The notes under the pieces: model-generated | The model's database searches: none | What the model was told of the DNA's origin: nothing | What the model saw: only the letters and a program-made list of their open reading frames with translations | Part shown: in pieces, positions 1 through 64,000 of the stretch | How the letters are laid out: each line of letters starts with the position of its first letter | Position numbering within the stretch: position 1 is the stretch's first letter | Translations under genes and position numbers: made by a program | Sequence record: KJ019142.1 | DNA: 64,000 nt | Reading direction: 5' to 3' (one strand)

Positions 1-1
1 A

Positions 2-3000
2 TTCTTAACTGAACACAAACTCGCCAAGGGTGATGCAATTATCTACGAAAACAACGATACACAAAGTATTGGTGTTAACGTTGCTGGTGGTAGTAACATC
101 TATAATGGCCAGACACTATCTAACGGTGCTGTGTATTTTGCAGAACCCCTTAATAATGTAACCATTAAGATCTATGAGACTCTAGAAGATTTGAACTTGG
201 GTATCAATACCGTTGGGTTCACTTCAAGTCAAACTGGGTTTGGTGTTCAGGACTTTACTACTATTCCTAGAAACCAACTCACTGGTGCTTTCATCACAGA
301 TGATGGTGGTGAGTTTGTATATCGTAAGATGGAGTTCCAACCAGAGAACATCTATCCTGAGTATGATGAGTTGAGATACGACGGTCATGGTTTCTCCAGT
401 GGTGATTTGGTGGAGTATGGAACCTTTGGTTCTGTTGTTGGTGGTCTATCTACTGAGAAGCAATACTATGTTGATGCTTTAGATGAAAATATCATCAAAC
501 TATCTGATGCCGGTATTGGTGGAACAAGTAGGTTTGACTATGATAGGAAGGACTATGTTGATTTCACCAACATTGGTGTTGGAACACAGTTTATCAAGTA
601 TCCTGATGTCACTGTCAATGTTGTAGTATCCTATGCCTCGTCTATCACTGGTATCATTACAGCAACACCTATTATCCGCGGTGGTATTATTCAAACATAT
701 GTTGAGACTGGAGGATACTATGGTTCTGATATTCTCAACTTTGCCAAGACACCAGAAGTAACAGTTCAGACTGGTGAAGGTGCTAGAATCAAACCAGTTA
801 TTGTTAATGGTAAGGTTACCACAGTTCAGATTCTAAGTAAGGGTATCAACTACCCACCCACACCAGATATTCGTGTTATTGATAAGTCCCGTAAAGGTGC
901 TGGTGCTCTTCTTCGCCCAGTAGTTATTGATGGTGTTATCCAGAGTGTTGTTGTTATTAGCACTGGTGAAAACTATGATCCATTGAATACTGATATTACA
1001 GTAATTGATCCTGCTAGACGATGTATTCTTGTTCCTAGAATTACACCTCTCACAGTTAATACCTTTGCTAGATTTGGATTCGAAGGTCTATCTAATAATG
1101 ACTACTCGGTTGTTGCCTATGACAGAAAGATTCGTGAGGATGTATATGGTGACCTAGGTGCTTCCCACTCACCCATCATTGGTTGGGCAAACGATGGTAA
1201 CCCCATCTATGGTGGTTTTGGTTTCGATGATCCAGAGAACTCCAGTTCTGGTTTCCGGGCGATGAGAACTTCCTATGAACTCTTCCCTGGTGAGATCTAT
1301 GGTCGTCCCCCACTAACACTATATCCTGCTGGTTCTTTTGTTGAGGACTACAAGTTTACAGATAATGGTGATCTAGACATCTATAATGGTAGGTATGGTA
1401 GAACTCCTGAGTACCCTAATGGTGTGTATGCATACTTCGCTGGTATCTCCACTGATACTCAGTCACTAGCAAGAGAACCACAATTCCCTTACTTCATTGG
1501 TCCTGAGTTTAGGGATGGATTGGGTATTCAAGATAATACTGTATCCCAAGATTTTGATATTAATAATAAGGATATTTTCCGTAATACTTTCCCATATGCC
1601 GTAGGTAACCCTATTATCGGCAGTGAGTTCCTAGATCAATCATACTTAGAGGATACTCAGGATTCTATTATACAATCTATCAATAATGGTACTGTTGATA
1701 ACTTAACCATCGTTGGTGCTGGTGTTAGTTACTCTGTTGGTGATATTGTTAATTTTGATGATACTTTCGACTACATTAGTGTAGTTGTAGATCAGGTAGA
1801 TGGTCCCGAGGTAACACAGATTCAAACTCTCATCAAGAGTTATGGTAAAGCAGAAACCAAAGTCATTAAAGTTGATAACACAACTGTTCGTGTTTATGTT
1901 GATCCCTTCCACGAGTATCTTGATGGAGATAAAGTTGTAATTAGTGGTCTATCAACAAACACAGATCAACTCAACGGGACTCATGAGATTAACTTCATGA
2001 GGGAGCAAATGACAATGTTTGCTCCTATTCCTCCTACTTTGTTTGAGACAGTATCTGATATCTTTGTCAATACTATTTCAGATAAGGTTTCTGTTGGTTC
2101 TAGTATTACTGTTGGTCTTGGCACTCTATCGGAGGATATGGAAGTTATCAACATCTTCCCTATTAATAAGGCACTTCGGGTTAAGAGACCAGTAGGTTAT
2201 GGTTTCACACACCCAATTGGTGATGCTGTTAACATTGCTCCTAATTACTTTGATATTAAGAAGAATGTAGATTCATTCCCGTCTGAGATTGATGTTGAGT
2301 ACTACTTCAACCCACACCAAACAGTGGCAGTTGGATTGGAGACTGGTGTAAGTGTTGGTTTGGTGTATTCAATTGGTACTATCGATAAGAATATCTCAGT
2401 ACAGACTCAAAGAATATATGCACCATCCCATGGTTTCAGAACTGGTGAGGAGATTACTTTTGAGAAGAATGATACTGATACTGCATTAGTTGTAACAGAC
2501 GGTAGTACTGTATATACACTACCTGGTGTAGGTAATACAAGTAACGCATATGTTGTATCACTATCCAAAAACTATATTGGTATTAGAACAGTAACAGATG
2601 GTCCTGATCTATTCTTCTCTACTGATGGTTCCGATTCTCCTCTATATTCTATTAAGACTAATCGTTTCGCTGAGACTGCATTAGTAGATAGAATTCAGGC
2701 AGAAGTTAAAACGAAAACGGATCATAGGTTGGGGAATGACGATCAGATATTTACTGATGTTATTTCTTCTGGAAAATCAGGTGTAGGTACTAACCCCAAC
2801 ATCAAACTTGAGTTCGATGATTCATCACAATCACTTATTGTAGATCCATACTTCACACAACCTAGTGATATTGATACGGTTAATAACCTAATTAATATCA
2901 ATAACCACGGTTATACTAATGGGGATATTGTTCTATATCAAAACTATGGAAGTTCTATTGGTGGTTTAACAACTCATCACAAATATTACACTATTCCCTT

Positions 3001-6000
3001 TGATAGGGATAAGTTCTATGTTGCTGAAACATTTGTTGATGTAAGACCCGGAACTAAACTACCTGTGAATCTAACTTCTGTTGGTATTGGTTCCCATAAG
3101 TTCTCCAAGGTCAATCCACCACTACTCATCACTAATAATAATGATATTGAGTTTGATGTGTCATCACCAACTCTATTTGGTAAAACACTAGAATTCTTCT
3201 TTGATCGGACTCTAACTGAAATATTTGATAATAACAGTATAGACAATGTATTTGTTGTTTCTGGTGTATCTACTGAGGGATACGAGGATGCTAGGAAGTC
3301 TATTAGATACTCTGATAACAATCCAGATGTATTCTTCTATGGTATTACTGAAGGTGGTTATATTTCCACTGCAGATACTGAAGTATCTAGAAACAACTCT
3401 ATTAGATATGAGGCAAGTGAGTACGCAATTGAAGGTAGAGTAACCGTTATAGACGATAGCACCTTTACCTATACACTCAATACTATTCCCGAGAAGCCAC
3501 TATACACTAATCCTGATACACAACTCTCATACAAGACTTCCTCTAGTACTGCTCTAGGTGGTGTTGGTAGATTGAATATCATCTTCAGTGGTAATAACTT
3601 CCCAGCTCTACCTGAGTTTGAGGGTATTCAAACTGAGTATGGGCAGAACGCAACTATCAGAGCAGAGTCTGATGATATTGGAACACTTGCTTCCTTCAGA
3701 ATCCAGAACGCTGGTTGGGATTACTCCGCTGATAATACACTTCGCCCCTTTGGTGTTATTCAACCAACCATTAGATTTGATAATAGTGACTTTGTTACTG
3801 AGGTTACTGTTCTTGATGGTGGTAATGGATATCAGAACCCCCCTAATGCTGTTCTAGTAGACTCTGTAACAAGAGAAGTAGTAGATAATGGATCTATCAT
3901 CCTAGAGGTACAATCATCCACCATCACAGATGTTATTGTTGAGGTTGCTCCTTCTGGTTTATCCAAGGATCTCCAAGAACTATGGACTGTCAATAATAGT
4001 AATGGTATTCCTATCCTACTAATTGGTAACATTGATAATGTTGCTGGTGTAGTTACATATACAGTACAGACTCCTATTGAGGGTTATGCAACACCACCAT
4101 TCTCAGTTGGTGATAGAGTATTTGTTGAGAATATTCTAGTAGATCAAGATGCTCCCCCCTCTAAACTCAATTCTGGTGATTATGGGTATCAGTTCTTGGA
4201 AGTTGTTGCCGTAACACCAACAAACCCAATCACTATTGGTATTCAGTATCCTGAAGAAGCTATTGGTAACCTAGGTTATGGTGTTACTTTCCAACAGGCT
4301 TTCTCTGGTATTGTTAACGAGGATATCTATCCTAAGTTTGCAGTACAACAGACAACTGCAGTCTTCCTAGAGGGTGAGAGACTTTCTATCTTTGATTCCT
4401 TTGGTAATCTTGATGAGACTGACCTAGTTGTGGAAGAGTCCAACACTAGTTTCTTTAAAGTTACTGGAAACTATGATTTATTGGTTGGTGATGTACTCAA
4501 GGGTAACAATAGTGGTGTTATTTTAACTGTTACTGAAATTGACAGTAGTAGTTGTAGATATCTAGTTGATTCTATCTCCAGAATCAACACTGGTTGGAAC
4601 GATAAGACAGGTTTCCTTAATGAGGAGACACAGAACCTACCAGATAACGATTACTATCAGAATCTATCTTACTCCATTAAGAGTACAATTAACTTCGAGG
4701 AACTTATCAACCCAGTCAATAGATTAGTACACCCTTCCGGTCTAAAGAACTTCTCTGATACCAAGATTGAGTCTATCGGTGATATTGGTGTTGGTAGTAG
4801 TGAGAGCTCTGAGTCAACAGTTACTATTGACTTTATTGGTCTAACTGATATAGCAGAAACTCCACTGAGAGTTGATCGCATCAATGTATTCGACTTGGGT
4901 TGGGATGCCAATGTCAATAACAACAGATCTAACGCCATTAGACTTCAGAGTAGAACTCCTAACAAGAGACTAACTGACTATATCGAAGTTCGTACTAACA
5001 GAGTATTGATGCATGACGACATCAGTAACGAGTTTATTGACTCAGATAACGCCTCTTCCAAGTCCCCCTATAGTGAGTTCAATATTATCACTGGTGAATA
5101 TACCAGAGGATTGGTTCAGGCAAGAAATCCCTTCACTGATCAAGTTCAATTCACTGAGATTATTGTTTTATCAGTTGATAACAGTGCCTTCACTTTACAG
5201 AAGGCGAGTATCTCTGATAATGATCTTGGTTATGGTATCTTTGAGGGTAGATCTTTAGCTAGTAGTGAATATCAAATGAGATTCACTCCCTTCAACACAG
5301 ATGATTTTGATATTGACCTAAAACTACTATCCCATAAGTTTATCTTTAGTGGTGAGTCAGCTGAAGAGATTGGATATGTAAACCTAGCCGGTAATACACT
5401 ATCTACACCAGACGCTGCTAGTACTCAAATATATGGAGCTAGTAATAGTAATAATAGAGCAGTTGTTGTTCACGCAAATATTACCACAATTGATGGTCTT
5501 CTTTATTACTATGAGATATATGCTTTTACTGATGGTACTGATGTATACTATGCACCTTATGGTTATAGTAGTGATGTACTAAAGGGTTTCAATAGTGAGT
5601 TGGATGGTGATTTTAACGCCACACTACAAGGTGGTAAGTTGGCAATCTACTTCACTAATAATACTGGTGGTCCAGTTAGTATCACCACCAAGTCTATTGA
5701 GTTCAAGCAGTCTTTCAGTGGAACATCACCTTATAGATTTAAGAAAAATAATGTTCCTGATACTGAAGAAAGAAGTATTATTCTAGACTCAGTATCCACT
5801 GCGGGTGTTAGTACACAAACCACTGAGGTATTCAGATACGACACCACTCTATTCCAGAGTGTTAGATCTATCGTTCATATCTCTGGTACGGATGTTGGTG
5901 CCATTCATCAGGTAATGACTATCAATAGTGATGGTTCTACTTATTGTGAAGTGTATCCTTTCATTACTGAGGGTGATGAGGTAGATTCTACTTCTGGTAT

Positions 6001-9000
6001 TGGTACCTTTGGTTCATCAATTGATGGAACTGATATGGTTCTAACTTTCTATCCAGATGCAGCTATTGGAAGTCAGGCACTAACTCTCACCTCCTATAAC
6101 GAAACATTCTATAGAGAATTAGATGAAGTTAACTACACATTCGGTAGACCATTAGTTTATTCTGAGAGTGAGGAGAACTACTACCTAGAGAGGTATATTG
6201 CTCCTCTAGGTTTGAGAAACAACCTACTTAGATTCCCTCTGACATACGAAGGTATTCCCATCTATGAGAAGGCATTTGATCCAGCAACTACAATTAGCAT
6301 AAACAACGGTAATTTGACATTGTTCAACATTACTGAGCACTTCTTTAGTCCAGCTGAAGAACTATATTACCTACCAGATACAACTTTAGCTAACAACCTC
6401 AAATCTCCTATCGAGATTCAACCAGTTGTTGATTATAGAGGTATAACAACTTCTACAATGCCTGACAGAGTGTATGCCATCAAGAGGGATCTAAATGTAT
6501 TCCAACTAGCACCAACTGCATCTGATGCACTTGCTGGTCAAGCAATTGTTATCACTGGGTTTGGTACTGGTATTTCCCATAGATTGGGTATGATGAAGAA
6601 GCTAGAGAAGACTATCATTACCATTGATGGTGTTATCCAGTCTCCTATTACTAGCGCACTCAAAACATTCAATCTAGATGCACCACTAGGTTTTGATGAC
6701 GAATATGCAGTTCTAACTGGTATTGGTACTATTCGTGTTGGTGATCTATTTCTAATTGATGAGGAGTACTTAAAGATTGATAATGTTGGATTATCTACAT
6801 CACAGACTGGTCCTATTAGTAATACTGGTACTATTCCTCTAATTGAAATTAGTAGAGGTGTTGTTGGTTCTTCCGCAACTAGTCATACTAGTGGTTCTGA
6901 TCTCGATCTATACAGAGGTAGCTTCAATATTGTTGAGAGTGACGTTGTATTCACCGAAGCACCTGCTGGTAGGGGTGAGATTAATATCAATGAGTCCAAC
7001 CTAGTACAGGTTAACTCATCATTCCAAGGTAGAACATTCCTACAGAGAGAGTATGATCAGATTGCACTATTTGATGATATCAGTGATTTGTTCAATGGTT
7101 CAGATTATGAGTTCAACATTACTTCCGCTGGTAGTACTATTGGTGAGATTGAGAACGGTTCTGGTGTTCTAACTATCAACGATATCTACCAAACTCCAAC
7201 TACCGATAACAACGCAGGTAACAACTATTTCTATAGTTATGGAGCACAAACTGGTATCAATACTCTAACCTTTACTGGTATTACTTCCACTAATGGTCAG
7301 AGAGTTGAGTCTAGATTTGATATCAATCAGAACCAGATTCCTCGCGGTGGTGTTATCGTATCACTAGGTTCTACACCTGGTTTGGGATACGCCCCACTCT
7401 ATGGAGCAAAGATAACTCCAGTAGTTACTGGTGGTGTTATTACTGATATTGTATCAACCAATAGAGTTGGTTTTACAACTGATGTTCTTTGGGCAGACTA
7501 TGATAACGAAACTGGTGACTTGGTTGTTTCTGGTATTGGATCGGCACTAACCACACAGTTCAACATCACAGATGCCGACTATCGTAACACCTCCGGCGTC
7601 CTAATTATTACGAGCGCAACTTCTCTAATATCTGCTGGTATCAACCCAGGTGATATTATGTATCTGAGAGGTATGGACTTCTCCTGTACTTCAGGTGGAG
7701 CACCTGCCACACTTACATACCCAGACCAAGACCCAGTATACGCTGTGGATAGGATTGTAGATGAGTTTAGGTTCTCAGTGAACGCTGGAATATCTACTAT
7801 TCCACATACTTATGTTTCTGGTGGTACCTGGCAAAAGTATTCACCATTCCAGTTTGGAAGGGAACAGATTAACCCCAAACAGGTTTATCTAAATGGTTTG
7901 GAGTTTGATTGTACCAATAGTCCATTCATCACTACCAATATCTTCCCTGATAGTTTCGAGTCAGCATCTTTTGTTACTCGTGATGATGATGCACACTTCA
8001 GACTAAACGTTGGTATCGCAAGTTTCACACACGACTATGTTGGTAGTGGAATCTTTGGTCAGTATATTGAAAACAACCCAGGTTCTGGTTATATCGATAG
8101 AGTTTCTATCGCAGTTACTGATCCCAACCACTCTGGAACACCTGCAGAGATTGTGGGTATCCCAACTGCTGGTGGTGAGCTATCATTCACAATTATTGGT
8201 GGTGGTTCTGGATATAACCAACCAACCACAGATACCTTTGCTCCTGATCCAGCATACTTTAACCTTCCAGTTATTGGTGTATCTAGGAGAAATATTGGAT
8301 TCACAACTATCACTGGTAAGAATCTCTTTGTAACTGTTGAGGTATCAGCAGCAACCACCACGGCAATCGGTCGTAGTGAGTTCTTTGAAGTTAGTGGTTA
8401 CCAAATCACTAACCAGGGTTATGGTTTTGAAGAAGGTGATGTTATTGAGGTTGTTGGTATTCCTACTGATAAGAATCTATCCCAACCAATTGAACCCTTC
8501 CAACTCACAGTTCTAGACACCTTCACCGATAACTTCTCCGCCTGGAACTTCGGTGAAACTGATTATATTGATAGTATCAAGACTCTACAGGATGGTTCAA
8601 GACTTAACTTCCCACTTTCATACAAAGGTGAGGAACTATCCTTCGAATCAAATCCCTCCAATGAAGACTCTGCGGCAATTGATTTAGACGCTATCCTCCT
8701 CATCTATGTGAATACAGTACTACAAGTACCTGGTGTAAGTTATGAGTTTACTGGTGGTAACACCTTTACATTCTCACAACCACCATTCCCACAGGATGAT
8801 GTTGATATTTACTTCTATAGAGGTAAGAGGAATATTGATAGTACAGTTATTACTGAAATTGATGAATCTATTAGACCTGGTGATCAGTTACAACTTGTTA
8901 AAAACAATAAGTACAATGACAATGTATTCATTGACCTAACCAGAACACAGGACCTTAGAACAGTCACAGAGATTGCTTCTTCTGACACAGTTAGAACTAA

Positions 9001-10099
9001 TATCTACTTTGGTAACAAAGACTTAGATACTCTAAGAGAAAGGCAAGTCGGTTGGGAAAAACAGAAGAGAGATATCTTCATCTATGGTGAACCAGCACCT
9101 AAGACTAGAGATAGTCTAGAACCTGTTATTGTACCAACAGCGGCAATCATCAGAGATACCTCCAAATCACAAACAGAACTCTTTGTTAGTAACTCTGAGA
9201 TATTTGTTTATGAAGAAGATGTTCCTGGTTCTAGTATTGTTCTAACCAATATCAGTGGTGAGATCTATAGACCAGTTGAGTATAAGTACAATCCACCAGT
9301 ACTATTCGAACCCGCGTCAATACGCGCGAATGTAGATGGTAATGGTAAAGTAACTTCACTCACAATCCTAGACGCAGGACAAGGTTACCCAACAGGTACT
9401 GAAATCACTATTGGTATTTCTTCCACGGGTGATAGGGCAGAGGTTGGTACTACTATCCTCAATCCAATTGATGGTTCTATTATCTCTGTTATCCTATCTA
9501 AGAGTGGATCTGGTTACAATCAAAGTAACCCACCATTCGTTCTTATTTCAGAACCACAGGTAGATATTGAACCTTTGGAACTTATTCCAAATATCCAAGG
9601 TTTCAGTGGTATTGTTACTGGTATTCAGGCAACTACAGGTTCCTCTGGGGCAACCAAGGGTATCCGGGTATTCTACACAGTAGATTCCACAGTTGTTGCT
9701 TCTGAACTAAATGCAGGTTACTCAGTTGTTCTATCTAATACTGTTGTTGGTAATGGTGTTGAAACTATCGGAACTAACGCAGCAACCGTGGTTGGTTTGG
9801 GAACACAGTTCCTAGATGCTGTTTATGAGATTAGGTCTAATGGTAACCTAGGAATAAATGGTGTATGGGAAGCAAATGTATCCAATGGAACTAACATATC
9901 TGGTATTGATATTTCTGGAGATAACCTCGGAAGTTTCAGCTGGGGTAGGTTATCCAATGTTCCAAGAGATATTGATTTGGCACTCTCATACAATGTAGAT
10001 GGAACTACATACTCACCCAATATGGATAACTACCCAACTCTCAAGAGAAGTAGTGAAGGTCTCCGTAACGAAGGTGGTATCGCTAAGAGGGTTCTGTAG
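2..10099 (+). CDS. Giant virion structural protein, probable baseplate wedge initiator (gp7-like); 5'-truncated by the window edge
   Basis: The frame is open from position 2 (FLTEHKLAKGDAIIYEN...), so the GTG at 131 is not the true start. It lies directly upstream of g8, has Gly/Thr/Val-rich beta-repeats (GxGY) and a YHYH-like segment (HSPIIGWANDGNPIYG...NGVYAYF). Confidence 0.7.
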   Translation, partial: FLTEHKLAKGDAIIYENNDTQSIGVNVAGGSNIYNGQTLSNGAVYFAEPLNNVTIKIYETLEDLNLGINTVGFTSSQTGFGVQDFTTIPRNQLTGAFITDDGGEFVYRKMEFQPENIYPEYDELRYDGHGFSSGDLVEYGTFGSVVGGLSTEKQYYVDALDENIIKLSDAGIGGTSRFDYDRKDYVDFTNIGVGTQFIKYPDVTVNVVVSYASSITGIITATPIIRGGIIQTYVETGGYYGSDILNFAKTPEVTVQTGEGARIKPVIVNGKVTTVQILSKGINYPPTPDIRVIDKSRKGAGALLRPVVIDGVIQSVVVISTGENYDPLNTDITVIDPARRCILVPRITPLTVNTFARFGFEGLSNNDYSVVAYDRKIREDVYGDLGASHSPIIGWANDGNPIYGGFGFDDPENSSSGFRAMRTSYELFPGEIYGRPPLTLYPAGSFVEDYKFTDNGDLDIYNGRYGRTPEYPNGVYAYFAGISTDTQSLAREPQFPYFIGPEFRDGLGIQDNTVSQDFDINNKDIFRNTFPYAVGNPIIGSEFLDQSYLEDTQDSIIQSINNGTVDNLTIVGAGVSYSVGDIVNFDDTFDYISVVVDQVDGPEVTQIQTLIKSYGKAETKVIKVDNTTVRVYVDPFHEYLDGDKVVISGLSTNTDQLNGTHEINFMREQMTMFAPIPPTLFETVSDIFVNTISDKVSVGSSITVGLGTLSEDMEVINIFPINKALRVKRPVGYGFTHPIGDAVNIAPNYFDIKKNVDSFPSEIDVEYYFNPHQTVAVGLETGVSVGLVYSIGTIDKNISVQTQRIYAPSHGFRTGEEITFEKNDTDTALVVTDGSTVYTLPGVGNTSNAYVVSLSKNYIGIRTVTDGPDLFFSTDGSDSPLYSIKTNRFAETALVDRIQAEVKTKTDHRLGNDDQIFTDVISSGKSGVGTNPNIKLEFDDSSQSLIVDPYFTQPSDIDTVNNLININNHGYTNGDIVLYQNYGSSIGGLTTHHKYYTIPFDRDKFYVAETFVDVRPGTKLPVNLTSVGIGSHKFSKVNPPLLITNNNDIEFDVSSPTLFGKTLEFFFDRTLTEIFDNNSIDNVFVVSGVSTEGYEDARKSIRYSDNNPDVFFYGITEGGYISTADTEVSRNNSIRYEASEYAIEGRVTVIDDSTFTYTLNTIPEKPLYTNPDTQLSYKTSSSTALGGVGRLNIIFSGNNFPALPEFEGIQTEYGQNATIRAESDDIGTLASFRIQNAGWDYSADNTLRPFGVIQPTIRFDNSDFVTEVTVLDGGNGYQNPPNAVLVDSVTREVVDNGSIILEVQSSTITDVIVEVAPSGLSKDLQELWTVNNSNGIPILLIGNIDNVAGVVTYTVQTPIEGYATPPFSVGDRVFVENILVDQDAPPSKLNSGDYGYQFLEVVAVTPTNPITIGIQYPEEAIGNLGYGVTFQQAFSGIVNEDIYPKFAVQQTTAVFLEGERLSIFDSFGNLDETDLVVEESNTSFFKVTGNYDLLVGDVLKGNNSGVILTVTEIDSSSCRYLVDSISRINTGWNDKTGFLNEETQNLPDNDYYQNLSYSIKSTINFEELINPVNRLVHPSGLKNFSDTKIESIGDIGVGSSESSESTVTIDFIGLTDIAETPLRVDRINVFDLGWDANVNNNRSNAIRLQSRTPNKRLTDYIEVRTNRVLMHDDISNEFIDSDNASSKSPYSEFNIITGEYTRGLVQARNPFTDQVQFTEIIVLSVDNSAFTLQKASISDNDLGYGIFEGRSLASSEYQMRFTPFNTDDFDIDLKLLSHKFIFSGESAEEIGYVNLAGNTLSTPDAASTQIYGASNSNNRAVVVHANITTIDGLLYYYEIYAFTDGTDVYYAPYGYSSDVLKGFNSELDGDFNATLQGGKLAIYFTNNTGGPVSITTKSIEFKQSFSGTSPYRFKKNNVPDTEERSIILDSVSTAGVSTQTTEVFRYDTTLFQSVRSIVHISGTDVGAIHQVMTINSDGSTYCEVYPFITEGDEVDSTSGIGTFGSSIDGTDMVLTFYPDAAIGSQALTLTSYNETFYRELDEVNYTFGRPLVYSESEENYYLERYIAPLGLRNNLLRFPLTYEGIPIYEKAFDPATTISINNGNLTLFNITEHFFSPAEELYYLPDTTLANNLKSPIEIQPVVDYRGITTSTMPDRVYAIKRDLNVFQLAPTASDALAGQAIVITGFGTGISHRLGMMKKLEKTIITIDGVIQSPITSALKTFNLDAPLGFDDEYAVLTGIGTIRVGDLFLIDEEYLKIDNVGLSTSQTGPISNTGTIPLIEISRGVVGSSATSHTSGSDLDLYRGSFNIVESDVVFTEAPAGRGEININESNLVQVNSSFQGRTFLQREYDQIALFDDISDLFNGSDYEFNITSAGSTIGEIENGSGVLTINDIYQTPTTDNNAGNNYFYSYGAQTGINTLTFTGITSTNGQRVESRFDINQNQIPRGGVIVSLGSTPGLGYAPLYGAKITPVVTGGVITDIVSTNRVGFTTDVLWADYDNETGDLVVSGIGSALTTQFNITDADYRNTSGVLIITSATSLISAGINPGDIMYLRGMDFSCTSGGAPATLTYPDQDPVYAVDRIVDEFRFSVNAGISTIPHTYVSGGTWQKYSPFQFGREQINPKQVYLNGLEFDCTNSPFITTNIFPDSFESASFVTRDDDAHFRLNVGIASFTHDYVGSGIFGQYIENNPGSGYIDRVSIAVTDPNHSGTPAEIVGIPTAGGELSFTIIGGGSGYNQPTTDTFAPDPAYFNLPVIGVSRRNIGFTTITGKNLFVTVEVSAATTTAIGRSEFFEVSGYQITNQGYGFEEGDVIEVVGIPTDKNLSQPIEPFQLTVLDTFTDNFSAWNFGETDYIDSIKTLQDGSRLNFPLSYKGEELSFESNPSNEDSAAIDLDAILLIYVNTVLQVPGVSYEFTGGNTFTFSQPPFPQDDVDIYFYRGKRNIDSTVITEIDESIRPGDQLQLVKNNKYNDNVFIDLTRTQDLRTVTEIASSDTVRTNIYFGNKDLDTLRERQVGWEKQKRDIFIYGEPAPKTRDSLEPVIVPTAAIIRDTSKSQTELFVSNSEIFVYEEDVPGSSIVLTNISGEIYRPVEYKYNPPVLFEPASIRANVDGNGKVTSLTILDAGQGYPTGTEITIGISSTGDRAEVGTTILNPIDGSIISVILSKSGSGYNQSNPPFVLISEPQVDIEPLELIPNIQGFSGIVTGIQATTGSSGATKGIRVFYTVDSTVVASELNAGYSVVLSNTVVGNGVETIGTNAATVVGLGTQFLDAVYEIRSNGNLGINGVWEANVSNGTNISGIDISGDNLGSFSWGRLSNVPRDIDLALSYNVDGTTYSPNMDNYPTLKRSSEGLRNEGGIAKRVL

Positions 10100-10104
10100 G
10101 GTGT

Positions 10105-10112
10105 TATAAATA
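10105..10112 (+). promoter_or_regulatory. T4-type late (gp55) promoter TATAAATA
   Basis: Exact T4 late consensus in the intergenic gap before g8. Confidence 0.8.
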
Positions 10113-10150
10113 GGGTTTAGGTACTGTATCCTAAATCCTGTATATACACA

Positions 10151-11695
10151 ATGGCTGCTTTAATCACAGATGATTTTAGGCTGTTTAACGCCGACAACTT
10201 CATCGAATCTGTAACTGATCCGAATAACTCATATTATATCTTTGTAGGTCTTCCCAACCCGGTTGGTGGAGGCTATGGTAGATCCCTTAATTGGAATAAT
10301 GATCCACCACAACCCATCGATAACTTCGCATACCTCCGTCATTGTTATGACACTATGATGTATGGACGAAGAATCACGCCTGGAAATGTCAAGAGGGTGA
10401 TTCGTCGTATCAACTGGGTTAAGGGGACCAGATACGATCAGTATCGAGATGACTATAGTGTGAATAACGTTTCACCTAATACTGGTTCCACCAGACTATA
10501 CGATGCTAACTATTACATTATTAATAGTGAGTTTAAAGTATACATTTGTTTAAGTAATGGTTCTAACGGCAATAACCCTAAGGGTGCTGGATCTGAGGAT
10601 GAACCTAACTTTGTAGACACTGAACCGTCCGCAGCAGGTTCCAGTGGTGATGGATACATATGGAAGTATTTGTTTACAGTATCTCCTTCCGACGTTATCA
10701 AGTTCGATAGTACCGACTACATCACTGTACCCAATGACTGGGGTACAACTGATAACTCACAGATTGTTGCCATTAGAGAAAGTGGAGACTCCCTCATCAA
10801 TGATAGTCAACTAAAACAAGTTTATGTTGATATCCAAGGTGTTGGATATGCTGGAGGTATAGGTCAGGAGTTACCTATTATTGGTGATGGTGAAGGTGCT
10901 AGAGCCATTGTTGATGTCAACTCTGGACGTGTTACTAACGCTATTATTGCCAAGGGTGGTAAGAACTATAGTTGGGGTTTGGTTGATCTTGGTACTATCA
11001 ATCAGAGTGCTACAACAGCAGCCAAACTAGATGTTATCATCCCACCCTCAAGAGGACATGGTTATGATATCTACCAAGAACTAGGTACCGACAGGGTTCT
11101 AGTATATGCTAGATTTGATGACTCTACTCAAGACTTCCCTATTGATACTAAGTTTGCTCAGATTGGTTTAGTTAGAAACCCAACAGTTAATGGATCTAAC
11201 CAGATCTTCACTGAGAACACATTCACTTCCTGTGAATCACTCAAGATGTTATCTTTCAGTGGTGGTGTAGAAGTTGGTGATATTATCAATCAAGATACTA
11301 CAGAAGGTACCGCTAGAGGATATGTTGTTTCCTTTGATGAGGAAACAAAGGTTATGAAGTATATCCAGGATAGGTCACTATACTATAACCCCAATACATA
11401 TGATAATACTGACTATGTTGGTATTACTACTAGTGGAAAGAAGATATCCTTTGAGTCTAATCTAAACCCAGTTGTTACTAACGACGGTTTCCTATCTACT
11501 ATTGATACAACCTTTAATGGATCTACCGAAACAGTGGGTGCCAAATCAGTAGAACTCGGTGTAGAATTCACAAACGGGGTTGCAGTATCGGAGATAAATA
11601 CTCAGAGTGGTGAGATACTTTACTTGGATAACAGACCAGTAGTACCCAGGAATCCACGACAAAAAGAAGACGTTAAGATCATCTTGGAATTCTAA
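10151..11695 (+). CDS. g8: Baseplate wedge subunit gp8
   Basis: N-terminus MAALITDDFRLFNADNFIESV, motifs DGYIWKYLFTV and GEILYLDNRPVV.R...QKEDVKIILEF; synteny. Confidence 0.85.
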   Translation: MAALITDDFRLFNADNFIESVTDPNNSYYIFVGLPNPVGGGYGRSLNWNNDPPQPIDNFAYLRHCYDTMMYGRRITPGNVKRVIRRINWVKGTRYDQYRDDYSVNNVSPNTGSTRLYDANYYIINSEFKVYICLSNGSNGNNPKGAGSEDEPNFVDTEPSAAGSSGDGYIWKYLFTVSPSDVIKFDSTDYITVPNDWGTTDNSQIVAIRESGDSLINDSQLKQVYVDIQGVGYAGGIGQELPIIGDGEGARAIVDVNSGRVTNAIIAKGGKNYSWGLVDLGTINQSATTAAKLDVIIPPSRGHGYDIYQELGTDRVLVYARFDDSTQDFPIDTKFAQIGLVRNPTVNGSNQIFTENTFTSCESLKMLSFSGGVEVGDIINQDTTEGTARGYVVSFDEETKVMKYIQDRSLYYNPNTYDNTDYVGITTSGKKISFESNLNPVVTNDGFLSTIDTTFNGSTETVGAKSVELGVEFTNGVAVSEINTQSGEILYLDNRPVVPRNPRQKEDVKIILEF

Positions 11696-11698
11696 TCA

Positions 11699-14600
11699 AT
11701 GTCTCAGATTAACCTAGATACCAGCCCATACTTTGACGACTTCGATCCGTCAAAGGACTACTATAAAGTACTCTTCAAGCCAGGATTCCCGGTTCAAGCA
11801 AGAGAACTTACCACTCTGCAATCAATTTTACAGAACCAGGTAAGTAACTTTGGAAAGCACCTCTTCAAAGAGGGATCCATGGTTATCCCTGGTAGTATAA
11901 CTTATAATGCAAAGTATGAGTCTATTGTCATAAACAAACAACAGGGGGGTATCGACGTTTCTCTATATGCTTCTCGACTAGTTGGTAAAACTATTCAGGG
12001 TAAAACTAGCGGAGTTACCGCTAAGGTTATTAACTTCCTACTACCACCAAATAACGGAGTAACAAGCCCAACAATCTTTGTTTCATATATCAATAGTGGT
12101 TCGGATGCGGCAACAACTGTTTTCGACAATAACGAGGAGTTAATTTCCACTTCCGACATTGTATATGGTAATACTACAATTACTGCCGGGACTACATTTG
12201 CTAGTACTATTTCAACTCTATCCACAGCGGTAGGTTCTGCTGCCCAGATCAGAGATGGTATCTACTTCATTCGGGGTTTCTTTGCTCAGGTTCGTGAAAG
12301 TGTAGTAATCTTAGAACCTTTTAGTAATACTCCTTCATATAGAGTTGGTCTACAGATCACTGAACAGGTTATTACTGCTGGTCAGGACAACTCACTATAT
12401 GATAACGCCAAGGGGTTCAATAACTTCTCAGCACCAGGTGCGGATAGACTAAAAATATCCACCAAACTTATTAAGAAACCACTAGACGATTATAATGATA
12501 CTAACTTTGTAGAGTTATTACGTGTTGATAACGGTGAAGTTAAGAAAATTGCGGAGAATAGTGACTATAATATCATTAAGGACTACCTAGCACAAAGAAC
12601 CTATGAGGAGTCTGGTGACTATACCCTGTTTGGTATGGGTATTAAAGTTGCAGAGTCATTAAGTGATAACTTAGGTAACGGTGGTGTATATCAGTTTGAT
12701 CAGAAAACAGAGCAAGGGGGAACACCCACTGACGATCTAGCGGTAGTTAAAGTATCTGCTGGTAAGGCGTATGTTCGAGGTTATGACATCAATAATCCTG
12801 GAACTGTTAACCTAGACATCAACAAACCCAGAACAACAGAGAACGTCGAAGCAAGTTCCGTTCCCTTTGAGATGGGAAGTAAGTTCTTCATCAATAACGT
12901 TACAGGAACTCCTGTTATTGGTCTAGACGTTAATGATAATATCGTCGAACTATACAATGGTCGTGTAGATGGTGCAGGGTCCTCCACAGGAGACCTTATT
13001 GGTGAGTCTCGTGTATATTCCTATTCCCTAGAAGACGCACCCTATACAGGTCCTTCTACACCTTGGAACCTATATCTATATGATACTCAGATCTTTACCA
13101 AACTAACTCTAAATGTAGATGCAACTGGTAATATCCTAACTTCATATAAGGTGAGGGGTCTCAGTAGTAACGCTACTGGTTATGTTCGTTCTGTTAGTAC
13201 CACAGAAGTAGTTCTAACTCAGGTATCTGGTGAATTTATCAGAAACGAAGCTATTTCTGTTAATGGAAAGATATCCAGTTCACTTAGTGTATCTTTAGTT
13301 GATAGTTACAGGAATAACGATGTTAGATCCATTAGCCAGGCAAGTTCCTCACTAGATCCAAACATTGAAGTTGACTTTAGTGCAGATACTCTCCAATACT
13401 CTGCTATCCCAACTGGTTTCACAGCTTCAGATTCAGTTACAATCACTACTGGTGGTGTTGTTACTTGTCCTGGTAGAATATTTGATGCTTTCCGAGTTGG
13501 TGATGTTATTGGATATCAGAAAGCTGGATCAGAAGTAATTACATACAATCAAGTATTATCACTCAACGCCACTAACACCAGTATTACTGTTGATGCAGTT
13601 GCAAATGTTGCTGGTGTTTGTGATGGAACTTTACCTTCATCCGAAACTAGATCTGGTATTAGGTTATACAACTCTAGACTCCTTAACCAAGAGATTTCTC
13701 AGTTATATGCAACTTTAGAAGAGAGGAATATTTCCAGTGTTGATTTGGCATCATCGTCATTAACCTTCGCCAAACAGATCAACAACTTATCTACAGATGC
13801 TAGTGGTGTTCTAACTGTAAATGTATCCGACCTAGATGTTTCTGGTGCGGTATTTGAAGCCTTTGATCAAGAGAGATATAGTATTCATTATTCCAATGGA
13901 ACTACACAATCTCTTAGTTCTAGTCAGGTAACTATTACATCCTCAACAGCAGAATTTACAAACTTACTCCCAAGTCAGACAACCAACGTAACACTCAATT
14001 GTACTGCTATCAAGACTGGTATTAAGTCTAAGACTAAAGTTCTACTTAGGTCTCAACTATTAGAAGTTACCAAGGCAAGCAGTGGTATTTCTACTGTGGC
14101 TCAGGGTTTGGGACAAAATGACTACTATGGTTTAAGGGTTGATGATGAAGAGATCTCACTAAATGTATCAGATGTAACTAATATTGTTGCTGTATATGAG
14201 TCATTGGATGATGGTACCCCAACGTTTGATGTTCTAGGTTTTGTCAATGGTTTAGAACTAGACACTAGAGTTGCAGTTGGAGAACAGATCAAGGGTGATG
14301 TATCTGGTGCTATTGCTCGGGTTGTTACAGTTGCAACACCTGCTTCAGTCAATATTGTATACCTAACTGAATCAACTTTTGAAGTTGGTGAATTAGTTAC
14401 GTTTATGGAATCCAAGATTGAAACTAATCTTCAATCTATTACAGAAGGTAACTACAGTAACATTACAAACAGATTTACACTTGATAAAGGACAACGTGAA
14501 CAGTTCTATGACTATTCTCGTCTAGTCAGGAATAAGAATGCTAAAGCACCTAACAAGAGAATACTAATCATCTATGATAGATTCGCTGTTCCAGTGAATG

Positions 14601-17600
14601 ACAAAGGTGATTTCTACACTGCCAATAGTTACTCCGAAGAAGACTTCAGTAAAGGTGTTCCTATGTTGGCTGGTGGAACTCTCCGTGCCTCGGACACCCT
14701 AGATTTTAGACCCAGAGTCGCCGCCTTTACCTCACTCAACTCCTCACCATTTAACTACACTTCTCGTGACTTTGGTGACAATGGTAATACTGTTATCCTA
14801 GTTACCAAACCAAGTGAAAGTATGGTTCTAGGTTATAGTTACTTTGTTGGAAGAAGGGATCGTATTGTACTAGGATCTAATGGAAAATTCAGTGTAATTG
14901 AAGGTACACCCGCTGAGTTCCCAACATTACCCACAATTGGTGATGGTGTAATGGAACTCGCCCAAATAACTTATCCACCATACCTATACTACATCGAAGA
15001 CGTTCAAATTATCGAGGTTGATAATAGACGATATACGATGAGAGATATTGGTAAGTTGGAAGATCGTATTGAGAACTTAGAAGAAGTTACGTCACTTTCA
15101 CTACTAGAAAGGGAAACAGAATCACTACAAGTTTTGGATGAAGATGGTAACGACAGATTTAAATCTGGTTTCTTTGCCGATGATTTCACGAATGCAGAAT
15201 TTATTGATAATGATTATGAAGATACCAACATTGATGTTGAACCTGCAACTTCTTCCCTAGTCACTAGACAGTTATTTTCCACCATTCCATTAAGAGCTCA
15301 ACTATCAGAAAGTATTGATGAGAACATAGTTGATTTGAGTGATAACTTACCTCTAGTAGATACTAATCTACAAAAGACTGGTGATATAGTTACCCTATCA
15401 TATGTTGAAGTTCCTTGGATTACACAACCACTATCTTCGAGAACAGAAAATGTTAACCCATTCAATGTTATTCTATTCAATGGTAGTATTACATTAAACC
15501 CAGCTTCTGATGATTTTGTTATTACTAGACAGATTCCAGGCAATACTCAAACTATTGATGTATTTGGTGATGGAAACAGTTCTAATTTCGATCAGACGTT
15601 TGTTGAGAGTGTAGAAACTGCTCAGTGGATGAGATCACGTAACATTGCTTTCCACGGTCGTGGAATCAAACCCTTCACTCAGTTCTATGCGTTCTTTGAC
15701 GGAACTTCTGGTATTGATATTATCCCCAAACTTATTGAAATCACCATGACTAACGGTGCTTTCTCCGTTGGGGAGAGGGTTGTTGGTACTACTGGAGGTA
15801 GAAGAATCTTTGCAGCTAGAGTAGCTACACCTAATCATAAGGAAGGTACTTTCAATAGTCCAGATAGAACTTTTGAGACAAATCCATATAATAGGGACGC
15901 TCAGTTGGCGTCTTCATACTCAGCCTCGTCTACAATTCTCAATATTGATACCAACTCACTAGCAGATATCACTGACTCACGTTTCTTTGGTTATATCACA
16001 CCAGGAACTAGATTAGTTGGTCAGTCTAGTGGAGCTATTGCTGATGTTACAGAAGTAAAATTAATCGCTGATACATTTGCTGAACTATATGGTGCTATTT
16101 GGTTGAGGGATCCATACGCATCCCCAACACCATCATTCAGACTTGCTACCGGTGTTCGTACACTAAAACTAACCTCTAGTACAACTAACGCACAATCTAC
16201 ACTTGGTGGAACAACGATCTCCTTTGCAGAGTCTAACTTCCAATCTAGTGGTTTGGTTCAGAACAGGCAGACTGATACTACTGTGGTAACAGTTAGACCC
16301 CTACCACCACCACCCCCACCAATTATTATTGACCAAACAGTTACTATTGTCAATAACAATACGACAGTTATCGATAATACTGTTACTCAAAATATCGATA
16401 ATACTCAAACTATTATCCGAGAAGTGGAAGTTGACGATGACGACCCATTGGCACAGACCTTTATGGTTGATGAGACCGGTGCGTTCCTAACCAGTATTGA
16501 TCTGTTTATGGCTACTAAGTCTGAAACAGATAACTTAATTGTTCAGGTTAGAACTACTGAGTTGGCAACTCCAACCAACCTTCTTATTCAAGATTTTGCT
16601 GAGGTTGTTCTATCACCTGATCAAGTTAATGTATCAGAAGATGGGACTGCGGTAACTAAAGTTACTTTCCCCTCTCCCATATATCTTGAGTCAGGTATAA
16701 CATATGCCGTTGTACTACTTGCCCCAACTACTGACGAATACACTTCGTTTATTGCTGTTATGGGTGAGGAGAATCTCTCTGGTGAGATTGATCCTAACTT
16801 AGATCTAAACGCAACACTTCCAGAAGGATCTACTCAAAGTAACTCCAATCTCCCAGGAACTGCTATTATTTCCCAGCAGTATCTCGGTGGATCACTCTTT
16901 AAGTCTCAGAATGGTACTATCTGGACACCAACTCAGTTTGAGGATCTTAAGTTCACTCTCAACAAAGCACAGTTTAACCAGACTCCAGGAACTCTATTCC
17001 TCAACAATCCACCACTAACTGAGACCGGAATTCTACCACCTGATCCAATTGAAACACTACCTAGAAAACTCAAGGTATCTGTAAGTTCTAATACTTACAA
17101 CTTCAGTGAAGGTGATATCATTTCTTCTGTTGGTTCAGGTGCTACCAATACCGCGTTGGTAACTGGTGACCTAGAGACCCTAGGTGGTCCACTAGCAACA
17201 CTCGATGTAACTGACCCTGGTGTTGGTTTCATTGATGGTTCCTACAGTAGTGTAACTGTATATCCAATTACCAGTTCTGGTTCAGGTGCTGAACTCAATG
17301 TTACCATTTCTGGTAATGTAATTACAGCAGCAACAGTAACTACTGGTGGTTCTGGTTATAGAGTTGGAGATACCATTGGTATTACAACCGCTGATGTTGG
17401 TGCCGCTGGTGGTGACTCTGTATTGACTCTCGATACCATTGGTGATACAGATACACTATTCCTCACTAACGTACAAGGTGAGAAGATGGTTATAACAGAG
17501 AGTATTAAGGTATACGATACTGTTACTGAATCCCTAAGGACAACTGGTGTAGATATTACAACAGAATCTGAAGTTCTCAATCCAATGTATAATGGTAGTA

Positions 17601-18919
17601 TCTTTGTTGCTAACATACCCAATCATGGTATGGAAGCAGACAACAATGTGGTTAGTATCACAGATATCCAACCAGATACAATTGGTAGCCCACTAACACA
17701 GAGAGTTGATGTTTCCTCTAGTAGTTTGACAATTCAGGACTCTTCCTCATTCTCCACCTTTGAGGGTATTACTACCAGTATTGGTTATGCTCTAGTTGGT
17801 GGTGAGATTATTGAATACTCCAACAGTGGTAGTGGTACTATTGGTATTACTTCTAGAGGTGTAGATAATAGTATTATTTCTACTCATAACGCTGGTGAGA
17901 GAGTATTCAAGTATGAACTCAGTGGTGTATCACTAAGGCGTATCAATAGGGAACATTTGATTCCTAATGATAGTCTCTTAGGTAATACTAGAGAGATTAA
18001 TAACTTACCCATACAGATTAGTAGAAGTCCAAGAGTATCTGGTAGAGATCAATTGAGCTTCAATCAGGAACAGACCGCAGGTGGAGCATTTGGTAGATCC
18101 TCTCAAAACTATGAGTATACTAGAATCCTACCCAATCTAGCAGCCTTTGGTTTCGGTGATTCTACTAGTATTAGATCCGTAGCAAGAACCATATCAGGTA
18201 CAAGTGCTGGTGGTTCTGAAGTATCTTTCCTAGATCAGGGAAGTATACCTGTGAATCTAAACACCTGGAACACTTTCCCCAGTGTGAGAATGGTTGCTTC
18301 TCAGGTCAATGAGATTGAATATCTACAAGATCTTCCTAGACAGAAGTCGTTTACACTAGGGTTGACACTAACCAGTACAGATCCCAACCTCTCTCCAGTA
18401 GTTGATCTTCAACAGGTTAGTTTGATTACCTCTAGAAACTCCCTAAACAAACCAATCACCAACTACGCAGATGATTCAAGAGTTAACTTACTAGTAGGTG
18501 ATCCTCACGCTTCTATCTATGTTTCACAGGTGATCAACTTAGAAACACCAGCTACCTCACTTGAGGTCATCATTAGTGCTTATCGTGATGTATCAGCTGA
18601 CTTCCGTGTTCTCTATAGGTTGTATGGTCCCAACTCCAATAACTCCACAGAACCAACTTGGGAGTTATTCCCTGGTTACACCAACATGCTAGATACTACT
18701 GGTGATGGTGTTGGTAATAGAATTATTGATCCTTCCAAGAACAATGGTTTACCAAATGCAAGAGTTAGGGATAGTAACATTGGTGAAGTTCTAGAGTATG
18801 GTTACCACGTAGATGAGTTATCTGAGTTTTCTGGTTTCCAACTTAAGATTGTCTTTAGTGGAACCAATGAAGCAAGACCACCACTATTTACCGATATTAG
18901 AGCAATCGCGTTGGCTTAA
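11699..18919 (+). CDS. Large virion structural protein, VrlC/DUF4815-like
   Basis: Characteristic N-terminus LDTSPYFDDFDPSKDYYKVLFKPGFPVQARELTTLQSILQNQ, DPLAQTF motif, C-terminal DIRAIALA; follows g8. Confidence 0.8.
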   Translation: MSQINLDTSPYFDDFDPSKDYYKVLFKPGFPVQARELTTLQSILQNQVSNFGKHLFKEGSMVIPGSITYNAKYESIVINKQQGGIDVSLYASRLVGKTIQGKTSGVTAKVINFLLPPNNGVTSPTIFVSYINSGSDAATTVFDNNEELISTSDIVYGNTTITAGTTFASTISTLSTAVGSAAQIRDGIYFIRGFFAQVRESVVILEPFSNTPSYRVGLQITEQVITAGQDNSLYDNAKGFNNFSAPGADRLKISTKLIKKPLDDYNDTNFVELLRVDNGEVKKIAENSDYNIIKDYLAQRTYEESGDYTLFGMGIKVAESLSDNLGNGGVYQFDQKTEQGGTPTDDLAVVKVSAGKAYVRGYDINNPGTVNLDINKPRTTENVEASSVPFEMGSKFFINNVTGTPVIGLDVNDNIVELYNGRVDGAGSSTGDLIGESRVYSYSLEDAPYTGPSTPWNLYLYDTQIFTKLTLNVDATGNILTSYKVRGLSSNATGYVRSVSTTEVVLTQVSGEFIRNEAISVNGKISSSLSVSLVDSYRNNDVRSISQASSSLDPNIEVDFSADTLQYSAIPTGFTASDSVTITTGGVVTCPGRIFDAFRVGDVIGYQKAGSEVITYNQVLSLNATNTSITVDAVANVAGVCDGTLPSSETRSGIRLYNSRLLNQEISQLYATLEERNISSVDLASSSLTFAKQINNLSTDASGVLTVNVSDLDVSGAVFEAFDQERYSIHYSNGTTQSLSSSQVTITSSTAEFTNLLPSQTTNVTLNCTAIKTGIKSKTKVLLRSQLLEVTKASSGISTVAQGLGQNDYYGLRVDDEEISLNVSDVTNIVAVYESLDDGTPTFDVLGFVNGLELDTRVAVGEQIKGDVSGAIARVVTVATPASVNIVYLTESTFEVGELVTFMESKIETNLQSITEGNYSNITNRFTLDKGQREQFYDYSRLVRNKNAKAPNKRILIIYDRFAVPVNDKGDFYTANSYSEEDFSKGVPMLAGGTLRASDTLDFRPRVAAFTSLNSSPFNYTSRDFGDNGNTVILVTKPSESMVLGYSYFVGRRDRIVLGSNGKFSVIEGTPAEFPTLPTIGDGVMELAQITYPPYLYYIEDVQIIEVDNRRYTMRDIGKLEDRIENLEEVTSLSLLERETESLQVLDEDGNDRFKSGFFADDFTNAEFIDNDYEDTNIDVEPATSSLVTRQLFSTIPLRAQLSESIDENIVDLSDNLPLVDTNLQKTGDIVTLSYVEVPWITQPLSSRTENVNPFNVILFNGSITLNPASDDFVITRQIPGNTQTIDVFGDGNSSNFDQTFVESVETAQWMRSRNIAFHGRGIKPFTQFYAFFDGTSGIDIIPKLIEITMTNGAFSVGERVVGTTGGRRIFAARVATPNHKEGTFNSPDRTFETNPYNRDAQLASSYSASSTILNIDTNSLADITDSRFFGYITPGTRLVGQSSGAIADVTEVKLIADTFAELYGAIWLRDPYASPTPSFRLATGVRTLKLTSSTTNAQSTLGGTTISFAESNFQSSGLVQNRQTDTTVVTVRPLPPPPPPIIIDQTVTIVNNNTTVIDNTVTQNIDNTQTIIREVEVDDDDPLAQTFMVDETGAFLTSIDLFMATKSETDNLIVQVRTTELATPTNLLIQDFAEVVLSPDQVNVSEDGTAVTKVTFPSPIYLESGITYAVVLLAPTTDEYTSFIAVMGEENLSGEIDPNLDLNATLPEGSTQSNSNLPGTAIISQQYLGGSLFKSQNGTIWTPTQFEDLKFTLNKAQFNQTPGTLFLNNPPLTETGILPPDPIETLPRKLKVSVSSNTYNFSEGDIISSVGSGATNTALVTGDLETLGGPLATLDVTDPGVGFIDGSYSSVTVYPITSSGSGAELNVTISGNVITAATVTTGGSGYRVGDTIGITTADVGAAGGDSVLTLDTIGDTDTLFLTNVQGEKMVITESIKVYDTVTESLRTTGVDITTESEVLNPMYNGSIFVANIPNHGMEADNNVVSITDIQPDTIGSPLTQRVDVSSSSLTIQDSSSFSTFEGITTSIGYALVGGEIIEYSNSGSGTIGITSRGVDNSIISTHNAGERVFKYELSGVSLRRINREHLIPNDSLLGNTREINNLPIQISRSPRVSGRDQLSFNQEQTAGGAFGRSSQNYEYTRILPNLAAFGFGDSTSIRSVARTISGTSAGGSEVSFLDQGSIPVNLNTWNTFPSVRMVASQVNEIEYLQDLPRQKSFTLGLTLTSTDPNLSPVVDLQQVSLITSRNSLNKPITNYADDSRVNLLVGDPHASIYVSQVINLETPATSLEVIISAYRDVSADFRVLYRLYGPNSNNSTEPTWELFPGYTNMLDTTGDGVGNRIIDPSKNNGLPNARVRDSNIGEVLEYGYHVDELSEFSGFQLKIVFSGTNEARPPLFTDIRAIALA

Positions 18920-19143
18920 TGGGAAAGAAAAGGGTACAGGGTTACAATAACCTTTATCGTAACGAATCCGGTGCTATCGTTAATACCGATACCACTGGTT
19001 ATGTTGCATACAAAAAGAAAAGAGATTCCTCCAAACTGAAACAGGATCAAATTGAATCCTTAGGAACTCAGTTAGAGGAAGCAAAGAATGAGATCAATGA
19101 GCTCAAGGATCTGGTCAAACAGATGATTAATAAGAACGTCTAA
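18919..19143 (+). CDS. Small conserved hypothetical protein with C-terminal coiled coil
   Basis: Start overlaps the upstream stop (TAATG); LYR..SGAIVNTD motif of the type found after VrlC-like genes. Confidence 0.7.
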   Translation: MGKKRVQGYNNLYRNESGAIVNTDTTGYVAYKKKRDSSKLKQDQIESLGTQLEEAKNEINELKDLVKQMINKNV

Positions 19144-19146
19144 ATA
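19140..19146 (+). promoter_or_regulatory. Late promoter variant CTAAATA
   Basis: TAAATA core in an intergenic position before a structural gene; the same variant recurs at 22339, 24634, 33509 and 47666. Confidence 0.6.
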
Positions 19147-19170
19147 TTAGAGTAATACTAGCTAATTCTC

Positions 19171-19704
19171 ATGGCAAGTGCCTACGTATCAAATATAACT
19201 ATTGATCAGGGTGCTGACTTTTCTGCTTATTTCACATTAGATGATGCTGGAACCTCGGTTCCTATCAATCTAACTAGATTTACTGCATATGGGCAACTTA
19301 GGAAACATCCTACTGCCCCTTTTGGTGTGCAGTTTGATATTAAGATCGCTAAGCCAAAAACTGGCGAGATTATTATCTCATTGAACTCAGCACAGACCTC
19401 CGCTTTAGATGAGGGTCGTTATGTATATGATGTATATCTCAGAAGCACCACGAACGCTAAAGTGTATCGTGTTGTGGAGGGAATGGCACTAGTTAACCCC
19501 GGTGTAACCGACATGCAAACTGGAATTATCCCACCATCATACCCACCCGTCGCTATCGGACCAACTCCACCCGCAGATCCCATCGAAGGGAATCTCTGGT
19601 GGAACTCTGAAGATGGGCGTATGTATATCTACTATATTGATAAAGACTCAGCACAGTGGGTACAGACCAATCCAAGTAGTAAAGACACAGAGAGGACTAA
19701 CTGA
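19171..19704 (+). CDS. Putative virion structural protein (IDQGADF N-terminal domain plus C-terminal GNLWW...QWV module)
   Basis: NITIDQGADFS...RYVYDV...RVVEG.A.V.PGVT domain; a Pro-rich linker; a WW module of the kind seen in fibre proteins. Confidence 0.6.
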   Translation: MASAYVSNITIDQGADFSAYFTLDDAGTSVPINLTRFTAYGQLRKHPTAPFGVQFDIKIAKPKTGEIIISLNSAQTSALDEGRYVYDVYLRSTTNAKVYRVVEGMALVNPGVTDMQTGIIPPSYPPVAIGPTPPADPIEGNLWWNSEDGRMYIYYIDKDSAQWVQTNPSSKDTERTN

Positions 19705-19961
19705 TGGCAAACTTACTCGATCAAATCGGTCAGAGAAATGTTGTTAGGGTAGTATCCCAAGGTGTCCCAGCAACATTATCTGGACTTTCAGATACAGACT
19801 TTAGTGGTATTGGTACTGGAATGGTACCAGTATGGGATGGTGATGCTTTCACACCAATAGTAGGAGGTGCCAACCAAAGTGTCTCCAATATCATTCTAAC
19901 GACAAACCCAGTCACACACGCAACTGCATGGACTGATACTATTGATGGTGGATTCTTCTAA
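19704..19961 (+). CDS. Hypothetical, probably structural protein
   Basis: Stop/start overlaps on both sides (TGATG, TAATG); ends in IDGGFF. Confidence 0.6.
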   Translation: MANLLDQIGQRNVVRVVSQGVPATLSGLSDTDFSGIGTGMVPVWDGDAFTPIVGGANQSVSNIILTTNPVTHATAWTDTIDGGFF

Positions 19962-20854
19962 TGGCAAAACCCCACACACGACAAGAACTTGTCAATTATG
20001 GATTGAGGCAGTTGGGCGCTCCAGTTCTAGAGATTAATATTGCAGATGAGCAAATTGATGATCTACTAGACGATACTATCCAACACTTCCAAGAAAGGCA
20101 CTACGATGGTGTTGTTAGAACATATCTAAAGTATGAACTAACAAAAGAAGATATTGCACGCGGTGGTGACATCAATCCAATGGTGAATCCAGGTATCACT
20201 ACAGTAGGACCAGTAACATATCCAAACCCACCCAAACAAGTAGAAGACAGGTACATAGAGAACTCCAATTGGATTCATCTACCTGATTATGTTATCGGTG
20301 TTGAGAAGGTCTATGTACCCCGAGAAGCGACTGGTGGTGTAGGTGGATATATAAACCTGATTGGTCCCGATGGGGGTCTTGGAGGAGGTTGTGGCGGTGG
20401 CGGACTCGGTGGTGGTGGTCTAGCCGGTATGGGTTATCTTGGTGGTGGAGATATAATTTCATATTTTATGGCTAAGCAATGGATGGCAACATATGACTAT
20501 ATGTTCAACCCAGACGCTGCTATTCGGTTCAATAAGAGAATGGATCGTCTATATCTTGACATCAACTGGCGTCGCCTAACAGCAGGTGAGCTTATTGTTG
20601 TTGATTGCTACAGAGCACTTGATCCTGAACAATTTGTAGAAGTCTACAATGATAGTTGGGTGAAGAAGTGGTTTACTGCTCTATTGAAAAAGCAATGGGG
20701 TCAGAACCTAATGAAGTTCAAAGGAACTAGACTTGCTGGTGGCATTGAGATGAATGGTAGAGAAATCTACGATGAAGGTGTCAAAGAACTTGAGATCATT
20801 AAGAATGATATGTCTAGTCATTATGAACTTCCTCCATTGGATATGATTGGTTAA
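19961..20854 (+). CDS. g13: Neck protein gp13
   Basis: MAKPHTRQELVNYGLRQLGAPVLEINIADEQIDD, WGQNLMKF...GGIEMNGREIYDE, ELPPLDMIG. Confidence 0.92.
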   Translation: MAKPHTRQELVNYGLRQLGAPVLEINIADEQIDDLLDDTIQHFQERHYDGVVRTYLKYELTKEDIARGGDINPMVNPGITTVGPVTYPNPPKQVEDRYIENSNWIHLPDYVIGVEKVYVPREATGGVGGYINLIGPDGGLGGGCGGGGLGGGGLAGMGYLGGGDIISYFMAKQWMATYDYMFNPDAAIRFNKRMDRLYLDINWRRLTAGELIVVDCYRALDPEQFVEVYNDSWVKKWFTALLKKQWGQNLMKFKGTRLAGGIEMNGREIYDEGVKELEIIKNDMSSHYELPPLDMIG

Positions 20855-20859
20855 GTAAA

Positions 20860-22338
20860 ATGGTTGTTAATCCCTTTTTCCTACATGGTTCCACTCAGGA
20901 ACAAAACCTGATGCAGAATCTGGTCAATGAACAGATTCAAATGTACGGGATCGATGTATATTACATCCCTCGTACATTTATTAGGGATGCGACCATCATG
21001 CGGGAGGTCACTTCCTCTGCATTTCGATCATACTTTGTTCTAGAAGCATACCTAGAGAACTTTGATGGATATGGTGGTCAAGGAGACCTCATGTCCAAGT
21101 TTGGCATTCAAGTCAAAGATGAAGTTACACTTACCATCTCCAGGGATAGGTATGAGAACTATATTGCACCATTCCTGAACTCCAGGATGTTGTATTTGAT
21201 GGACTCACCCCAAGATGATGGTCAAATGATGACCATCCAGAGACCCAAGGAAGGGGATCTAATCTACTTCCCACTGGGTAGAAGACTATTTGAGATTAAG
21301 TTTGTAGAGCATGAGAAACCCTTCTATCAGTTAGGTAAGGGATATGTTTATGAACTTCAGTGCGAACTATTTGAGTATGAAGATGAAGTCCTCGATACAA
21401 GTGTCGATGAGATCGATAGTACTCTACTTAATAAGGGTTATATTACAACTATTAACCTTGTCCCCGTTAGTAACAGAGCTGTTGTTACACCCAAAACTGG
21501 CACTGGATACATCACAGAACTAACTATCTTCAATGAGGGTAGTGGATATAAGTCACCACCTAGTATTGTTATTGATCCACCACAACTGGGAACAGATCCT
21601 AGTGTTGTTGCACTACTCACTAGACCAGATTCTAGTACCCCTGAACCTGCCATCAAACAGGTTGTAGTATTTAATAGTGGTTCTGGATATGTGGAACCAC
21701 CTAGTGTTATTGCAGTTGGTGGTGAAGGAGAGGGTTCTATTATTAGAGCAGGTATCAATAGCCTATCTGATGGTATTATTGATTTTGTTGTATCTGAGAA
21801 GGGTGCTGGTTATCCAGAAGATGTGGATATCATTGTATATGATGATGACAATAATATTGTGGCACAGGGTAAAGGGCTATCTGATGGTGATCAGATTGTA
21901 TCTGCTATTATCACAAACCCAGGAAAAGACCTACCATCCAGTGTGAGGGCTATTGTGGCAAAACCAGCAGATGAGGGTGATGGTATCTTTGTATACAATG
22001 AGATTGTAGTGGGACAACAGTCCGGTATGAGAGCGAGAGTTCGTGGATGGGATCAACCCAATTACCAACTACATATCACTAACTTAGATCCCACTCAGAA
22101 GTCTATTAACTTCCAAGCAGGTGAGACTATTGTTGGTGAAACCAGTGGTGCCAAGTATTCTCTCAAGAACTTTGTGGATACACAATCCAAAGCAGACTTC
22201 TACTCCGATAACGATAATATTGGAAATGAGGGTGAGGAGATTGTGAATACTGATGACGAATATAACCAGTTCTTTGATACTAATAGAAACTACTTTAACC
22301 CTGATTTCAGTAACAACGATCCCTTCGGTGAACAGTAA
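20860..22338 (+). CDS. g14: Neck protein gp14
   Basis: VNPFFLHGS..EQNLMQNLVNEQIQMYGIDVYYIPR; RPKEGDLIYFPL; FYQLGKGYVYELQCELFEY. Confidence 0.92.
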   Translation: MVVNPFFLHGSTQEQNLMQNLVNEQIQMYGIDVYYIPRTFIRDATIMREVTSSAFRSYFVLEAYLENFDGYGGQGDLMSKFGIQVKDEVTLTISRDRYENYIAPFLNSRMLYLMDSPQDDGQMMTIQRPKEGDLIYFPLGRRLFEIKFVEHEKPFYQLGKGYVYELQCELFEYEDEVLDTSVDEIDSTLLNKGYITTINLVPVSNRAVVTPKTGTGYITELTIFNEGSGYKSPPSIVIDPPQLGTDPSVVALLTRPDSSTPEPAIKQVVVFNSGSGYVEPPSVIAVGGEGEGSIIRAGINSLSDGIIDFVVSEKGAGYPEDVDIIVYDDDNNIVAQGKGLSDGDQIVSAIITNPGKDLPSSVRAIVAKPADEGDGIFVYNEIVVGQQSGMRARVRGWDQPNYQLHITNLDPTQKSINFQAGETIVGETSGAKYSLKNFVDTQSKADFYSDNDNIGNEGEEIVNTDDEYNQFFDTNRNYFNPDFSNNDPFGEQ

Positions 22339-22345
22339 CTAAATA
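22339..22345 (+). promoter_or_regulatory. Late promoter CTAAATA
   Basis: Intergenic, upstream of g15. Confidence 0.6.
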
Positions 22346-22373
22346 ACTTATCTAGTTATTATCATTAATACCC

Positions 22374-30624: not shown

Positions 30625-32820
30625 ATGCCAGTAAACTTAGCATCGCCCGGAATTGTCGTAAGAGAGGTGGACCTTACCCTAGGTAATGTACAGACTTCTA
30701 CGGACAAGACCGGCGCAATTGTTGCCTCTTTCGCAAGAGGACCTGTTGATAAGCCAACCCTAATCGCAAGCGAGAACGAGCTTCTCGATGTCTTCGGACA
30801 ACCCTCATCTACTGATAGGCAGTATGAAGGATGGCTAGCCATTTCTTCTTATTTGTCATATGGCGGTATTATGCAGGTTGTTCGTTCTGACAACGAGAAA
30901 CTCAATAATAGCTTTGTGGGTACGGCCAGCAGCATTAAAATTAAAAGCTTAGAGGATTATAACGATCTAGCTTATGATGAGAACCAGATTCCTGGTGTCA
31001 CGGTAGCATCCAGAAACCCAGGATCCTGGGCAAACGGTATTAAGGTAGCGTTTATTGATGGTAAAGCTGACCAATATGTCAGTTCAGTGGGTCTTGGCAC
31101 TTCAGCCACTTCTTCCATTGCTCTAGGACAGGGTGTAATTCAAACTATCAGCAAAGTTGCTGCTGGTGCGGGTACTACACAATTAGTAGAAGGAGACCTT
31201 AAGGGTATTATTACTGGAGTAAACACCTCCACGGATCAACTAGAAGTTAAAGTCCTTTCATTCACTCCCTCAACTGGTTCAAACGCAGGTGTACAATTCG
31301 AAGTTGATTATCAACAGGGTGGTACTTGGTCGTTTGTAACTGGACTCTTCCAGGTATATTCTAGCGTAGGTCTAGTGACCTCAGTAGTAGCCGGTGGAGC
31401 ATCAGATTGGTTTGATGATCAAACTATCTCCGTTCAAGGTGGTAGAACAACAGTTAATTGGAACTCCCTAGCCAACAGACCAACCACAACTGAGTTCGCA
31501 AGAACTAGAAACGCTCGTTTCGATGAATTCCACATTGTCATTTTTGATGACACAGGTGATGTTACTGGTAATGCCGGTACCATTCTAGAGAAGAATATTG
31601 GAATGTCCAAGGGTACAGATGCTGAGTTCTCAGCTGGTACTCCTTCTTACTGGAGAAAGTATCTAGCTAACACTTCTTCTTATCTCTTTGGTGGATCATC
31701 CCCAGTTGGTGTTGTTACAACTTCCTTTGAGCCCGATAACGGTAATGGTTTCGTTCCTGAAACTGGCGGTGAGTGGGATCAACAGACCCGTAATAAGAAC
31801 TTCTATTCCTGTGGTAACCTAGCGGTAACTATGGAGGGTGGTAAGAACTACGACGGTGGAACTGATATCGATGCAATCGGTGCGTTAAGAGTAGATGTTG
31901 GTGATATCGCAGCAGGTTACGACAACTTTGAGTCCGATGACGAGACTGATATTGATTTCCTAATTATGGGATCAGCAGCCTACAACGAACCTGAAACTCA
32001 GTCACTAGCTAACAAGATCATCTCGATCGCAGAACTACGTAAGGACGCTATGGCGTTCATTTCACCTTACAGAGGTTCTCAAATTACTGATTCTGGATCA
32101 GGTGCTCAGGTTACTATCAACTCCAACAAGATTACTGATAACCTAATCAGTTTCTACTCAACTGTAGCTTCTTCCAGTTACGCCGTATTGGACACTGGTT
32201 ACAAGTACATGTATGATAGGTTCGCAGACAAGTTCAGATATGTTCCTATGAACGGAGACATCGCTGGATGTTGCGCAAGAACCGATCAAGTAGCTTTCCC
32301 TTGGTTCTCACCAGCAGGAACTACAAGAGGAGCAATCCTCAATGGTGTAAGACTAGCTTACAACCCAACACAACAACAGAGAGATCGCCTCTACTCCGCT
32401 AGAATCAATCCTGTCATCTTCGCTAATGATGTTGGTGGTATTGTTCTCTTCGGTGATAAGACAGCCCTATCAGCCTCTTCCGCTTTCGATAGAATCAACG
32501 TTCGTCGTTTGTTTATCTACGTAGAAGACGCTGTTAGTTCAGCCGCCAAGGATCAACTCTTTGAATTTAACGATGAAGTTACTAGAACTAACTTCGTGAA
32601 TATTGTAGAACCTTTCCTTCGTGATGTTCAAGCGAAAAGAGGTATTACAGACTTCATTGTAGTTTGTGACGAAACCAATAACACACCTGCTGTTGTTGAT
32701 AGAAACGAGTTCGTCGCTGACATCTTCATCAAACCAACCCGTTCCATTAACTTCATCGGTCTAACGTTTGTTGCTACCCGCACTGGCGTAAGTTTCGAAG
32801 AGGTTGTTGGTACTGTTTAA
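30625..32820 (+). CDS. g18: Tail sheath protein gp18
   Basis: LASPGIVVREVDLT; FPWFSPAG..RG; LFGDKT...SAFDRINVRRLF; IKPTRSINFIGLTFVATRTGVSFEE. Confidence 0.97.
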   Translation: MPVNLASPGIVVREVDLTLGNVQTSTDKTGAIVASFARGPVDKPTLIASENELLDVFGQPSSTDRQYEGWLAISSYLSYGGIMQVVRSDNEKLNNSFVGTASSIKIKSLEDYNDLAYDENQIPGVTVASRNPGSWANGIKVAFIDGKADQYVSSVGLGTSATSSIALGQGVIQTISKVAAGAGTTQLVEGDLKGIITGVNTSTDQLEVKVLSFTPSTGSNAGVQFEVDYQQGGTWSFVTGLFQVYSSVGLVTSVVAGGASDWFDDQTISVQGGRTTVNWNSLANRPTTTEFARTRNARFDEFHIVIFDDTGDVTGNAGTILEKNIGMSKGTDAEFSAGTPSYWRKYLANTSSYLFGGSSPVGVVTTSFEPDNGNGFVPETGGEWDQQTRNKNFYSCGNLAVTMEGGKNYDGGTDIDAIGALRVDVGDIAAGYDNFESDDETDIDFLIMGSAAYNEPETQSLANKIISIAELRKDAMAFISPYRGSQITDSGSGAQVTINSNKITDNLISFYSTVASSSYAVLDTGYKYMYDRFADKFRYVPMNGDIAGCCARTDQVAFPWFSPAGTTRGAILNGVRLAYNPTQQQRDRLYSARINPVIFANDVGGIVLFGDKTALSASSAFDRINVRRLFIYVEDAVSSAAKDQLFEFNDEVTRTNFVNIVEPFLRDVQAKRGITDFIVVCDETNNTPAVVDRNEFVADIFIKPTRSINFIGLTFVATRTGVSFEEVVGTV

Positions 32821-32860
32821 TTCACTTCTACCTAAACAAATTTTCAAGGAGCAACCCTAA

Positions 32861-33457
32861 ATGGCAAGCACAAGATCTCAGGTAGAGGGTCCAGTATTGA
32901 GGACGCTGAGTGACTTTAAAGCTAAAATGACTGGTGGCGGTGCCCGCCCCAATCTATTTGAAGTCGTTCTTCAGTTCCCAATCTCAGCACCTACCGATAC
33001 CGATACACTACAGAAAACACGTTTCTTAGTTAAGGCAGCTGCACTTCCAGCTTCAAACATTGGTCCCATCGAAGTTCCCTTCCGTGGTCGTGTTTTGAAA
33101 CTAGCAGGTGACAGAACCTTCGATACCTGGACTATTACAGTTCTAAACGACACGGATTTCTCAATCCGTTCAGCGTTCGAGAAGTGGATGAACTCCATGA
33201 ATCGTATGGAAGACGCAACTGGTACTCAGGATCCAGCTTTCTATCAGTCAGACGCATATGTCTATCAGTTAGACAGAGATGGTTCAACTCTACGTACCTA
33301 TCGTTTCCACGACGTGTTCCCCAATAACCTATCTTCTATGGATCTCAACTATGAGACCACAGATAGCATCCACGAATTCACAGTGGAAATGCAGGTTCAG
33401 TGGTGGGAAGCAATCAGAGGAACCGGACGTAACGCCGGTGGTGAAGATATCTTCTAA
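32861..33457 (+). CDS. g19: Tail tube protein gp19
   Basis: GGGARPNLFEV; PFRGRVLKLAGDRTFDTWTITVLND; EFTVEMQVQWW. Confidence 0.97.
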   Translation: MASTRSQVEGPVLRTLSDFKAKMTGGGARPNLFEVVLQFPISAPTDTDTLQKTRFLVKAAALPASNIGPIEVPFRGRVLKLAGDRTFDTWTITVLNDTDFSIRSAFEKWMNSMNRMEDATGTQDPAFYQSDAYVYQLDRDGSTLRTYRFHDVFPNNLSSMDLNYETTDSIHEFTVEMQVQWWEAIRGTGRNAGGEDIF

Positions 33458-33471
33458 ACCCAGTTCAGTAC

Positions 33472-33503
33472 AAGAGACCTCCTCAAAAAGGGGGTCTTTT
33501 TTT
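33472..33503 (+). terminator. Rho-independent terminator after g19
   Basis: AGACCTCCT-caaaa-AGGGGGTCT stem followed by a T-run. Confidence 0.85.
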
Positions 33504-33508
33504 ATGCG

Positions 33509-33515
33509 CTAAATA
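33509..33515 (+). promoter_or_regulatory. Late promoter CTAAATA
   Basis: Immediately after the g19 terminator and upstream of g20. Confidence 0.7.
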
Positions 33516-33565
33516 TATTCACGGGTCGTACCCATACATGTTATTATAGGAAGAAAATACTCGTT

Positions 33566-35326
33566 ATGGGAAGGTTATTCGGTTTTTCAATTGAAGAAGA
33601 CGACATCCAACGCCCTGGATCGATAAGTCCGGTTCCCGAAAATAACCAGGATGGTGTAGATTACTATGCCTCTGGTGGTGCGTTTGGTTCTTCTTACGTT
33701 GATATTGAAGGTGTATTTAGAACAGAGTATGATCTGATTCGTAGATACAGAGAAATGGCACTCTACCCCGAAGTGGATTGTGCGGTAGAAGATATTGTCA
33801 ATGAAGCAATTGTTAGTGACCTATATGAATCACCAGTTCAGATTGAACTCAGTAATGTAGATGCTAGTGAGAAAGTAAAGAATATTATTCGTGATGAGTT
33901 CAAATACATCAAGGAGATGTTGGACTTTGATAAGAGAGCACACGAGATTTTCCGTAACTGGTATATCGACGGTCGTATGCACTACCTGAAGGTTATCGAC
34001 TTCGAGAGACCCCAAGATGGTATTATGGATCTACGATATATTGATCCTATGAAGATCAAGTTTGTTCGTAAGATCAATAACAAAGCACAAAATAGTCCTA
34101 TTGCAAGTAAGGTACTAACACTAAACAATACTGGAGCACAGATTCCTAACGGTAGAAACGATGCTTTCAGTGCTGGTATTGATGAGTATTATGTTTATAC
34201 TCCTGGCGCATCTACTGGTGGTTGTGGAACTGCTGGTATGGCAGTTGGTAACTCAGCACAATCATCCATCAAGATTGCTAAAGATTCAATTGCCTACTGT
34301 AACTCTGGTCTAGTTGATAGAAACGCACAGACAGTTTTGTCCTGGATTCACAAGGCAATCAAAGCGGCCAATCAACTCCGTATGATTGAAGACTCTATTG
34401 TTATCTACAGACTATCAAGAGCACCAGAAAGAAGAATCTTCTATATTGATGTTGGTAATCTACCCAAAGTAAAGGCAGAGCAATACCTACACCAGGTGAT
34501 GCAGAGATATAGAAATAAGATGACGTATAACGCATCTACTGGTGAGATGAAGAGTGATAAGAAAGTACTTTCTATGTTGGAAGACTTCTGGTTGCCTAGA
34601 AGAGAAGGTGGTAGAGGAACAGAAATCTCTACACTTCCCGGTGGTCAGAACCTAGGTGAGATCAGTGACCTAGAGTATTTTAGGAATAGACTATATGATT
34701 CCCTAAACGTACCTCGTTCCAGACAACCTGGTTCCAGCGATGGTTTTAGTTTGGGACGTTCCAGTGAAATTCTAAGGGATGAAGTTAAGTTCTCCAAGTT
34801 CGTAGCTAGACTCCGTAAGAGATTTGCTGGTCTATTCAATGATATCCTAAAGACTCAACTGATTCTCAAGAATATCATTACTCCCGAAGATTGGGAGATG
34901 TTAAAGGATAACATCCAGTATGATTTCCTCTATGACAACCATTTTGCCGAACTCAAAGATACTGAACTTATGCAGGAGAGATTCAATCTCCTAGCACAGG
35001 CAGAACCTTATATCGGTAAGTATTATTCCCAACAGTATATCAGAACTAAAATCCTCCGTCAAACTGACGGTGAGATGGTAGAGGAAGATAAGCAAATTGA
35101 GAAAGAAATTGAGAGTGGGGCTATTCCAGATCCCGCTCTTATTGATCCCATTACTGGGGAACAAATGATTCCTGGTGGTGAATCTCCACCTGTTCCAGGA
35201 GAAGATCAACCTCAAGATGGTGTTGGTGGTAAAGCTGAAATGGGAGCCCCTATTCAAGATAATGATGTGAAGGTTAACATTGATCGGTCTACCAAAATGC
35301 CTGAAAAGGGATTAGGTGAAATCTAA
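33566..35326 (+). CDS. g20: Portal protein gp20
   Basis: WYIDGR; NQLRMIEDSIVIYRLSRAPERRIFYIDVGNLPK; EDFWLPRREGGRGTEISTLPGGQNLGE. Confidence 0.98.
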   Translation: MGRLFGFSIEEDDIQRPGSISPVPENNQDGVDYYASGGAFGSSYVDIEGVFRTEYDLIRRYREMALYPEVDCAVEDIVNEAIVSDLYESPVQIELSNVDASEKVKNIIRDEFKYIKEMLDFDKRAHEIFRNWYIDGRMHYLKVIDFERPQDGIMDLRYIDPMKIKFVRKINNKAQNSPIASKVLTLNNTGAQIPNGRNDAFSAGIDEYYVYTPGASTGGCGTAGMAVGNSAQSSIKIAKDSIAYCNSGLVDRNAQTVLSWIHKAIKAANQLRMIEDSIVIYRLSRAPERRIFYIDVGNLPKVKAEQYLHQVMQRYRNKMTYNASTGEMKSDKKVLSMLEDFWLPRREGGRGTEISTLPGGQNLGEISDLEYFRNRLYDSLNVPRSRQPGSSDGFSLGRSSEILRDEVKFSKFVARLRKRFAGLFNDILKTQLILKNIITPEDWEMLKDNIQYDFLYDNHFAELKDTELMQERFNLLAQAEPYIGKYYSQQYIRTKILRQTDGEMVEEDKQIEKEIESGAIPDPALIDPITGEQMIPGGESPPVPGEDQPQDGVGGKAEMGAPIQDNDVKVNIDRSTKMPEKGLGEI

Positions 35327-35331
35327 ACCTA

Positions 35332-35338
35332 ATAAATA
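35332..35338 (+). promoter_or_regulatory. Late promoter ATAAATA
   Basis: Intergenic between g20 and the acidic core gene. Confidence 0.6.
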
Positions 35339-35357
35339 AAACATATATCTTTTTATT

Positions 35358-35585
35358 ATGGAAATCGACACATCGGTTGTGGATGCCATTGTGAGTGGTG
35401 AAACACCCGCAGGTATTACACAATCCATTAAGGATCTTCTGTATGCAAAAGCAAGCGAAAGGGTTGATACCTATCGTGATGTAGTAGCAGACAGAATGTT
35501 TGGTGGTTCCGAAGTTCCCGAAGGGGAAACAGAAGAACCAGTAGCCGAACTTGAGAGTGATGAGGAAGGGGTAGAAGAAGAGTGA
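35358..35585 (+). CDS. Small acidic prohead-core-type protein
   Basis: Lies between g20 and g21, where T4 has g67/g68; very acidic C-terminus. Confidence 0.6.
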   Translation: MEIDTSVVDAIVSGETPAGITQSIKDLLYAKASERVDTYRDVVADRMFGGSEVPEGETEEPVAELESDEEGVEEE

Positions 35586-35839
35586 TTAAGATTGTATTCT
35601 CCGAGGTTGATAGTCCAACGGACTCTGACCAGGCAATCAGTCTCAACAACTCTAGTGGTGTTAGGGCAATTAATTGTTCTAAAAAACCATATCTACTCTA
35701 CCTAATCGATAACATAAGTGGAGAGACTAGATCACTTACATTAGTGAGTAATGAAAGTCTTATCCTTAAAAAACACAGTTACGATAAGGTATATGCTTCA
35801 TCGAAAACTGTTCGTATCGCTGGAGTAAGCATCTACTAA
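35582..35839 (+). CDS. Hypothetical protein
   Basis: GTGA overlap with the upstream stop; ends 1 nt before g21. Confidence 0.55.
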   Translation: MIKIVFSEVDSPTDSDQAISLNNSSGVRAINCSKKPYLLYLIDNISGETRSLTLVSNESLILKKHSYDKVYASSKTVRIAGVSIY

Positions 35840-35840
35840 C

Positions 35841-36491
35841 ATGAAACTAATTACAGAAGAAATTAACAAGGTTGAATTTATTGTCGAAGAAAACAATGGC
35901 AAACAGTCATGTTTTATTGAGGGAAACTTCCTTCAGGGCAATATTAAAAACCGAAATGGTCGTGTCTATAGAACCGAGACACTAGCCCGTGAAGTTGCCC
36001 GTTACAATGAACAGTATGTTCAGAACGGACGCGCTCTCGGTGAACTTGGGCATCCTGATGGACCCACAGTTAACTTGGACCGAGTATCACATAACATTAT
36101 TTCACTTCGTCAAGAGGGAAATAATTTCATAGGTAAGGCAAAACTTCTTGATACTCCTATGGGAAATATCGCTAAGAGCCTTATTGGTGAAGGTGTTAAG
36201 CTTGGTGTTTCTTCTCGTGGTGTTGGTTCCATTAGTGAAACGAAGCAAGGATATAAGCTTGTTGGTGAAGACTTTATGTTGGCAACCGCAGCTGATATTG
36301 TAGCTGATCCTAGTGCCCCAGACGCTTTTGTTCAGGGTATCATGGAAGGAAAAGAGTGGGTTTTTGTTAATGGACTCTTGAGAGAGAGTGACATTAAGAG
36401 CACACAGTCTACAATTGACAAACTAGTTGTCACAAGGGAACTTGAAGAGAAGAAGGTTCAACTTTTTCAAGATTTCCTTTCAAATCTATAA
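35841..36491 (+). CDS. g21: Prohead protease gp21
   Basis: MKLITEEI; NRNGRVY; RALGELGHPDGPTVNLDRVSH; LGVSSRGVGS; ADIVADPSAPDAFVQGIMEGKEW. Confidence 0.97.
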   Translation: MKLITEEINKVEFIVEENNGKQSCFIEGNFLQGNIKNRNGRVYRTETLAREVARYNEQYVQNGRALGELGHPDGPTVNLDRVSHNIISLRQEGNNFIGKAKLLDTPMGNIAKSLIGEGVKLGVSSRGVGSISETKQGYKLVGEDFMLATAADIVADPSAPDAFVQGIMEGKEWVFVNGLLRESDIKSTQSTIDKLVVTRELEEKKVQLFQDFLSNL

Positions 36492-36495
36492 ACTC

Positions 36496-36503
36496 TATAA
36501 ATA
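36496..36503 (+). promoter_or_regulatory. Late promoter TATAAATA
   Basis: Exact consensus upstream of g22. Confidence 0.85.
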
Positions 36504-36560
36504 AACATAGATTTATATTATATAAATTACACTCGTCGGTAGCAACCTATTTTACAAGAC

Positions 36561-37664
36561 ATGGAAAACGTAGTAACGAAAGGTGCTAAGTCGGCTGAGG
36601 CTATGGATAAAGTCTCACCCAGCGTAGTACCCGGACAGTCAATCACCGATCTCGGTGGTCCTACTCCCGAAAACTATACTAATGAGCCTGACGGCTCTGC
36701 GAAGCTTAATGACGCCGGTGGTCCCCTCAAGAAAGTTGAGGATGTGGTCACCAAAGGCGCTAAGAAGTCAGAAGGTATGGAAAAGGCATCCCCAGAACCA
36801 CCATCTGGTGGAACAACTGATGCCCGATCCGCTTCTTCACAAGCTGAGAAAGTAACAACCAAACCCCCCGGTCAAACCACTAAGGAAGAGACTGAGGTAG
36901 AGGAAGAGGAAGTTCTTATTTCAGAAATTGATATTGAAGAAGACGTAACTGCACTTCTAAGTGGTGAGGAGCTCTCTGAAGAATTTCAGAGTAAGGCTCG
37001 TACCATCTTTGAAGCGGCCATCCGTAACAAGGTTGCTATCGCTAAAGAAGAACTCCAAGTAGCATACGAAACTCGCCTAGTTGAAGAACTAGAGCTAGTA
37101 CGTGAGTCAGTCGCTAGTCGAGTTGACGCATACTTAGAGTACGTAGCCGATGAGTGGATGGCTGAAAACGCCATCGCCGTCGAACATGGACTAAGAACTG
37201 AAATGACAGAGAGCTTTATCTCTGGCATGAAGCAACTATTTGACAGTCACTATGTTTCAATCCCTGAAGAGAGATTTGATGTAGTAGAGTCCATGGTTGA
37301 GAAACTTGATGAAATGGAAGAAAAACTCAATGAGCAAATTGAGCGTAACATCACCCTAAACAGCCGTTTAGGTCAAACTGTTGCTGAAGGTATCTTCATA
37401 GAAGTATCTGAAGGATTAGCTGAAACCCAAAAGGATAAGCTTATCGCCCTTGCTGAAAACGTTGAGTTTGATAGTGAAGCAGGTTATCGTGAGAAACTAG
37501 AGAGTCTCAAGGAATCTTATTTCCCTGGTAGACCCTCAACTATCGCGAGCAGAAACAGTGTAGAGGACCTTACTGAAGAGGTTAACGTTGGTGGGGAAGC
37601 CCGTCAGGTTACCGGTTCAATGGCCGCCTACCTACAGACACTCGATAGAGTTTCTAAAAAGTGA
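36561..37664 (+). CDS. g22: Prohead scaffold/core protein gp22
   Basis: DLGGPTPENY; ELSEEFQSKARTIFEAA; YLEYVADEWM.EN.IAVEHGLRTE; synteny. Confidence 0.93.
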   Translation: MENVVTKGAKSAEAMDKVSPSVVPGQSITDLGGPTPENYTNEPDGSAKLNDAGGPLKKVEDVVTKGAKKSEGMEKASPEPPSGGTTDARSASSQAEKVTTKPPGQTTKEETEVEEEEVLISEIDIEEDVTALLSGEELSEEFQSKARTIFEAAIRNKVAIAKEELQVAYETRLVEELELVRESVASRVDAYLEYVADEWMAENAIAVEHGLRTEMTESFISGMKQLFDSHYVSIPEERFDVVESMVEKLDEMEEKLNEQIERNITLNSRLGQTVAEGIFIEVSEGLAETQKDKLIALAENVEFDSEAGYREKLESLKESYFPGRPSTIASRNSVEDLTEEVNVGGEARQVTGSMAAYLQTLDRVSKK

Positions 37665-37717
37665 ATTCTAAATTATTAGATCAAACAAAACATTTTTAAC
37701 AATAGGTTTTAAAACAA

Positions 37718-39121
37718 ATGTACAATTCCGCAAACTCCGAATTTCTCCAGGAGAAGTGGGCACCAATCCTCGAGCACGGTGAGTCCATCCAGGACGCACA
37801 CAAGCGTGCCGTAACTGCCCAACTTCTAGAGAACCAGGAAGTAGCCCTTTCCGAAGAGCGTGCTTTCCTTTCAGAAGCTCCAACAGTAAACACCGACCCT
37901 AACGCAACTGGCAACGCTGGTTTCTCTGGTAATGGTGATCAATCAGTAGCTGGTTTCGATCCAGTACTCATCAGCCTCATCCGTCGTTCAATGCCTAACT
38001 TGATGGCATACGACCTTTGTGGTGTTCAACCAATGAACGGTCCTACCGGTCTTATCTTCGCGATGAGAAGCCGTTATGACTCACAGACAGGCGACGAGAC
38101 CTTCTACAACGAAGTCAACTCTGCCTTCTCCGCACAGAACCAGTCCGGTACAGCTACTCAGGGTAACTACTCTGGTCAAGTTGGCGCTGGTAACACAGTT
38201 GGTTTCGGTACAACCGCACAACGTGGTTCTAACCCTTCAATCCTCAACCCCGAGCCCGGTGACCAAGTTGGTTACAACGTAGGTCAGGGTATGTTGACCC
38301 AGGACGCTGAGAACCTTGGCGAAACTGGTACAGAGTTCAATGAGATGGGCTTCTCAATCGAGAAGGTCACCGTAACTGCTAAGTCACGGGCACTCAAGGC
38401 TCAGTACAGCATGGAATTGGCTCAGGATCTCAAAGCGATCCACGGTCTAAACGCCGAAGCTGAACTATCTAACATCCTCGCCTCTGAAATTCTTTCAGAG
38501 ATCAACAGAGAAGTTGTTAGAACTATCTACAAGTCAGCTGTATTCGGTGCTCAGAACAACGTAGCCACTCCTGGTGTATTTGACCTAGACGTTGATTCCA
38601 ACGGTAGATGGTCAGTTGAGAAGTTCAAAGGACTTATCTTCCAGATCGAAAGAGACGCTAACGCGATCGCGCAACAAACTCGTAGAGGAAAGGGTAACTT
38701 CATCCTTTGTTCCGCGGATGTTGCTTCAGCTCTAACCATGGCTGGTGTACTTGACTACACCCCAGCACTCAACGCTAACCTTAACGTTGATGACACCGGT
38801 AACACCTTCGCTGGTGTTCTACAAGGTAAGTATAGAGTCTACATTGACCCATACGCAGCTAACGTCAGCAACAACCAGTACTATGTCGCTGGTTACAAAG
38901 GTTCCTCACCTTATGACGCTGGTCTCTTTTATTGTCCATATGTGCCACTCCAGATGGTACGTAGCGTCGGTCAGGACACCTTCCAGCCACGTATCGGATT
39001 CAAGACCCGTTACGGAATGGTCGCAAACCCATTCGCAGAAGGTCTTGAAGCTGGCTATGGCCGCATCACTCCTAACAGTAACGTCTACTACAGACGCGTT
39101 CAAGTCAAAAATCTTATGTGA
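37718..39121 (+). CDS. g23: Major capsid protein gp23
   Basis: GFDPVLISLIRRSMPNLMAYDLCGVQPMNGPTGLIFAMR; KSRALKAQYSMELAQDLKAIHGL; FQPRIGFKTRYG. Confidence 0.99.
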   Translation: MYNSANSEFLQEKWAPILEHGESIQDAHKRAVTAQLLENQEVALSEERAFLSEAPTVNTDPNATGNAGFSGNGDQSVAGFDPVLISLIRRSMPNLMAYDLCGVQPMNGPTGLIFAMRSRYDSQTGDETFYNEVNSAFSAQNQSGTATQGNYSGQVGAGNTVGFGTTAQRGSNPSILNPEPGDQVGYNVGQGMLTQDAENLGETGTEFNEMGFSIEKVTVTAKSRALKAQYSMELAQDLKAIHGLNAEAELSNILASEILSEINREVVRTIYKSAVFGAQNNVATPGVFDLDVDSNGRWSVEKFKGLIFQIERDANAIAQQTRRGKGNFILCSADVASALTMAGVLDYTPALNANLNVDDTGNTFAGVLQGKYRVYIDPYAANVSNNQYYVAGYKGSSPYDAGLFYCPYVPLQMVRSVGQDTFQPRIGFKTRYGMVANPFAEGLEAGYGRITPNSNVYYRRVQVKNLM

Positions 39122-39160
39122 TCCAATAGCTCCGACGAGTTATCACATATGTGTTTCACG

Positions 39161-39184
39161 AGGACCCTTCGGGGTCCTTTTTTT
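39161..39184 (+). terminator. Rho-independent terminator after g23
   Basis: AGGACCC-TTCG-GGGTCCT followed by TTTTTT. Confidence 0.93.
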
Positions 39185-39228
39185 ATGCACTCATAAATGG
39201 GAGCAGAGTGGTGATATCCCTACATCAT

Positions 39229-39261
39229 GTTGCCGGACGCAAATACTTAATGTTATAAATA
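39229..39261 (+). promoter_or_regulatory. Late promoter TATAAATA (39254-39261), possibly overlapping a sigma70-like TTGCCG...TGTTATAAA
   Basis: Exact late consensus; a -35-like TTGCCG lies 18 nt upstream of TATAAA. Confidence 0.65.
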
Positions 39262-39321
39262 CTAGGAATACATACCTAGTGTATGTGTTATACTTAACAG
39301 TCCGTATTCGGAGAAGAATTA

Positions 39322-39729
39322 ATGAGTCTTAAAATGATTGCGCTAGCTAGTCTAGCTGCCCCCGCTGCACTACTAGCAGCACCTTCAGCACAAGCTGAAG
39401 TAATCTTTGCTGGCGAACCACAAGAACTAAGTGGTTTCTATGTAACCACCGAAGCCAACTCTGGTTGGACCGGTGATGACTACAGAGGATCCATCATTGA
39501 TGTTCGCGCTGGTTACGAAGCCGCACTTACAGACACAATCGACGCATATGTCGAAGTAGGTCCTGCCTTCCTAATGCCTGATGGTAGTGACAACACAACC
39601 GAAGTCGGAGCTGAAGTAGGTGCATCTATTGCCGCCACCGATCACCTAGAATTCTACGGAGAATTCGAAGTCATCTCTGGTGATCTTAATGATTATGGCA
39701 CCAAGTTTGGCGCTACATATCGCTTTTAG
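39322..39729 (+). CDS. Signal-peptide-bearing small outer-membrane beta-barrel-like protein
   Basis: N-terminal hydrophobic signal ending AQA; alternating beta-strand pattern (FYVTTEANSG, VRAGYE, EFYGEFEV); C-terminal YGTKFGATYRF ending in Phe. Confidence 0.7.
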   Translation: MSLKMIALASLAAPAALLAAPSAQAEVIFAGEPQELSGFYVTTEANSGWTGDDYRGSIIDVRAGYEAALTDTIDAYVEVGPAFLMPDGSDNTTEVGAEVGASIAATDHLEFYGEFEVISGDLNDYGTKFGATYRF

Positions 39730-39738
39730 TGTTATAAT
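39730..39738 (+). promoter_or_regulatory. Extended -10 promoter TGTTATAAT
   Basis: TGn plus a perfect TATAAT directly after the OMP-like gene stop. Confidence 0.6.
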
Positions 39739-39767
39739 GTAAGTAGCTTGGGAAGCTGAGTTACTCA

Positions 39768-39793
39768 CCCCTACCCAAGCGGTGGGGGTTTTT
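39768..39793 (+). terminator. Terminator-like hairpin
   Basis: CCCC(T)ACC-caagc-GGTGGGG followed by TTTTTT. Confidence 0.7.
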
Positions 39794-39813
39794 TATTGCC
39801 TAGATAAACAACT

Positions 39814-40074
39814 ATGAACGGATCATTAGACCCAGACGAAAGAGTGTTGAGTGCTAACTCCAAACTATCAGAAGTACCAGTATCCCTACAAAGGGCTATT
39901 GATATTCTTGGTTGGGATGATGTAGACGACATTCGTGTAGAGATTGGTGGATGTGCTACTAGTGGTATTCACCAGAAAGAAGACGCAAACCCAAAGTGGT
40001 CTCGTGAATTTGGTGATACTGTCTATAACAAGGACGCGTTTATTGTTATCAAAAATAGAAGCAGAAGTCAATGA
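39814..40074 (+). CDS. Conserved hypothetical protein
   Basis: ATGA overlap with g3; sequence of the type seen before g3 in cyanophages (MNGSLDPDE...YNKDAFIVIKNRSR). Confidence 0.65.
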   Translation: MNGSLDPDERVLSANSKLSEVPVSLQRAIDILGWDDVDDIRVEIGGCATSGIHQKEDANPKWSREFGDTVYNKDAFIVIKNRSRSQ

Positions 40075-40652
40075 CCAACATCTACTACAAACAACTAGAT
40101 AATAGAAACTTTATGAGTCCTATTGGATTCCAGTTTTCTATTGCTAGATATCCTAAAGTTTCTTTCTTTAGTAATAAAGCAGGACTACCTGAGATTCGTT
40201 TGGGTGGGGCAGAACAAGCCAACTATCTAAAACAAATTATGCACCCTGGAGACAGGGTAGAGTATGGTGAACTCAATATTGAGTTCCTAGTGGACGAAGA
40301 TATGTTGAACTATACTCTCATTCATAACTGGATTACTGGATTGGGATTCCCAGAGACTCCCCAACAATTCAAAGATATCACCACCAATCAAAAAGGTGAA
40401 GATGATATGAAGATCCAGTATAGTGATGGAACACTTGCTATTTTGAATAGTAACTATAATACTATTGCGAAAGTTAAGTTCTGGGATCTATACCCCACTT
40501 CACTATCAACTCTTGAGTTCTCTGCTACAGATGCTGATATCAATTACTTCATTGCAAGTACAACGTTCAGTTTCTTGTACTATCAGATCTTGGGTAAGGA
40601 TAATGAACCCCTAACTCCTGAATTTGTAAACCAATCATTGAATACTCGATGA
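40071..40652 (+). CDS. g3: Tail completion / tube terminator protein gp3
   Basis: NRNFMSPIGFQFSIARYPKVSFF; PGDRVEYGELNIEFLVDEDMLNY..IHNWITGLGFPE. Confidence 0.88.
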   Translation: MTNIYYKQLDNRNFMSPIGFQFSIARYPKVSFFSNKAGLPEIRLGGAEQANYLKQIMHPGDRVEYGELNIEFLVDEDMLNYTLIHNWITGLGFPETPQQFKDITTNQKGEDDMKIQYSDGTLAILNSNYNTIAKVKFWDLYPTSLSTLEFSATDADINYFIASTTFSFLYYQILGKDNEPLTPEFVNQSLNTR

Positions 40653-41083
40653 ACCTTGATGAACTTCAATCCATGTGGGAGCGTGACTCCAAGATGGATA
40701 TGGATAACTTACACGATGAATCACTAAAGATACCCCAACTTCACCAGAAATACTTTACCCTGTATACCACTACCAAACTTCTAAAGAAGAAGGCAGAGGA
40801 TACTATCAGTAAGGTGAGGTTGGAACGCCACAACTACTATAGTGGCAAAGCCCCCGCAGAGGTATATGTGGAGGAACCCTTTCCATATAAGGTAAGGGAC
40901 AAAGAATCTATGAACCTACACCTGAACGCAGATGAAAAACTGACGAAGGTGAAGTTGAAAATACAGTATTACGAAATGATGTTGGAGTATCTTGAGGATG
41001 TCCTCAGGATGATTCATGCACGTGGATACCAAATTAAAAACAGTATAGATTTCCTCCGGTTCCAAGCAGGGATCGGCATGTAA
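40649..41083 (+). CDS. uvsY: Recombination mediator UvsY
   Basis: W..DS.MD..NLHDESLKIPQLHQKY; RGYQIKNSIDFLRFQAG; located before uvsW. Confidence 0.9.
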   Translation: MNLDELQSMWERDSKMDMDNLHDESLKIPQLHQKYFTLYTTTKLLKKKAEDTISKVRLERHNYYSGKAPAEVYVEEPFPYKVRDKESMNLHLNADEKLTKVKLKIQYYEMMLEYLEDVLRMIHARGYQIKNSIDFLRFQAGIGM

Positions 41084-41088
41084 CAACT

Positions 41089-41277
41089 ATGAAACAATAC
41101 GACTACTCAGTAGATCTCACAATAGATGATGTAAAACTCATCCACCATTGTGTAACCAAGAGGATTGAAATGTGGGAGGGTTCTCCTGCACGTCCCCCAG
41201 AAGAACAAGAACACTTGTGGGCACTAAGGGATGGGTTTTTCACTATCATCCTAGAAGAAACATTTAATAGAAAGTAA
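41089..41277 (+). CDS. Small hypothetical protein
   Basis: Fills the uvsY-uvsW gap; includes WEGSPARPPEEQEHLWALRDGF. Confidence 0.65.
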   Translation: MKQYDYSVDLTIDDVKLIHHCVTKRIEMWEGSPARPPEEQEHLWALRDGFFTIILEETFNRK

Positions 41278-41324
41278 TACTATTTGATGGCATATACATA
41301 CTAATAGGTTATGCCTATTACATT

Positions 41325-42788
41325 ATGTCATCTGACTTGACTATAACCAAAGTTAATGAAGTATATTTAAAAGTAGATTGTGACCCTCATATTCAGTATG
41401 AGTTGAGGGATGCTTTCTGCTTTGAAGTTCCTGGTGCTAAATTCCATCCGTCATACAGAAAGAAGTTCTGGGATGGAAATATTCACCTGTTCTCACCACA
41501 GACTAGACAACTATACGTAGGTCTATTGGATAGACTGATTGCCTTCTGTGATCAGTATGGGTATACGTATGCCTTTAAAGATAATAAGTTCTATGGTCTC
41601 CCATATGAGATTAACGAGAACATCTCCCCAGAAGGGGTTACAGACTGGGTGAAGTCTATTACCAGTTATAAACCCCGTGACTACCAGTTGCATGGTATCT
41701 ACGCCGCTCTAAGGTCCAATAGGAAGTTGATTGTATCTCCTACTGCATCTGGTAAGTCATTAATGATCTATGCCTTGGTGGCATACTACACACAGAAACA
41801 CGAAAATATATTGATTGTTGTTCCTACTACATCTCTAGTGGAACAGATGTATAAGGATTTTGCAGACTACGGGTTTGATGTGGGAACGAACTGCCATAAG
41901 ATATACGCTGGTAGAGAAAACACAACAGATAAACAAGTAACTATTACAACCTGGCAGTCTATCTACAAGTTACCTAAGACATACTTTCAGAAGTATAGTG
42001 TAGTGATTGGGGATGAAGCACACAACTTTAAGTCTAAGTCTCTAGTATCCATTATGAGTAAGTTGTGTGATGCAAAGTATAGATATGGGTTCACAGGTAC
42101 TTTAGACGGGTCACAGACCCATAAGTGGGTGTTAGAGGGGTTGTTTGGTCCTTCATACAATACCATCAGAACAAAAGAGTTGATGGAGGCAGGTCATGTT
42201 GCTAAACTAGACATCAAAGTTCTTCTACTGAAACATGATGAACAAATCTTTCCAAGATTTGAGGATGAAATCCAATATCTAATTGGACATGAGAAGAGAA
42301 ACAAGTTTATCAGTAACTTATCTTTAGATCTAAAAGGTAACACTCTAGTTCTCTTTGCTAGGGTGGAGAAACACGGAGAGGTCCTCTACAATCTAATAAA
42401 TAGTAAGGCAGAAGAGGGTAGAAACGTCTTCTTCGTTCATGGTGGTGTTGATGTAGAGTCCAGAGAACAGGTACGAACTATTACTGAGAGGGAGAACAAT
42501 GCTATTATCATTGCCTCTTATGGAGTTTATAGTACGGGTATTAACATTAAAAACCTACACAACGTTATCTTTGCTTCCCCATCTAAGTCCAGGATCAGGA
42601 ACCTGCAATCGATTGGTAGGGTACTGAGAAAGGGAACAAATAAAGATAAGGCAATGTTATATGACATTGCTGATGACTGCACAAAAGGATCAAGAAGAAA
42701 CTACACACTTAATCATCTTATAGAGAGGATCAAGATTTACAACAATGAAAAGTTCAATTATGACATAGTAAATATCAATCTAAGGTAA
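41325..42788 (+). CDS. uvsW: SF2 helicase UvsW
   Basis: PRDYQ, SPTASGKS, DEAH, GFTGTL, RNLQSIGRVLRK. Confidence 0.96.
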   Translation: MSSDLTITKVNEVYLKVDCDPHIQYELRDAFCFEVPGAKFHPSYRKKFWDGNIHLFSPQTRQLYVGLLDRLIAFCDQYGYTYAFKDNKFYGLPYEINENISPEGVTDWVKSITSYKPRDYQLHGIYAALRSNRKLIVSPTASGKSLMIYALVAYYTQKHENILIVVPTTSLVEQMYKDFADYGFDVGTNCHKIYAGRENTTDKQVTITTWQSIYKLPKTYFQKYSVVIGDEAHNFKSKSLVSIMSKLCDAKYRYGFTGTLDGSQTHKWVLEGLFGPSYNTIRTKELMEAGHVAKLDIKVLLLKHDEQIFPRFEDEIQYLIGHEKRNKFISNLSLDLKGNTLVLFARVEKHGEVLYNLINSKAEEGRNVFFVHGGVDVESREQVRTITERENNAIIIASYGVYSTGINIKNLHNVIFASPSKSRIRNLQSIGRVLRKGTNKDKAMLYDIADDCTKGSRRNYTLNHLIERIKIYNNEKFNYDIVNINLR

Positions 42789-42792
42789 TCTT

Positions 42793-43197
42793 ATGAATGA
42801 GGTAAGACTAGCAGCAATCAAATTAGATAGTGGTGAAGAAATTATATGCTATGTCGTAGACGTAGTAGATAGGGGTTTGAATAAGAACCTTATAATTAAA
42901 GATCCACTTAAAGTTGAATATGTAGAAAGTACTAGAAAGAAAGCATATAAATTTACTCCATGGTTTCTACTAACTACAAGTAGGGAACATGAAATAGACA
43001 TGAATAAGATCTTTGCTATCACAGGTGTCTATGATGAAGAAGTTAAAAAAGAATACACTAAATCATTTCACTTACAAATTGGACCACATAGTTTCAACCA
43101 TACCAGTGAAACTGGTTATGTTGGATCAGTGAATAGGTTTAGAAAGCTTTTAGAAAAGATCTATAAGGAGGTGCCAAGTTCTCCTGATGAATGCTAA
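42793..43197 (+). CDS. Conserved hypothetical protein (Sm-like fold suspected)
   Basis: AIKLDSGEEII...IIKDPL...FTPW; usual position between uvsW and g55. Confidence 0.7.
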   Translation: MNEVRLAAIKLDSGEEIICYVVDVVDRGLNKNLIIKDPLKVEYVESTRKKAYKFTPWFLLTTSREHEIDMNKIFAITGVYDEEVKKEYTKSFHLQIGPHSFNHTSETGYVGSVNRFRKLLEKIYKEVPSSPDEC

Positions 43198-43224
43198 GCG
43201 ACCCCTTTTCAACTCCACAAGAGT

Positions 43225-43253
43225 ATTATAACGACCACCTGTTCAAATGGCAA
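43225..43253 (-). promoter_or_regulatory. Minus-strand sigma70-type promoter TTGCCA-N17-TATAAT
   Basis: Reverse complement of 43248-43253 is TTGCCA and of 43225-43230 is TATAAT; the spacer is exactly 17 nt. Confidence 0.7.
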
Positions 43254-43276
43254 GTATGAACCCCAAGGTATTCGTG

Positions 43277-43285
43277 TGTTATAAT
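43277..43285 (+). promoter_or_regulatory. Extended -10 promoter for g55 (TGTTATAAT)
   Basis: 30 nt upstream of the g55 ATG. Confidence 0.7.
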
Positions 43286-43315
43286 ATAAACATACTCAGA
43301 TCCTAAGGAAATGAC

Positions 43316-43792
43316 ATGGCAAAGGCTAAATCGGAACACTACGTAAACAATAAAGAGTTGCTAGCAGCACTCATCGATTATCGTGATAGGTTGGATATCG
43401 CAAGAAGAAGAGATTTACCTAAACCACGTATCAGTAACTACGTAGGAGAGTGTTTCCTTAAGATTGCCACTCACCTTTCATACAAACCCAACTTCGTTAA
43501 CTACATGTTCCGTGAGGACATGATCTCGGATGGTATCGAGAACTGCGTACAATACATTCACAACTTTGACCCTAATAAGTCCAGAAACCCCTTTGCTTAC
43601 TTCACTCAGATCATCCACTATGCTTTTCTGCGTAGGATCCAAAGAGAGAAGAGACAACTAGACATCAAGAACAAGATTGTCGAGAAGACTGGTTTTGAGT
43701 CTCTGATGACAAGTGACACTAACTTGACAAACGAGTATAGGAACGACTATAATGCCATCAGGGAAAACATTATTAACAAACTGAACTCATGA
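43316..43792 (+). CDS. g55: Late-transcription sigma factor gp55
   Basis: EHYVNNKELL; YVGECFLKIATHLSYKPNFVNYMFREDMISDGIENC; NPFAYFTQIIHYAFLRRIQREK. Confidence 0.97.
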   Translation: MAKAKSEHYVNNKELLAALIDYRDRLDIARRRDLPKPRISNYVGECFLKIATHLSYKPNFVNYMFREDMISDGIENCVQYIHNFDPNKSRNPFAYFTQIIHYAFLRRIQREKRQLDIKNKIVEKTGFESLMTSDTNLTNEYRNDYNAIRENIINKLNS

Positions 43793-43953
43793 ATCAGTAC
43801 CCCACATCGTCTGATAATAGAAGGAATGATGCACATCAAGAAGGCAGAACAACTTATATTAGTGAATCTGACTGCAAGGAATGTGGGTGTGTAGTCAAAC
43901 TCGTATGGTCCAATAGGTGTCATTTCTGCACCATCAATAAATCAAACTCATAA
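43789..43953 (+). CDS. 54-aa Cys-rich zinc-ribbon-like peptide (not in the ORF track)
   Basis: ATGA overlap with the g55 stop; MNQYPTSSDNRRNDAHQEGRTTYISESDCKECGCVVKLVWSNRCHFCTINKSNS. Confidence 0.6.
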   Translation: MNQYPTSSDNRRNDAHQEGRTTYISESDCKECGCVVKLVWSNRCHFCTINKSNS

Positions 43954-43968
43954 AGGGAACAAACTAGA

Positions 43969-45018
43969 ATGGCATTGATCGCAGTTATCACGGATACTCA
44001 TTATGGGGCGAGAAAAGGTGCTCAGTATCTTCATGATCACTTTGAGAAGTTCTACTCTGAGGTATTCTTCCCCACACTAAAGGAGAGAGGTGTTAAAACC
44101 ATTCTCCACATGGGTGACGCCTTTGATAGTAGGAAGTCTATTGGGTTTGAGGTACTCAACTGGGCAAAGAGAGTTGTATTCGATCCTATGGCAGAATACG
44201 ATGTACATATGATCGTGGGAAATCATGATTGTTATTACAAATCTACCAACAGAACTAACTCTCCAGACCTACTACTCAAAGACTACGACAATATCACCAC
44301 CTATCATAGACCTACAGAGGTAACTCTAGAGGGTATGGATACACTCCTACTCCCTTGGATTTGTGATGACAACAGGGAAGAGTCCCTGAAGATGATCAAG
44401 TCTTCCAAGTCTAAGTTTGCTGCTGGTCACTTAGAACTAGATGGGTTTGAGGCATATAGGGGACATACTTACAGAGATGGTAAGTTGGACAATGGAGTAT
44501 TCAATAACTTCGATAAAGTATTCTCTGGACACTTCCATACTCGTTCAGACAACGGAAAGATCTTCTATGTGGGTAACCCCTATGAGATGTTCTGGAATGA
44601 TGTAAATGATCCCAGAGGGTTTGTTCTACTGGATACTGAAACTCTAGAGGTTGAGTATATCAACAATCCACATACCCTTTTCTCCGTTATCTACTATGAA
44701 GATACCAACTATAAACTCTTCAATGCCAAAGAGTATGAAGGTAAGATTGTAAAGGTTATTGTCAGAAAGAATACTGACAGGAAACTCTTTGATAAGTTTC
44801 TAGACAAACTTATGAAGACCAATATCCTAGACATGAAGATCGTAGAGAACTTCAATATTCAGGAGGGGGAGGACTTCCAGGTAGAAGATATCGAAGAGAA
44901 CACCCTATCAATTCTCAACCGATATGTAGATGAAGCAGACTATGAAGATAGTTCTATTCAGAAAGATGATATTAAGAATCTTATCTCTCAAATCTACCGA
45001 GAGGCATGTGAGGTATGA
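43969..45018 (+). CDS. g47: Recombination endonuclease gp47 (Mre11/SbcD-like)
   Basis: Metallophosphoesterase motifs TDTHYG, HMGDAFD, VGNHD, FSGHFH. Confidence 0.96.
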   Translation: MALIAVITDTHYGARKGAQYLHDHFEKFYSEVFFPTLKERGVKTILHMGDAFDSRKSIGFEVLNWAKRVVFDPMAEYDVHMIVGNHDCYYKSTNRTNSPDLLLKDYDNITTYHRPTEVTLEGMDTLLLPWICDDNREESLKMIKSSKSKFAAGHLELDGFEAYRGHTYRDGKLDNGVFNNFDKVFSGHFHTRSDNGKIFYVGNPYEMFWNDVNDPRGFVLLDTETLEVEYINNPHTLFSVIYYEDTNYKLFNAKEYEGKIVKVIVRKNTDRKLFDKFLDKLMKTNILDMKIVENFNIQEGEDFQVEDIEENTLSILNRYVDEADYEDSSIQKDDIKNLISQIYREACEV

Positions 45019-45308
45019 GAGACGCATGTTATATCATTACTGCATCAGAAGCAAAGGGTATGGATGTATACACCATCAAATCTGAGGGTGTGAAGAATGT
45101 TCTAATCTTTGAGAAAGGTGAAGACGCTGAGAGGTATGTTATAATGTTGAATGAAGATGAAGGATACATTGTGGGTGAAACACTAGAACTGGAAGTTTTT
45201 GAGGTTCCACTATCTGCCGTGGTAGAATCCCTGAACGAGAAAGGTTATAGTTACATCTATGTGAAACCCGATGACCTGTTTATTCCACCTGATGCCAAGA
45301 AAGTTTAA
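45015..45308 (+). CDS. Hypothetical protein (DUF3110-like suspected)
   Basis: ATGA overlap; VLIFEKGEDAERYVIML...YIYVKPDDLFIPP. Confidence 0.6.
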   Translation: MRDACYIITASEAKGMDVYTIKSEGVKNVLIFEKGEDAERYVIMLNEDEGYIVGETLELEVFEVPLSAVVESLNEKGYSYIYVKPDDLFIPPDAKKV

Positions 45309-45323
45309 TCTTTCTAAAAGGTA

Positions 45324-45337
45324 TGTTATAATAAATA
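45324..45337 (+). promoter_or_regulatory. Overlapping extended -10 (TGTTATAAT) and late (ATAAATA) promoters for the endonuclease
   Basis: TATAAT at 45327-45332; ATAAATA at 45331-45337. Confidence 0.6.
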
Positions 45338-45360
45338 ATAAGGAATAAACAGGAGTTGTT

Positions 45361-45924
45361 ATGCCCTTCCAGAAACACCATATGATTCCTAAACATTCAG
45401 GATATTTTGGTTATCTGGAAGAGTATAAAGAGAATCCACTATACAAGGTGGATTTAACACCAGAGGGGCACGCCTGCCAGCATGATATTCTATACAGAGT
45501 ATTTGGAAATAAGTTTGATAAGATTGCCTGTAATGGTATGAGGGGTGATGATGATATTAGAAGGCAAGTTTATAGTGAAGCGGGAAAGAGAGGCGGTAGA
45601 GCAAAACCATCCCGCGAATCTGTGGAGAAGATAAGAGAATCCAAGAGGGGCACAAAACACACAGAAGAAACTAAAAGAAAGATGAGTGAGACACATATGG
45701 GTGTGAAGAAACCACCTATGAGTGAGACACACAGAGAGAATATCTCAAAGAGTTTGGTTGGAAACACCCGCAGAAGAGACGGGAAGAAAACTTGGAAACC
45801 AGATGAAGATTATAAGAAGAGAATGAGTGAGATACTCAAAGGGAAAAAGAAACCACCATTCTCAGCAGAGCATAAGAGAAAGTTAAGTGAGGCGGCAAAG
45901 CGACGCAAAAAGAAGAATGTGTGA
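45361..45924 (+). mobile_element. Free-standing HNH-type homing endonuclease with NUMOD3 repeats
   Basis: KHHMIPKH...LTPEGHACQH nuclease-like motif, followed by four (H/S)xEExKRKMSE-type repeats (HTEETKRKMSE, MSETHRENISK, DEDYKKRMSE, FSAEHKRKLSE). Confidence 0.8.
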
Positions 45925-45930
45925 TATAAT
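45922..45930 (+). promoter_or_regulatory. Extended -10 promoter (TGATATAAT) upstream of g46
   Basis: TGn plus TATAAT 28 nt before the ATG. Confidence 0.55.
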
Positions 45931-45958
45931 AGAGGTGACTTAGCGGTAGTTTCCATAA

Positions 45959-47686
45959 ATGTTGCTGTTTAAAAAACTGAGATGGCAAAACTTCCTATCA
46001 ACTGGGGATAAAGGCATTGAAGTTGATTTCCAGATGAATAATACTAATCTTATCATTGGAAGTAATGGAGCGGGCAAATCTACTCTATTAGATGCTCTCA
46101 CCTTTGTCCTATTCAACAAAGCGTTTAGGCGTGTGTCAAAACCTCAACTAGTCAATAGTATCACTGAGAAGAAGTGTGTAGTTGAGATTGAGTTTGAAAC
46201 AAACAATAAGAACTACTTGGTTCGTCGTGGAATCAAACCTAATGTATTTGATATCGTAGTAGATGGGAAACTATTAGACAAGCGTGGTGATGACAGGGAT
46301 AACCAGAAACTATTAGAAGAGAATATTCTTAAGGTTAATTATAAATCATTCACTCAGGTGATTATCCTTGGGGCATCTACTTTCGTCCCCTTTATGCAAC
46401 TCACTGCCTCCAATCGTAGAGATGTGATTGAGGATCTACTAGACATCCGTGTATTTAGTCAGATGTCAGGTATCGTCAAGGATCGTATCAGGCAACTCCG
46501 TGAAGATATCAAGATTCTAGATCTCAAGAGGGGATCTCTTAGAGATAAGTCTGAGATGCAGAAGAACTTTATCAATGAGATTACTAAGAAGGGTGAGAGT
46601 AATATTGAATCCAAAGGAGAGAAGATCAAGACTCTATTGTTTGAGAAGCAAACTCTAGAAACCGAGAATATCACAACTCTAACTAAACTGAAAGAACTTC
46701 AGGATGAGTTGGAGGGACTAGAGGATGCTTCTGATAAACTACGTAAGTTGGGTAGTCTAAGGGGTAAGATTTCCCAGAAGATTACTACACTCACTAAGGA
46801 ACACAAGTTCTTCAAAGACAATGCTTCCTGTCCTACCTGTACTCAGGATATTGATGAAGAGTTTCGTAGTGTCAGACTAAGTGAGTTGGGTGACAAAGCA
46901 AAGGAGATGAACAAAGGGTTTAAAGAACTAGAAGATACTATTGAACGAGAAGAGAACCGAGAGAATGAGTTTAAGAGTATCTCCAAACAGATTCTAGAAC
47001 TCAACACCCAGGTAAGTACCAATAATACAAAGAACACCAGTATCAGTATGAATATTGGTGATCTCGAAAGTGAGATTGGATCTATCAGGCACTCCATTGA
47101 TAACCAAACAGAGGAGAAAGAGAAACTAGATCGTTTTCAAGATGACCTGAGTCGAGTATTTGATACCCTCTCCACTAGAAACTCTGAGATGGATAACAAT
47201 AAGTTTGTCTATGAGTTACTGAAAGATGGTGGAGTGAAGACTAATATCATCCGCAAGTACATCCCCTTCATCAACAAACAGGTGAATAGGTATCTCCAGA
47301 TGATGGAGTTCTATATTAACTTCGAGTTAGATGAAGAGTTTAATGAGACTGTAGTATCACCTATTCATGAGAACTTCTCATACTCTTCCTTCTCTGAGGG
47401 TGAGAAGATGAGAATTGACTTGGCACTTCTATTCACCTGGAGAGAAGTTGCTAGGGTTAGAAACTCTGTGAATACAAACCTCCTAATTATGGATGAGGTG
47501 TTTGATAGTTCTCTAGATGGTTTTGGAACAGAAGAGTTCCTCAAAATCATCAGATATGTTGTCCAAGATGCTAATGTATTCATAATTAGTCACAAACAAG
47601 AACTCCACGAACGTTTCGATAGTGTTCTACGATTTGAAAAGGATAGAGGGTTCTCCAAACTAACTCTAAATAAAACAAACGATTAA
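45959..47686 (+). CDS. g46: Recombination ATPase gp46 (Rad50/SbcC-like)
   Basis: Walker A GSNGAGKS, zinc hook CPTC, signature FSEGEK, Walker B LLIMDEVFDSSLD. Confidence 0.97.
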   Translation: MLLFKKLRWQNFLSTGDKGIEVDFQMNNTNLIIGSNGAGKSTLLDALTFVLFNKAFRRVSKPQLVNSITEKKCVVEIEFETNNKNYLVRRGIKPNVFDIVVDGKLLDKRGDDRDNQKLLEENILKVNYKSFTQVIILGASTFVPFMQLTASNRRDVIEDLLDIRVFSQMSGIVKDRIRQLREDIKILDLKRGSLRDKSEMQKNFINEITKKGESNIESKGEKIKTLLFEKQTLETENITTLTKLKELQDELEGLEDASDKLRKLGSLRGKISQKITTLTKEHKFFKDNASCPTCTQDIDEEFRSVRLSELGDKAKEMNKGFKELEDTIEREENRENEFKSISKQILELNTQVSTNNTKNTSISMNIGDLESEIGSIRHSIDNQTEEKEKLDRFQDDLSRVFDTLSTRNSEMDNNKFVYELLKDGGVKTNIIRKYIPFINKQVNRYLQMMEFYINFELDEEFNETVVSPIHENFSYSSFSEGEKMRIDLALLFTWREVARVRNSVNTNLLIMDEVFDSSLDGFGTEEFLKIIRYVVQDANVFIISHKQELHERFDSVLRFEKDRGFSKLTLNKTND

Positions 47687-47691
47687 ATCTT

Positions 47692-47820
47692 ATGAAAAGG
47701 TTCTTGTTATTTGGTGCTATATTCGCACTAGTTGGTGCTGGACTATCACATGGTCAGTTTCACCTCTACAACTCTTCTGTTCCACATGTTCATGAAAATG
47801 GAGTAATTCATTCACACTAA
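47692..47820 (+). CDS. 42-aa peptide: signal/TM helix plus His-rich tail (not in the ORF track)
   Basis: MKRFLLFGAIFALVGAGLSHGQFHLYNSSVPHVHENGVIHSH; CTAAATA at 47666 upstream. Confidence 0.65.
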   Translation: MKRFLLFGAIFALVGAGLSHGQFHLYNSSVPHVHENGVIHSH

Positions 47821-47824
47821 TATT

Positions 47825-48547
47825 ATGCAAGGTCTAGATCTAGTTATTGAATACCCAAACGTATTTCCCGATGATCTATGTGATGAGATGATCGAGAGGT
47901 TTGAGGAGGATGATAGGAAAAGTAAGGGACATAACGGCTCCTTTGGACCTGAATTTACAACAGATAAGGTATCAATAGACCTATACTATACAGGACTACC
48001 CGAATGGGTTGATATTGATACTAAATCATTTGAGTTAATAACACCCTATGTTGCGGAATATGTGAATTTATTGAGTGATAACTTCCACATGAAGGAAACT
48101 GCTTTTATAAATGACCAGGGATATCAGATACAGAGAACTGATCCTGGTGGTTTCTTTAGTTGGCACTGTGACCATACTTCATATCCAATACTAGACCAAC
48201 GCCTTATCAATACGCAGGGTGGTGATTCATATTGTATTCGTGATAGGATAGCTACCTATATCATATACTTAAATGACAGAACTGGACTATCTGATGGAGT
48301 TACAGAGTTTGGGTTTGGTGATAACTTGAAGACAGTCACTGCAGAAAAAGGAAAACTCATCATGTTTCCTGCTAACATTTTATATCCACATAGGGGAACT
48401 ACCCTGGAAAACGGAGTAAAATACTTAATGACAGGTTGGGTAGTCCGTGACGCAGTGATGAGATCTGAAATTTCACCACAAGATTATGAAGAAAGGTTTG
48501 AGAGATACGAGAGGATGCCCTATCTCACTCCAGTGGACAATCGATAA
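47825..48547 (+). CDS. 2OG-Fe(II) oxygenase (prolyl-hydroxylase-like)
   Basis: WHCD (HxD), YIIYLND, G.TEF, MFPA...YPHRG, KYLMTGW. Confidence 0.88.
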   Translation: MQGLDLVIEYPNVFPDDLCDEMIERFEEDDRKSKGHNGSFGPEFTTDKVSIDLYYTGLPEWVDIDTKSFELITPYVAEYVNLLSDNFHMKETAFINDQGYQIQRTDPGGFFSWHCDHTSYPILDQRLINTQGGDSYCIRDRIATYIIYLNDRTGLSDGVTEFGFGDNLKTVTAEKGKLIMFPANILYPHRGTTLENGVKYLMTGWVVRDAVMRSEISPQDYEERFERYERMPYLTPVDNR

Positions 48548-48555
48548 ACTGTCCA

Positions 48556-48579
48556 CCCCCACCAGTCATGGGGGTTTTT
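48556..48579 (+). terminator. Terminator-like hairpin
   Basis: CCCCCA-ccagtca-TGGGGG followed by TTTTT. Confidence 0.7.
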
Positions 48580-48615
48580 CTATGCCATAATAGGTTCATA
48601 CCAAGGGAAACACCT

Positions 48616-50760
48616 ATGATCAACCTAGAAGTCAAAGGACAACTAGCGAAGCTCCTAGCAACTGAGGATCTTATTGTGGAACACCGCAATGTAGATACTG
48701 CGATGTTCAATGTGGATACTCGCGTCCTGACTCTTCCTAGGTGGGATAAAGCAAGTAATACCGTATTTGATCTTCTAATCTCACATGAGGTTGGCCACGC
48801 TCTCTTCACTCCTAATGAAGACTGGACTGCTAAGGTATCCTGTCCAAAGATGTTTGTGAATGTAACTGAAGATGCTCGTATTGAGTCTCTGATGAAGCGT
48901 AGGTTTGGTGGACTACCCAAGACTTTCTATAACGGATATAAAGAGTTATACAATGAAGACTTCTTTGGTATTGGTGATGAAGATCCATCTGGTATGCAGA
49001 TTGCAGATAGGGTAAACCTACACTTCAAAGTTGGCAACTTTATCAAGATCCCCTTCACTAAAGAGGAACAGGTTGTTGTTGATCAGATTGCTAGTGCAAA
49101 GACTTTCAAAGACGCATTAGAATCCGCTGAAGCGTTATACGCCCTTCATAAAATAGAGAAAGAAGAGAAGGAGAAAGAGGTGGTGGCACCAATATCAGGT
49201 GATGATGGTGGCGGTGAATCTGATCAAGAAGATACAGATGGTGAGGAAGAAACAATCCAAACAGAAACTGATAGTGGGGTTGAGGGTGGAGATAATACTG
49301 ATGATGAACCAGGAGATTCTGAATCTAATACAGAAGACACAGTAGATAGTTCTGGTGGTGGAGATCAGAGTGATATAGATGATGACATAGTGAAGACTAT
49401 GGAGAATGTGGAGGATAAACTAAAAGATCTAACCAACCCAAACCTCAGTGGTGAACCAATATATCTTACCCACCCTAAGATTGATTTGGATAAAGTTGTT
49501 ATTTCCAATGAAACAGTTCACGAACGCATTGCCAGACACTGGAATATTCGTTTGTCACTACTCAAAACTGAGGATGAATCGAAACTAAAGGAAGTTGAAT
49601 ACTTTATCCATAGGGATTATGGTAGACATGAAGAAAGTTTCAGGAAGTTTAGGAAAGATATTCAACCTGAAGTTAACTATATGGTGAAAGAGTTTGAGTG
49701 TAAGAAGTCCGCAGATGCATACTCACGAGCAACAGTTTCTAAGACTGGTGTTCTGGATTGCACCAAACTACATACTTACAGATACAATGAAGATCTGTTC
49801 AGGAAAGTTACCACTCTCCCTGAAGGTAAGAACCATGGTTTGATATTTGTTCTTGACTGGAGTGGTTCCATGTGTGAGGTTCTTTCCAACACTGTGAAGC
49901 AACTCCTATCACTGGTTATGTTCTGTGATAAAGTTGGTATTCCTTTTGATGTGTATACCTTCACCAATGACTACAACAAATATGATCCATATGCTCCCAG
50001 AGAACTTGGGGAGGTGAATACCTTTGATCTAGGTGGCAATTTCAATATGGTGAATATTCTAACCAGTAAGGTTAACCGTAAGACTCTAACCAAACAGATG
50101 GAGAGAATCTATATGATTGCCGAAATGTTTACCTATGGTAACTATGGATGTGTTCCTGATTGTATGTGCCTCTCAGGAACTCCCCTGAATGAAGCTATCC
50201 TTACTCTTCACTCAATTCTCCCTAAGTTCCAGAGTGAAAACAATGTTCAGAAAACACATATTATCATTCTTACTGATGGTGAAGCGGGTGGTTCTAGATG
50301 TGTAAAGGAAAATAACCAGGAAGGTGGACGTGGTAAGTATGTTAGTCGTTTTGTTGGTAACCATACTTACCTCCGTAATAGGAAAACAGGTGTAACTCGT
50401 AAGATTGAAACCTTTGGTGTTACTAAAGACCTATTAGAAGATCTCCGTGAAACCTTCCCCCACAGCACTTTCACCGGGTTTCGTATTCTAGAAATTGGTG
50501 GTAGTTGGTTTGTTCGTCAGGCTGTTGGTTATGATCAACAGAAACTAACAGAATGGAAAAAGAACAAATCAATTTGTTTAGAAAACCAAGGTTATAATAA
50601 ATACTTTGTTATACAATCAAACAAACTCAAGTATGATACTGAGTTTGATGTTGATGAAGGAGCTACAAAGGCGAAGATCAAATCCTCATTCGCCAAGTCC
50701 CTTAAAGGGAAGAAGAACAACAAACGTATCCTAGGTGATTTTATTGGAATGATCGCCTGA
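48616..50760 (+). CDS. Metallopeptidase-like (HExxH) plus vWA-domain protein (CobT-like partner of the AAA ATPase)
   Basis: Probable start MINLEVKGQLAKLLATE at 48616; HEVGH motif; MIDAS-like DWSGS, GTPLNEA, LTDGE. Confidence 0.8.
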   Translation: MINLEVKGQLAKLLATEDLIVEHRNVDTAMFNVDTRVLTLPRWDKASNTVFDLLISHEVGHALFTPNEDWTAKVSCPKMFVNVTEDARIESLMKRRFGGLPKTFYNGYKELYNEDFFGIGDEDPSGMQIADRVNLHFKVGNFIKIPFTKEEQVVVDQIASAKTFKDALESAEALYALHKIEKEEKEKEVVAPISGDDGGGESDQEDTDGEEETIQTETDSGVEGGDNTDDEPGDSESNTEDTVDSSGGGDQSDIDDDIVKTMENVEDKLKDLTNPNLSGEPIYLTHPKIDLDKVVISNETVHERIARHWNIRLSLLKTEDESKLKEVEYFIHRDYGRHEESFRKFRKDIQPEVNYMVKEFECKKSADAYSRATVSKTGVLDCTKLHTYRYNEDLFRKVTTLPEGKNHGLIFVLDWSGSMCEVLSNTVKQLLSLVMFCDKVGIPFDVYTFTNDYNKYDPYAPRELGEVNTFDLGGNFNMVNILTSKVNRKTLTKQMERIYMIAEMFTYGNYGCVPDCMCLSGTPLNEAILTLHSILPKFQSENNVQKTHIIILTDGEAGGSRCVKENNQEGGRGKYVSRFVGNHTYLRNRKTGVTRKIETFGVTKDLLEDLRETFPHSTFTGFRILEIGGSWFVRQAVGYDQQKLTEWKKNKSICLENQGYNKYFVIQSNKLKYDTEFDVDEGATKAKIKSSFAKSLKGKKNNKRILGDFIGMIA

Positions 50761-50792
50761 TGTGACACTCCACAAACTGGCACAATGGGGGG

Positions 50793-50820
50793 TTGCAGGA
50801 ATCCCCTTCCCGTGTATAAT
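50793..50820 (+). promoter_or_regulatory. sigma70-type early promoter TTGCAG-N16-TATAAT
   Basis: -35 and TG-extended -10 upstream of the AAA gene. Confidence 0.65.
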
Positions 50821-50853
50821 AGTTGTATACCAAACAAGGAAACCACAAACTCA

Positions 50854-51987
50854 ATGGCCCGACTCGCTATGACAACTGATCAAATTGTTGAGAAACTGAA
50901 AGAGACCTATGGTGAGAACGTAACTACAGCTGAACTCAAAGCCTTCTGTGCTATGAATGATTGTGGTTACCCTACAGTCACTCGTCGATTGGAAGAATAT
51001 AAGTCTGGTCGTGGTCGTTGGAATCTAACCCTAAACGAGAAGTTGGAACAAACCTATCAAGGACCATCTGGTGTCCCTGCTGTTATGGATATTTCAGAAA
51101 CAAACCTTGTTCCAGACAAAGATAGTAACTTTGTTTCATTCGGTAACTTCACTGATTTGAAACAAGTCATCAAGTCTGGTATCTTCTATCCTACCTTTAT
51201 CACTGGTTTATCTGGTAACGGAAAAACCTTTGGTGTAGAACAAGCTTGTGCTCAACTTGGTAGGGAACTGATTCGAGTAAATATTACAATTGAAACCGAT
51301 GAAGACGATCTTATTGGTGGTTTCCGTCTCATTGATGGTGCTACTGTTTGGCATAATGGTCCAGTCATCGAGGCTCTGGAACGGGGAGCTGTTCTTCTTC
51401 TAGATGAGATTGATCTGGCTTCTAACAAGATTCTTTGTCTTCAATCTATCCTAGAAGGTAAGGGAGTATTCCTCAAGAAGATTGGTAAGTTTGTGAGACC
51501 TACCAATGGGTTCAACGTGATTGCAACCGCAAACACAAAAGGTAAGGGTTCTGACGATGGTAGGTTTATTGGAACTAATGTTCTGAATGAAGCATTCCTA
51601 GAACGTTTCCCTGTAACCTTTGAGCAGGAATATCCAGTAGCATCAGTAGAAACTAAACTCCTGAAGAAGTATGCTTCTTCATTGGGTATCGTAGATGATA
51701 AGTTTTGTAAGTATCTGGCAGACTGGGGTGATATCATCCGTAAAACATTCTATGATGGTGGTGTAGATGAGGTTATCTCCACACGACGTTTGGTTCACAT
51801 CCTTCGAGCATACAGTATCTTTGATGACAAATCAAAGGCAGTTGCTATCTGTCTAAACAGGTTTGATGATGAAACCAAACAAGCCTTTATGGATCTTTAC
51901 GACAAGATTGACAACGAAGTCACCTTTCAATTTGGTGAAGGTACAGATAACGTTCAGTACTCTGAAACACCAGATACAAACTTCTAA
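50854..51987 (+). CDS. cobS: MoxR/CobS-like AAA+ ATPase
   Basis: Probable start MARLAMTT at 50854; Walker A GLSGNGKT; Walker B LLLDEID; NEAFLERF; ISTRRL. Confidence 0.88.
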   Translation: MARLAMTTDQIVEKLKETYGENVTTAELKAFCAMNDCGYPTVTRRLEEYKSGRGRWNLTLNEKLEQTYQGPSGVPAVMDISETNLVPDKDSNFVSFGNFTDLKQVIKSGIFYPTFITGLSGNGKTFGVEQACAQLGRELIRVNITIETDEDDLIGGFRLIDGATVWHNGPVIEALERGAVLLLDEIDLASNKILCLQSILEGKGVFLKKIGKFVRPTNGFNVIATANTKGKGSDDGRFIGTNVLNEAFLERFPVTFEQEYPVASVETKLLKKYASSLGIVDDKFCKYLADWGDIIRKTFYDGGVDEVISTRRLVHILRAYSIFDDKSKAVAICLNRFDDETKQAFMDLYDKIDNEVTFQFGEGTDNVQYSETPDTNF

Positions 51988-52428
51988 ATGATTTATCCTA
52001 CTATGAACTCCTGGTCTATGTTATTCGATGAAATTGGTGAAATCAATTTTGATGACTCCGAATACACTGAAGACGTTATTATTCAACCCAACACTATGAA
52101 AGAAACAACTAAAGACGAAACATTCTGGAGGTATGATGAGGGTAAAATTCTCCGTGAAGTAGAAGCTTACCTCTCAAGTACATACAAAGGTCACTACGTT
52201 GGGGGTGAAACCAAAATCCAAACTCTAGATCTTATTGATTCTATTGGTGATTCTGAATCATTCTGTAGATCTAACGCAATCAAATACCTCTCTAGGTTTG
52301 GGAAGAAGGAGGGCAAAAACCAGAAGGATCTCCTAAAGGTTATTCACTATGCCATCCTCCTTTACCACTTCGCAGGACTACCCTTCACAGAAGATGCTGT
52401 GGAAACTCACTCGCCTACTGGGCGTTAA
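51988..52428 (+). CDS. Conserved hypothetical protein (DUF3310-like)
   Basis: YKGHY...IQTLDLIDSIG...FCRSNAIKYLSRFGKKEG.N.KDLLKVIHYA. Confidence 0.7.
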   Translation: MIYPTMNSWSMLFDEIGEINFDDSEYTEDVIIQPNTMKETTKDETFWRYDEGKILREVEAYLSSTYKGHYVGGETKIQTLDLIDSIGDSESFCRSNAIKYLSRFGKKEGKNQKDLLKVIHYAILLYHFAGLPFTEDAVETHSPTGR

Positions 52429-52438
52429 CCCATATCTG

Positions 52439-52447
52439 TGGTATAAT
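52439..52447 (+). promoter_or_regulatory. Extended -10 promoter (TGGTATAAT) for g45
   Basis: TGn plus TATAAT in the intergenic gap. Confidence 0.6.
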
Positions 52448-52484
52448 ACACAGGAAACCATCTCATCCTTTATCTTTTATATTA

Positions 52485-53153
52485 ATGAAACTATCTGACG
52501 AAACTATTGCAGTGTTGAAGAACTTCTCTTCTATCAACCAGAGCATCATTGTTGGTGAGGGTAACACCCTAAGAACTATTTCTGTCATGAAAAACATATT
52601 GGCAGAAGCAACAGTCTCTGAGAACTTTGAGAAGTCCTTTGCTATCTACGACCTCAATGAGTTTCTAAATGGTTTATCACTTCATGACAACTACGCATTG
52701 GATTTCACCAATGATACATTCGTTGTTATCCGTGAAGGTCGTCGCCGTGTGAACTATCACTTCGCAGACCCTGAAGTTATTGTTGCTCCACCTGATAAGC
52801 AACTCCAACTTCCCTCTGAGGATGTATGTTTCCAATTGGATCACAGCCAACTCCTACAACTAGTGAAAGCTGCTTCTATCTACAAACTCCCTGATCTATC
52901 TGTTGTTGGTGAGAATGGTACTATCTCCCTAGTTGTTCGTGATAAGAAGAACGACTCATCCAATGTGTATTCTGTGGATGTTGGTGAGACTACCGATGAC
53001 TTCACCTTCAACTTCAAGGTTGAGAATACTAACAAGATTCTCGCTGGTAACTATGATGTAGTTATCTCCCAGAAACTACTCGCCAAGTTCACTGGACAGA
53101 AGAACAATGTTGAGTATTTTATCGCTTTAGAACCAGACAGCACCTTTGGGTGA
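52485..53153 (+). CDS. g45: Sliding clamp gp45
   Basis: MKLSDETIAVLKNFSSINQSI; FAIYDLNEFL; YFIALEPDS. Confidence 0.96.
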   Translation: MKLSDETIAVLKNFSSINQSIIVGEGNTLRTISVMKNILAEATVSENFEKSFAIYDLNEFLNGLSLHDNYALDFTNDTFVVIREGRRRVNYHFADPEVIVAPPDKQLQLPSEDVCFQLDHSQLLQLVKAASIYKLPDLSVVGENGTISLVVRDKKNDSSNVYSVDVGETTDDFTFNFKVENTNKILAGNYDVVISQKLLAKFTGQKNNVEYFIALEPDSTFG

Positions 53154-53159
53154 TATTAT

Positions 53160-53184
53160 GGGAGGGTAACACCTCCCTTTTTTT
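53160..53184 (+). terminator. Rho-independent terminator after g45
   Basis: GGGAGG-gtaaca-CCTCCC followed by TTTTTTT. Confidence 0.88.
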
Positions 53185-53712
53185 ATGAACATATTCGTCA
53201 CAGATCACTCACCCTATGCTAGTGCAGTTGTATTACCTGACCGCCATGTAAATAAAATGGGTTTAGAAGCATGTCAGATGGTGGCTATCATCTACTCTCA
53301 CTGGTATTACAACTGGGGTGAGATACACAAAGCGAACGGAGAACCATACTCTACTGAGAAGGGTGCGTTTCGCAACCACCCCTGCACCAAGTGGGCGGCA
53401 GAGAGTATGTACAACACAGCCTGGTTGATCGCTCATGGTCTAGCACTCTGTACTGAATACACTGCTAGGTATGGTAAAGTTCACTCTTGTGCTAAGACCT
53501 TGTTTGAAGCCAAGAAGATGTTCCATAGATACACTGGTGAGACCATCCTATGTTACAATATGGTGGAGGATTTCACCCGTGCCATGCCTGATGAGTTCAA
53601 GCTTGACACTGGTATCTCTACCTTTGATGCGTATAAGATGTATATTTCATCCAAACCTTGGGTGAAAGACAACTATCTCCGCAAACCTGAACGCAAACCC
53701 TCTTGGGTTTGA
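53185..53712 (+). CDS. Pyrimidine-dimer DNA glycosylase (DenV-related) family protein
   Basis: MNIFVTD...DRHVNKMGLEACQM; HPCTKWAAES; EYTARYGKVH; RKPSW. Confidence 0.75.
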   Translation: MNIFVTDHSPYASAVVLPDRHVNKMGLEACQMVAIIYSHWYYNWGEIHKANGEPYSTEKGAFRNHPCTKWAAESMYNTAWLIAHGLALCTEYTARYGKVHSCAKTLFEAKKMFHRYTGETILCYNMVEDFTRAMPDEFKLDTGISTFDAYKMYISSKPWVKDNYLRKPERKPSWV

Positions 53713-53733
53713 TTACTTTATTATCTTTTTATT

Positions 53734-54684
53734 ATGAACGAACGCACTGATTTCCTATGGACAGAGAAATACCGCCCACAGGTTATTGATGATTGTATTC
53801 TCCCCGATCACGTAAAGAATACATTCAAGGAGTTTGTTGCTAAGGGTGAGATCCCTAACCTCTTGTTATCTGGTCCTCCTGGTATTGGTAAGACCACAAT
53901 TGCCAAAGCTCTTTGTAATGAGATTGGTGCCGACTACTATGTAATCAATGGATCCGATGAGGGAAGATTCCTTGATACAGTCCGTAACCAAGCAAAGAAC
54001 TTTGCTTCCACAATGTCCCTTACCTCGGAAGCAAAACACAAGGTCATCATTATCGATGAGGCAGATAACACAGGTAGTGATGTTCAGATGTTGCTTCGTG
54101 CAAACATCGAGGCATTCTACAAGAACTGTCGTTTCATCTTTACCTGCAACTATAAGAACAAGATCATTGAACCCCTCCACAGTAGGTGTGCAGTGGTTGA
54201 GTTCTCCGCTAAGGGTAAGGATAGACAACAGATCGCCGCGTCCTTCTTCCAGAGACTCTCTGGTATCCTAGAGAAGGAACATGTAGAGGCTGACAAAAAG
54301 GTTCTGGTAGAACTAGTTCAGAAACACTTCCCTGACTTCAGGAGGGTTCTAAATGAGGTTCAGAGGTATTCCAGTAGTGGTAAGATCGACTCTGGTATCC
54401 TAGCAACCTTCTCTGAAGTTAAGGTAGAGGACCTTATCAAACACCTTCGTGAGAAGAACTTTGTTGAAGTCCGTAAGTGGGTTGTTGCTAACTTAGATAA
54501 CGATACTAATAGTATCCTCCGTAAGTTATACGACACCCTATCTACACAACTAAAAGGTCCTTCCATCGCTGCTGCTGTATTGGTTATCGCCAAGTATCAG
54601 TACCAGGGAGCCTTTGTAGCTGACCAGGAGATTAACCTCCTAGCAGCTCTAACCGAAATTATGATTGAATGTGAGTTTTCTTAA
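53734..54684 (+). CDS. g44: Clamp loader large subunit gp44
   Basis: LWTEKYRP; GPPGIGKT; IIDEAD; PLHSRC; FPDFRR. Confidence 0.96.
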   Translation: MNERTDFLWTEKYRPQVIDDCILPDHVKNTFKEFVAKGEIPNLLLSGPPGIGKTTIAKALCNEIGADYYVINGSDEGRFLDTVRNQAKNFASTMSLTSEAKHKVIIIDEADNTGSDVQMLLRANIEAFYKNCRFIFTCNYKNKIIEPLHSRCAVVEFSAKGKDRQQIAASFFQRLSGILEKEHVEADKKVLVELVQKHFPDFRRVLNEVQRYSSSGKIDSGILATFSEVKVEDLIKHLREKNFVEVRKWVVANLDNDTNSILRKLYDTLSTQLKGPSIAAAVLVIAKYQYQGAFVADQEINLLAALTEIMIECEFS

Positions 54685-54686
54685 TT

Positions 54687-54977
54687 ATGAATGTTAAACT
54701 AATCCGTATGAATTCCGGCGAAGATGTTATCGCCGACCTCATCAGTGAGACTGATGATACACTAGTTCTATCCAACCCTATTGTTTTAGTTCCTGGTCAA
54801 GGTGGAACACTGGGTTTCGCCCCATGGTCACCAGTTCTCTCCCCAGATGTTAAGGAGATTACAATCAAGTCCAGCTACATTGTATTCATGAGTGAGCCAA
54901 ATGAGGATGTAGTGGATAACTACAACCAAATCTTTTCCCCCATTGTCACACCAAGCAGTAAAGGATTAATCTTATGA
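54687..54977 (+). CDS. Conserved hypothetical protein (Sm-like fold suspected)
   Basis: MNVKLIRMNSGEDVIADLI...GFAPWSP. Confidence 0.7.
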   Translation: MNVKLIRMNSGEDVIADLISETDDTLVLSNPIVLVPGQGGTLGFAPWSPVLSPDVKEITIKSSYIVFMSEPNEDVVDNYNQIFSPIVTPSSKGLIL

Positions 54978-55216
54978 TGGATACAGTTGTACTCTATACA
55001 AACAACGGTCAAGAGTCGGAGAGAATCCAACAACTACTGACTAGTGTAGGTGGTGAGTTTCATATCTATACCTTAGATCAAGACTTCACACAGGACCAAT
55101 TCCGTAAGGAGTTTGGTGTATCTGCGGAATACCCACAGGTCGCCATAGGTTATAATCATATTGGGGGTCTCAAGGAAACCCTACATTATCTAACGGACGA
55201 AGGACTTATTAAATGA
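54974..55216 (+). CDS. Glutaredoxin-fold protein lacking cysteines
   Basis: EYPQV.IG..HIGG cis-Pro and GG motifs of Grx; no Cys in the sequence. Confidence 0.65.
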   Translation: MMDTVVLYTNNGQESERIQQLLTSVGGEFHIYTLDQDFTQDQFRKEFGVSAEYPQVAIGYNHIGGLKETLHYLTDEGLIK

Positions 55217-55623
55217 CCCTGGAACTCAAAGACTGGTTGAATAGTTTAAACATGAGTAAGGAAGACCTTATTGATGGAGATCCTGATGTGGAGAAAGAGT
55301 ATCCACCATTCATTGTCAATAAGTGTATGTCTGGTCAGATGGACGCACTTATGTTTGCTAATGAGATGAATAAGTTCCCCTCACTAGATAAAAAGTTACA
55401 ATATGATTTTTATCTAAATAGTTTGCGGAAGAGAAAGCGTTTCTCTCCTTGGTTAAGGAAGGATAAGATTAAACACCTTGAGACCGTTCGTAAGTTTTAT
55501 GGCTTTTCCACTGAAAAAGCAGAACAAGCTTTGAATATTTTATCCAATGAACAACTTGACTTTATCTATGATAAGCTTGACACTGGGGGAACCAAACCAT
55601 GCAAACGGACGAAAGGGGGGTAG
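55213..55623 (+). CDS. g62: Clamp loader small subunit gp62
   Basis: YPPFIVNKCMS; ANEMN; LQYDFYLNSLRKRKRFSPW. Confidence 0.93.
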   Translation: MTLELKDWLNSLNMSKEDLIDGDPDVEKEYPPFIVNKCMSGQMDALMFANEMNKFPSLDKKLQYDFYLNSLRKRKRFSPWLRKDKIKHLETVRKFYGFSTEKAEQALNILSNEQLDFIYDKLDTGGTKPCKRTKGG

Positions 55624-56027
55624 TATCTTGGGACCCCTCATATATGATAGAAGTATTTTTGTCAGAACCTGACGACTTCTTAAAAGTAAGAGAAACTCTT
55701 ACTCGTATTGGTGTGGCATCTCGCAAAGAGAAGAAGATATATCAGTCTTGTCATATTCTACATAAACAGGGAAGATACTTTATAGTTCATTTTAAGGAAC
55801 TCTTTGCCCTTGATGGTAAGCATACTACAATTACCTTGAATGATATACAGAGACGCAATCGTATTGTTAAACTACTATCCGATTGGAACTTGATTGAAGT
55901 TTCGGATAGTATCGATATTACAGATGTTGCCCCTCTGAATCAAATAAAGGTTCTCTCATATAAAGAAAAGGAAGACTGGATACTGGAACCGAAATATAAC
56001 ATTGGAAGTGTGAAACGTTCAGAATAA
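55599..56027 (+). CDS. regA: Translational repressor RegA
   Basis: PDDFLKVRETLTRIGVASRK...YQSCHILHKQGRYFIVHFKELFALDG. Confidence 0.96.
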   Translation: MQTDERGVVSWDPSYMIEVFLSEPDDFLKVRETLTRIGVASRKEKKIYQSCHILHKQGRYFIVHFKELFALDGKHTTITLNDIQRRNRIVKLLSDWNLIEVSDSIDITDVAPLNQIKVLSYKEKEDWILEPKYNIGSVKRSE

Positions 56028-56033
56028 CAGGGA

Positions 56034-56059
56034 GGGGGGGTATCCACACCCCCTTTTTT
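56034..56059 (+). terminator. Terminator after regA
   Basis: GGGGGT-atccac-ACCCCC followed by TTTTTT. Confidence 0.85.
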
Positions 56060-56071
56060 GTGCCTAATCTG

Positions 56072-56137
56072 ATAAATAGATGAGTAGTCGCCACTCAGGG
56101 ACTACACCTTATACATCTCGCTTATTAGGAGAAACAC
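56072..56137 (+). promoter_or_regulatory. Late promoter (ATAAATA) plus two-hairpin, ROSE-like 5' leader of hsp20
   Basis: Hairpin 1 is GTAGTC...GACTAC; hairpin 2 is TCTC(G)CT-TATT-AGGAGA, which pairs over the SD. Confidence 0.65.
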
Positions 56138-56581
56138 ATGTCTGGATTAGCACGCTATTATGGTTCTGGGGATATTGAGAAGTTCCTCAAGGACGTTGAT
56201 AAGTATTCAATCGGAATGGATGAATGGTTCCATAGGTTCGGAGCACTTCACCAAACAGAAGCAAACTACCCACCCTACAACGTTATTCAGGAGAATGCAG
56301 TCTCCTATCGTGTGGAGGTTGCAGTTGCTGGATTTGCAACAAAAGAACTAGAAGTATTCACAGAGAACAACAAACTCTACGTGGAGGGTCAGAAGGAACT
56401 GGCAGAGCCTAAGGAGGGTGAGTCCTATGTTCATCGTGGGGTGGCTGCAAGGTCCTTCAAGAGGGTCTGGACCATCTCTGATGACGTGGAAGTGAAGGAC
56501 GTGGAGGTTTCCAATGGTCTCCTCACCATCCGACTCTCTCGTATCGTTCCTGACCACCAGAAGAGACGTTCCTATCTCTGA
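56138..56581 (+). CDS. hsp20: Small heat-shock protein Hsp20 (IbpA-like)
   Basis: NYPPYNV; EVAVAGF; YVHRGVAARSFKRVWTISDDVEV; NGLLTIRL..IVPDHQK. Confidence 0.95.
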   Translation: MSGLARYYGSGDIEKFLKDVDKYSIGMDEWFHRFGALHQTEANYPPYNVIQENAVSYRVEVAVAGFATKELEVFTENNKLYVEGQKELAEPKEGESYVHRGVAARSFKRVWTISDDVEVKDVEVSNGLLTIRLSRIVPDHQKRRSYL

Positions 56582-56643
56582 CCTATATATCAGTGAGACT
56601 ATTTTCTCTGGGAGTATTGATCTCCCAAATATCGTCGCACCTG

Positions 56644-56694
56644 GGGGGTCCTGTCACAAAACAGGGTTGCCCCCTTTTTGGTGCATGTTATAAT
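56644..56694 (+). terminator. Nested-hairpin terminator after hsp20, overlapping a sigma70 promoter (TTGCCC-N16-TATAAT)
   Basis: GGGGG..CCTGT-cacaaa-ACAGG..CCCCC followed by TTTTT, then TGTTATAAT at 56686-56694. Confidence 0.65.
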
Positions 56695-56709
56695 ATAGTA
56701 TAAACTAAA

Positions 56710-57096
56710 ATGAACAATGATTATGATAGGGAACTTCCTTCCCCAACCGGATCTACGGGGGCAGTTGAACTAATGATTGAATCTATTGACTTGATGAGCA
56801 ACAATGATCCAGTAGTAAAACTAGTTCTACTGAAGAATAATGAAACTATTATTGCTGAGGTTCGTGAGAGTATCGATGGAAGTAGTGTTCAGCTCATTGA
56901 TCCTCGTGTAGTTCTACTACAGGCAGCAAGACCATCTGATGACGGACAGACTACAACAACTGCCATCTCATATACCGACTGGTTACCTTTGTCTGAGAGT
57001 AGAAACTTCACTATTGATGGTGATTATGTGGTCCTTATCACTGATCCCATTGAAAGTTTAGTACAAAGTTATACACAGGCACGACAAAATGGATGA
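56710..57096 (+). CDS. Conserved hypothetical protein (start uncertain)
   Basis: VKLVLLKNNETIIAEV...WLPLS.....I..DYVV.ITDP; usual pre-g43 position. Confidence 0.7.
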   Translation: MNNDYDRELPSPTGSTGAVELMIESIDLMSNNDPVVKLVLLKNNETIIAEVRESIDGSSVQLIDPRVVLLQAARPSDDGQTTTTAISYTDWLPLSESRNFTIDGDYVVLITDPIESLVQSYTQARQNG

Positions 57097-57370
57097 AACT
57101 ATTAGAGTATTGGTCTTGACCAATGGAAAAGTCCTTATCAGTAAGATCGAAGAGATAGGAGGTGCTGATATCGGGGAGCCAGACTGCCGTCTAACCGACC
57201 CAGTATGGTATAATGATGAGGTGGAGGAAATGACCGAAGGGTTCAAACGCTTTCCTGGTAAGGGGATCACACCCGATACCAAGTTGGCCATCTCTTCTGT
57301 CAATATCTTGACTCTGGTTACCCCAGATAATAAACTCCTCAGTGAATACCTCGTGTTTATTAGTGATTAA
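57089..57370 (+). CDS. Conserved hypothetical protein
   Basis: IRVLVLTNGKVLISKIEEIG.ADIGEPDCRLTDP; overlaps its neighbours. Confidence 0.7.
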   Translation: MDETIRVLVLTNGKVLISKIEEIGGADIGEPDCRLTDPVWYNDEVEEMTEGFKRFPGKGITPDTKLAISSVNILTLVTPDNKLLSEYLVFISD

Positions 57371-58845
57371 TGTCTAACAAGTTCTACACCAATGTTCAGC
57401 TTTATGGTAACAACATCCTCCTACGCGGGTATGAGAACGGAGAGAAGTTCCACACTAGGGAACAATACTCCCCTACACTATATGTGAGTTCCAAGAAACC
57501 CAGTAAGTGGAAAACACTTACTGGTGAGAATGTTCAACCAGTGAAGCCCGGATCTATTAGAGATTGTAGGGATTTTATCAAGAAGTATAAAGATGTAGAG
57601 AACTTTAATGTGTTTGGTAATGAGAGGTTTGCCTTTCAATACATTGCAGACAACTATCCTGGGGAGATTGAATATGATCCCCAGTTGATTAATATCTTGA
57701 GTTTGGATATTGAGGTTGAGTCTGAACATGGTTTCCCAGATCCAGAGTCTGCTAATGAGGAAGTACTACTCATTACTATTCAGGACTATGTTACCAAACA
57801 AATCATTACTTGGGGTCAGATAAAGCATGGGGAGTTTGATAACCAACAGGATAATGTAGATTTCCGTCCCTGTGAGAGTGAGTATCACCTACTGAGTGCC
57901 TTTATTCAGTGGTGGCAACAGAACCCACCTGATGTTATCACTGGGTGGAACATTGACTATTATGATATTCCATACCTCGTCAGACGCATGAAGAGAGTGT
58001 TGGGTGATAAACTAGCAAGCACTATCTCCCCTTGGAAGTTCGTAACGGACGAAGAGCACTTCTTCAAGGGTATGAATAAACTATATTATAATATCGCTGG
58101 TATCACCCAACTAGACTACCTAGTTTTATACACTAAGTTCACATATACGAACCAAGAGTCATACAGACTAGACCATATTGCTAACGTGGAGTTGGGTCAG
58201 AAGAAGTTAGACCACTCTGAGTTTGAAACCTTCAAAGACTTCTATCGCAAAGGTTGGCAGAAGTTTGTAGAATACAACATTGTTGACGTGGAACTAGTTG
58301 ACAGACTGGAAGAGAAGTTGAAACTCATTGATCTTGCCATCACTATGGCGTTTGATGCTAAGGTGAACTTCCAGGATGTATTCTCACAGGTGAGACTATG
58401 GGATACTATTATCTACAACTATCTCAGAGATAGGAACATTGTCATCCCTCAGAAGGAACAAACCAGTAAGAGTGAGAAGTTTGCTGGAGCATATGTGAAA
58501 GAACCTAAACCAGGTCTATATGACTGGGTGGTGTCCTTTGACCTTAACTCCCTGTATCCTCACCTACTGATGCAATACAACATCTCCCCAGAAACTCTGA
58601 TGGAAGAGAGATGTCCTAATATCTCCATTGAGAAGGTATTGAATGAGGAAGTGACCTTTGAGATGTATAAAGACTACGCTGTTTGTCCCAATGGTGCAAT
58701 GTATCGCAAAGATGTGCGTGGATTTCTCCCAACTCTGATGGAGAAGATGTATGATGAAAGAAAGGCATTCAAAAAGAAGATGCTGAAGTCCAAACAAATC
58801 CTCGTTGATATCGAGGCTGAAATGAAAAGAAGAGGTGTATTATGA
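57370..58845 (+). CDS. g43A: DNA polymerase gp43, N-terminal half (3'-5' exonuclease, motif A, first finger helix)
   Basis: ExoI DIE, ExoII GWNIDYYDIPY, ExoIII YNIVD, motif A SFDLNSLYPH; ends KKMLKSKQILVDIEAEMKRRGVL-stop. Confidence 0.93.
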   Translation: MSNKFYTNVQLYGNNILLRGYENGEKFHTREQYSPTLYVSSKKPSKWKTLTGENVQPVKPGSIRDCRDFIKKYKDVENFNVFGNERFAFQYIADNYPGEIEYDPQLINILSLDIEVESEHGFPDPESANEEVLLITIQDYVTKQIITWGQIKHGEFDNQQDNVDFRPCESEYHLLSAFIQWWQQNPPDVITGWNIDYYDIPYLVRRMKRVLGDKLASTISPWKFVTDEEHFFKGMNKLYYNIAGITQLDYLVLYTKFTYTNQESYRLDHIANVELGQKKLDHSEFETFKDFYRKGWQKFVEYNIVDVELVDRLEEKLKLIDLAITMAFDAKVNFQDVFSQVRLWDTIIYNYLRDRNIVIPQKEQTSKSEKFAGAYVKEPKPGLYDWVVSFDLNSLYPHLLMQYNISPETLMEERCPNISIEKVLNEEVTFEMYKDYAVCPNGAMYRKDVRGFLPTLMEKMYDERKAFKKKMLKSKQILVDIEAEMKRRGVL

Positions 58846-59000
58846 GTTTTCGTCACAAAACATATGGTGGTCTAGTTCATTATGACCACAATGATAAGAT
58901 TATCGTCATTGAACGTCGATTGAATCCAATGCAACATCACGCTATGCTTGTGAGTAAGTTGAAGGAAGAGTATCCAGAGTATCAAGTAGTTACTGGATAG
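58842..59000 (+). CDS. 52-aa hypothetical protein inside the split g43 (not in the ORF track)
   Basis: ATGA overlap with the g43A stop; SD GAGGTG; MSFRHKTYGGLVHYDHNDKIIVIERRLNPMQHHAMLVSKLKEEYPEYQVVTG. Confidence 0.65.
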   Translation: MSFRHKTYGGLVHYDHNDKIIVIERRLNPMQHHAMLVSKLKEEYPEYQVVTG

Positions 59001-59215
59001 TGAGTGGTTTAGTTGCTGAGATTATGCAAGTCGTTACTATGATTACTATGCTATTCAATATGTGCAATAGTAATGAGTTCAACAGACAAGCATGTATGAA
59101 AGACTGGGATACTTGGTTATTACCTGAGATATCCCGTGCGTGGCAAATTAAAACAGGTCAGGAAGTCCCTTACCAAAACGAGGAAGATGTGGTAGAATGG
59201 CACCAACAGCAGTGA
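59000..59215 (+). CDS. 71-aa hypothetical protein inside the split g43
   Basis: GTG start overlaps the preceding TAG; hydrophobic N-terminus, then C..DWDTWLLPEISRAWQIKTG.EVPYQ. Confidence 0.6.
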   Translation: MSGLVAEIMQVVTMITMLFNMCNSNEFNRQACMKDWDTWLLPEISRAWQIKTGQEVPYQNEEDVVEWHQQQ

Positions 59216-59216
59216 G

Positions 59217-60386
59217 GTGTTTATCGGTTATCTTATTGGTGGTTCGAGTGAAGGACCCGATGAGGAGATTGTACAATCAGATAGTGACTATTCTAAACTA
59301 TCTGATAAGCAACTGCAATACCTAAGAGCACAAACCATAAAGGATATCGCTAAGTTTTATAACTTCCAGCAAGTAAGGAAAATTACCCTAAACTCCGCTT
59401 ATGGTGCTTTGGGTAACCAATACTTCAGATACTACAAACTGGCGAACGCGGAGGCAGTGACCTTCTCTGGTCAGTTAAGTATCCGTTGGATTGAGAATAA
59501 GATGAATGGATTCATCAATGAGATTCTAAAAACAGAGGGTAAGGATTATGTGATCGCCTCTGATACTGACTCTATCTACATTAACTTTGGTGATGTGGTA
59601 GATAAGTTCTTGAAGAAGTTTGATGGTGATAAGGAGAAGACTGTATCAATGGTAGATAAGATCTGTAAGGATCAACTAGAACCCTTCATTGATAAGTGCT
59701 ATTCTCAGTTGGGTGAGTATGTGAATGCATACGAACAGAAGATGCAGATGAAGAGAGAGAATATTGCAGATAGGGGTATATGGACAGCGAAGAAGAGATA
59801 TATCCTGAACGTGTGGGATAGTGAAGGTGTTCGTTATGAGGAACCTAAACTGAAGATGATGGGTATTGAGGCTGTGAAGTCATCTACACCTGCCCCTTGT
59901 AGAACTATGATCAAGGATGCTCTCCGTATTATCATTGAGAAATCTGAGGATGAAGTCATTGACTACATTGATGATTGTAGGAAGAAGTTCAAACAGATGA
60001 AACCAGAGGAGATCGCGTTTCCTCGTTCCGTTAGTGATATGATCAAGTTTCGTTCTGGGACAACAATATATGCTAAGAGTACTCCTATGCATGTGAGGGG
60101 GGCGTTACTATTCAATCATCACATTAAGAAGGGTGGGTTGGAGAACAAGTATTCTCTCATCAATAGTGGTGAGAAGATCAAGTTCTGCTACCTCAAGATT
60201 CCTAATCTAATTGGTGAGAATGTTATCTCATTCATCTCCGACTTTCCTAGGGAACTTAAGTTGGAGAAGTATGTTGATTATGATACCCAATTCAATAAAG
60301 CATTCCTAGATCCACTCAAGATCATCTTGGATGCTATTGGTTGGAACTGTGAGAAGCAGATGTCCTTGGAGTCATTTTTTACCTGA
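59217..60386 (+). CDS. g43B: DNA polymerase gp43, C-terminal half (second finger helix, palm, thumb, clamp-binding tail)
   Basis: Motif B KITLNSAYGALGN; motif C ASDTDSIY; KKRYILNV; C-terminal QMSLESFF clamp peptide. Confidence 0.93.
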   Translation: MFIGYLIGGSSEGPDEEIVQSDSDYSKLSDKQLQYLRAQTIKDIAKFYNFQQVRKITLNSAYGALGNQYFRYYKLANAEAVTFSGQLSIRWIENKMNGFINEILKTEGKDYVIASDTDSIYINFGDVVDKFLKKFDGDKEKTVSMVDKICKDQLEPFIDKCYSQLGEYVNAYEQKMQMKRENIADRGIWTAKKRYILNVWDSEGVRYEEPKLKMMGIEAVKSSTPAPCRTMIKDALRIIIEKSEDEVIDYIDDCRKKFKQMKPEEIAFPRSVSDMIKFRSGTTIYAKSTPMHVRGALLFNHHIKKGGLENKYSLINSGEKIKFCYLKIPNLIGENVISFISDFPRELKLEKYVDYDTQFNKAFLDPLKIILDAIGWNCEKQMSLESFFT

Positions 60387-60414
60387 TATATAAAACCCCC
60401 AGAGGAGATCACCA

Positions 60415-60573
60415 ATGGAAAAACAAAATCTAGCGATGGATCTATTCATCGAGTCTGTAATCAAACCAGACAGTGACCTTAGGGGTCAAGCATCAGAACA
60501 GGGTTGTCTAGAAGAACTATTGCAAATCCGTGATGATGTGATAAAATATCTTTATAACGAGAGGAAAAACTAG
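60415..60573 (+). CDS. 52-aa hypothetical protein (not in the ORF track)
   Basis: SD GAGGAG; MEKQNLAMDLFIESVIKPDSDLRGQASEQGCLEELLQIRDDVIKYLYNERKN. Confidence 0.7.
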   Translation: MEKQNLAMDLFIESVIKPDSDLRGQASEQGCLEELLQIRDDVIKYLYNERKN

Positions 60574-60576
60574 TTT

Positions 60577-60810
60577 ATGGCGTTATCCCAATCAGTGGAG
60601 AATTCCCTCAGGGAGGCAAGTTCGTCCCTGAGGAATGCTCTAGCTTTTGCTGCCAGACAGGAGAGATCACATACCTGTCAGCATATTGCTAAAGTATTAA
60701 ACGATATTGATCTTATTCAGAGAACGGATGAGATGTTTGATACCCTTGATAGTATCAAGGATGGTAAGGGTGGTAGCAACCCATTTGGTAAATTTGGTTT
60801 TGATGAATAA
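60577..60810 (+). CDS. Conserved hypothetical protein
   Basis: MALSQSVENSLREASSSLRNALAFAARQE; overlaps the uvsX start. Confidence 0.7.
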   Translation: MALSQSVENSLREASSSLRNALAFAARQERSHTCQHIAKVLNDIDLIQRTDEMFDTLDSIKDGKGGSNPFGKFGFDE

Positions 60811-61817
60811 TGGATTTCTTAAAGGATATTGTAAATGAAATTGGTGGCGACTTCACTCAGATTGCCTCAGAGATTGAAGAAAACGAAACATACGTGGACA
60901 CTGGTTCGTTCATCTTTAATGCTCTTGTATCTGGGTCTATCTATGGTGGTGTATCTGGTAACAAGATTACTGCAATTGCTGGGGAAAGTTCTACTGGAAA
61001 GACTTTCTTCTCACTCGCCGTGGTCAAGAACTTCTTGGATACTAATCCCGATGCATATTGCCTTTATTTTGATACTGAAGCTGCAATCAATAGAAACCTT
61101 CTTGAGTCACGAGGTATTGACCTTAAGCGGTTGGTTGTCGTCAATGTCGTTACAGTAGAAGAGTTTAGGATGAAGGCACTTAAGTGTGTCGATATCTACC
61201 AGAAGAAACCAGAAGACGAACGCAAACCTTGTATGTTTGTCCTAGATTCTCTGGGTATGTTGTCTACAGAGAAAGAGATCAATGATGCTCTGAATGACAA
61301 GAACGTTCGTGATATGACTAAATCACAACTCATCAAAGGGGCTTTCAGGATGTTGACCTTGAAACTAGGTCAGGCTAAGATCCCAATGATTGTTACTAAC
61401 CACACCTATGATGTGATTGGTGCCTATGTTCCTACTAAGGAAATGGGTGGTGGTTCAGGTCTCAAGTATGCCGCCTCTACTATTATTCACCTCACTAAGA
61501 AGAAAGAGAAAGACGGTAAGGATGTTATTGGTAACATTATCAAGTGTAAGACAGCTAAGTCCAGACTCTCCAAAGAGAATACAGACGTAGGTGTTAGACT
61601 ATTCTATGATGAACGGGGTTTGGATAAGTACTATGGTCTCCTAGAACTTGGTGAGCTTGGTGGTATGTGGAAGAACGTAGCTGGTCGTTATGACTTGGGT
61701 GATGGTAAGAAGATCTACGCTAAAGAGATACTAAAGGATCCAGAGAAGTACTTCACCGAAGAAGTTATGGAGAAACTAGATGTTGTTGCTAGGGGAACAT
61801 TCTCATATGGGTCATAA
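60810..61817 (+). CDS. uvsX: RecA-like recombinase UvsX
   Basis: DTGSFIFNALVSG; AGESSTGKT; VLDSLG; VTNHTY; MGGGSGLKYAAS. Confidence 0.96.
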   Translation: MDFLKDIVNEIGGDFTQIASEIEENETYVDTGSFIFNALVSGSIYGGVSGNKITAIAGESSTGKTFFSLAVVKNFLDTNPDAYCLYFDTEAAINRNLLESRGIDLKRLVVVNVVTVEEFRMKALKCVDIYQKKPEDERKPCMFVLDSLGMLSTEKEINDALNDKNVRDMTKSQLIKGAFRMLTLKLGQAKIPMIVTNHTYDVIGAYVPTKEMGGGSGLKYAASTIIHLTKKKEKDGKDVIGNIIKCKTAKSRLSKENTDVGVRLFYDERGLDKYYGLLELGELGGMWKNVAGRYDLGDGKKIYAKEILKDPEKYFTEEVMEKLDVVARGTFSYGS

Positions 61818-61822
61818 ACAAT

Positions 61823-62353
61823 ATGAGTGAGTATATCAAACACTATAGGGGAGTTCTAACAGATACATCTTGTGATGTTCTGATAGATGCTCTTCTGAGT
61901 GTAGATAGAAAGCATATAAAGGAACATCGAACAGATCGTAAAACATTTGATCAGGTGTTTCTTAATGCTGCAAATATGGATCTGATTCCAGGTATTACTA
62001 AAATAGTTGGTAATGTAATCAAACAATACAAGATGGATGTTCCATACTTCACACAGTTCTTTCCCAAGGGACTGGAGATTGAAACACCAAAGGTCAAAGG
62101 TTACAGTCCTGGAGGACAATTCAAACCACATTGTGATGTGGATGCTACTTCCTGTCCAAGGTATCTTGCCTTTCTATTTTATCTTAATGATAATTTTACA
62201 GGTGGACAAACAGAGTTCTTACCTGGTATAATGGTGGAACCTGTGAAAGGTTCAGTGGTGGTATTTCCACCCAACTGGCAACACCCTCATTGTGGATTAC
62301 CAGTGGAGACTGGTAACAAATATATTATGTCAACTTATCTAAGATACGTTTAA
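61823..62353 (+). CDS. 2OG-Fe(II) oxygenase
   Basis: FKPHCD, FLFYLND..TGGQTEF, VVFPPNWQHPHCG, KYIMSTY. Confidence 0.88.
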   Translation: MSEYIKHYRGVLTDTSCDVLIDALLSVDRKHIKEHRTDRKTFDQVFLNAANMDLIPGITKIVGNVIKQYKMDVPYFTQFFPKGLEIETPKVKGYSPGGQFKPHCDVDATSCPRYLAFLFYLNDNFTGGQTEFLPGIMVEPVKGSVVVFPPNWQHPHCGLPVETGNKYIMSTYLRYV

Positions 62354-63720
62354 TGGATCGAATTGAGAATTTAATACTAAGATCACTCTCACATAGTGAA
62401 GGGTTTTCTAGGAAGGTTATCCCCTTCATCAAACCAGATTATTTCCATGATAATGCTGAGAAAGTTCTCTTCGAAGAAATCGCACAATACATTGTCAAGT
62501 ACAACTCTAATGTTACTGTACAGGCTCTAAGTATTGAGGTGGAACAGAGAACCGATTTATCTGATAGTGATGTCAAAACTATCAGAACTATCCTAGATGA
62601 CTTTGATGCAGTCACAGGAACTGATGAGTGGATGATTGATTCCACTGAGAAGTGGTGTAAGAAACAGGCAATTTACAACGCTCTTATGGAGTCTGTGAGT
62701 ATTGCCAATGGAGATAGTCAGACTAAGGCTGAAGACGCTATCCCCAGTATCCTCTCAGAGGCTCTGGGTGTATCCTTTGATAGTAATGTAGGTCACGACT
62801 ACATTGAGAACGCAGAGGATAGGTGGGAGTACTACCACCAGAAGGAAGATAAGATTCCCTTCGATATTGATCTACTCAATGCGATTACTAAAGGTGGATT
62901 ACCTAACAAGACACTGAATATCGCACTCGCTGGTACTGGTGTTGGTAAGTCACTCTTTATGTGTCACGTAGCAGCCTCTAGTTTAATGCAGGGTAAGAAT
63001 GTTCTATACATCACTGCTGAGATGGCAGAAGAGAAGATCGCAGAACGTATTGACTCCAACCTACTCAACGTTAATATTAAGGATCTATCTGAACTACCCA
63101 AACAGATGTTTGAGAAGAAGATAGATGCGGTATCTAAGAAGACACAAGGTTCCTTGGTTATCAAGGAGTATCCTACAGCTTCTGCACACTCAGGACACTT
63201 CAAGTCTCTACTTAACGAACTAAAACTCAAGAAGAACTTCACACCAGATATTATCTTTATTGATTATCTCAATATCTGTGCTTCCTCTCGTATCAGAGCT
63301 GGTGCTAACGCTAACTCCTACACACTAGTGAAGAGTATCGCAGAAGAGATTCGTGGTCTAGCGGTAGAGTTCAACGTTCCTATCGTGAGTGCTACTCAGA
63401 CGACTCGTAGTGGGTATGGAAACAGTGACGTGGGTATCACAGATACCTCTGAGTCTTTCGGTCTTCCTGCAACCGCTGACCTTATGATCGCTCTTATCTC
63501 CACAGAGGAGCTAGAAGGTCTAGGTCAAATTATGGTTAAACAACTCAAGAACAGATACAATGATCCCACCATCCACAAGCGTTTTGTTGTCGGTATTGAC
63601 AGAGCTAAGATGCGGTTGTATGACTGTGAGCAGGCGGCTCAGGATGATATTCTGGATAGTGGTGACGACTCTGAGGAAAAGACTTCCCTCAAGGATAAGT
63701 TGGCAAAACTGAGTTTCTAG
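62353..63720 (+). CDS. g41: Replicative helicase gp41
   Basis: LAGTGVGKS; IFIDYLNIC; SIAEEIRGLAVE; SESFGLPATAD; KQLKNRYND. Confidence 0.97.
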   Translation: MDRIENLILRSLSHSEGFSRKVIPFIKPDYFHDNAEKVLFEEIAQYIVKYNSNVTVQALSIEVEQRTDLSDSDVKTIRTILDDFDAVTGTDEWMIDSTEKWCKKQAIYNALMESVSIANGDSQTKAEDAIPSILSEALGVSFDSNVGHDYIENAEDRWEYYHQKEDKIPFDIDLLNAITKGGLPNKTLNIALAGTGVGKSLFMCHVAASSLMQGKNVLYITAEMAEEKIAERIDSNLLNVNIKDLSELPKQMFEKKIDAVSKKTQGSLVIKEYPTASAHSGHFKSLLNELKLKKNFTPDIIFIDYLNICASSRIRAGANANSYTLVKSIAEEIRGLAVEFNVPIVSATQTTRSGYGNSDVGITDTSESFGLPATADLMIALISTEELEGLGQIMVKQLKNRYNDPTIHKRFVVGIDRAKMRLYDCEQAAQDDILDSGDDSEEKTSLKDKLAKLSF

Positions 63721-63728
63721 TGTATAAT
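63700..63728 (+). promoter_or_regulatory. sigma70 promoter TTGGCA-N17-TATAAT
   Basis: -35 at 63700-63705; TG-extended -10 at 63723-63728. Confidence 0.7.
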
Positions 63729-63734
63729 GGTTAT

Positions 63735-63806
63735 GTTGGGAAGAAACCCCAACCTCCTTTGTGATGTGGTGTTTGTTGGGGAAGGGGTGGTTCCCTTCCC
63801 TTTTTT
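63735..63806 (+). ncRNA. Candidate ~70-nt small RNA or attenuator leader (hairpin, linker, terminator)
   Basis: GTTGGG/CCCAAC hairpin, then ACCTCCTTT, then GGGAAGGG/CCCTTCCC with TTTTTT; no ORF inside. Confidence 0.5.
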
Positions 63807-63830
63807 ATTGTTTATTGGTATTCAATTATT

Positions 63831-64000
63831 ATGAGCGTAGATTTTTCTAAGTACGGTGAGTTTGTAGACACAGTAACTAGTGCCCCCTCCAAGGGAACTG
63901 GTGAGATGATCGCAGTACTCAAGGACCTTAAGCTTCGTGGAGCACAACCCGAAAGACTTCTTACTGGTGCAGTTGGTATCTGTGCTGAGGGTGGTGAGTT
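63831..64000 (+). CDS. mazG: MazG-type nucleotide pyrophosphohydrolase, 3'-truncated
   Basis: Hand translation MSVDFSKYGEFVDTVTSAPSK...ERLLTGAVGICAEGGE; usual position after g41. Confidence 0.85.
   Translation, partial: MSVDFSKYGEFVDTVTSAPSKGTGEMIAVLKDLKLRGAQPERLLTGAVGICAEGGE

Follow-up and report, generated by a model that had tools for sequence, protein, structure and literature searches.

The hsp20 gene of a T4-like cyanophage is preceded by a 5' leader which, from comparison of its sequence with relatives, is very probably a ROSE-like element masking the Shine-Dalgarno (SD) sequence. We consider it reasonably likely that this two-hairpin leader is an RNA thermometer whose SD hairpin is opened by warming. 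The comparisons indicate that the phage leader is homologous to the short ROSE-like thermometers of proteobacterial ibpA genes. ROSE-like thermometers have been described for alpha- and gamma-proteobacteria. The literature that we searched on phage RNA thermometers, ROSE and hsp20 yielded no earlier description of such a leader on phage hsp20, coverage being incomplete and an earlier mention possible; judged by that literature, a conserved ROSE-like leader would be the first viral member of its family. In a 2024 review, phage RNA structures that respond to temperature were still a matter of speculation (PMC10884466).

Architecture of the hsp20 leader and its transcript

The window (the whole stretch of DNA analysed, 64,000 nt of record KJ019142.1) holds the element in a region 100% identical to several genomes of Synechococcus phage ACG-2014f, which are T4-like cyanomyoviruses. 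GenBank records for this region list a 'translation repressor' (regA) followed by an 'Hsp20 heat shock protein', the latter label being found, for example, in KJ019085. In the window, regA (55599-56027) adjoins hsp20 on the upstream side, and hsp20 itself is a 147-aa open reading frame on the + strand (56138..56581). The first-pass annotation, a model's reading of the letters alone, had called this frame hsp20, and family searches agreed, assigning the product to PF00011 with the IbpA equivalog as the top NCBIfam match (8e-27, 93.9 bits, below the equivalog cut-off of 212 bits) and IbpB ranking behind. By these profile matches, phage hsp20 is an IbpA-type small heat-shock gene. Protein homology searches with phage Hsp20 returned phage-like metagenomic proteins only, and named cellular relatives were not found among them. 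T4-like cyanophages have 25 core genes, and hsp20 is among them (PMC3037559).

The leader in front of hsp20 is ~54-57 nt long and is predicted to form two hairpins, the 3'-proximal one covering the ribosome-binding site. Hairpin I (56084..56105, + strand; GUAGUC[G]CC-ACUCA-GG-GACUAC, with G56090 bulged) is 5'-terminal and stable, folding at -8.8 kcal/mol with a z score of -3.1 in ViennaRNA. It is followed by an unpaired spacer (56106..56115, +), whose length (0-15 nt) and sequence vary among relatives, and then by hairpin II, the putative sensor (56116..56132, +; UCUC[G]CU-UAUU-AG-GAGA). Hairpin II contains UCGCU (56118-56122, +) with the bulged G56120 and, in its 3' arm, the SD AGGAG (56127-56131, +); in the predicted fold UCGCU pairs with AGGA (56127-56130) across the bulge. 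The hsp20 AUG (56138) is unpaired and lies 5 nt past hairpin II. For a 66-nt leader ViennaRNA predicted both hairpins together, with -14.4 kcal/mol; these are the two that had been drawn at first pass, and all the positions stated there, from the ATAAATA box to the ATG at 56138, were correct.

Assessed on the window alone, hairpin II is weak and its motif is within chance. By itself the hairpin has a folding energy of -3.3 kcal/mol at 37 C (z -2.7, with 9/200 shuffles equal or better), which becomes -5.3 kcal/mol at 20 C; in a 40-nt context shuffled sequences do as well (z -0.2), and in a 91-nt context the minimum free energy structure is a different fold and hairpin II is missing from the centroid. 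The pattern TCGCTN{3,7}AGGAG occurs once in the 64-kb window, with 0.24 expected and at least one occurrence in 23/100 shuffles; further TCGCT...AGGAG matches in some loci fell inside coding sequence and were dismissed as chance. Neither the motif count nor the context fold is therefore significant, and both would be compatible with an ordinary SD that happens to complement nearby bases. This explanation, to which we assign a negligible probability, is refuted by the comparative data described below, namely conservation at 253/253 loci, covariation and an out-of-sample match with E = 2e-7. We accepted the element as above chance because of this conservation and covariation in relatives together with the out-of-sample covariance-model match.

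A T4-type late-promoter-like box, ATAAATA, precedes hairpin I at 56072..56078 (+). By T4 late-promoter geometry transcription would start at ~56084, where hairpin I begins, and the hsp20 mRNA most likely has its 5' end there, just past the late-type box. Among 184 distinct homologous leaders, TAAATA ended 7-11 nt (mostly 8-9) upstream of the hairpin-I bulge in 82, TATAAT took its place in 46 and the remainder carried variants; in the window the corresponding distance of ATAAATA is 10 nt. Close relatives of ACG-2014f differ in the box (TATAAT in L001, CTAAATA in L002 and L005) and have the same stems. The late promoter that had been proposed for hsp20 was therefore sustained as a box in the window and in many relatives, while its exchange for TATAAT in close relatives means that 'late' expression is not universal.

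Terminator-like structures were found on either side of this unit. An intrinsic terminator after regA (56027..56061, +), with a G/C-rich stem followed by UUUUUU and a fold of -20.1 kcal/mol (z -2.75), separates regA from the hsp20 unit, and metatranscriptome contig coverage falls to 0-0.8 at 56008-56058. The unit is closed by a terminator-like hairpin with a U-run (56637..56684, +; -25.4 kcal/mol, z -2.77), which a simple terminator scan did not call; contig coverage stops at ~56581-56619, before this hairpin. Marine metatranscriptome contigs spanned 56073-56565, 56100-56430 and 56115-56322, were deeper than the neighbour genes and left gaps at both terminators, which shows that hsp20 is expressed as its own block. 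Since contig ends differ from transcript ends and one contig extends upstream of the predicted start at ~56084, these contigs give that start no support.

Conservation and covariation of the leader

We compared 240 IMG/VR loci, retrieved with three phage Hsp20 queries, and 17 isolate genomes. In all 253 loci having upstream sequence (253/253), (U/C)GCU followed after 3-7 nt by AGG was found just before the hsp20 ATG. These 253 loci comprised 138 distinct 32-nt versions, in all of which the GCU letters were invariant. The ROSE motif with its bulged G that had been noted at 56118-56122 is thus present, and its GCU is shared by ~250 phage homologs.

The stem of hairpin II below the bulged G showed paired exchanges. 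Its common form is CUC/GAG, and GUC/GAC is found in one clade; other forms are AGAC/GUCU, AGAU/GUCU and AGAU/AUCU, with CCAC/GUGG in S-TIM5, and off-diagonal combinations were absent among the phage leaders compared. On the Hsp20 protein tree, members of the GU/AC class group in a single well-supported clade, those with GA/UC are scattered and CA/UG belongs to S-TIM5, a distribution that points to at least three independent compensatory events in the outer stem. Several of these switches weaken the SD (GGAC, GGUCU) yet keep hairpin II, which argues that selection is preserving the pairing as such.

When 61 whole leaders were aligned with MAFFT, differing loop lengths put the 3' arm of hairpin II out of register, and RNAalifold found hairpin I only; this alignment was replaced by a seed of leaders sharing a 5-nt loop. 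Covariation was assessed in 31 such leaders, aligned by MAFFT alone and with the ACG-2014f clade left out; in this alignment 89.4% of cells were paired compared with 75.5% in shuffled alignments, a level reached by 0/500 shuffles, and sliding the partners by 1-3 columns reduced pairing to 31-56%. Compensatory changes, with both sides changed, were seen in 10/14 pairs over both hairpins. Across phages they affected 6/8 pairs of hairpin I, so the upstream hairpin proposed at 56084-56105 is not only present in the window but also covaries. Fitting the 61 distinct leaders to the model gave an alignment in which hairpin II had standard pairs at its five core positions in every leader, apart from the top U-A pair being gapped in 2, with C-G/G-C exchanged at 43/18 and U-A/A-U at 55/6; the MAFFT-only alignment agreed. 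The bulged G (G56120 in the window), predicted to be unpaired, was invariant, and its neighbours paired in 61/61 distinct sequences.

From the 31 leaders without the ACG-2014f clade we built a covariance model (R1), for which the window is out-of-sample. In the 64 kb R1 had a single significant match, on the + strand at 56084-56140 (31.6 bits, E = 2e-7), covering the model at full length with zero non-canonical pairs. A second match, at 39160-39199 with E = 0.25, was a terminator-like hairpin lacking hairpin II and was rejected. Across the genomes and loci searched, R1 gave one match per locus, always the hsp20 leader, in 61/62 sources. These results indicated that the anti-SD pairing, whose conservation in homologs had been named as a check on the thermometer proposal, is kept with compensatory changes. 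The position of the leader also corrects the hsp20 start codons in several GenBank records.

The conserved stretch ACTCGCTT could also be read as a site at the DNA level (a PhoB box or another promoter element) or as an operator for the translational repressor RegA. A published list of putative Pho boxes includes its S-PM2d equivalent, ATTCAAACTCGCTTAAATA (PMC10976474), and regA neighbours hsp20 in many of these phages. However, the S-PM2d hsp20 upstream fragment showed neither PhoB binding nor a low-phosphate response (PMC10976474), and the motif lies inside the transcript, downstream of the promoter box. Compensatory changes in two helices indicate an RNA structure and not a linear DNA or RNA site, and a RegA operator is unlikely because the element also occurs without an adjacent regA, as in S-SCSM1, P-SSM5, S-RIM2 and the Ralstonia and Sinorhizobium phages. 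We therefore consider a DNA site or RegA operator very improbable, and a ROSE-like leader would explain the conserved motif that was once taken as a Pho box and failed that test (PMC10976474).

The element extends beyond cyanophages. R1 matched the leaders of Sinorhizobium phage Phosso (42 bits) and Ralstonia phage RsoM2USA (27.6 bits), and Pelagibacter phages Mosig and HTVC115P carry both hairpins with UUGCU or CUCGCU ahead of the SD. Scanning genome contigs with a two-hairpin pattern gave at least 120 loci, none of them beside a small heat-shock protein (sHSP) gene among the matches listed, and these were set aside as chance matches in GC-rich genomes.

Proposed temperature gating and competing functions

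Considered together, homology and leader anatomy suggest that phage hsp20 is probably gated by temperature. The hsp20 mRNA would run from ~56084 with a 54-nt, two-hairpin 5' leader, in which hairpin I, as a stable 5'-terminal stem, probably protects the mRNA and aids leader folding. In hairpin II, UCGCU would pair with AGGA of the SD, leaving G56120 out, and the resulting 5-6 weak pairs would cover the ribosome-binding site, so that the SD would be masked in vivo. At ambient sea temperature hairpin II would restrict 30S binding, and warming would open the bulge-weakened helix and raise Hsp20 translation; the host heat-shock sigma factor would be unneeded, making Hsp20 translation independent of host heat-shock sigma factors. 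Marine Synechococcus has a narrow temperature range, which counts against a thermosensor. In Pseudomonas, hairpin II suffices by itself for thermoregulation (PMC3669281), and deletion of the bulged G lowers heat induction in a ROSE-like element (PMC11342760).

Nearest-neighbour calculations gave the isolated hairpin II a two-state Tm of ~74 C, with the physiological-range transition absent, and between 5 and 50 C the computed SD accessibility in the full leader stayed level (0.28-0.36). Such melting calculations are uninformative here and were counted as evidence neither way. The stem above the bulge is just 2 bp in the phage, so repression may be slight. A weak phage hairpin II could suit a switch tuned to 10-28 C and could equally mean little repression.

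This ambiguity leaves room for a constitutive leader, inherited as baggage of an acquired ibpA cassette, that would set mRNA stability by its 5' hairpin and a fixed, moderate level of translation by its SD hairpin, and would not respond over the temperatures that the host meets. Phage hairpin II is far weaker than its bacterial counterparts, with a free energy at 37 C of -1.6 kcal/mol in the median phage leader and -3.3 in the window, compared with -4.7 for the Pseudomonas-type and -4.2 for the Salmonella hairpin; the difference extends to the leader as a whole (-14.6 vs -22.1 kcal/mol), and the flat computed accessibility would also be expected of such a leader. A less stable Pseudomonas leader, of -15 kcal/mol, shows high basal expression and just 3.9-fold induction (PMC3669281). 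On the other hand, a switch tuned to 10-28 C would also need a weaker helix, and the anti-SD pairing, despite its cost to the SD, and the unpaired bulged G are under very strong purifying and compensatory selection, which is hard to reconcile with a passive element. A purely constitutive role thus appears unlikely to us.

Invariance of the motif's G, C and U exceeds the needs of pairing and could reflect protein contact. A leader that serves as an operator for Hsp20 self-repression, and hence as an aggregation sensor, would account for it: misfolded or aggregating proteins would titrate free Hsp20 late in infection and release translation, alongside thermosensing or instead of it. IbpA of E. 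coli, Cedecea and Vibrio binds its own ROSE-like 5' UTRs and represses translation, an activity that depends on R93, on an aromatic side chain at position 34 and on cationic ones at 97 and 98 (PMC10474464). The phage proteins keep the equivalents of R93, Y34 and R97 (R105, Y44 and R109 in the window, with R105 invariant in 10 phage sequences), and the invariance of G, C and U over ~250 loci, including an unpaired bulged G, fits a sequence-specific contact. A load sensor would also be biologically sensible at a constant sea temperature. Two points weigh on the other side. The K98 equivalent is not kept, being V, S, G, N or Q in phage proteins, and in E. coli the alanine mutant lost repression; and R93-type arginines are common in alpha-crystallin domains and so are not specific. 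We regard self-repression as less likely than thermosensing, though a serious rival or companion to it, and the warming-opened thermometer as the better explanation of the leader.

A broader proposal, which we put forward tentatively, holds that the sHSP gene and its ROSE-like leader are one mobile cassette across phages of cyanobacteria, SAR11, Ralstonia and Sinorhizobium and, at the same time, a virus-owned dual sensor independent of the host. Warming would open the leader, and free phage Hsp20, through R105-dependent self-repression, would act to keep it closed, so that chaperone supply would track heat and misfolded-protein load during late capsid production. If this were true, a core gene of T4-like cyanophages would carry the first viral ROSE-type thermometer and would offer a handle on the effect of temperature on infection, and the leader would exemplify a gene travelling together with its cis-regulatory RNA. 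Direct tuning of cyanophage gene expression by sea temperature becomes a simple reporter question.

Relation to known ROSE elements and other RNA thermometers

ROSE-like elements are defined by U(U/C)GCU imperfectly paired with the SD in the 3'-proximal hairpin and a predicted bulged G (PMC3669281, PMC11342760). In Pseudomonas the ROSE-like leaders of ibpA are short, with two hairpins, and elements of this kind control ibpA-class genes (PMC3669281). The first-pass annotation had pointed to the Rfam ROSE models as a check; in the window, Rfam ROSE families gave no match at E <= 10, and the remaining Rfam matches in the window (snR161, ar15 etc.) were terminator-driven noise. Among relatives, ROSE_3 had the hsp20 leader as its sole match in S-SM2, S-SCSM1, S-8S53, S-CAM9, S-SRM01 and S-RIM44, with scores of 19-25 bits; these are below the gathering score of 43, a threshold that is an operational and not a mechanistic criterion. 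The ROSE_3 model has 69 positions and two hairpins, and in its alignment cyanophage hairpin I (GGAU[G]CC GAAC GGGUCC) follows the consensus nearly base for base; the (U/C)[G]CC...GGG core of phage hairpin I, present in the window too, is part of that consensus.

Bacterial ibpA loci filed within the phage collection served as positive controls. A record named 'UNVERIFIED Pseudomonas phage Y7' scored 69 bits on ROSE_3, and a Salmonella ibpA locus and a record named 'UNVERIFIED Campylobacter phage A11a' scored 95 and 100 bits, respectively, on ROSE_2. In the opposite direction, R1 matched the 69-bit ROSE_3 instance in the same place with both hairpins aligned (20 bits, E = 9e-5), and R1 also matched ibpB leaders. 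With ROSE_3 matching phage leaders and R1 matching a ROSE_3 instance, the relationship is reciprocal, and the phage element is divergent enough to fall under the Rfam thresholds.

The closest likeness is to ROSE_3 (RF02523) of Pseudomonas ibpA, which has two hairpins, a leader of ~55-62 nt, an IbpA-type gene and an unpaired AUG, as the phage element does (Krajewski et al. 2013, PMC3669281). In hairpin I both have the core (A/G)U[G]CC...GGG(U), including a bulged G, and in hairpin II both pair U(U/C)GCU to the SD across a bulged G. They differ in that the phage stem above the bulge has 2 bp, whereas the Pseudomonas-type stem has 4, in the absence of flanking G-C pairs from the phage hairpin, and in a predicted leader stability of -14.6 kcal/mol for the phage against -22.1 for the Pseudomonas type. 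Phage promoters carry late-type or sigma-70-type boxes and not sigma-32, and the phage element is carried by viruses, most of them infecting cyanobacteria.

ROSE_2 (RF01832) of E. coli and Salmonella ibpA shares with the phage the CUCGCU...AGGAG core and an IbpA-type gene. Its enterobacterial hairpins score 95-100 bits on ROSE_2, which no phage leader does, and the stem above the bulge is 3 bp in Salmonella against 2 bp in the phage; unlike phage hsp20, the E. coli and Salmonella ibpA gene is part of an ibpAB operon controlled by sigma-32. The classical ROSE1, which belongs to Bradyrhizobium japonicum hspA, likewise has a U(U/C)GCU anti-SD and a bulged G in a 3'-proximal hairpin (PMC3669281, PMC11342760); however, it is longer, with 3-4 hairpins and an AUG also engaged in pairing, and phage leaders give no Rfam match to it.

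In the cyanobacterial cytoplasm, Synechocystis hsp17 and Anabaena 'avalong' have sHSP 5' UTR hairpins that mask the SD, as predicted for the phage leader, and avalong has been called ROSE-like and has two hairpins, but its bulge is a U and not a G and its hairpin 1 is long (PMC4152365). We compared these two by description: hsp17 is a class of its own, and both genes are host-type sHSPs, whereas the phage gene is IbpA-type. Among phages, lambda cIII is a case in which translation of a phage mRNA is governed by a temperature-sensitive RNA structure; its thermosensor uses two alternative structures with the opposite logic, lacks the ROSE motif and is unrelated to heat-shock genes. The kind of element described here is therefore known, being ROSE-like with ROSE_3 as its closest Rfam relative, of which the phage element is a divergent, phage-borne short subfamily; what is new is the viral carrier, the host phylum, the phage promoters that replace sigma-32 and the minimal sensor helix.

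Leader-like hairpins beyond hsp20

The covariance model derived from 31 phage hsp20 leaders also matched the ibpB leader in the ibpA-ibpB intergenic region of two bacterial-type loci (L382, 842-896; L383, 843-898), with E-values of 0.0004-0.003 and the motif ACUCGCU..AAGGAGA. This match indicated that ibpB carries a ROSE-like Shine-Dalgarno (SD) hairpin of its own, distinct from the ROSE_2 element of ibpA. Within the window, besides the hsp20 leader itself, the model gave one non-significant match (39160-39199, E = 0.25) and no further ones. That segment contains the hairpin GAGGACCCUUCGGGGUCCU followed by a U-run and is similar to hairpin I of the hsp20 leader (56084-56105); the likeliest reading of it is a standard terminator.

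In the phage collection, some phage-filed records contained ibpA or ibpAB loci of bacterial type, whose ROSE leaders reached full scores with the Rfam models. These comprised OQ572409 ("UNVERIFIED Pseudomonas phage Y7", L378), with a ROSE_3 leader of 69 bits, MG065691 ("UNVERIFIED Campylobacter phage A11a", L383), an enterobacterial ibpAB locus with a ROSE_2 leader of 100 bits, and the Salmonella contigs AFYI01000003 and AGRM01000003, which harbor bacterial-type ibpA/ibpAB loci. As MG065691 is labelled a Campylobacter phage, its enterobacterial ibpAB locus points to host DNA, contaminant DNA or a misfiled record.

Promoter boxes and start codons of hsp20

Comparison within the ACG-2014f cluster (L001 versus L002, L005 and window 56060-56083) showed that the box upstream of hairpin I is of the late type, (G/C)TAAATA, in some members and of the sigma-70 type, TATAAT, in others; the two leader stems are identical throughout. 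Judged from these boxes, the timing of hsp20 expression may differ between near-identical phages of the cluster. At the other end of the gene, a good sigma-70-like promoter was predicted at 56667-56694 (TTGCCC-16-TATAAT with an upstream TG, 10/12 matches), overlapping the end of the hsp20 terminator (56637-56684), and the next ORF, at 56710, lies downstream of it.

Taking the conserved leader as a yardstick, the GenBank hsp20 starts of four phages look wrong. In S-SRM01 (L081, NC_070963) and P-HM2 (L087, NC_015284) the gene is annotated from an upstream ATG, which lies within hairpin I in the former and ahead of it in the latter, so that both annotations treat the leader as coding; in S-SSM4 (L089, NC_020875) and S-CAM7 (L097, KU686213) the start is placed at an internal codon, far downstream of the SD-proximal ATG.

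Likeness between the two leader hairpins

Hairpins I (56084-56105) and II (56116-56132) of the window share a common format, consisting of a pyrimidine, a bulged G and C(C/U), with (G/A)GG in the 3' arm. Hairpin I resembles a copy of the anti-SD/SD helix stabilised by G and C, a likeness that may reflect a duplication or an alternative pairing. The two hairpins of the ROSE_3 consensus are related to each other in the same way.

Follow-up and report, generated by a model that had tools for sequence, protein, structure and literature searches.

A split gp43 DNA polymerase gene with small genes at the break in Synechococcus phage ACG-2014f and related marine cyanophages

A bicistronic 43A/43B form of the gp43 DNA polymerase gene has been described in the Aeromonas phages 44RR2.8t, 31, 25, and 65 and in the Acinetobacter phage 133, with 2 bp to 3 kb between the two halves (Petrov and Karam, 2004; Petrov et al., 2006, 2010; as summarized in PMC3061061, PMC2988022, and PMC2677866). 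In phage 25 this gap, by the same summaries, holds a GIY-YIG endonuclease gene (PMC3061061; PMC2988022; PMC2677866), and the two halves of the split gp43 co-purify and are active (PMC2988022). An engineered Pfu polymerase that was split at the finger tip and joined at the gene level by an AUGA overlap behaves as wild type (Hansen et al., 2011, PMC3061061), and the PolB of Methanothermobacter thermautotrophicus consists, according to the accounts in PMC2677866 and PMC3061061, of two separately encoded chains without an intein (Kelman et al., 1999). Genes may also be split by free-standing homing endonucleases, for example nrdA/mobE of phage Aeh1 and gene 39/60 of T4 with mobA (PMC2988022), and the "fractured genes" found in marine metagenomes rely on split inteins (Dassa et al., 2009, PMC2677866).

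The locus considered here is a cyanophage case of the split already known in Aeromonas T4-like phages. The window, the whole stretch of 64,000 nt that was analyzed, comes from Synechococcus phage ACG-2014f (100% identity to KJ019142.1) and carries on its + strand, in this order, g43A (57370..58845, 491 aa), orfX (58842..59000, 52 aa), orfY (59000..59215, 71 aa), and g43B (59217..60386, 389 aa if read from the GTG at 59217), at the same positions in the ORF list and the sequence as in the preliminary description. The neighboring genes gp44, gp62, regA, uvsX, and gp41 form a T4-type replication module, and the same g43A-orfX-orfY-g43B layout is present in 45 GenBank records of ACG-2014f with 93-100% identity. 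As in the Aeromonas and Acinetobacter phages, the split affects the same enzyme family in the same replication-gene neighborhood and involves no intein. The sizes of the halves are also close, with 498 + 391 aa in phage 44RR and 491 + 389 aa in ACG-2014f.

The g43A product, the N-terminal subunit, spans the N-terminal domain, the exonuclease domain, motif A of the palm, and the first finger helix. Its sequence contains Exo I-III and motif A (DLNSLYP, 58540..58560, with a catalytic aspartate), the Pfam matches are DNA_pol_B_exo1 (4.7e-25) and positions 19-142 of DNA_pol_B, and the protein aligns with T4 and RB69 gp43 to about residue 490-493, with the match to the PDB sequences reaching 4e-80. 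The C-terminal subunit encoded by g43B contains the second finger helix with motif B (KITLNSAYG, 59379..59405), palm motif C (DTDS, 59562..59573), the KKRY motif, the thumb, and the C-terminal tail; it matches positions 148-254 of DNA_pol_B in Pfam and the T4/RB69 gp43 sequences in the PDB at 5e-67, and its residues 26-388 align with residues 531-901 of RB69 gp43. Residue 475 of g43A aligns with RB69 residue 493 and residue 26 of g43B with RB69 residue 531, and the break maps between RB69 residues about 493 and 531, upstream of motif B, at the aligned position of the 43A/43B break of phage 44RR. The finger-tip split of a T4-type family-B polymerase is genuine, and the Aeromonas/Acinetobacter precedent named in the preliminary description holds. 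The g43A tail reads ...ASRGVKLDH in 44RR and ...KRRGVL in ACG-2014f, and the conserved part of g43B opens with ...LSTDELQQM in the former and ...LSDKQLQYL in the latter.

The extended first finger helix and the g43A tail occupy 58771..58842 and end in ...LVDIEAEMKRRGVL, a tail common to the split alleles of many lineages; the C-terminal end is ...EAEMKRRGVL, followed by the TGA stop at 58843-45. In an AlphaFold2 (AF2) model of P0073, an unsplit relative with long fingers, a loop at 486-495 lies between helices 444-485 and 496-569, and the split point falls within it (local pLDDT 59-81); the model was built on a shallow alignment with a global pLDDT of only 51, and only its secondary structure in the finger region was used. 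Compared with P0073, the split form has ~4 additional residues at the end of g43A and ~25 at the start of g43B. The leader of g43B (59226..59288) is composed of a conserved GYLIGG and a variable acidic linker. Since the unsplit P0073 already has the long finger helices, these are not new to the split form. The earlier proposal of a dimer interface built from new terminal helices is further weakened by relatives without the leader, as in the split lineage L010, where GYLIGG and the acidic stretch are wholly absent.

Translation of the four cistrons appears to be closely linked. A GAGG within the Arg-Arg-Gly codons of the g43A tail (58832..58835) lies 6 nt 5' of the orfX ATG and is likely its Shine-Dalgarno site, and equivalent AGAGG or AGGAGG sequences are present in the g43A tails of other split alleles. 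The start of orfX overlaps the g43A stop as ATGA, and the GTG of orfY overlaps the orfX stop as TAGTG. A second GAGG (59214..59217), which straddles the orfY stop and is invariant in the 10 ACG-2014f loci read, is likely the Shine-Dalgarno site of g43B. Between the halves, a promoter consensus scan returned sites no more commonly than in shuffled sequence, and a terminator on the + strand was not found.

The start of g43B was probably misplaced when it was first assigned to the GTG at 59217. This GTG is restricted to the sub-clade of the window (17 of the 45 records), and among the 10 ACG-2014f loci read the codon is GTT in eight, with no exception in the eight other isolates read; in the records outside the 17, the available start is an ATC or ATT behind the GAGG. 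The ATC at 59223..59225, 5 nt 3' of the GAGG, is the positional homologue of the ATG that opens g43B (MGYLIGG...) in other split alleles, and reading from it would give a product of 387 aa. Similarly, six further IMG/VR loci have ATT or ATC as the first codon, preceded by a G-rich run (GGAGG in five of them, GGGGGTG in L217) with the same spacing as in the window, and the codons before the ATC are not kept in frame, since the spacer of L221 is 1 nt shorter. The real start of g43B is therefore probably the ATC/ATT at 59223, and in the window's isolate alone the GTG may perhaps serve as an additional start. AUC and AUU starts are weak in bacteria where they have been measured. A replicase subunit relying on such a start would be odd; the isolate of the window has an in-frame GTG two codons upstream. 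The leader that follows is the most variable stretch among isolates, with a pi of 0.10-0.14 at 59200-59400 and mosaic tracts of substitutions. Annotation of g43B begins well downstream in 26 of the 45 GenBank records; the seven of these that were inspected all place the start at or immediately before motif B and so omit part of the finger or motif B itself.

All four open reading frames are under purifying selection. In the comparison of isolates, 80 of 94 variable sites in g43A (nine isolates) and 97 of 123 in g43B fall at codon position 3; orfX has a dN/dS of ~0.2-0.6, and orfY differs from its counterpart in L033 with a dN of 0.165 and a dS of 0.915. Both inserted genes belong to families of unknown function in PHROGs, orfX to phrog_3538 (5.6e-43) and orfY to phrog_3571 and distantly to phrog_703, and neither has a Pfam match. 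The orfY product has a hydrophobic N-terminus, and an internal deletion reduces it to 34 aa in L221. The AF2 model of orfX (pLDDT 78) has a beta-beta-beta-alpha-beta fold, whose matches in BFVD were confined to its own family; the PDB gave no convincing match, the best hit being a gelsolin-like domain (E 4e-3, rmsd 4.9). Neither orfX nor orfY matches an endonuclease family in Pfam or PHROGs, and the insert of the window is consequently without a homing endonuclease.

The recurrence of the orfX family raises the question of whether orfX, and perhaps orfY too, is a working partner of the split polymerase, such as an assembly factor or a third subunit, rather than passive cargo. Homologues occupy the same split site in L010, L030-32, L033, L112, L118, and L221, where, as in the window, they lie directly 3' of g43A with an ATGA overlap, and in L092 and L113, where they lie directly 5' of g43B. 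A partnership would account for the coupled position behind g43A in several lineages and agrees with the purifying selection on orfX, which has 1 variable site among ACG-2014f isolates and is nearly invariant. However, the place of the family within the split site varies, most split alleles lack it (61 of 74 junctions are empty among the matches listed), and relatives of orfX in S-N03 and S-CREM2 sit behind a DNA adenine methylase gene in phages whose polymerases, encoded elsewhere, are unsplit. With neither a fold nor a family match pointing to binding of DNA or polymerase, such a role for orfX seems unlikely.

The split might also be apparent only, or the polymerase might be made as one chain after all. 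The chance that it results from a sequencing or assembly artefact is practically negligible, since an identical architecture is found in 45 separately assembled isolate genomes that are 0-7% apart in the region, and the split recurs in many independent metagenome contigs; the chimera or assembly error envisaged in the preliminary description is thereby excluded. Its statement that the locus does not reflect a single-base error is likewise borne out, as the 371 nt between the halves contain a further 11 stops in frame with g43A and 6 in frame with g43B, which excludes both a single-base error and simple read-through. A single continuous polymerase could still be produced through splicing of a group I intron, ribosomal bypassing, frameshifting, or protein splicing. 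T4 gene 60 is translated across a 50-nt bypass, and the change from GTG to GTT at 59217 would be silent if read by an elongating ribosome; group I introns, moreover, occur in T4-type phages, including one in gene 43 of phage 25 (PMC2993671). Against this, no Rfam family, group I introns included, was found at 58500-59600 even at E <= 10, where only two chance matches were returned (a miRNA and a snoRNA), and the predicted fold of the insert RNA is no more stable than that of shuffled sequence (z = -0.68). The insert also encodes two proteins that are under purifying selection and have homologues elsewhere, and a group I intron was rejected on these grounds. A split intein, as in a "fractured gene", was rejected as well: the N-intein and the C-intein are both absent, no Hint or intein domain is found by Pfam, and the ~4 and ~25 residues that exceed the unsplit P0073 are too few for one, in agreement with the earlier observation that the locus lacks an intein. 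In addition, the 11 stops in the g43A frame and the cargo at the site, which consists of unrelated genes and varies in length between 0 and about 1.5 kb, argue against a single chain, and similar splits in 44RR/25 and Pfu yield two (PMC2988022; PMC3061061). Production of one continuous polymerase is thus very improbable.

It is hardly credible, too, that the split gene is a decaying, non-functional polymerase in a phage that replicates with another enzyme. The absence of a canonical g43B start from most ACG-2014f records would be expected of a decaying gene, but every catalytic motif is kept (Exo I-III, motifs A, B, and C, and KKRY), variation is almost wholly at third codon positions in both halves, and dozens of diverged lineages have retained the split allele. 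All 45 genomes were deposited as complete genomes of named isolates, and these are reportedly viable plaque isolates.

The split is not confined to this phage; it defines a widespread allele class in marine cyanomyophages. The metagenomes contain many g43A proteins of 486-520 aa, and at least 88 true MGYLIGG starts of g43B are present among the matches listed (the first 120 IMG/VR pattern matches). Of these 88 listed loci, 74 also have a recognizable g43A tail; among these matches, 61 of the 74 junctions are empty stop/start overlaps and 13 hold 184-1457 nt of cargo. The split is therefore carried, mostly in an "empty" state, by many uncultured marine cyanomyophages, and in its basic form the stop of g43A, which ends with ...KRRG-x-x, overlaps the start of g43B, which opens with MGYLIGG, whereas in 44RR the halves are separated by 49 nt of untranslated spacer that supplies an AAGAGGA and an ATG of its own. 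Two families of homing endonucleases occur among the cargo of the loci examined, a GIY-YIG-like endonuclease in L015 and L023 (phrog_314 at 8e-40) and an HNH-annotated endonuclease in L166 and L170 (phrog_374 at 8.7e-60), and the other cargo comprises PurM (AIRS, AIRS_C), PurS, the orfX family, and further small ORFs. The earlier suggestion that the split point is a cargo site is strongly supported by this pattern, with the same junction empty in most lineages and occupied by different genes in others. Six phages that tblastn had returned as candidates for the split (S-CAM9, S-PRM1, S-8S56, S-SRM01, DSL-LC02, and Sf-CH8) have one-piece polymerases. A literature search found no paper describing the split of cyanophage gp43, and GenBank labels both halves gp43.

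On a tree built from residues 1-470 of g43A, split alleles are interspersed with whole ones, and the split label requires at least seven changes, six of them forced by starred branches (SH-aLRT >= 95). A split allele and a whole allele that are otherwise 85-100% identical in DNA are set apart by one clean replacement (about 170 nt versus 40 nt). A recent horizontal sweep of the split cassette was considered and rejected: identity of the cassette between lineages is mostly equal to or below that of the backbone, the exceptions being two pairs, and a recent sweep driven by endonucleases is for that reason unsupported. The pattern is equally compatible with an old polymorphism combined with ordinary recombination, and the interleaving on the tree still requires exchange or repeated loss.

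The comparison with known systems brings out what is particular to the cyanophage alleles. Unlike the 44RR type, they have the conserved GYLIGG and acidic leader; their cargo, in contrast to that of the Aeromonas type, includes genes other than endonucleases (orfX, orfY, purM, and purS); and several of them, ACG-2014f among these, have ATT or ATC at the expected start of g43B. The split Pfu polymerase is likewise a family-B enzyme cut near the finger tip and expressed from two cistrons, and it is fully active as two chains made by termination-reinitiation at AUGA; it differs in being artificial and archaeal, with a short finger and no cargo between its halves. A split of the mobE/nrdA type, with an essential gene of DNA metabolism in two cistrons and a mobile endonuclease between them, is exactly what is found in L015, L023, L166, and L170, whereas the resident endonuclease is absent from the ACG-2014f insert. 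The fractured genes of Dassa et al. carry split inteins, which the gp43 of ACG-2014f does not. The PolB of M. thermautotrophicus is also a two-gene family-B polymerase without an intein, but it is archaeal, and its halves lie 85 kb apart with another split point, according to the account in PMC3061061.

It is likely that the locus is a gp43 of the bicistronic 43A/43B type, split in the finger-tip loop, which would yield a two-chain enzyme from an old allele with cargo at the new boundary. As read from the sequence, g43A and g43B would be made as separate chains and would assemble without covalent joining into one enzyme; both chains would be needed for the active site, because g43A supplies motif A together with the exonuclease, and motifs B and C reside in g43B. 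The split allele is old and widespread in marine cyanomyophages, with the stop/start overlap as its basic form, and the new gene boundary is a site where free-standing homing endonuclease genes and other small genes settle, occupied in ACG-2014f by orfX and orfY. We infer that the four cistrons are translationally chained, from the GAGG in the g43A tail and the orfX ATG within ATGA, through the orfX stop and orfY start within TAGTG, to the orfY TGA inside the second GAGG and the ATC 5 nt on, so that initiation of g43B would most likely occur at the non-canonical ATC/ATT at 59223. The origin and spread of the split may likewise have been driven by endonucleases, a view against which the lack of an endonuclease gene in the insert of the window counts. 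A bolder version, which we regard as doubtful, would make the split a mobile expression slot spread by homing endonucleases, through which purM, purS, orfX, and orfY would be expressed in step with replication via the polymerase message, with orfX as a dedicated partner and the AUU/AUC start behind a strong ribosome-binding site setting the subunit ratio or tying g43B synthesis to translation of the cargo.

A replicative polymerase in two chains has so far been known as an oddity of a small number of T4-like phages of Aeromonas and Acinetobacter, and the split is here found to be common in marine cyanophages. Marine cyanophages are among the most abundant viruses of the ocean. The cut in gp43 acts as a slot that homing endonucleases, genes of purine synthesis, and small genes enter and leave. 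The finding also has a practical side, as gp43 serves as a standard marker in work on marine T4-like phages, and its second half is truncated or given a wrong start by gene callers. ACG-2014f on Synechococcus WH7803 offers a cultured system for examining the assembly of a split family-B polymerase, the possibility that translation of a replicase subunit starts at AUC/AUU, and the way in which gene splitting driven by endonucleases becomes fixed.

The window derives from Synechococcus phage ACG-2014f isolate Syn7803C11 (KJ019142.1; 100% identity over the region, window position 57370 being record position 119370) and carries four head-to-tail ORFs on the + strand, found where the preliminary description had placed them, with the polymerase cut into two genes and two small ORFs in between. 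The first, g43A (57370–58845, 491 aa), encodes the N-terminal half of DNA polymerase gp43 and is followed by orfX (58842–59000, 52 aa), starting at an ATG that overlaps the stop of g43A (ATGA), by orfY (59000–59215, 71 aa), starting at a GTG that overlaps the stop of orfX (TAGTG), and by the C-terminal half g43B (open frame 59217–60386, 389 aa). By Pfam, g43A has the exonuclease domain together with the initial third of DNA_pol_B, and g43B has what remains of DNA_pol_B; exo I–III and motif A lie in the former, and the latter holds motifs B and C, KKRY, and the conserved tail at the C-terminus. Within the 371 nt separating the halves, the g43A frame meets 11 more stops and the g43B frame 6. In GenBank, both halves are labeled "gp43 DNA polymerase" and orfX and orfY "hypothetical protein". 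The identical layout in 45 ACG-2014f records, which diverge by 0–7% in this stretch, rules out an artefact. Nine isolates vary at 94 sites in g43A and at 123 in g43B, of which 80 and 97, respectively, are third codon positions; dN/dS is 0.18/0.84 for orfX (against the relative L030) and 0.165/0.915 for orfY (against the relative L033), and by comparison of sequences all four ORFs are under purifying selection.

Diversity among isolates peaks just past the insert (π of 0.10–0.14 at 59200–59400 vs. ∼0.02 in g43A), where substitution tracts are mosaic, isolate L002 sharing one cluster with L004–L007 and further on being identical to the window, suggestive of recombination or of a relaxed constraint on the acidic linker. 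Within orfY, isolate L003 carries an ∼80-nt patch of clustered differences (59025–59105) in an otherwise almost invariant insert, apparently a short stretch acquired by recombination with a diverged allele. Directly 5′ of g43A lies an overlapping pair of small ORFs (56710–57096, 128 aa; 57089–57370, 93 aa); same-sized ORFs at the equivalent position in relatives carry DUF6561 (PF20198), and this tandem small-ORF pair stands 5′ of gp43 in nearly all cyanophage loci examined.

Alignment of the g43A product with gp43 of T4 and RB69 extends to about residue 493 of the latter, and g43B residues 26–388 align to RB69 gp43 531–901, so the break falls in the finger tip, between two long helices and upstream of motif B. 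In Aeromonas phage 44RR2.8t, gene 43 (498 aa) and 43B (391 aa) lie 49 nt apart and are broken at the position aligned with that of ACG-2014f, which bears out both the placement of the split at the fingers and the Aeromonas/Acinetobacter precedent that had been proposed for it. The first half ends ...ASRGVKLDH in 44RR and ...KRRGVL in the cyanophage, and the conserved part of the second half opens with ...LSTDELQQM and ...LSDKQLQYL, respectively. The natural unsplit long-finger cyanophage polymerase P0073 (855 aa) reads straight across the split position; its AlphaFold model, used for secondary structure alone (overall pLDDT 51, poor; finger region 59–81), has helices 444–485 and 496–569 on either side of a loop at 486–495, and on this model the split alleles cut within that tip loop. 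Signs of splicing are absent from the region at the level of RNA and protein alike: there is no Rfam match (group I introns included) in 58500–59600 even at E ≤ 10, the predicted fold of the insert is no more stable than that of shuffled sequence (z = −0.68), and Pfam detects no intein domain in the g43A/g43B region. Relative to P0073, ∼4 residues are gained at the end of g43A and ∼25 at the start of g43B, far too few for a split intein, in agreement with the earlier claim that no intein is involved.

On the start of g43B, the preliminary description probably needs correcting. It put the restart at 59217, and the GTG at this position is confined to 17 of the 45 records, those of the window's sub-clade (verified for L001 and L036); GTT stands there in L002–L009, all eight of the remaining isolates that were read. 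In the GTT isolates the frame opens at 59196 and offers no ATG, GTG, or TTG before 59232, or until deep in the finger, and the start at 59232 is available in one of the eight isolates read (L008), with a second such record indicated. The codons from 59223 (I-G-Y-L-I-G-G) differ between isolates by synonymous changes only, which indicates that they are translated. The usual g43B start is ATG-GGT-TAT (MGYLIGG), as in L033 and in alleles with nothing between the halves, and ACG-2014f has ATC or ATT in place of this ancestral ATG at 59223, with an invariant GAGG (59214–59217) 5 nt upstream. At least six more IMG/VR loci have ATT or ATC at the g43B start with the same spacing (five behind GGAGG, L217 behind GGGGGTG), and at least four of these six (L166, L197, L170, and L237) carry an HNH-annotated endonuclease. 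In the ACG-2014f-like IMG/VR contig L221, the spacer before ATC is 1 nt shorter and the orfY stop is in frame with g43B; the two codons before ATC are thus not kept in frame. On balance, these comparisons tip slightly toward initiation at the ATC/ATT of 59223, probably aided by orfY termination 8 nt upstream, the GTG being incidental or a secondary gain. The annotated g43B start lies beyond 59300 in 26 of the 45 GenBank records, and in the seven of these that were inspected it corresponds to 59373 or 59409, level with motif B or immediately before it; such late starts cut away part of the finger or motif B.

Searching with g43A yielded both whole polymerases (831–835 aa) and many g43A-like proteins of 486–520 aa (65–80% identity, marine metagenomes), the latter all ending in the same kind of tail. 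The junction is empty in L011–14, L024–26, and L028, where the first-half stop overlaps the second-half ATG (TAATG) and the second half starts MGYLIGG. Other relatives carry between the halves a 234-aa homing-endonuclease homologue (L015:3021–3725 and L023:1585–2289; phrog_314 8e-40, weak GIY-YIG Pfam matches), an orfX relative with a 36-aa ORF (L010), an orfX relative with a 153-aa PurS-domain protein (L030–32), a window-like orfX and orfY (L033), or, from a second IMG/VR scan, a 151–153 aa HNH-annotated endonuclease (L166:1860–2315 and L170:4226–4687; phrog_374 8.7e-60). The GIY-YIG-like and HNH-annotated proteins are putative homing endonucleases unrelated to each other, and HNH-type cargo is followed by a conserved ∼45-nt spacer with a TGnTATAAT-like motif, GGAGG, and ATT as the first g43B codon. 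Scanning IMG/VR for ATG followed by GYLIGG gave at least 88 true g43B starts among the first 120 matches listed, and 74 of these 88 have a recognizable first-half tail upstream; among the 74 listed, 61 are empty overlaps and 13 hold 184–1457 nt of cargo including PurM (Pfam AIRS 2.6e-21, AIRS_C 1.3e-24), PurS, orfX relatives, a small ORF equivalent to the N-terminal part of the PurS-domain protein, and other small unknown ORFs. Above Pfam cut-offs, purM occupies the split site in L038, L090, L096, L114, L141, and L143 (AIRS and AIRS_C) and purS in L030–32 and L141. The proposal that the split point is a cargo site is therefore upheld in the relatives surveyed, the junction being empty in most lineages and holding different genes in others. 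At L022:2693–2761, the closest g43A outside ACG-2014f (80% identity, 497 aa) is followed 20 nt on by an ORF that is neither orfX nor g43B and then by the contig end; a 12-nt string there, TAGTGAGTGGTT, recurs in another frame where orfX and orfY of the window meet.

On a tree of g43A residues 1–470, which leaves out the columns of the split trait itself, the split/whole label changes at least seven times, six of the seven changes being forced by starred branches (SH-aLRT ≥ 95). Flanking DNA is 85–100% identical between L028 (split) and L029 (whole), with a clean replacement at the finger tip (∼170 nt vs. ∼40 nt), and the similarity of split cassettes between lineages is not unusually high. The interleaved tree, the clean replacement, and the ordinary cassette similarity are compatible with an old polymorphism moved by recombination rather than a recent sweep. 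The origin of the split is best explained, on circumstantial evidence, by a free-standing endonuclease gene invading a long-finger allele, since unsplit P0073 is collinear with the endonuclease-bearing L015 and L023 on either side of the insert; no endonuclease gene lies in the insert of the window itself.

AF2 models the orfX product (phrog_3538) as a small protein of beta-beta-beta-alpha-beta topology (pLDDT 78), and neither fold nor family comparison gave an informative match. Its family recurs in the split site of several lineages, and relatives of 46–48 aa immediately follow, and overlap the end of, a DNA adenine methylase gene in S-N03 (L034:2516–2656) and S-CREM2 (L035:2474–2620), the former at least lacking a split-type g43B head; members of the family seem to trail, as small attached ORFs, behind genes of DNA metabolism, and a working partnership of orfX with the polymerase is improbable. 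The orfY product (phrog_3571, distantly phrog_703) has a hydrophobic N-terminus, and in L221 it is internally deleted to 34 aa with orfX retained. Both are treated as cargo with no function assigned.

The g43A and g43B chains most likely assemble into one polymerase, because the active site depends on both, the two parts of the phage 25 split polymerase co-purify and are active (PMC2988022), and Pfu polymerase cut near the finger tip via an AUGA overlap matches the wild type in behavior both when co-translated and when reconstituted (PMC3061061). The earlier suggestion that new terminal helices would form the dimer interface is weakened by the long helices of unsplit P0073 and by L010, from which GYLIGG and the acidic leader are wholly absent; GYLIGG is strikingly conserved in most split alleles, and a docking role for it is possible. 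Expression looks chained, each next cistron starting at or adjoining the previous stop. In the g43A tail, the codons for Arg-Arg-Gly include a GAGG 6 nt upstream of the ATG of orfX, and AGAGG or AGGAGG is found at the equivalent tail position in other split alleles; these codons look like they double as the ribosome-binding site of the next cistron, and the tail could be under dual constraint. A Lys/Arg-Arg-Gly end coded by AGAGG/AGGAGG-type codons occurs at 58830–58835 in the window and in the tails of L011, L014, L015, L030, and L033.

Split finger-tip gp43 with variable inserts is established in Aeromonas and Acinetobacter T4-like phages (Petrov and Karam, as related in PMC3061061, PMC2988022, and PMC2677866). 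No description of a cyanophage gp43 split was found in the largely non-subscription literature searched. Among cultured phages of the collection searched, the GYLIGG-type split occurs in ACG-2014f only; S-CAM9, S-PRM1, S-8S56, S-SRM01, DSL-LC02, and Sf-CH8, considered as candidates, have unsplit polymerases. Judged from the loci compared, the gp43 split is a widespread allele class in marine cyanomyophages and the cut is a cargo slot; what is added here is its abundance in these phages, its non-endonuclease cargo including purM and purS, and a likely AUC/AUU start.

Follow-up and report, generated by a model that had tools for sequence, protein, structure and literature searches.

The junction between g41 and mazG in a T4-like cyanophage raises the question of whether a short segment with its own promoter and terminator is a gene for a small RNA, a leader of the downstream gene, or simply the boundary between two transcripts. 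The DNA that we analysed, a stretch of 64,000 nucleotides from sequence record KJ019142.1 (hereafter the window), belongs to Synechococcus phage ACG-2014f, a T4-like cyanophage (Kyanoviridae, Atlauavirus). The 601 bases round the small RNA unit are 100% identical to several ACG-2014f records, and GenBank records identical over these bases give the genes on either side as gp41 DNA primase-helicase and MazG pyrophosphatase. The g41 primase-helicase gene, delimited by the ORF list and GenBank annotation, extends on the + strand from 62353 to 63720 (stop codon TAG at 63718-63720), and the 5' part of mazG, cut by the window end, occupies 63831-64000 on the same strand with its ATG at 63831. Genome-wide counts were made in the nearest record, G001 (196,842 nt), which shares 91% of sampled words with the window, is exact over 63001-63900 (900 bases matched), and contains the full mazG followed by three tightly packed, overlapping small ORFs.

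A first-pass annotation of the window proposed that this junction encodes a self-contained early small RNA of about 70 nt that masks ribosome-binding sites of host mRNAs. The conservation pattern and a paralogous promoter-hairpin module, both described below, speak for an early unit of this kind with a predicted length of ~72 nt, whereas the masking of host sites fared badly. Judging from the sequence, our leading reading, to which we assign a probability of about 45%, is a lineage-specific non-coding RNA gene of ~72 nt whose product would probably act in trans via an exposed linker.

Sequence elements at the g41-mazG junction

A sigma-70-type promoter, TTGGCA-17 nt-TATAAT, lies at 63700-63728 on the + strand exactly where it had been annotated, with its -35 hexamer at 63700-63705, its -10 hexamer at 63723-63728 and an overall match of 11/12. 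The -35 hexamer is located inside the last codons of g41 (AAG TTG GCA AAA ...). Promoter matches of at least 11/12 occur five times in the window, both strands included, compared with 1.7 times in shuffles, and a chance origin of one at exactly the g41-mazG junction is unlikely. Because TTGGCA recurs as a regular -35 variant among the ~20 stereotyped early promoters of ACG-2014f phage, the small RNA unit would be transcribed early. The promoter is followed by a 6-nt discriminator (63729-63734, +), which separates the -10 box from the putative transcript start.

At that putative start, the annotated 5' hairpin GUUGGG/CCCAAC is present at 63735-63753 (+), with a 6-bp stem, a 7-nt loop and a predicted energy of -8.1 kcal/mol; with the variants included, the stem measures 6-7 bp and the loop 6-7 nt. 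The segment ACCTCCTTT and the GU-rich linker after it, both also annotated before, are found as described, the former at 63752-63760. The 24-nt linker (63754-63777, +), which consists of CUCCUUU and then a GU-rich tract, is predicted to be mostly unpaired, with an unpaired probability of ~0.9 or more at 16/24 positions and of 0.37-0.87 at the other 8, and is a candidate seed or binding site. Since A63752 and C63753 of the proposed anti-Shine-Dalgarno (anti-SD) sequence pair within the hairpin stem, only CUCCUUU would be single-stranded.

The unit ends at an intrinsic terminator (63778-63807, +) composed of a 10-bp G+C-rich stem with a 4-nt loop (63778-63801) and a T6 run (63802-63807). With six G-C pairs and a stem energy of -17.6 kcal/mol, it bears out the earlier description of a strong terminator and is the strongest terminator-like site found within 24001-64000 of the window. 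Both hallmarks of an intrinsic terminator, a G+C-rich stem-loop and a T-run, are present, and the pairing is kept in five variants. It is also the sole terminator in the genome with an 11/12 promoter ahead and no ORF between. A promoter and a terminator within ~110 nt, with no conserved ORF, form the arrangement of a bacterial-type small RNA gene.

The first-pass annotation had stated that there is no ORF inside the unit. Taken literally this does not stand, as two small ORFs overlap it (63727-63834 and 63761-63850), yet neither is conserved: relatives have lost the ATG or carry indels, located in the loop and in the T-run, that shift the frame. These changes rule out a small peptide product, and the unit is therefore non-coding. 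A replication origin or R-loop at the unit was rejected as well, the cumulative GC skew having no turning point there.

Selective constraint on the unit

Variation was described in an alignment of 13 sequences. Besides the window itself, these were isolates from GenBank (four) and contigs from IMG/VR (two) and from metagenomes (six, with MazG proteins 84-97% identical). Third-codon positions vary at 44/117 in g41 and at 28/56 in mazG, while first and second positions of the two genes together vary at 27/348. The promoter from -35 to -10 is invariant (0/29), including seven third-codon positions, as is the linker (0/24), and few columns change in hairpin 1 (2/20) and in the terminator (3/31). 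In sum, promoter and RNA vary at 5/104 positions versus 72/173 (~42%) of flank third positions (Fisher p = 2e-12), a variability no different from that of first and second codon positions. For the linker, 0/24 has a probability of 2e-6 at the third-position rate and of 0.006 at the all-coding rate. With divergence shallow and the region mosaic, these conservation statistics presuppose a common genealogy of neighbouring sites. The first-pass annotation had named missing conservation of the ACCTCCTTT segment as a refutation; across the 13 sequences, all of one lineage, the entire linker is invariant and not its CUCCU part alone.

The few changes within the RNA leave its structure in place. Specifically, hairpin 1 shows an A-to-G change, by which an A.C mismatch becomes the seventh pair of the stem (G-C), and one loop indel. 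In the terminator, one change converts A-U to G.U and another G.U to G-C, both one-sided, and a third falls in the T-run, so that all 50 terminator pair cells stay paired (five variants, 100%). No double compensatory changes occur within the ACG-2014f lineage; deep covariation is missing because the unit is known from this one phage lineage only. By contrast with the RNA, 4/6 columns of the discriminator are variable. Free variation of the discriminator, flanked by an invariant -10 box and a near-invariant hairpin, is expected of a working promoter with a start near G63735.

This pattern bears on the simplest alternative, an ordinary gene junction at which the terminator ends the g41 transcript, the promoter is weak, fortuitous or just a copy of that of the tRNA operon, the RNA has no function and the conservation reflects a recent recombination block. 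The divergence is indeed shallow, since the majority of the 45 GenBank records with the unit are 100% identical over it, and several sequences are also identical to one another over the initial 170 nt of mazG; moreover, the g41-mazG junction is an insertion hot spot, and the pairing predictions described below give no target signal. Against this, the discriminator is variable while its neighbours in the same block are not, and L110, one of the aligned sequences, carries only one change in the RNA compared with 2-8 differences per 60 nt in its flanks. The preservation of structure by all hairpin changes and the improbability of an 11/12 promoter arising exactly there by chance also weigh against an ordinary junction, which we consider unlikely. 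Taken together, the variation across promoter, linker and hairpin is probably best read as that of a self-contained, early small transcription unit.

Distribution and origin

Among the ~50,000 phage records of INPHARED, blastn finds the unit only in 45 ACG-2014f records, at 97-100% identity. Three pattern scans of IMG/VR recovered only contigs L085 and L092, both of the ACG-2014f lineage; the other pattern matches were coding sequences of the DVVFVG type and not the unit. A MazG-based metagenome scan added six further contigs, again of the same lineage. In all 80 IMG/VR loci with g41 relatives (66-82% amino-acid identity) the unit is absent: in the largest group g41 and mazG abut with a gap of 0-18 nt, and the others hold small ORFs. 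Among the sequences searched, the unit is thus restricted to the ACG-2014f lineage, and because the junctions of related phages are without it, it is an insertion at a variable junction rather than an ancestral feature of cyanomyophages. The search for conservation across g41-mazG intergenic regions, which had been proposed as a check, accordingly has a divided outcome, the unit being kept within ACG-2014f and absent in related phages.

The phage genome contains no second full copy of the unit, and no host homologue was found in three genomes of marine Synechococcus or in the 301 of their family. A host origin was rejected, the only matches being short, due to chance and internal to coding genes, among them that of a DEAD-box helicase.

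A paralogous module in the tRNA/manA RNA operon

Although the full unit has no second copy, its 5' part does have a counterpart. In G001, ~1.1 kb downstream and past the end of the window, a second promoter at G001 126137, TTGACA-17 nt-TATAAT (12/12), overlaps the stop codon of a small ORF, and 6 nt after it comes a second GTTGGG..CCCAAC hairpin of nearly the same sequence. The downstream transcript would carry, in order, this hairpin, a conserved 51-nt element, tRNA-Arg(TCT), a manA RNA (RF01745, 90 bits) and tRNA-Asn(GTT), and since it includes tRNAs and a manA RNA, this operon is certainly non-coding. The same design, with GUUGA-GNRA-UCAAC hairpins, is present in the cyanophages SynMITS9220M01 and S-SCSM2R, so that between these two and ACG-2014f the fifth pair of the operon hairpin shows a compensatory change from A-U to G-C.

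The unit and the tRNA/manA RNA leader share a near-consensus sigma-70 promoter, a 6-nt discriminator and a GUUG...CAAC hairpin at the start. They differ in what follows, as the operon hairpin is succeeded by the structured 51-nt element and tRNAs, whereas in the unit an unstructured linker of 24 nt leads from the hairpin to the terminator. The small RNA unit thus reuses a promoter and leader-hairpin module that the phage employs for stable RNAs.

Comparison with known RNAs

An Rfam scan (cmscan) of 63000-64000 gave no family at threshold. The hairpin-linker-terminator layout that the first-pass annotation likened to the cyanobacterial small RNA Yfr1 is nonetheless real, both against the published Yfr1 descriptor and against the host Yfr1-like loci, whose layout resembles that of the unit. 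Yfr1 is 54-69 nt long (Voss et al. 2007, PMC2190773), and its descriptor comprises a 5' helix of 5-10 bp with a loop of 3-8 nt, 12-20 unpaired nucleotides that include the invariant ACUCCUCACAC, and a 3' hairpin of 6-9 bp with a U tail (PMC2190773). The two RNAs are alike in being small (~72 nt for the unit) and in the sequence of a start stem-loop, an unpaired segment that opens with ..CUCCU behind a stem whose last bases are AC, and a terminator whose G+C-rich hairpin precedes a U tail; the hairpin at 63735-63753 falls within the range for the Yfr1 5' helix. In contrast, the undecanucleotide ACUCCUCACAC is absent from the unit, and CUCCU alone is common; the linker, which reads CUCCUUUGUG..., exceeds 12-20 nt at 24 nt; and the terminator stem of 10 bp is one above the range. 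Furthermore, the Yfr1 Rfam model has no match in 63000-64000 even at E <= 10, and the unit is phage-borne, lies between g41 and mazG and is without a counterpart in ~300 host-family genomes. Because ACUCCUCACAC is absent, the linker is too long and the Rfam model is unmatched, the unit does not belong to Yfr1.

The best Rfam match, below threshold, is DapZ of Salmonella (RF02551; 25.9 bits, E = 0.043), and as 25.9 bits is less than the gathering score of 56, the unit is not a DapZ member. AniS and DapZ both match weakly via the GU-rich tract of the unit, CCUUUGUGAUGUGGU in the case of the DapZ match, and the terminator. What the unit shares with small RNAs of the DapZ type is a promoter that overlaps the end of the upstream CDS, a terminator in common with the upstream mRNA and an exposed, single-stranded GU-rich seed, and the likeness to DapZ is one of composition and architecture only. 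To our knowledge, the canonical Hfq pathway is absent from the host of this phage (see PMC6596454).

Predicted targets and the anti-SD proposal

If the linker is a seed, its partners may be sought among translation start regions. The first-pass annotation proposed that the RNA is a free anti-SD sequence that, in early infection, masks AGGAGG ribosome-binding sites on the mRNAs of the host. In favour of this, CUCCUUU would be exposed directly 3' of the 5' hairpin; ACCUCCU, regarded in that annotation as the anti-SD core, is identical over its 7 nt to the core of the 3' tail of host-type 16S rRNA (...GGAUCACCUCCUAA); Yfr1, with a CUCCU-containing motif, has a similar layout; and among host sites the prediction ranks the SD region of rplV (AAAGGAGG) first and groEL next. 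The identity with the 16S tail holds, but two of the ACCUCCU bases are those held in the hairpin stem. Strong SD sequences are, moreover, rare in a marine Synechococcus genome: of its 2298 crude gene calls, 92 (~4%) have the 5-mer and 33 (1.4%) the 6-mer, while a 4-mer SD-like motif occurs in 16%. In the phage, SD-like 4-mers precede 74/253 genes (29%), and the phage's own genes would therefore be targets too.

The pairing energies argue in the same direction. Against neither the 253 phage start regions nor the 2298 host start regions do the minimum energies of linker pairing leave the range of shuffled linkers, so the suggested target prediction against host genes yields pairing no stronger than that of shuffles. 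The 17 GU-rich nucleotides of the linker are as invariant as CUCCUUU, which SD masking leaves unexplained. On these grounds, the masking of host AGGAGG sites seems very improbable, and the top predicted host sites (rplV, groEL and trkA) serve as leads, not as evidence. Repression of the phage's own early leaders was also considered and rejected: the linker has a 7-bp match to early leaders (UCCUUUG/CAAAGGA), yet its mean energy against 17 stereotyped early leaders is no better than that of shuffles (p = 0.29).

A broader version would make the RNA an early, abundant, trans-acting small RNA modelled on the architecture of the host's Yfr1, with a 16S-like CUCCU seed and the GU tract as an extension, that reprograms translation of a defined group of SD-bearing mRNAs and doubles as the terminator and leader uncoupling mazG from g41; this elaborate form we regard as quite improbable. 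Ribosomal-protein or chaperonin messages, of host or phage, are examples of the mRNAs that it would address.

Predicted terminator read-through and the transcription of mazG

The spacer between the T-run and the mazG ATG (63808-63830, +; 2/23 columns variable) contains no SD sequence, and a sigma-70-type promoter would not fit into it. Because no such promoter fits there, transcription of mazG must cross the terminator. Downstream, mazG and the three overlapping small ORFs run without a promoter up to that of the tRNA operon. Several other terminators of the genome likewise adjoin the next ATG, from which it follows that read-through would be common in this phage genome. With no separate promoter for mazG beyond the terminator, that of the unit may chiefly feed this gene.

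Small parts of the stretch are contained in 19 public runs, and the four RNA-library runs examined consist of assembled contigs, none of which spans 63659-63760. Two contigs, starting at 63761 or 63772, extend past the terminator as far as mazG. As contigs they are uninformative on RNA ends and on strand and possibly derive from DNA; if they represent RNA, they would fit read-through.

These observations are the basis of a second alternative, in which the segment works in cis on the mazG operon as a leader or attenuator. Its promoter would be the early one for mazG and the three small ORFs, its hairpin, linker and terminator would determine the level or the timing of read-through, and the short RNA would be a by-product. 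Besides the missing promoter and the genome's habit of read-through, the arrangement of most relatives, in which g41 and mazG are co-transcribed neighbours, agrees with it. In its attenuator form, CCCCAAC in the 3' arm of hairpin 1 would pair with GUUGGGG at 63775-63781, which overlaps the 5' arm of the terminator, to give an antiterminator. GUUGGGG is found on both sides of CCCCAAC in 4/5 RNA variants, the window variant having GUUGGGA, and the alternative 7-bp helix taken alone is more favourable than hairpin 1 (-9.7 vs -8.1 kcal/mol). However, the best antiterminator structure, at -21.9 kcal/mol, is 3.8 kcal/mol worse than the MFE of -25.7, and hairpin 1 would form first during transcription. 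A ribosome at the g41 stop codon would presumably end a few nucleotides short of the hairpin, no sensing element or factor is known, and an invariant 24-nt linker is superfluous for a plain leaky terminator.

Classical attenuators offer the same mixture of likeness and difference. Like them, the unit has three alternatively pairing segments (GUUGGGG, CCCCAAC and the GUUGGGG of the terminator arm) and is located upstream of a gene without its own promoter; unlike them, it lacks a leader peptide, a fold for ligand binding and any known site for a protein, and its antiterminator state is predicted to be the less stable one. Weighing these points, we consider a purely cis-acting role rather unlikely. 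The small RNA model and the mazG leader model are compatible and do not exclude each other.

A model for the unit and its implications

We propose the following model for the trans-acting small RNA, in which transcription, start site, trans action and any target are what we infer from the elements above. Early in infection, host RNA polymerase would start at the near-consensus sigma-70 promoter, which reaches back with its -35 box into the final g41 codons, and would make a transcript that has its first nucleotide at about G63735 and is stabilised by the 5' hairpin. The invariant 24-nt single-stranded segment, CUCCUUU and the GU-rich tract, would then be exposed, and the small RNA would end at the strong intrinsic terminator. 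The same terminator would stop g41 transcripts as well, with mazG being transcribed by read-through. Most likely, the exposed segment would be the seed of a trans-acting base-pairing RNA, comparable to Yfr1 or to small RNAs made from promoters at the 3' ends of genes.

The description of small RNAs from virulent phages is only starting (PMC12197685; bioRxiv 10.1101/2024.10.31.621285), and a cyanophage genome paper states that little is known about regulatory RNAs in cyanophages (PMC9964418). If the unit proves to be only a leader or terminator, it would be ordinary punctuation of phage transcription. The cyanophage examples known to us are cis-regulatory motifs of Rfam and one antisense RNA. 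If true, a Yfr1-like small RNA would be the first trans-acting regulatory small RNA described for a lytic cyanophage. An independently transcribed, conserved small RNA in this abundant lineage of Synechococcus phages would, if real, provide a tractable case of RNA-level regulation of host or self during marine phage infection, and the unit would illustrate how a new non-coding gene may arise from a duplicated promoter and leader hairpin that slipped into a formerly co-transcribed gene pair.

Variation at and around the g41–mazG junction

Among the 80 IMG/VR loci with g41 relatives whose sequence 3' of g41 was compared (L001-L080), g41 and mazG abut in the largest group. In others, the two genes are separated by a recurrent ORF of ~100 amino acids with the N-terminus NGYYSVFDP.., by different small ORFs or by additional genes spanning 0.9-1.2 kb, and in L037 a 78-nt gap contains TTGACT, 17 nt and TATACT. 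In cyanomyophages, the g41–mazG junction is an insertion hot spot.

The genes on either side of the junction also carry variable patches. Within the ACG-2014f lineage, the acidic C-terminal tail of g41 (window 63651-63699) is hypervariable, with 19 of 52 columns varying and a 3-nt indel, unlike the adjoining last seven g41 codons, which carry the -35 box and are invariant. In mazG, the 60 nt at window 63884-63943 (codons about 18-38) contain 23-25 differences in the metagenome contigs L110 and L111, against 4-13 in neighbouring bins, and this patch looks like a local mosaic or a fast-evolving MazG segment. Additionally, one contig of the oligo-dT marine RNA library run X2 matches window 63761-63949, with 23 unrelated letters preceding 63761; this contig is either a chimera or comes from a relative with different sequence 5' of the terminator and mazG.

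A non-coding RNA operon downstream of the window

In G001, the nearest record of the lineage, a tRNA/manA RNA operon lies at 126100-126570 (L102:6100-6570), about 1.1-1.6 kb past the window end. Its sigma-70 promoter (12/12) overlaps the stop of a 44-aa ORF, and its leader hairpin, GUUGGG..CCCAAC, is followed by a conserved 51-nt element, tRNA-Arg(TCT), a manA RNA (RF01745, 90 bits) and tRNA-Asn(GTT). The 51-nt element, located immediately 5' of the first tRNA (L102:6158-6208; L205:278-328; L206:254-304; L207:251-301), is 94-98% conserved among several cyanomyophages (S-SM2, Bellamy, S-B05, RB11-B and S-SCSM2R), and in SynMITS9220M01 a helix within it bears three compensatory pair changes. The element has no match in Rfam at E <= 1, and it could be either a cyanophage RNA motif that has not been described before or an element for tRNA processing.

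Other promoters and terminators of the phage

About 20 stereotyped early cassettes occupy G001 27,000-56,500, 5' of the window start (G001 61,317). Each is ordered as GTGGCACA, a G/C-rich stem-loop, TGC-TATACT, a CA-rich leader and ATG; the -35 box (TAGGCA, TTGGCA or TAGACA) sits in the loop of the stem-loop, and the leaders (..ACATACCAAAGGAAACC..ATG) are nearly identical across cassettes. These cassettes are reminiscent of the promoter-early-stem-loop cassettes in other T4-type phages. Within the window, a near-consensus sigma-70 site (11/12, extended -10 TG) lies on the plus strand at 62203-62232, inside a 2OG-Fe(II) oxygenase-like ORF and ~120 nt before g41, and two further near-consensus sites (12/12 and 11/12) lie on opposite strands near 43.2-43.8 kb, at 43724-43753 (+) and 43253-43225 (-).

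Several strong terminators (window 48555-48575 and 53160-53177; G001 37613 and 171973) have the next ATG only 0-25 nt downstream, too close to accommodate a promoter, and partial read-through therefore seems to be a regular route to downstream gene expression in the ACG-2014f phage.
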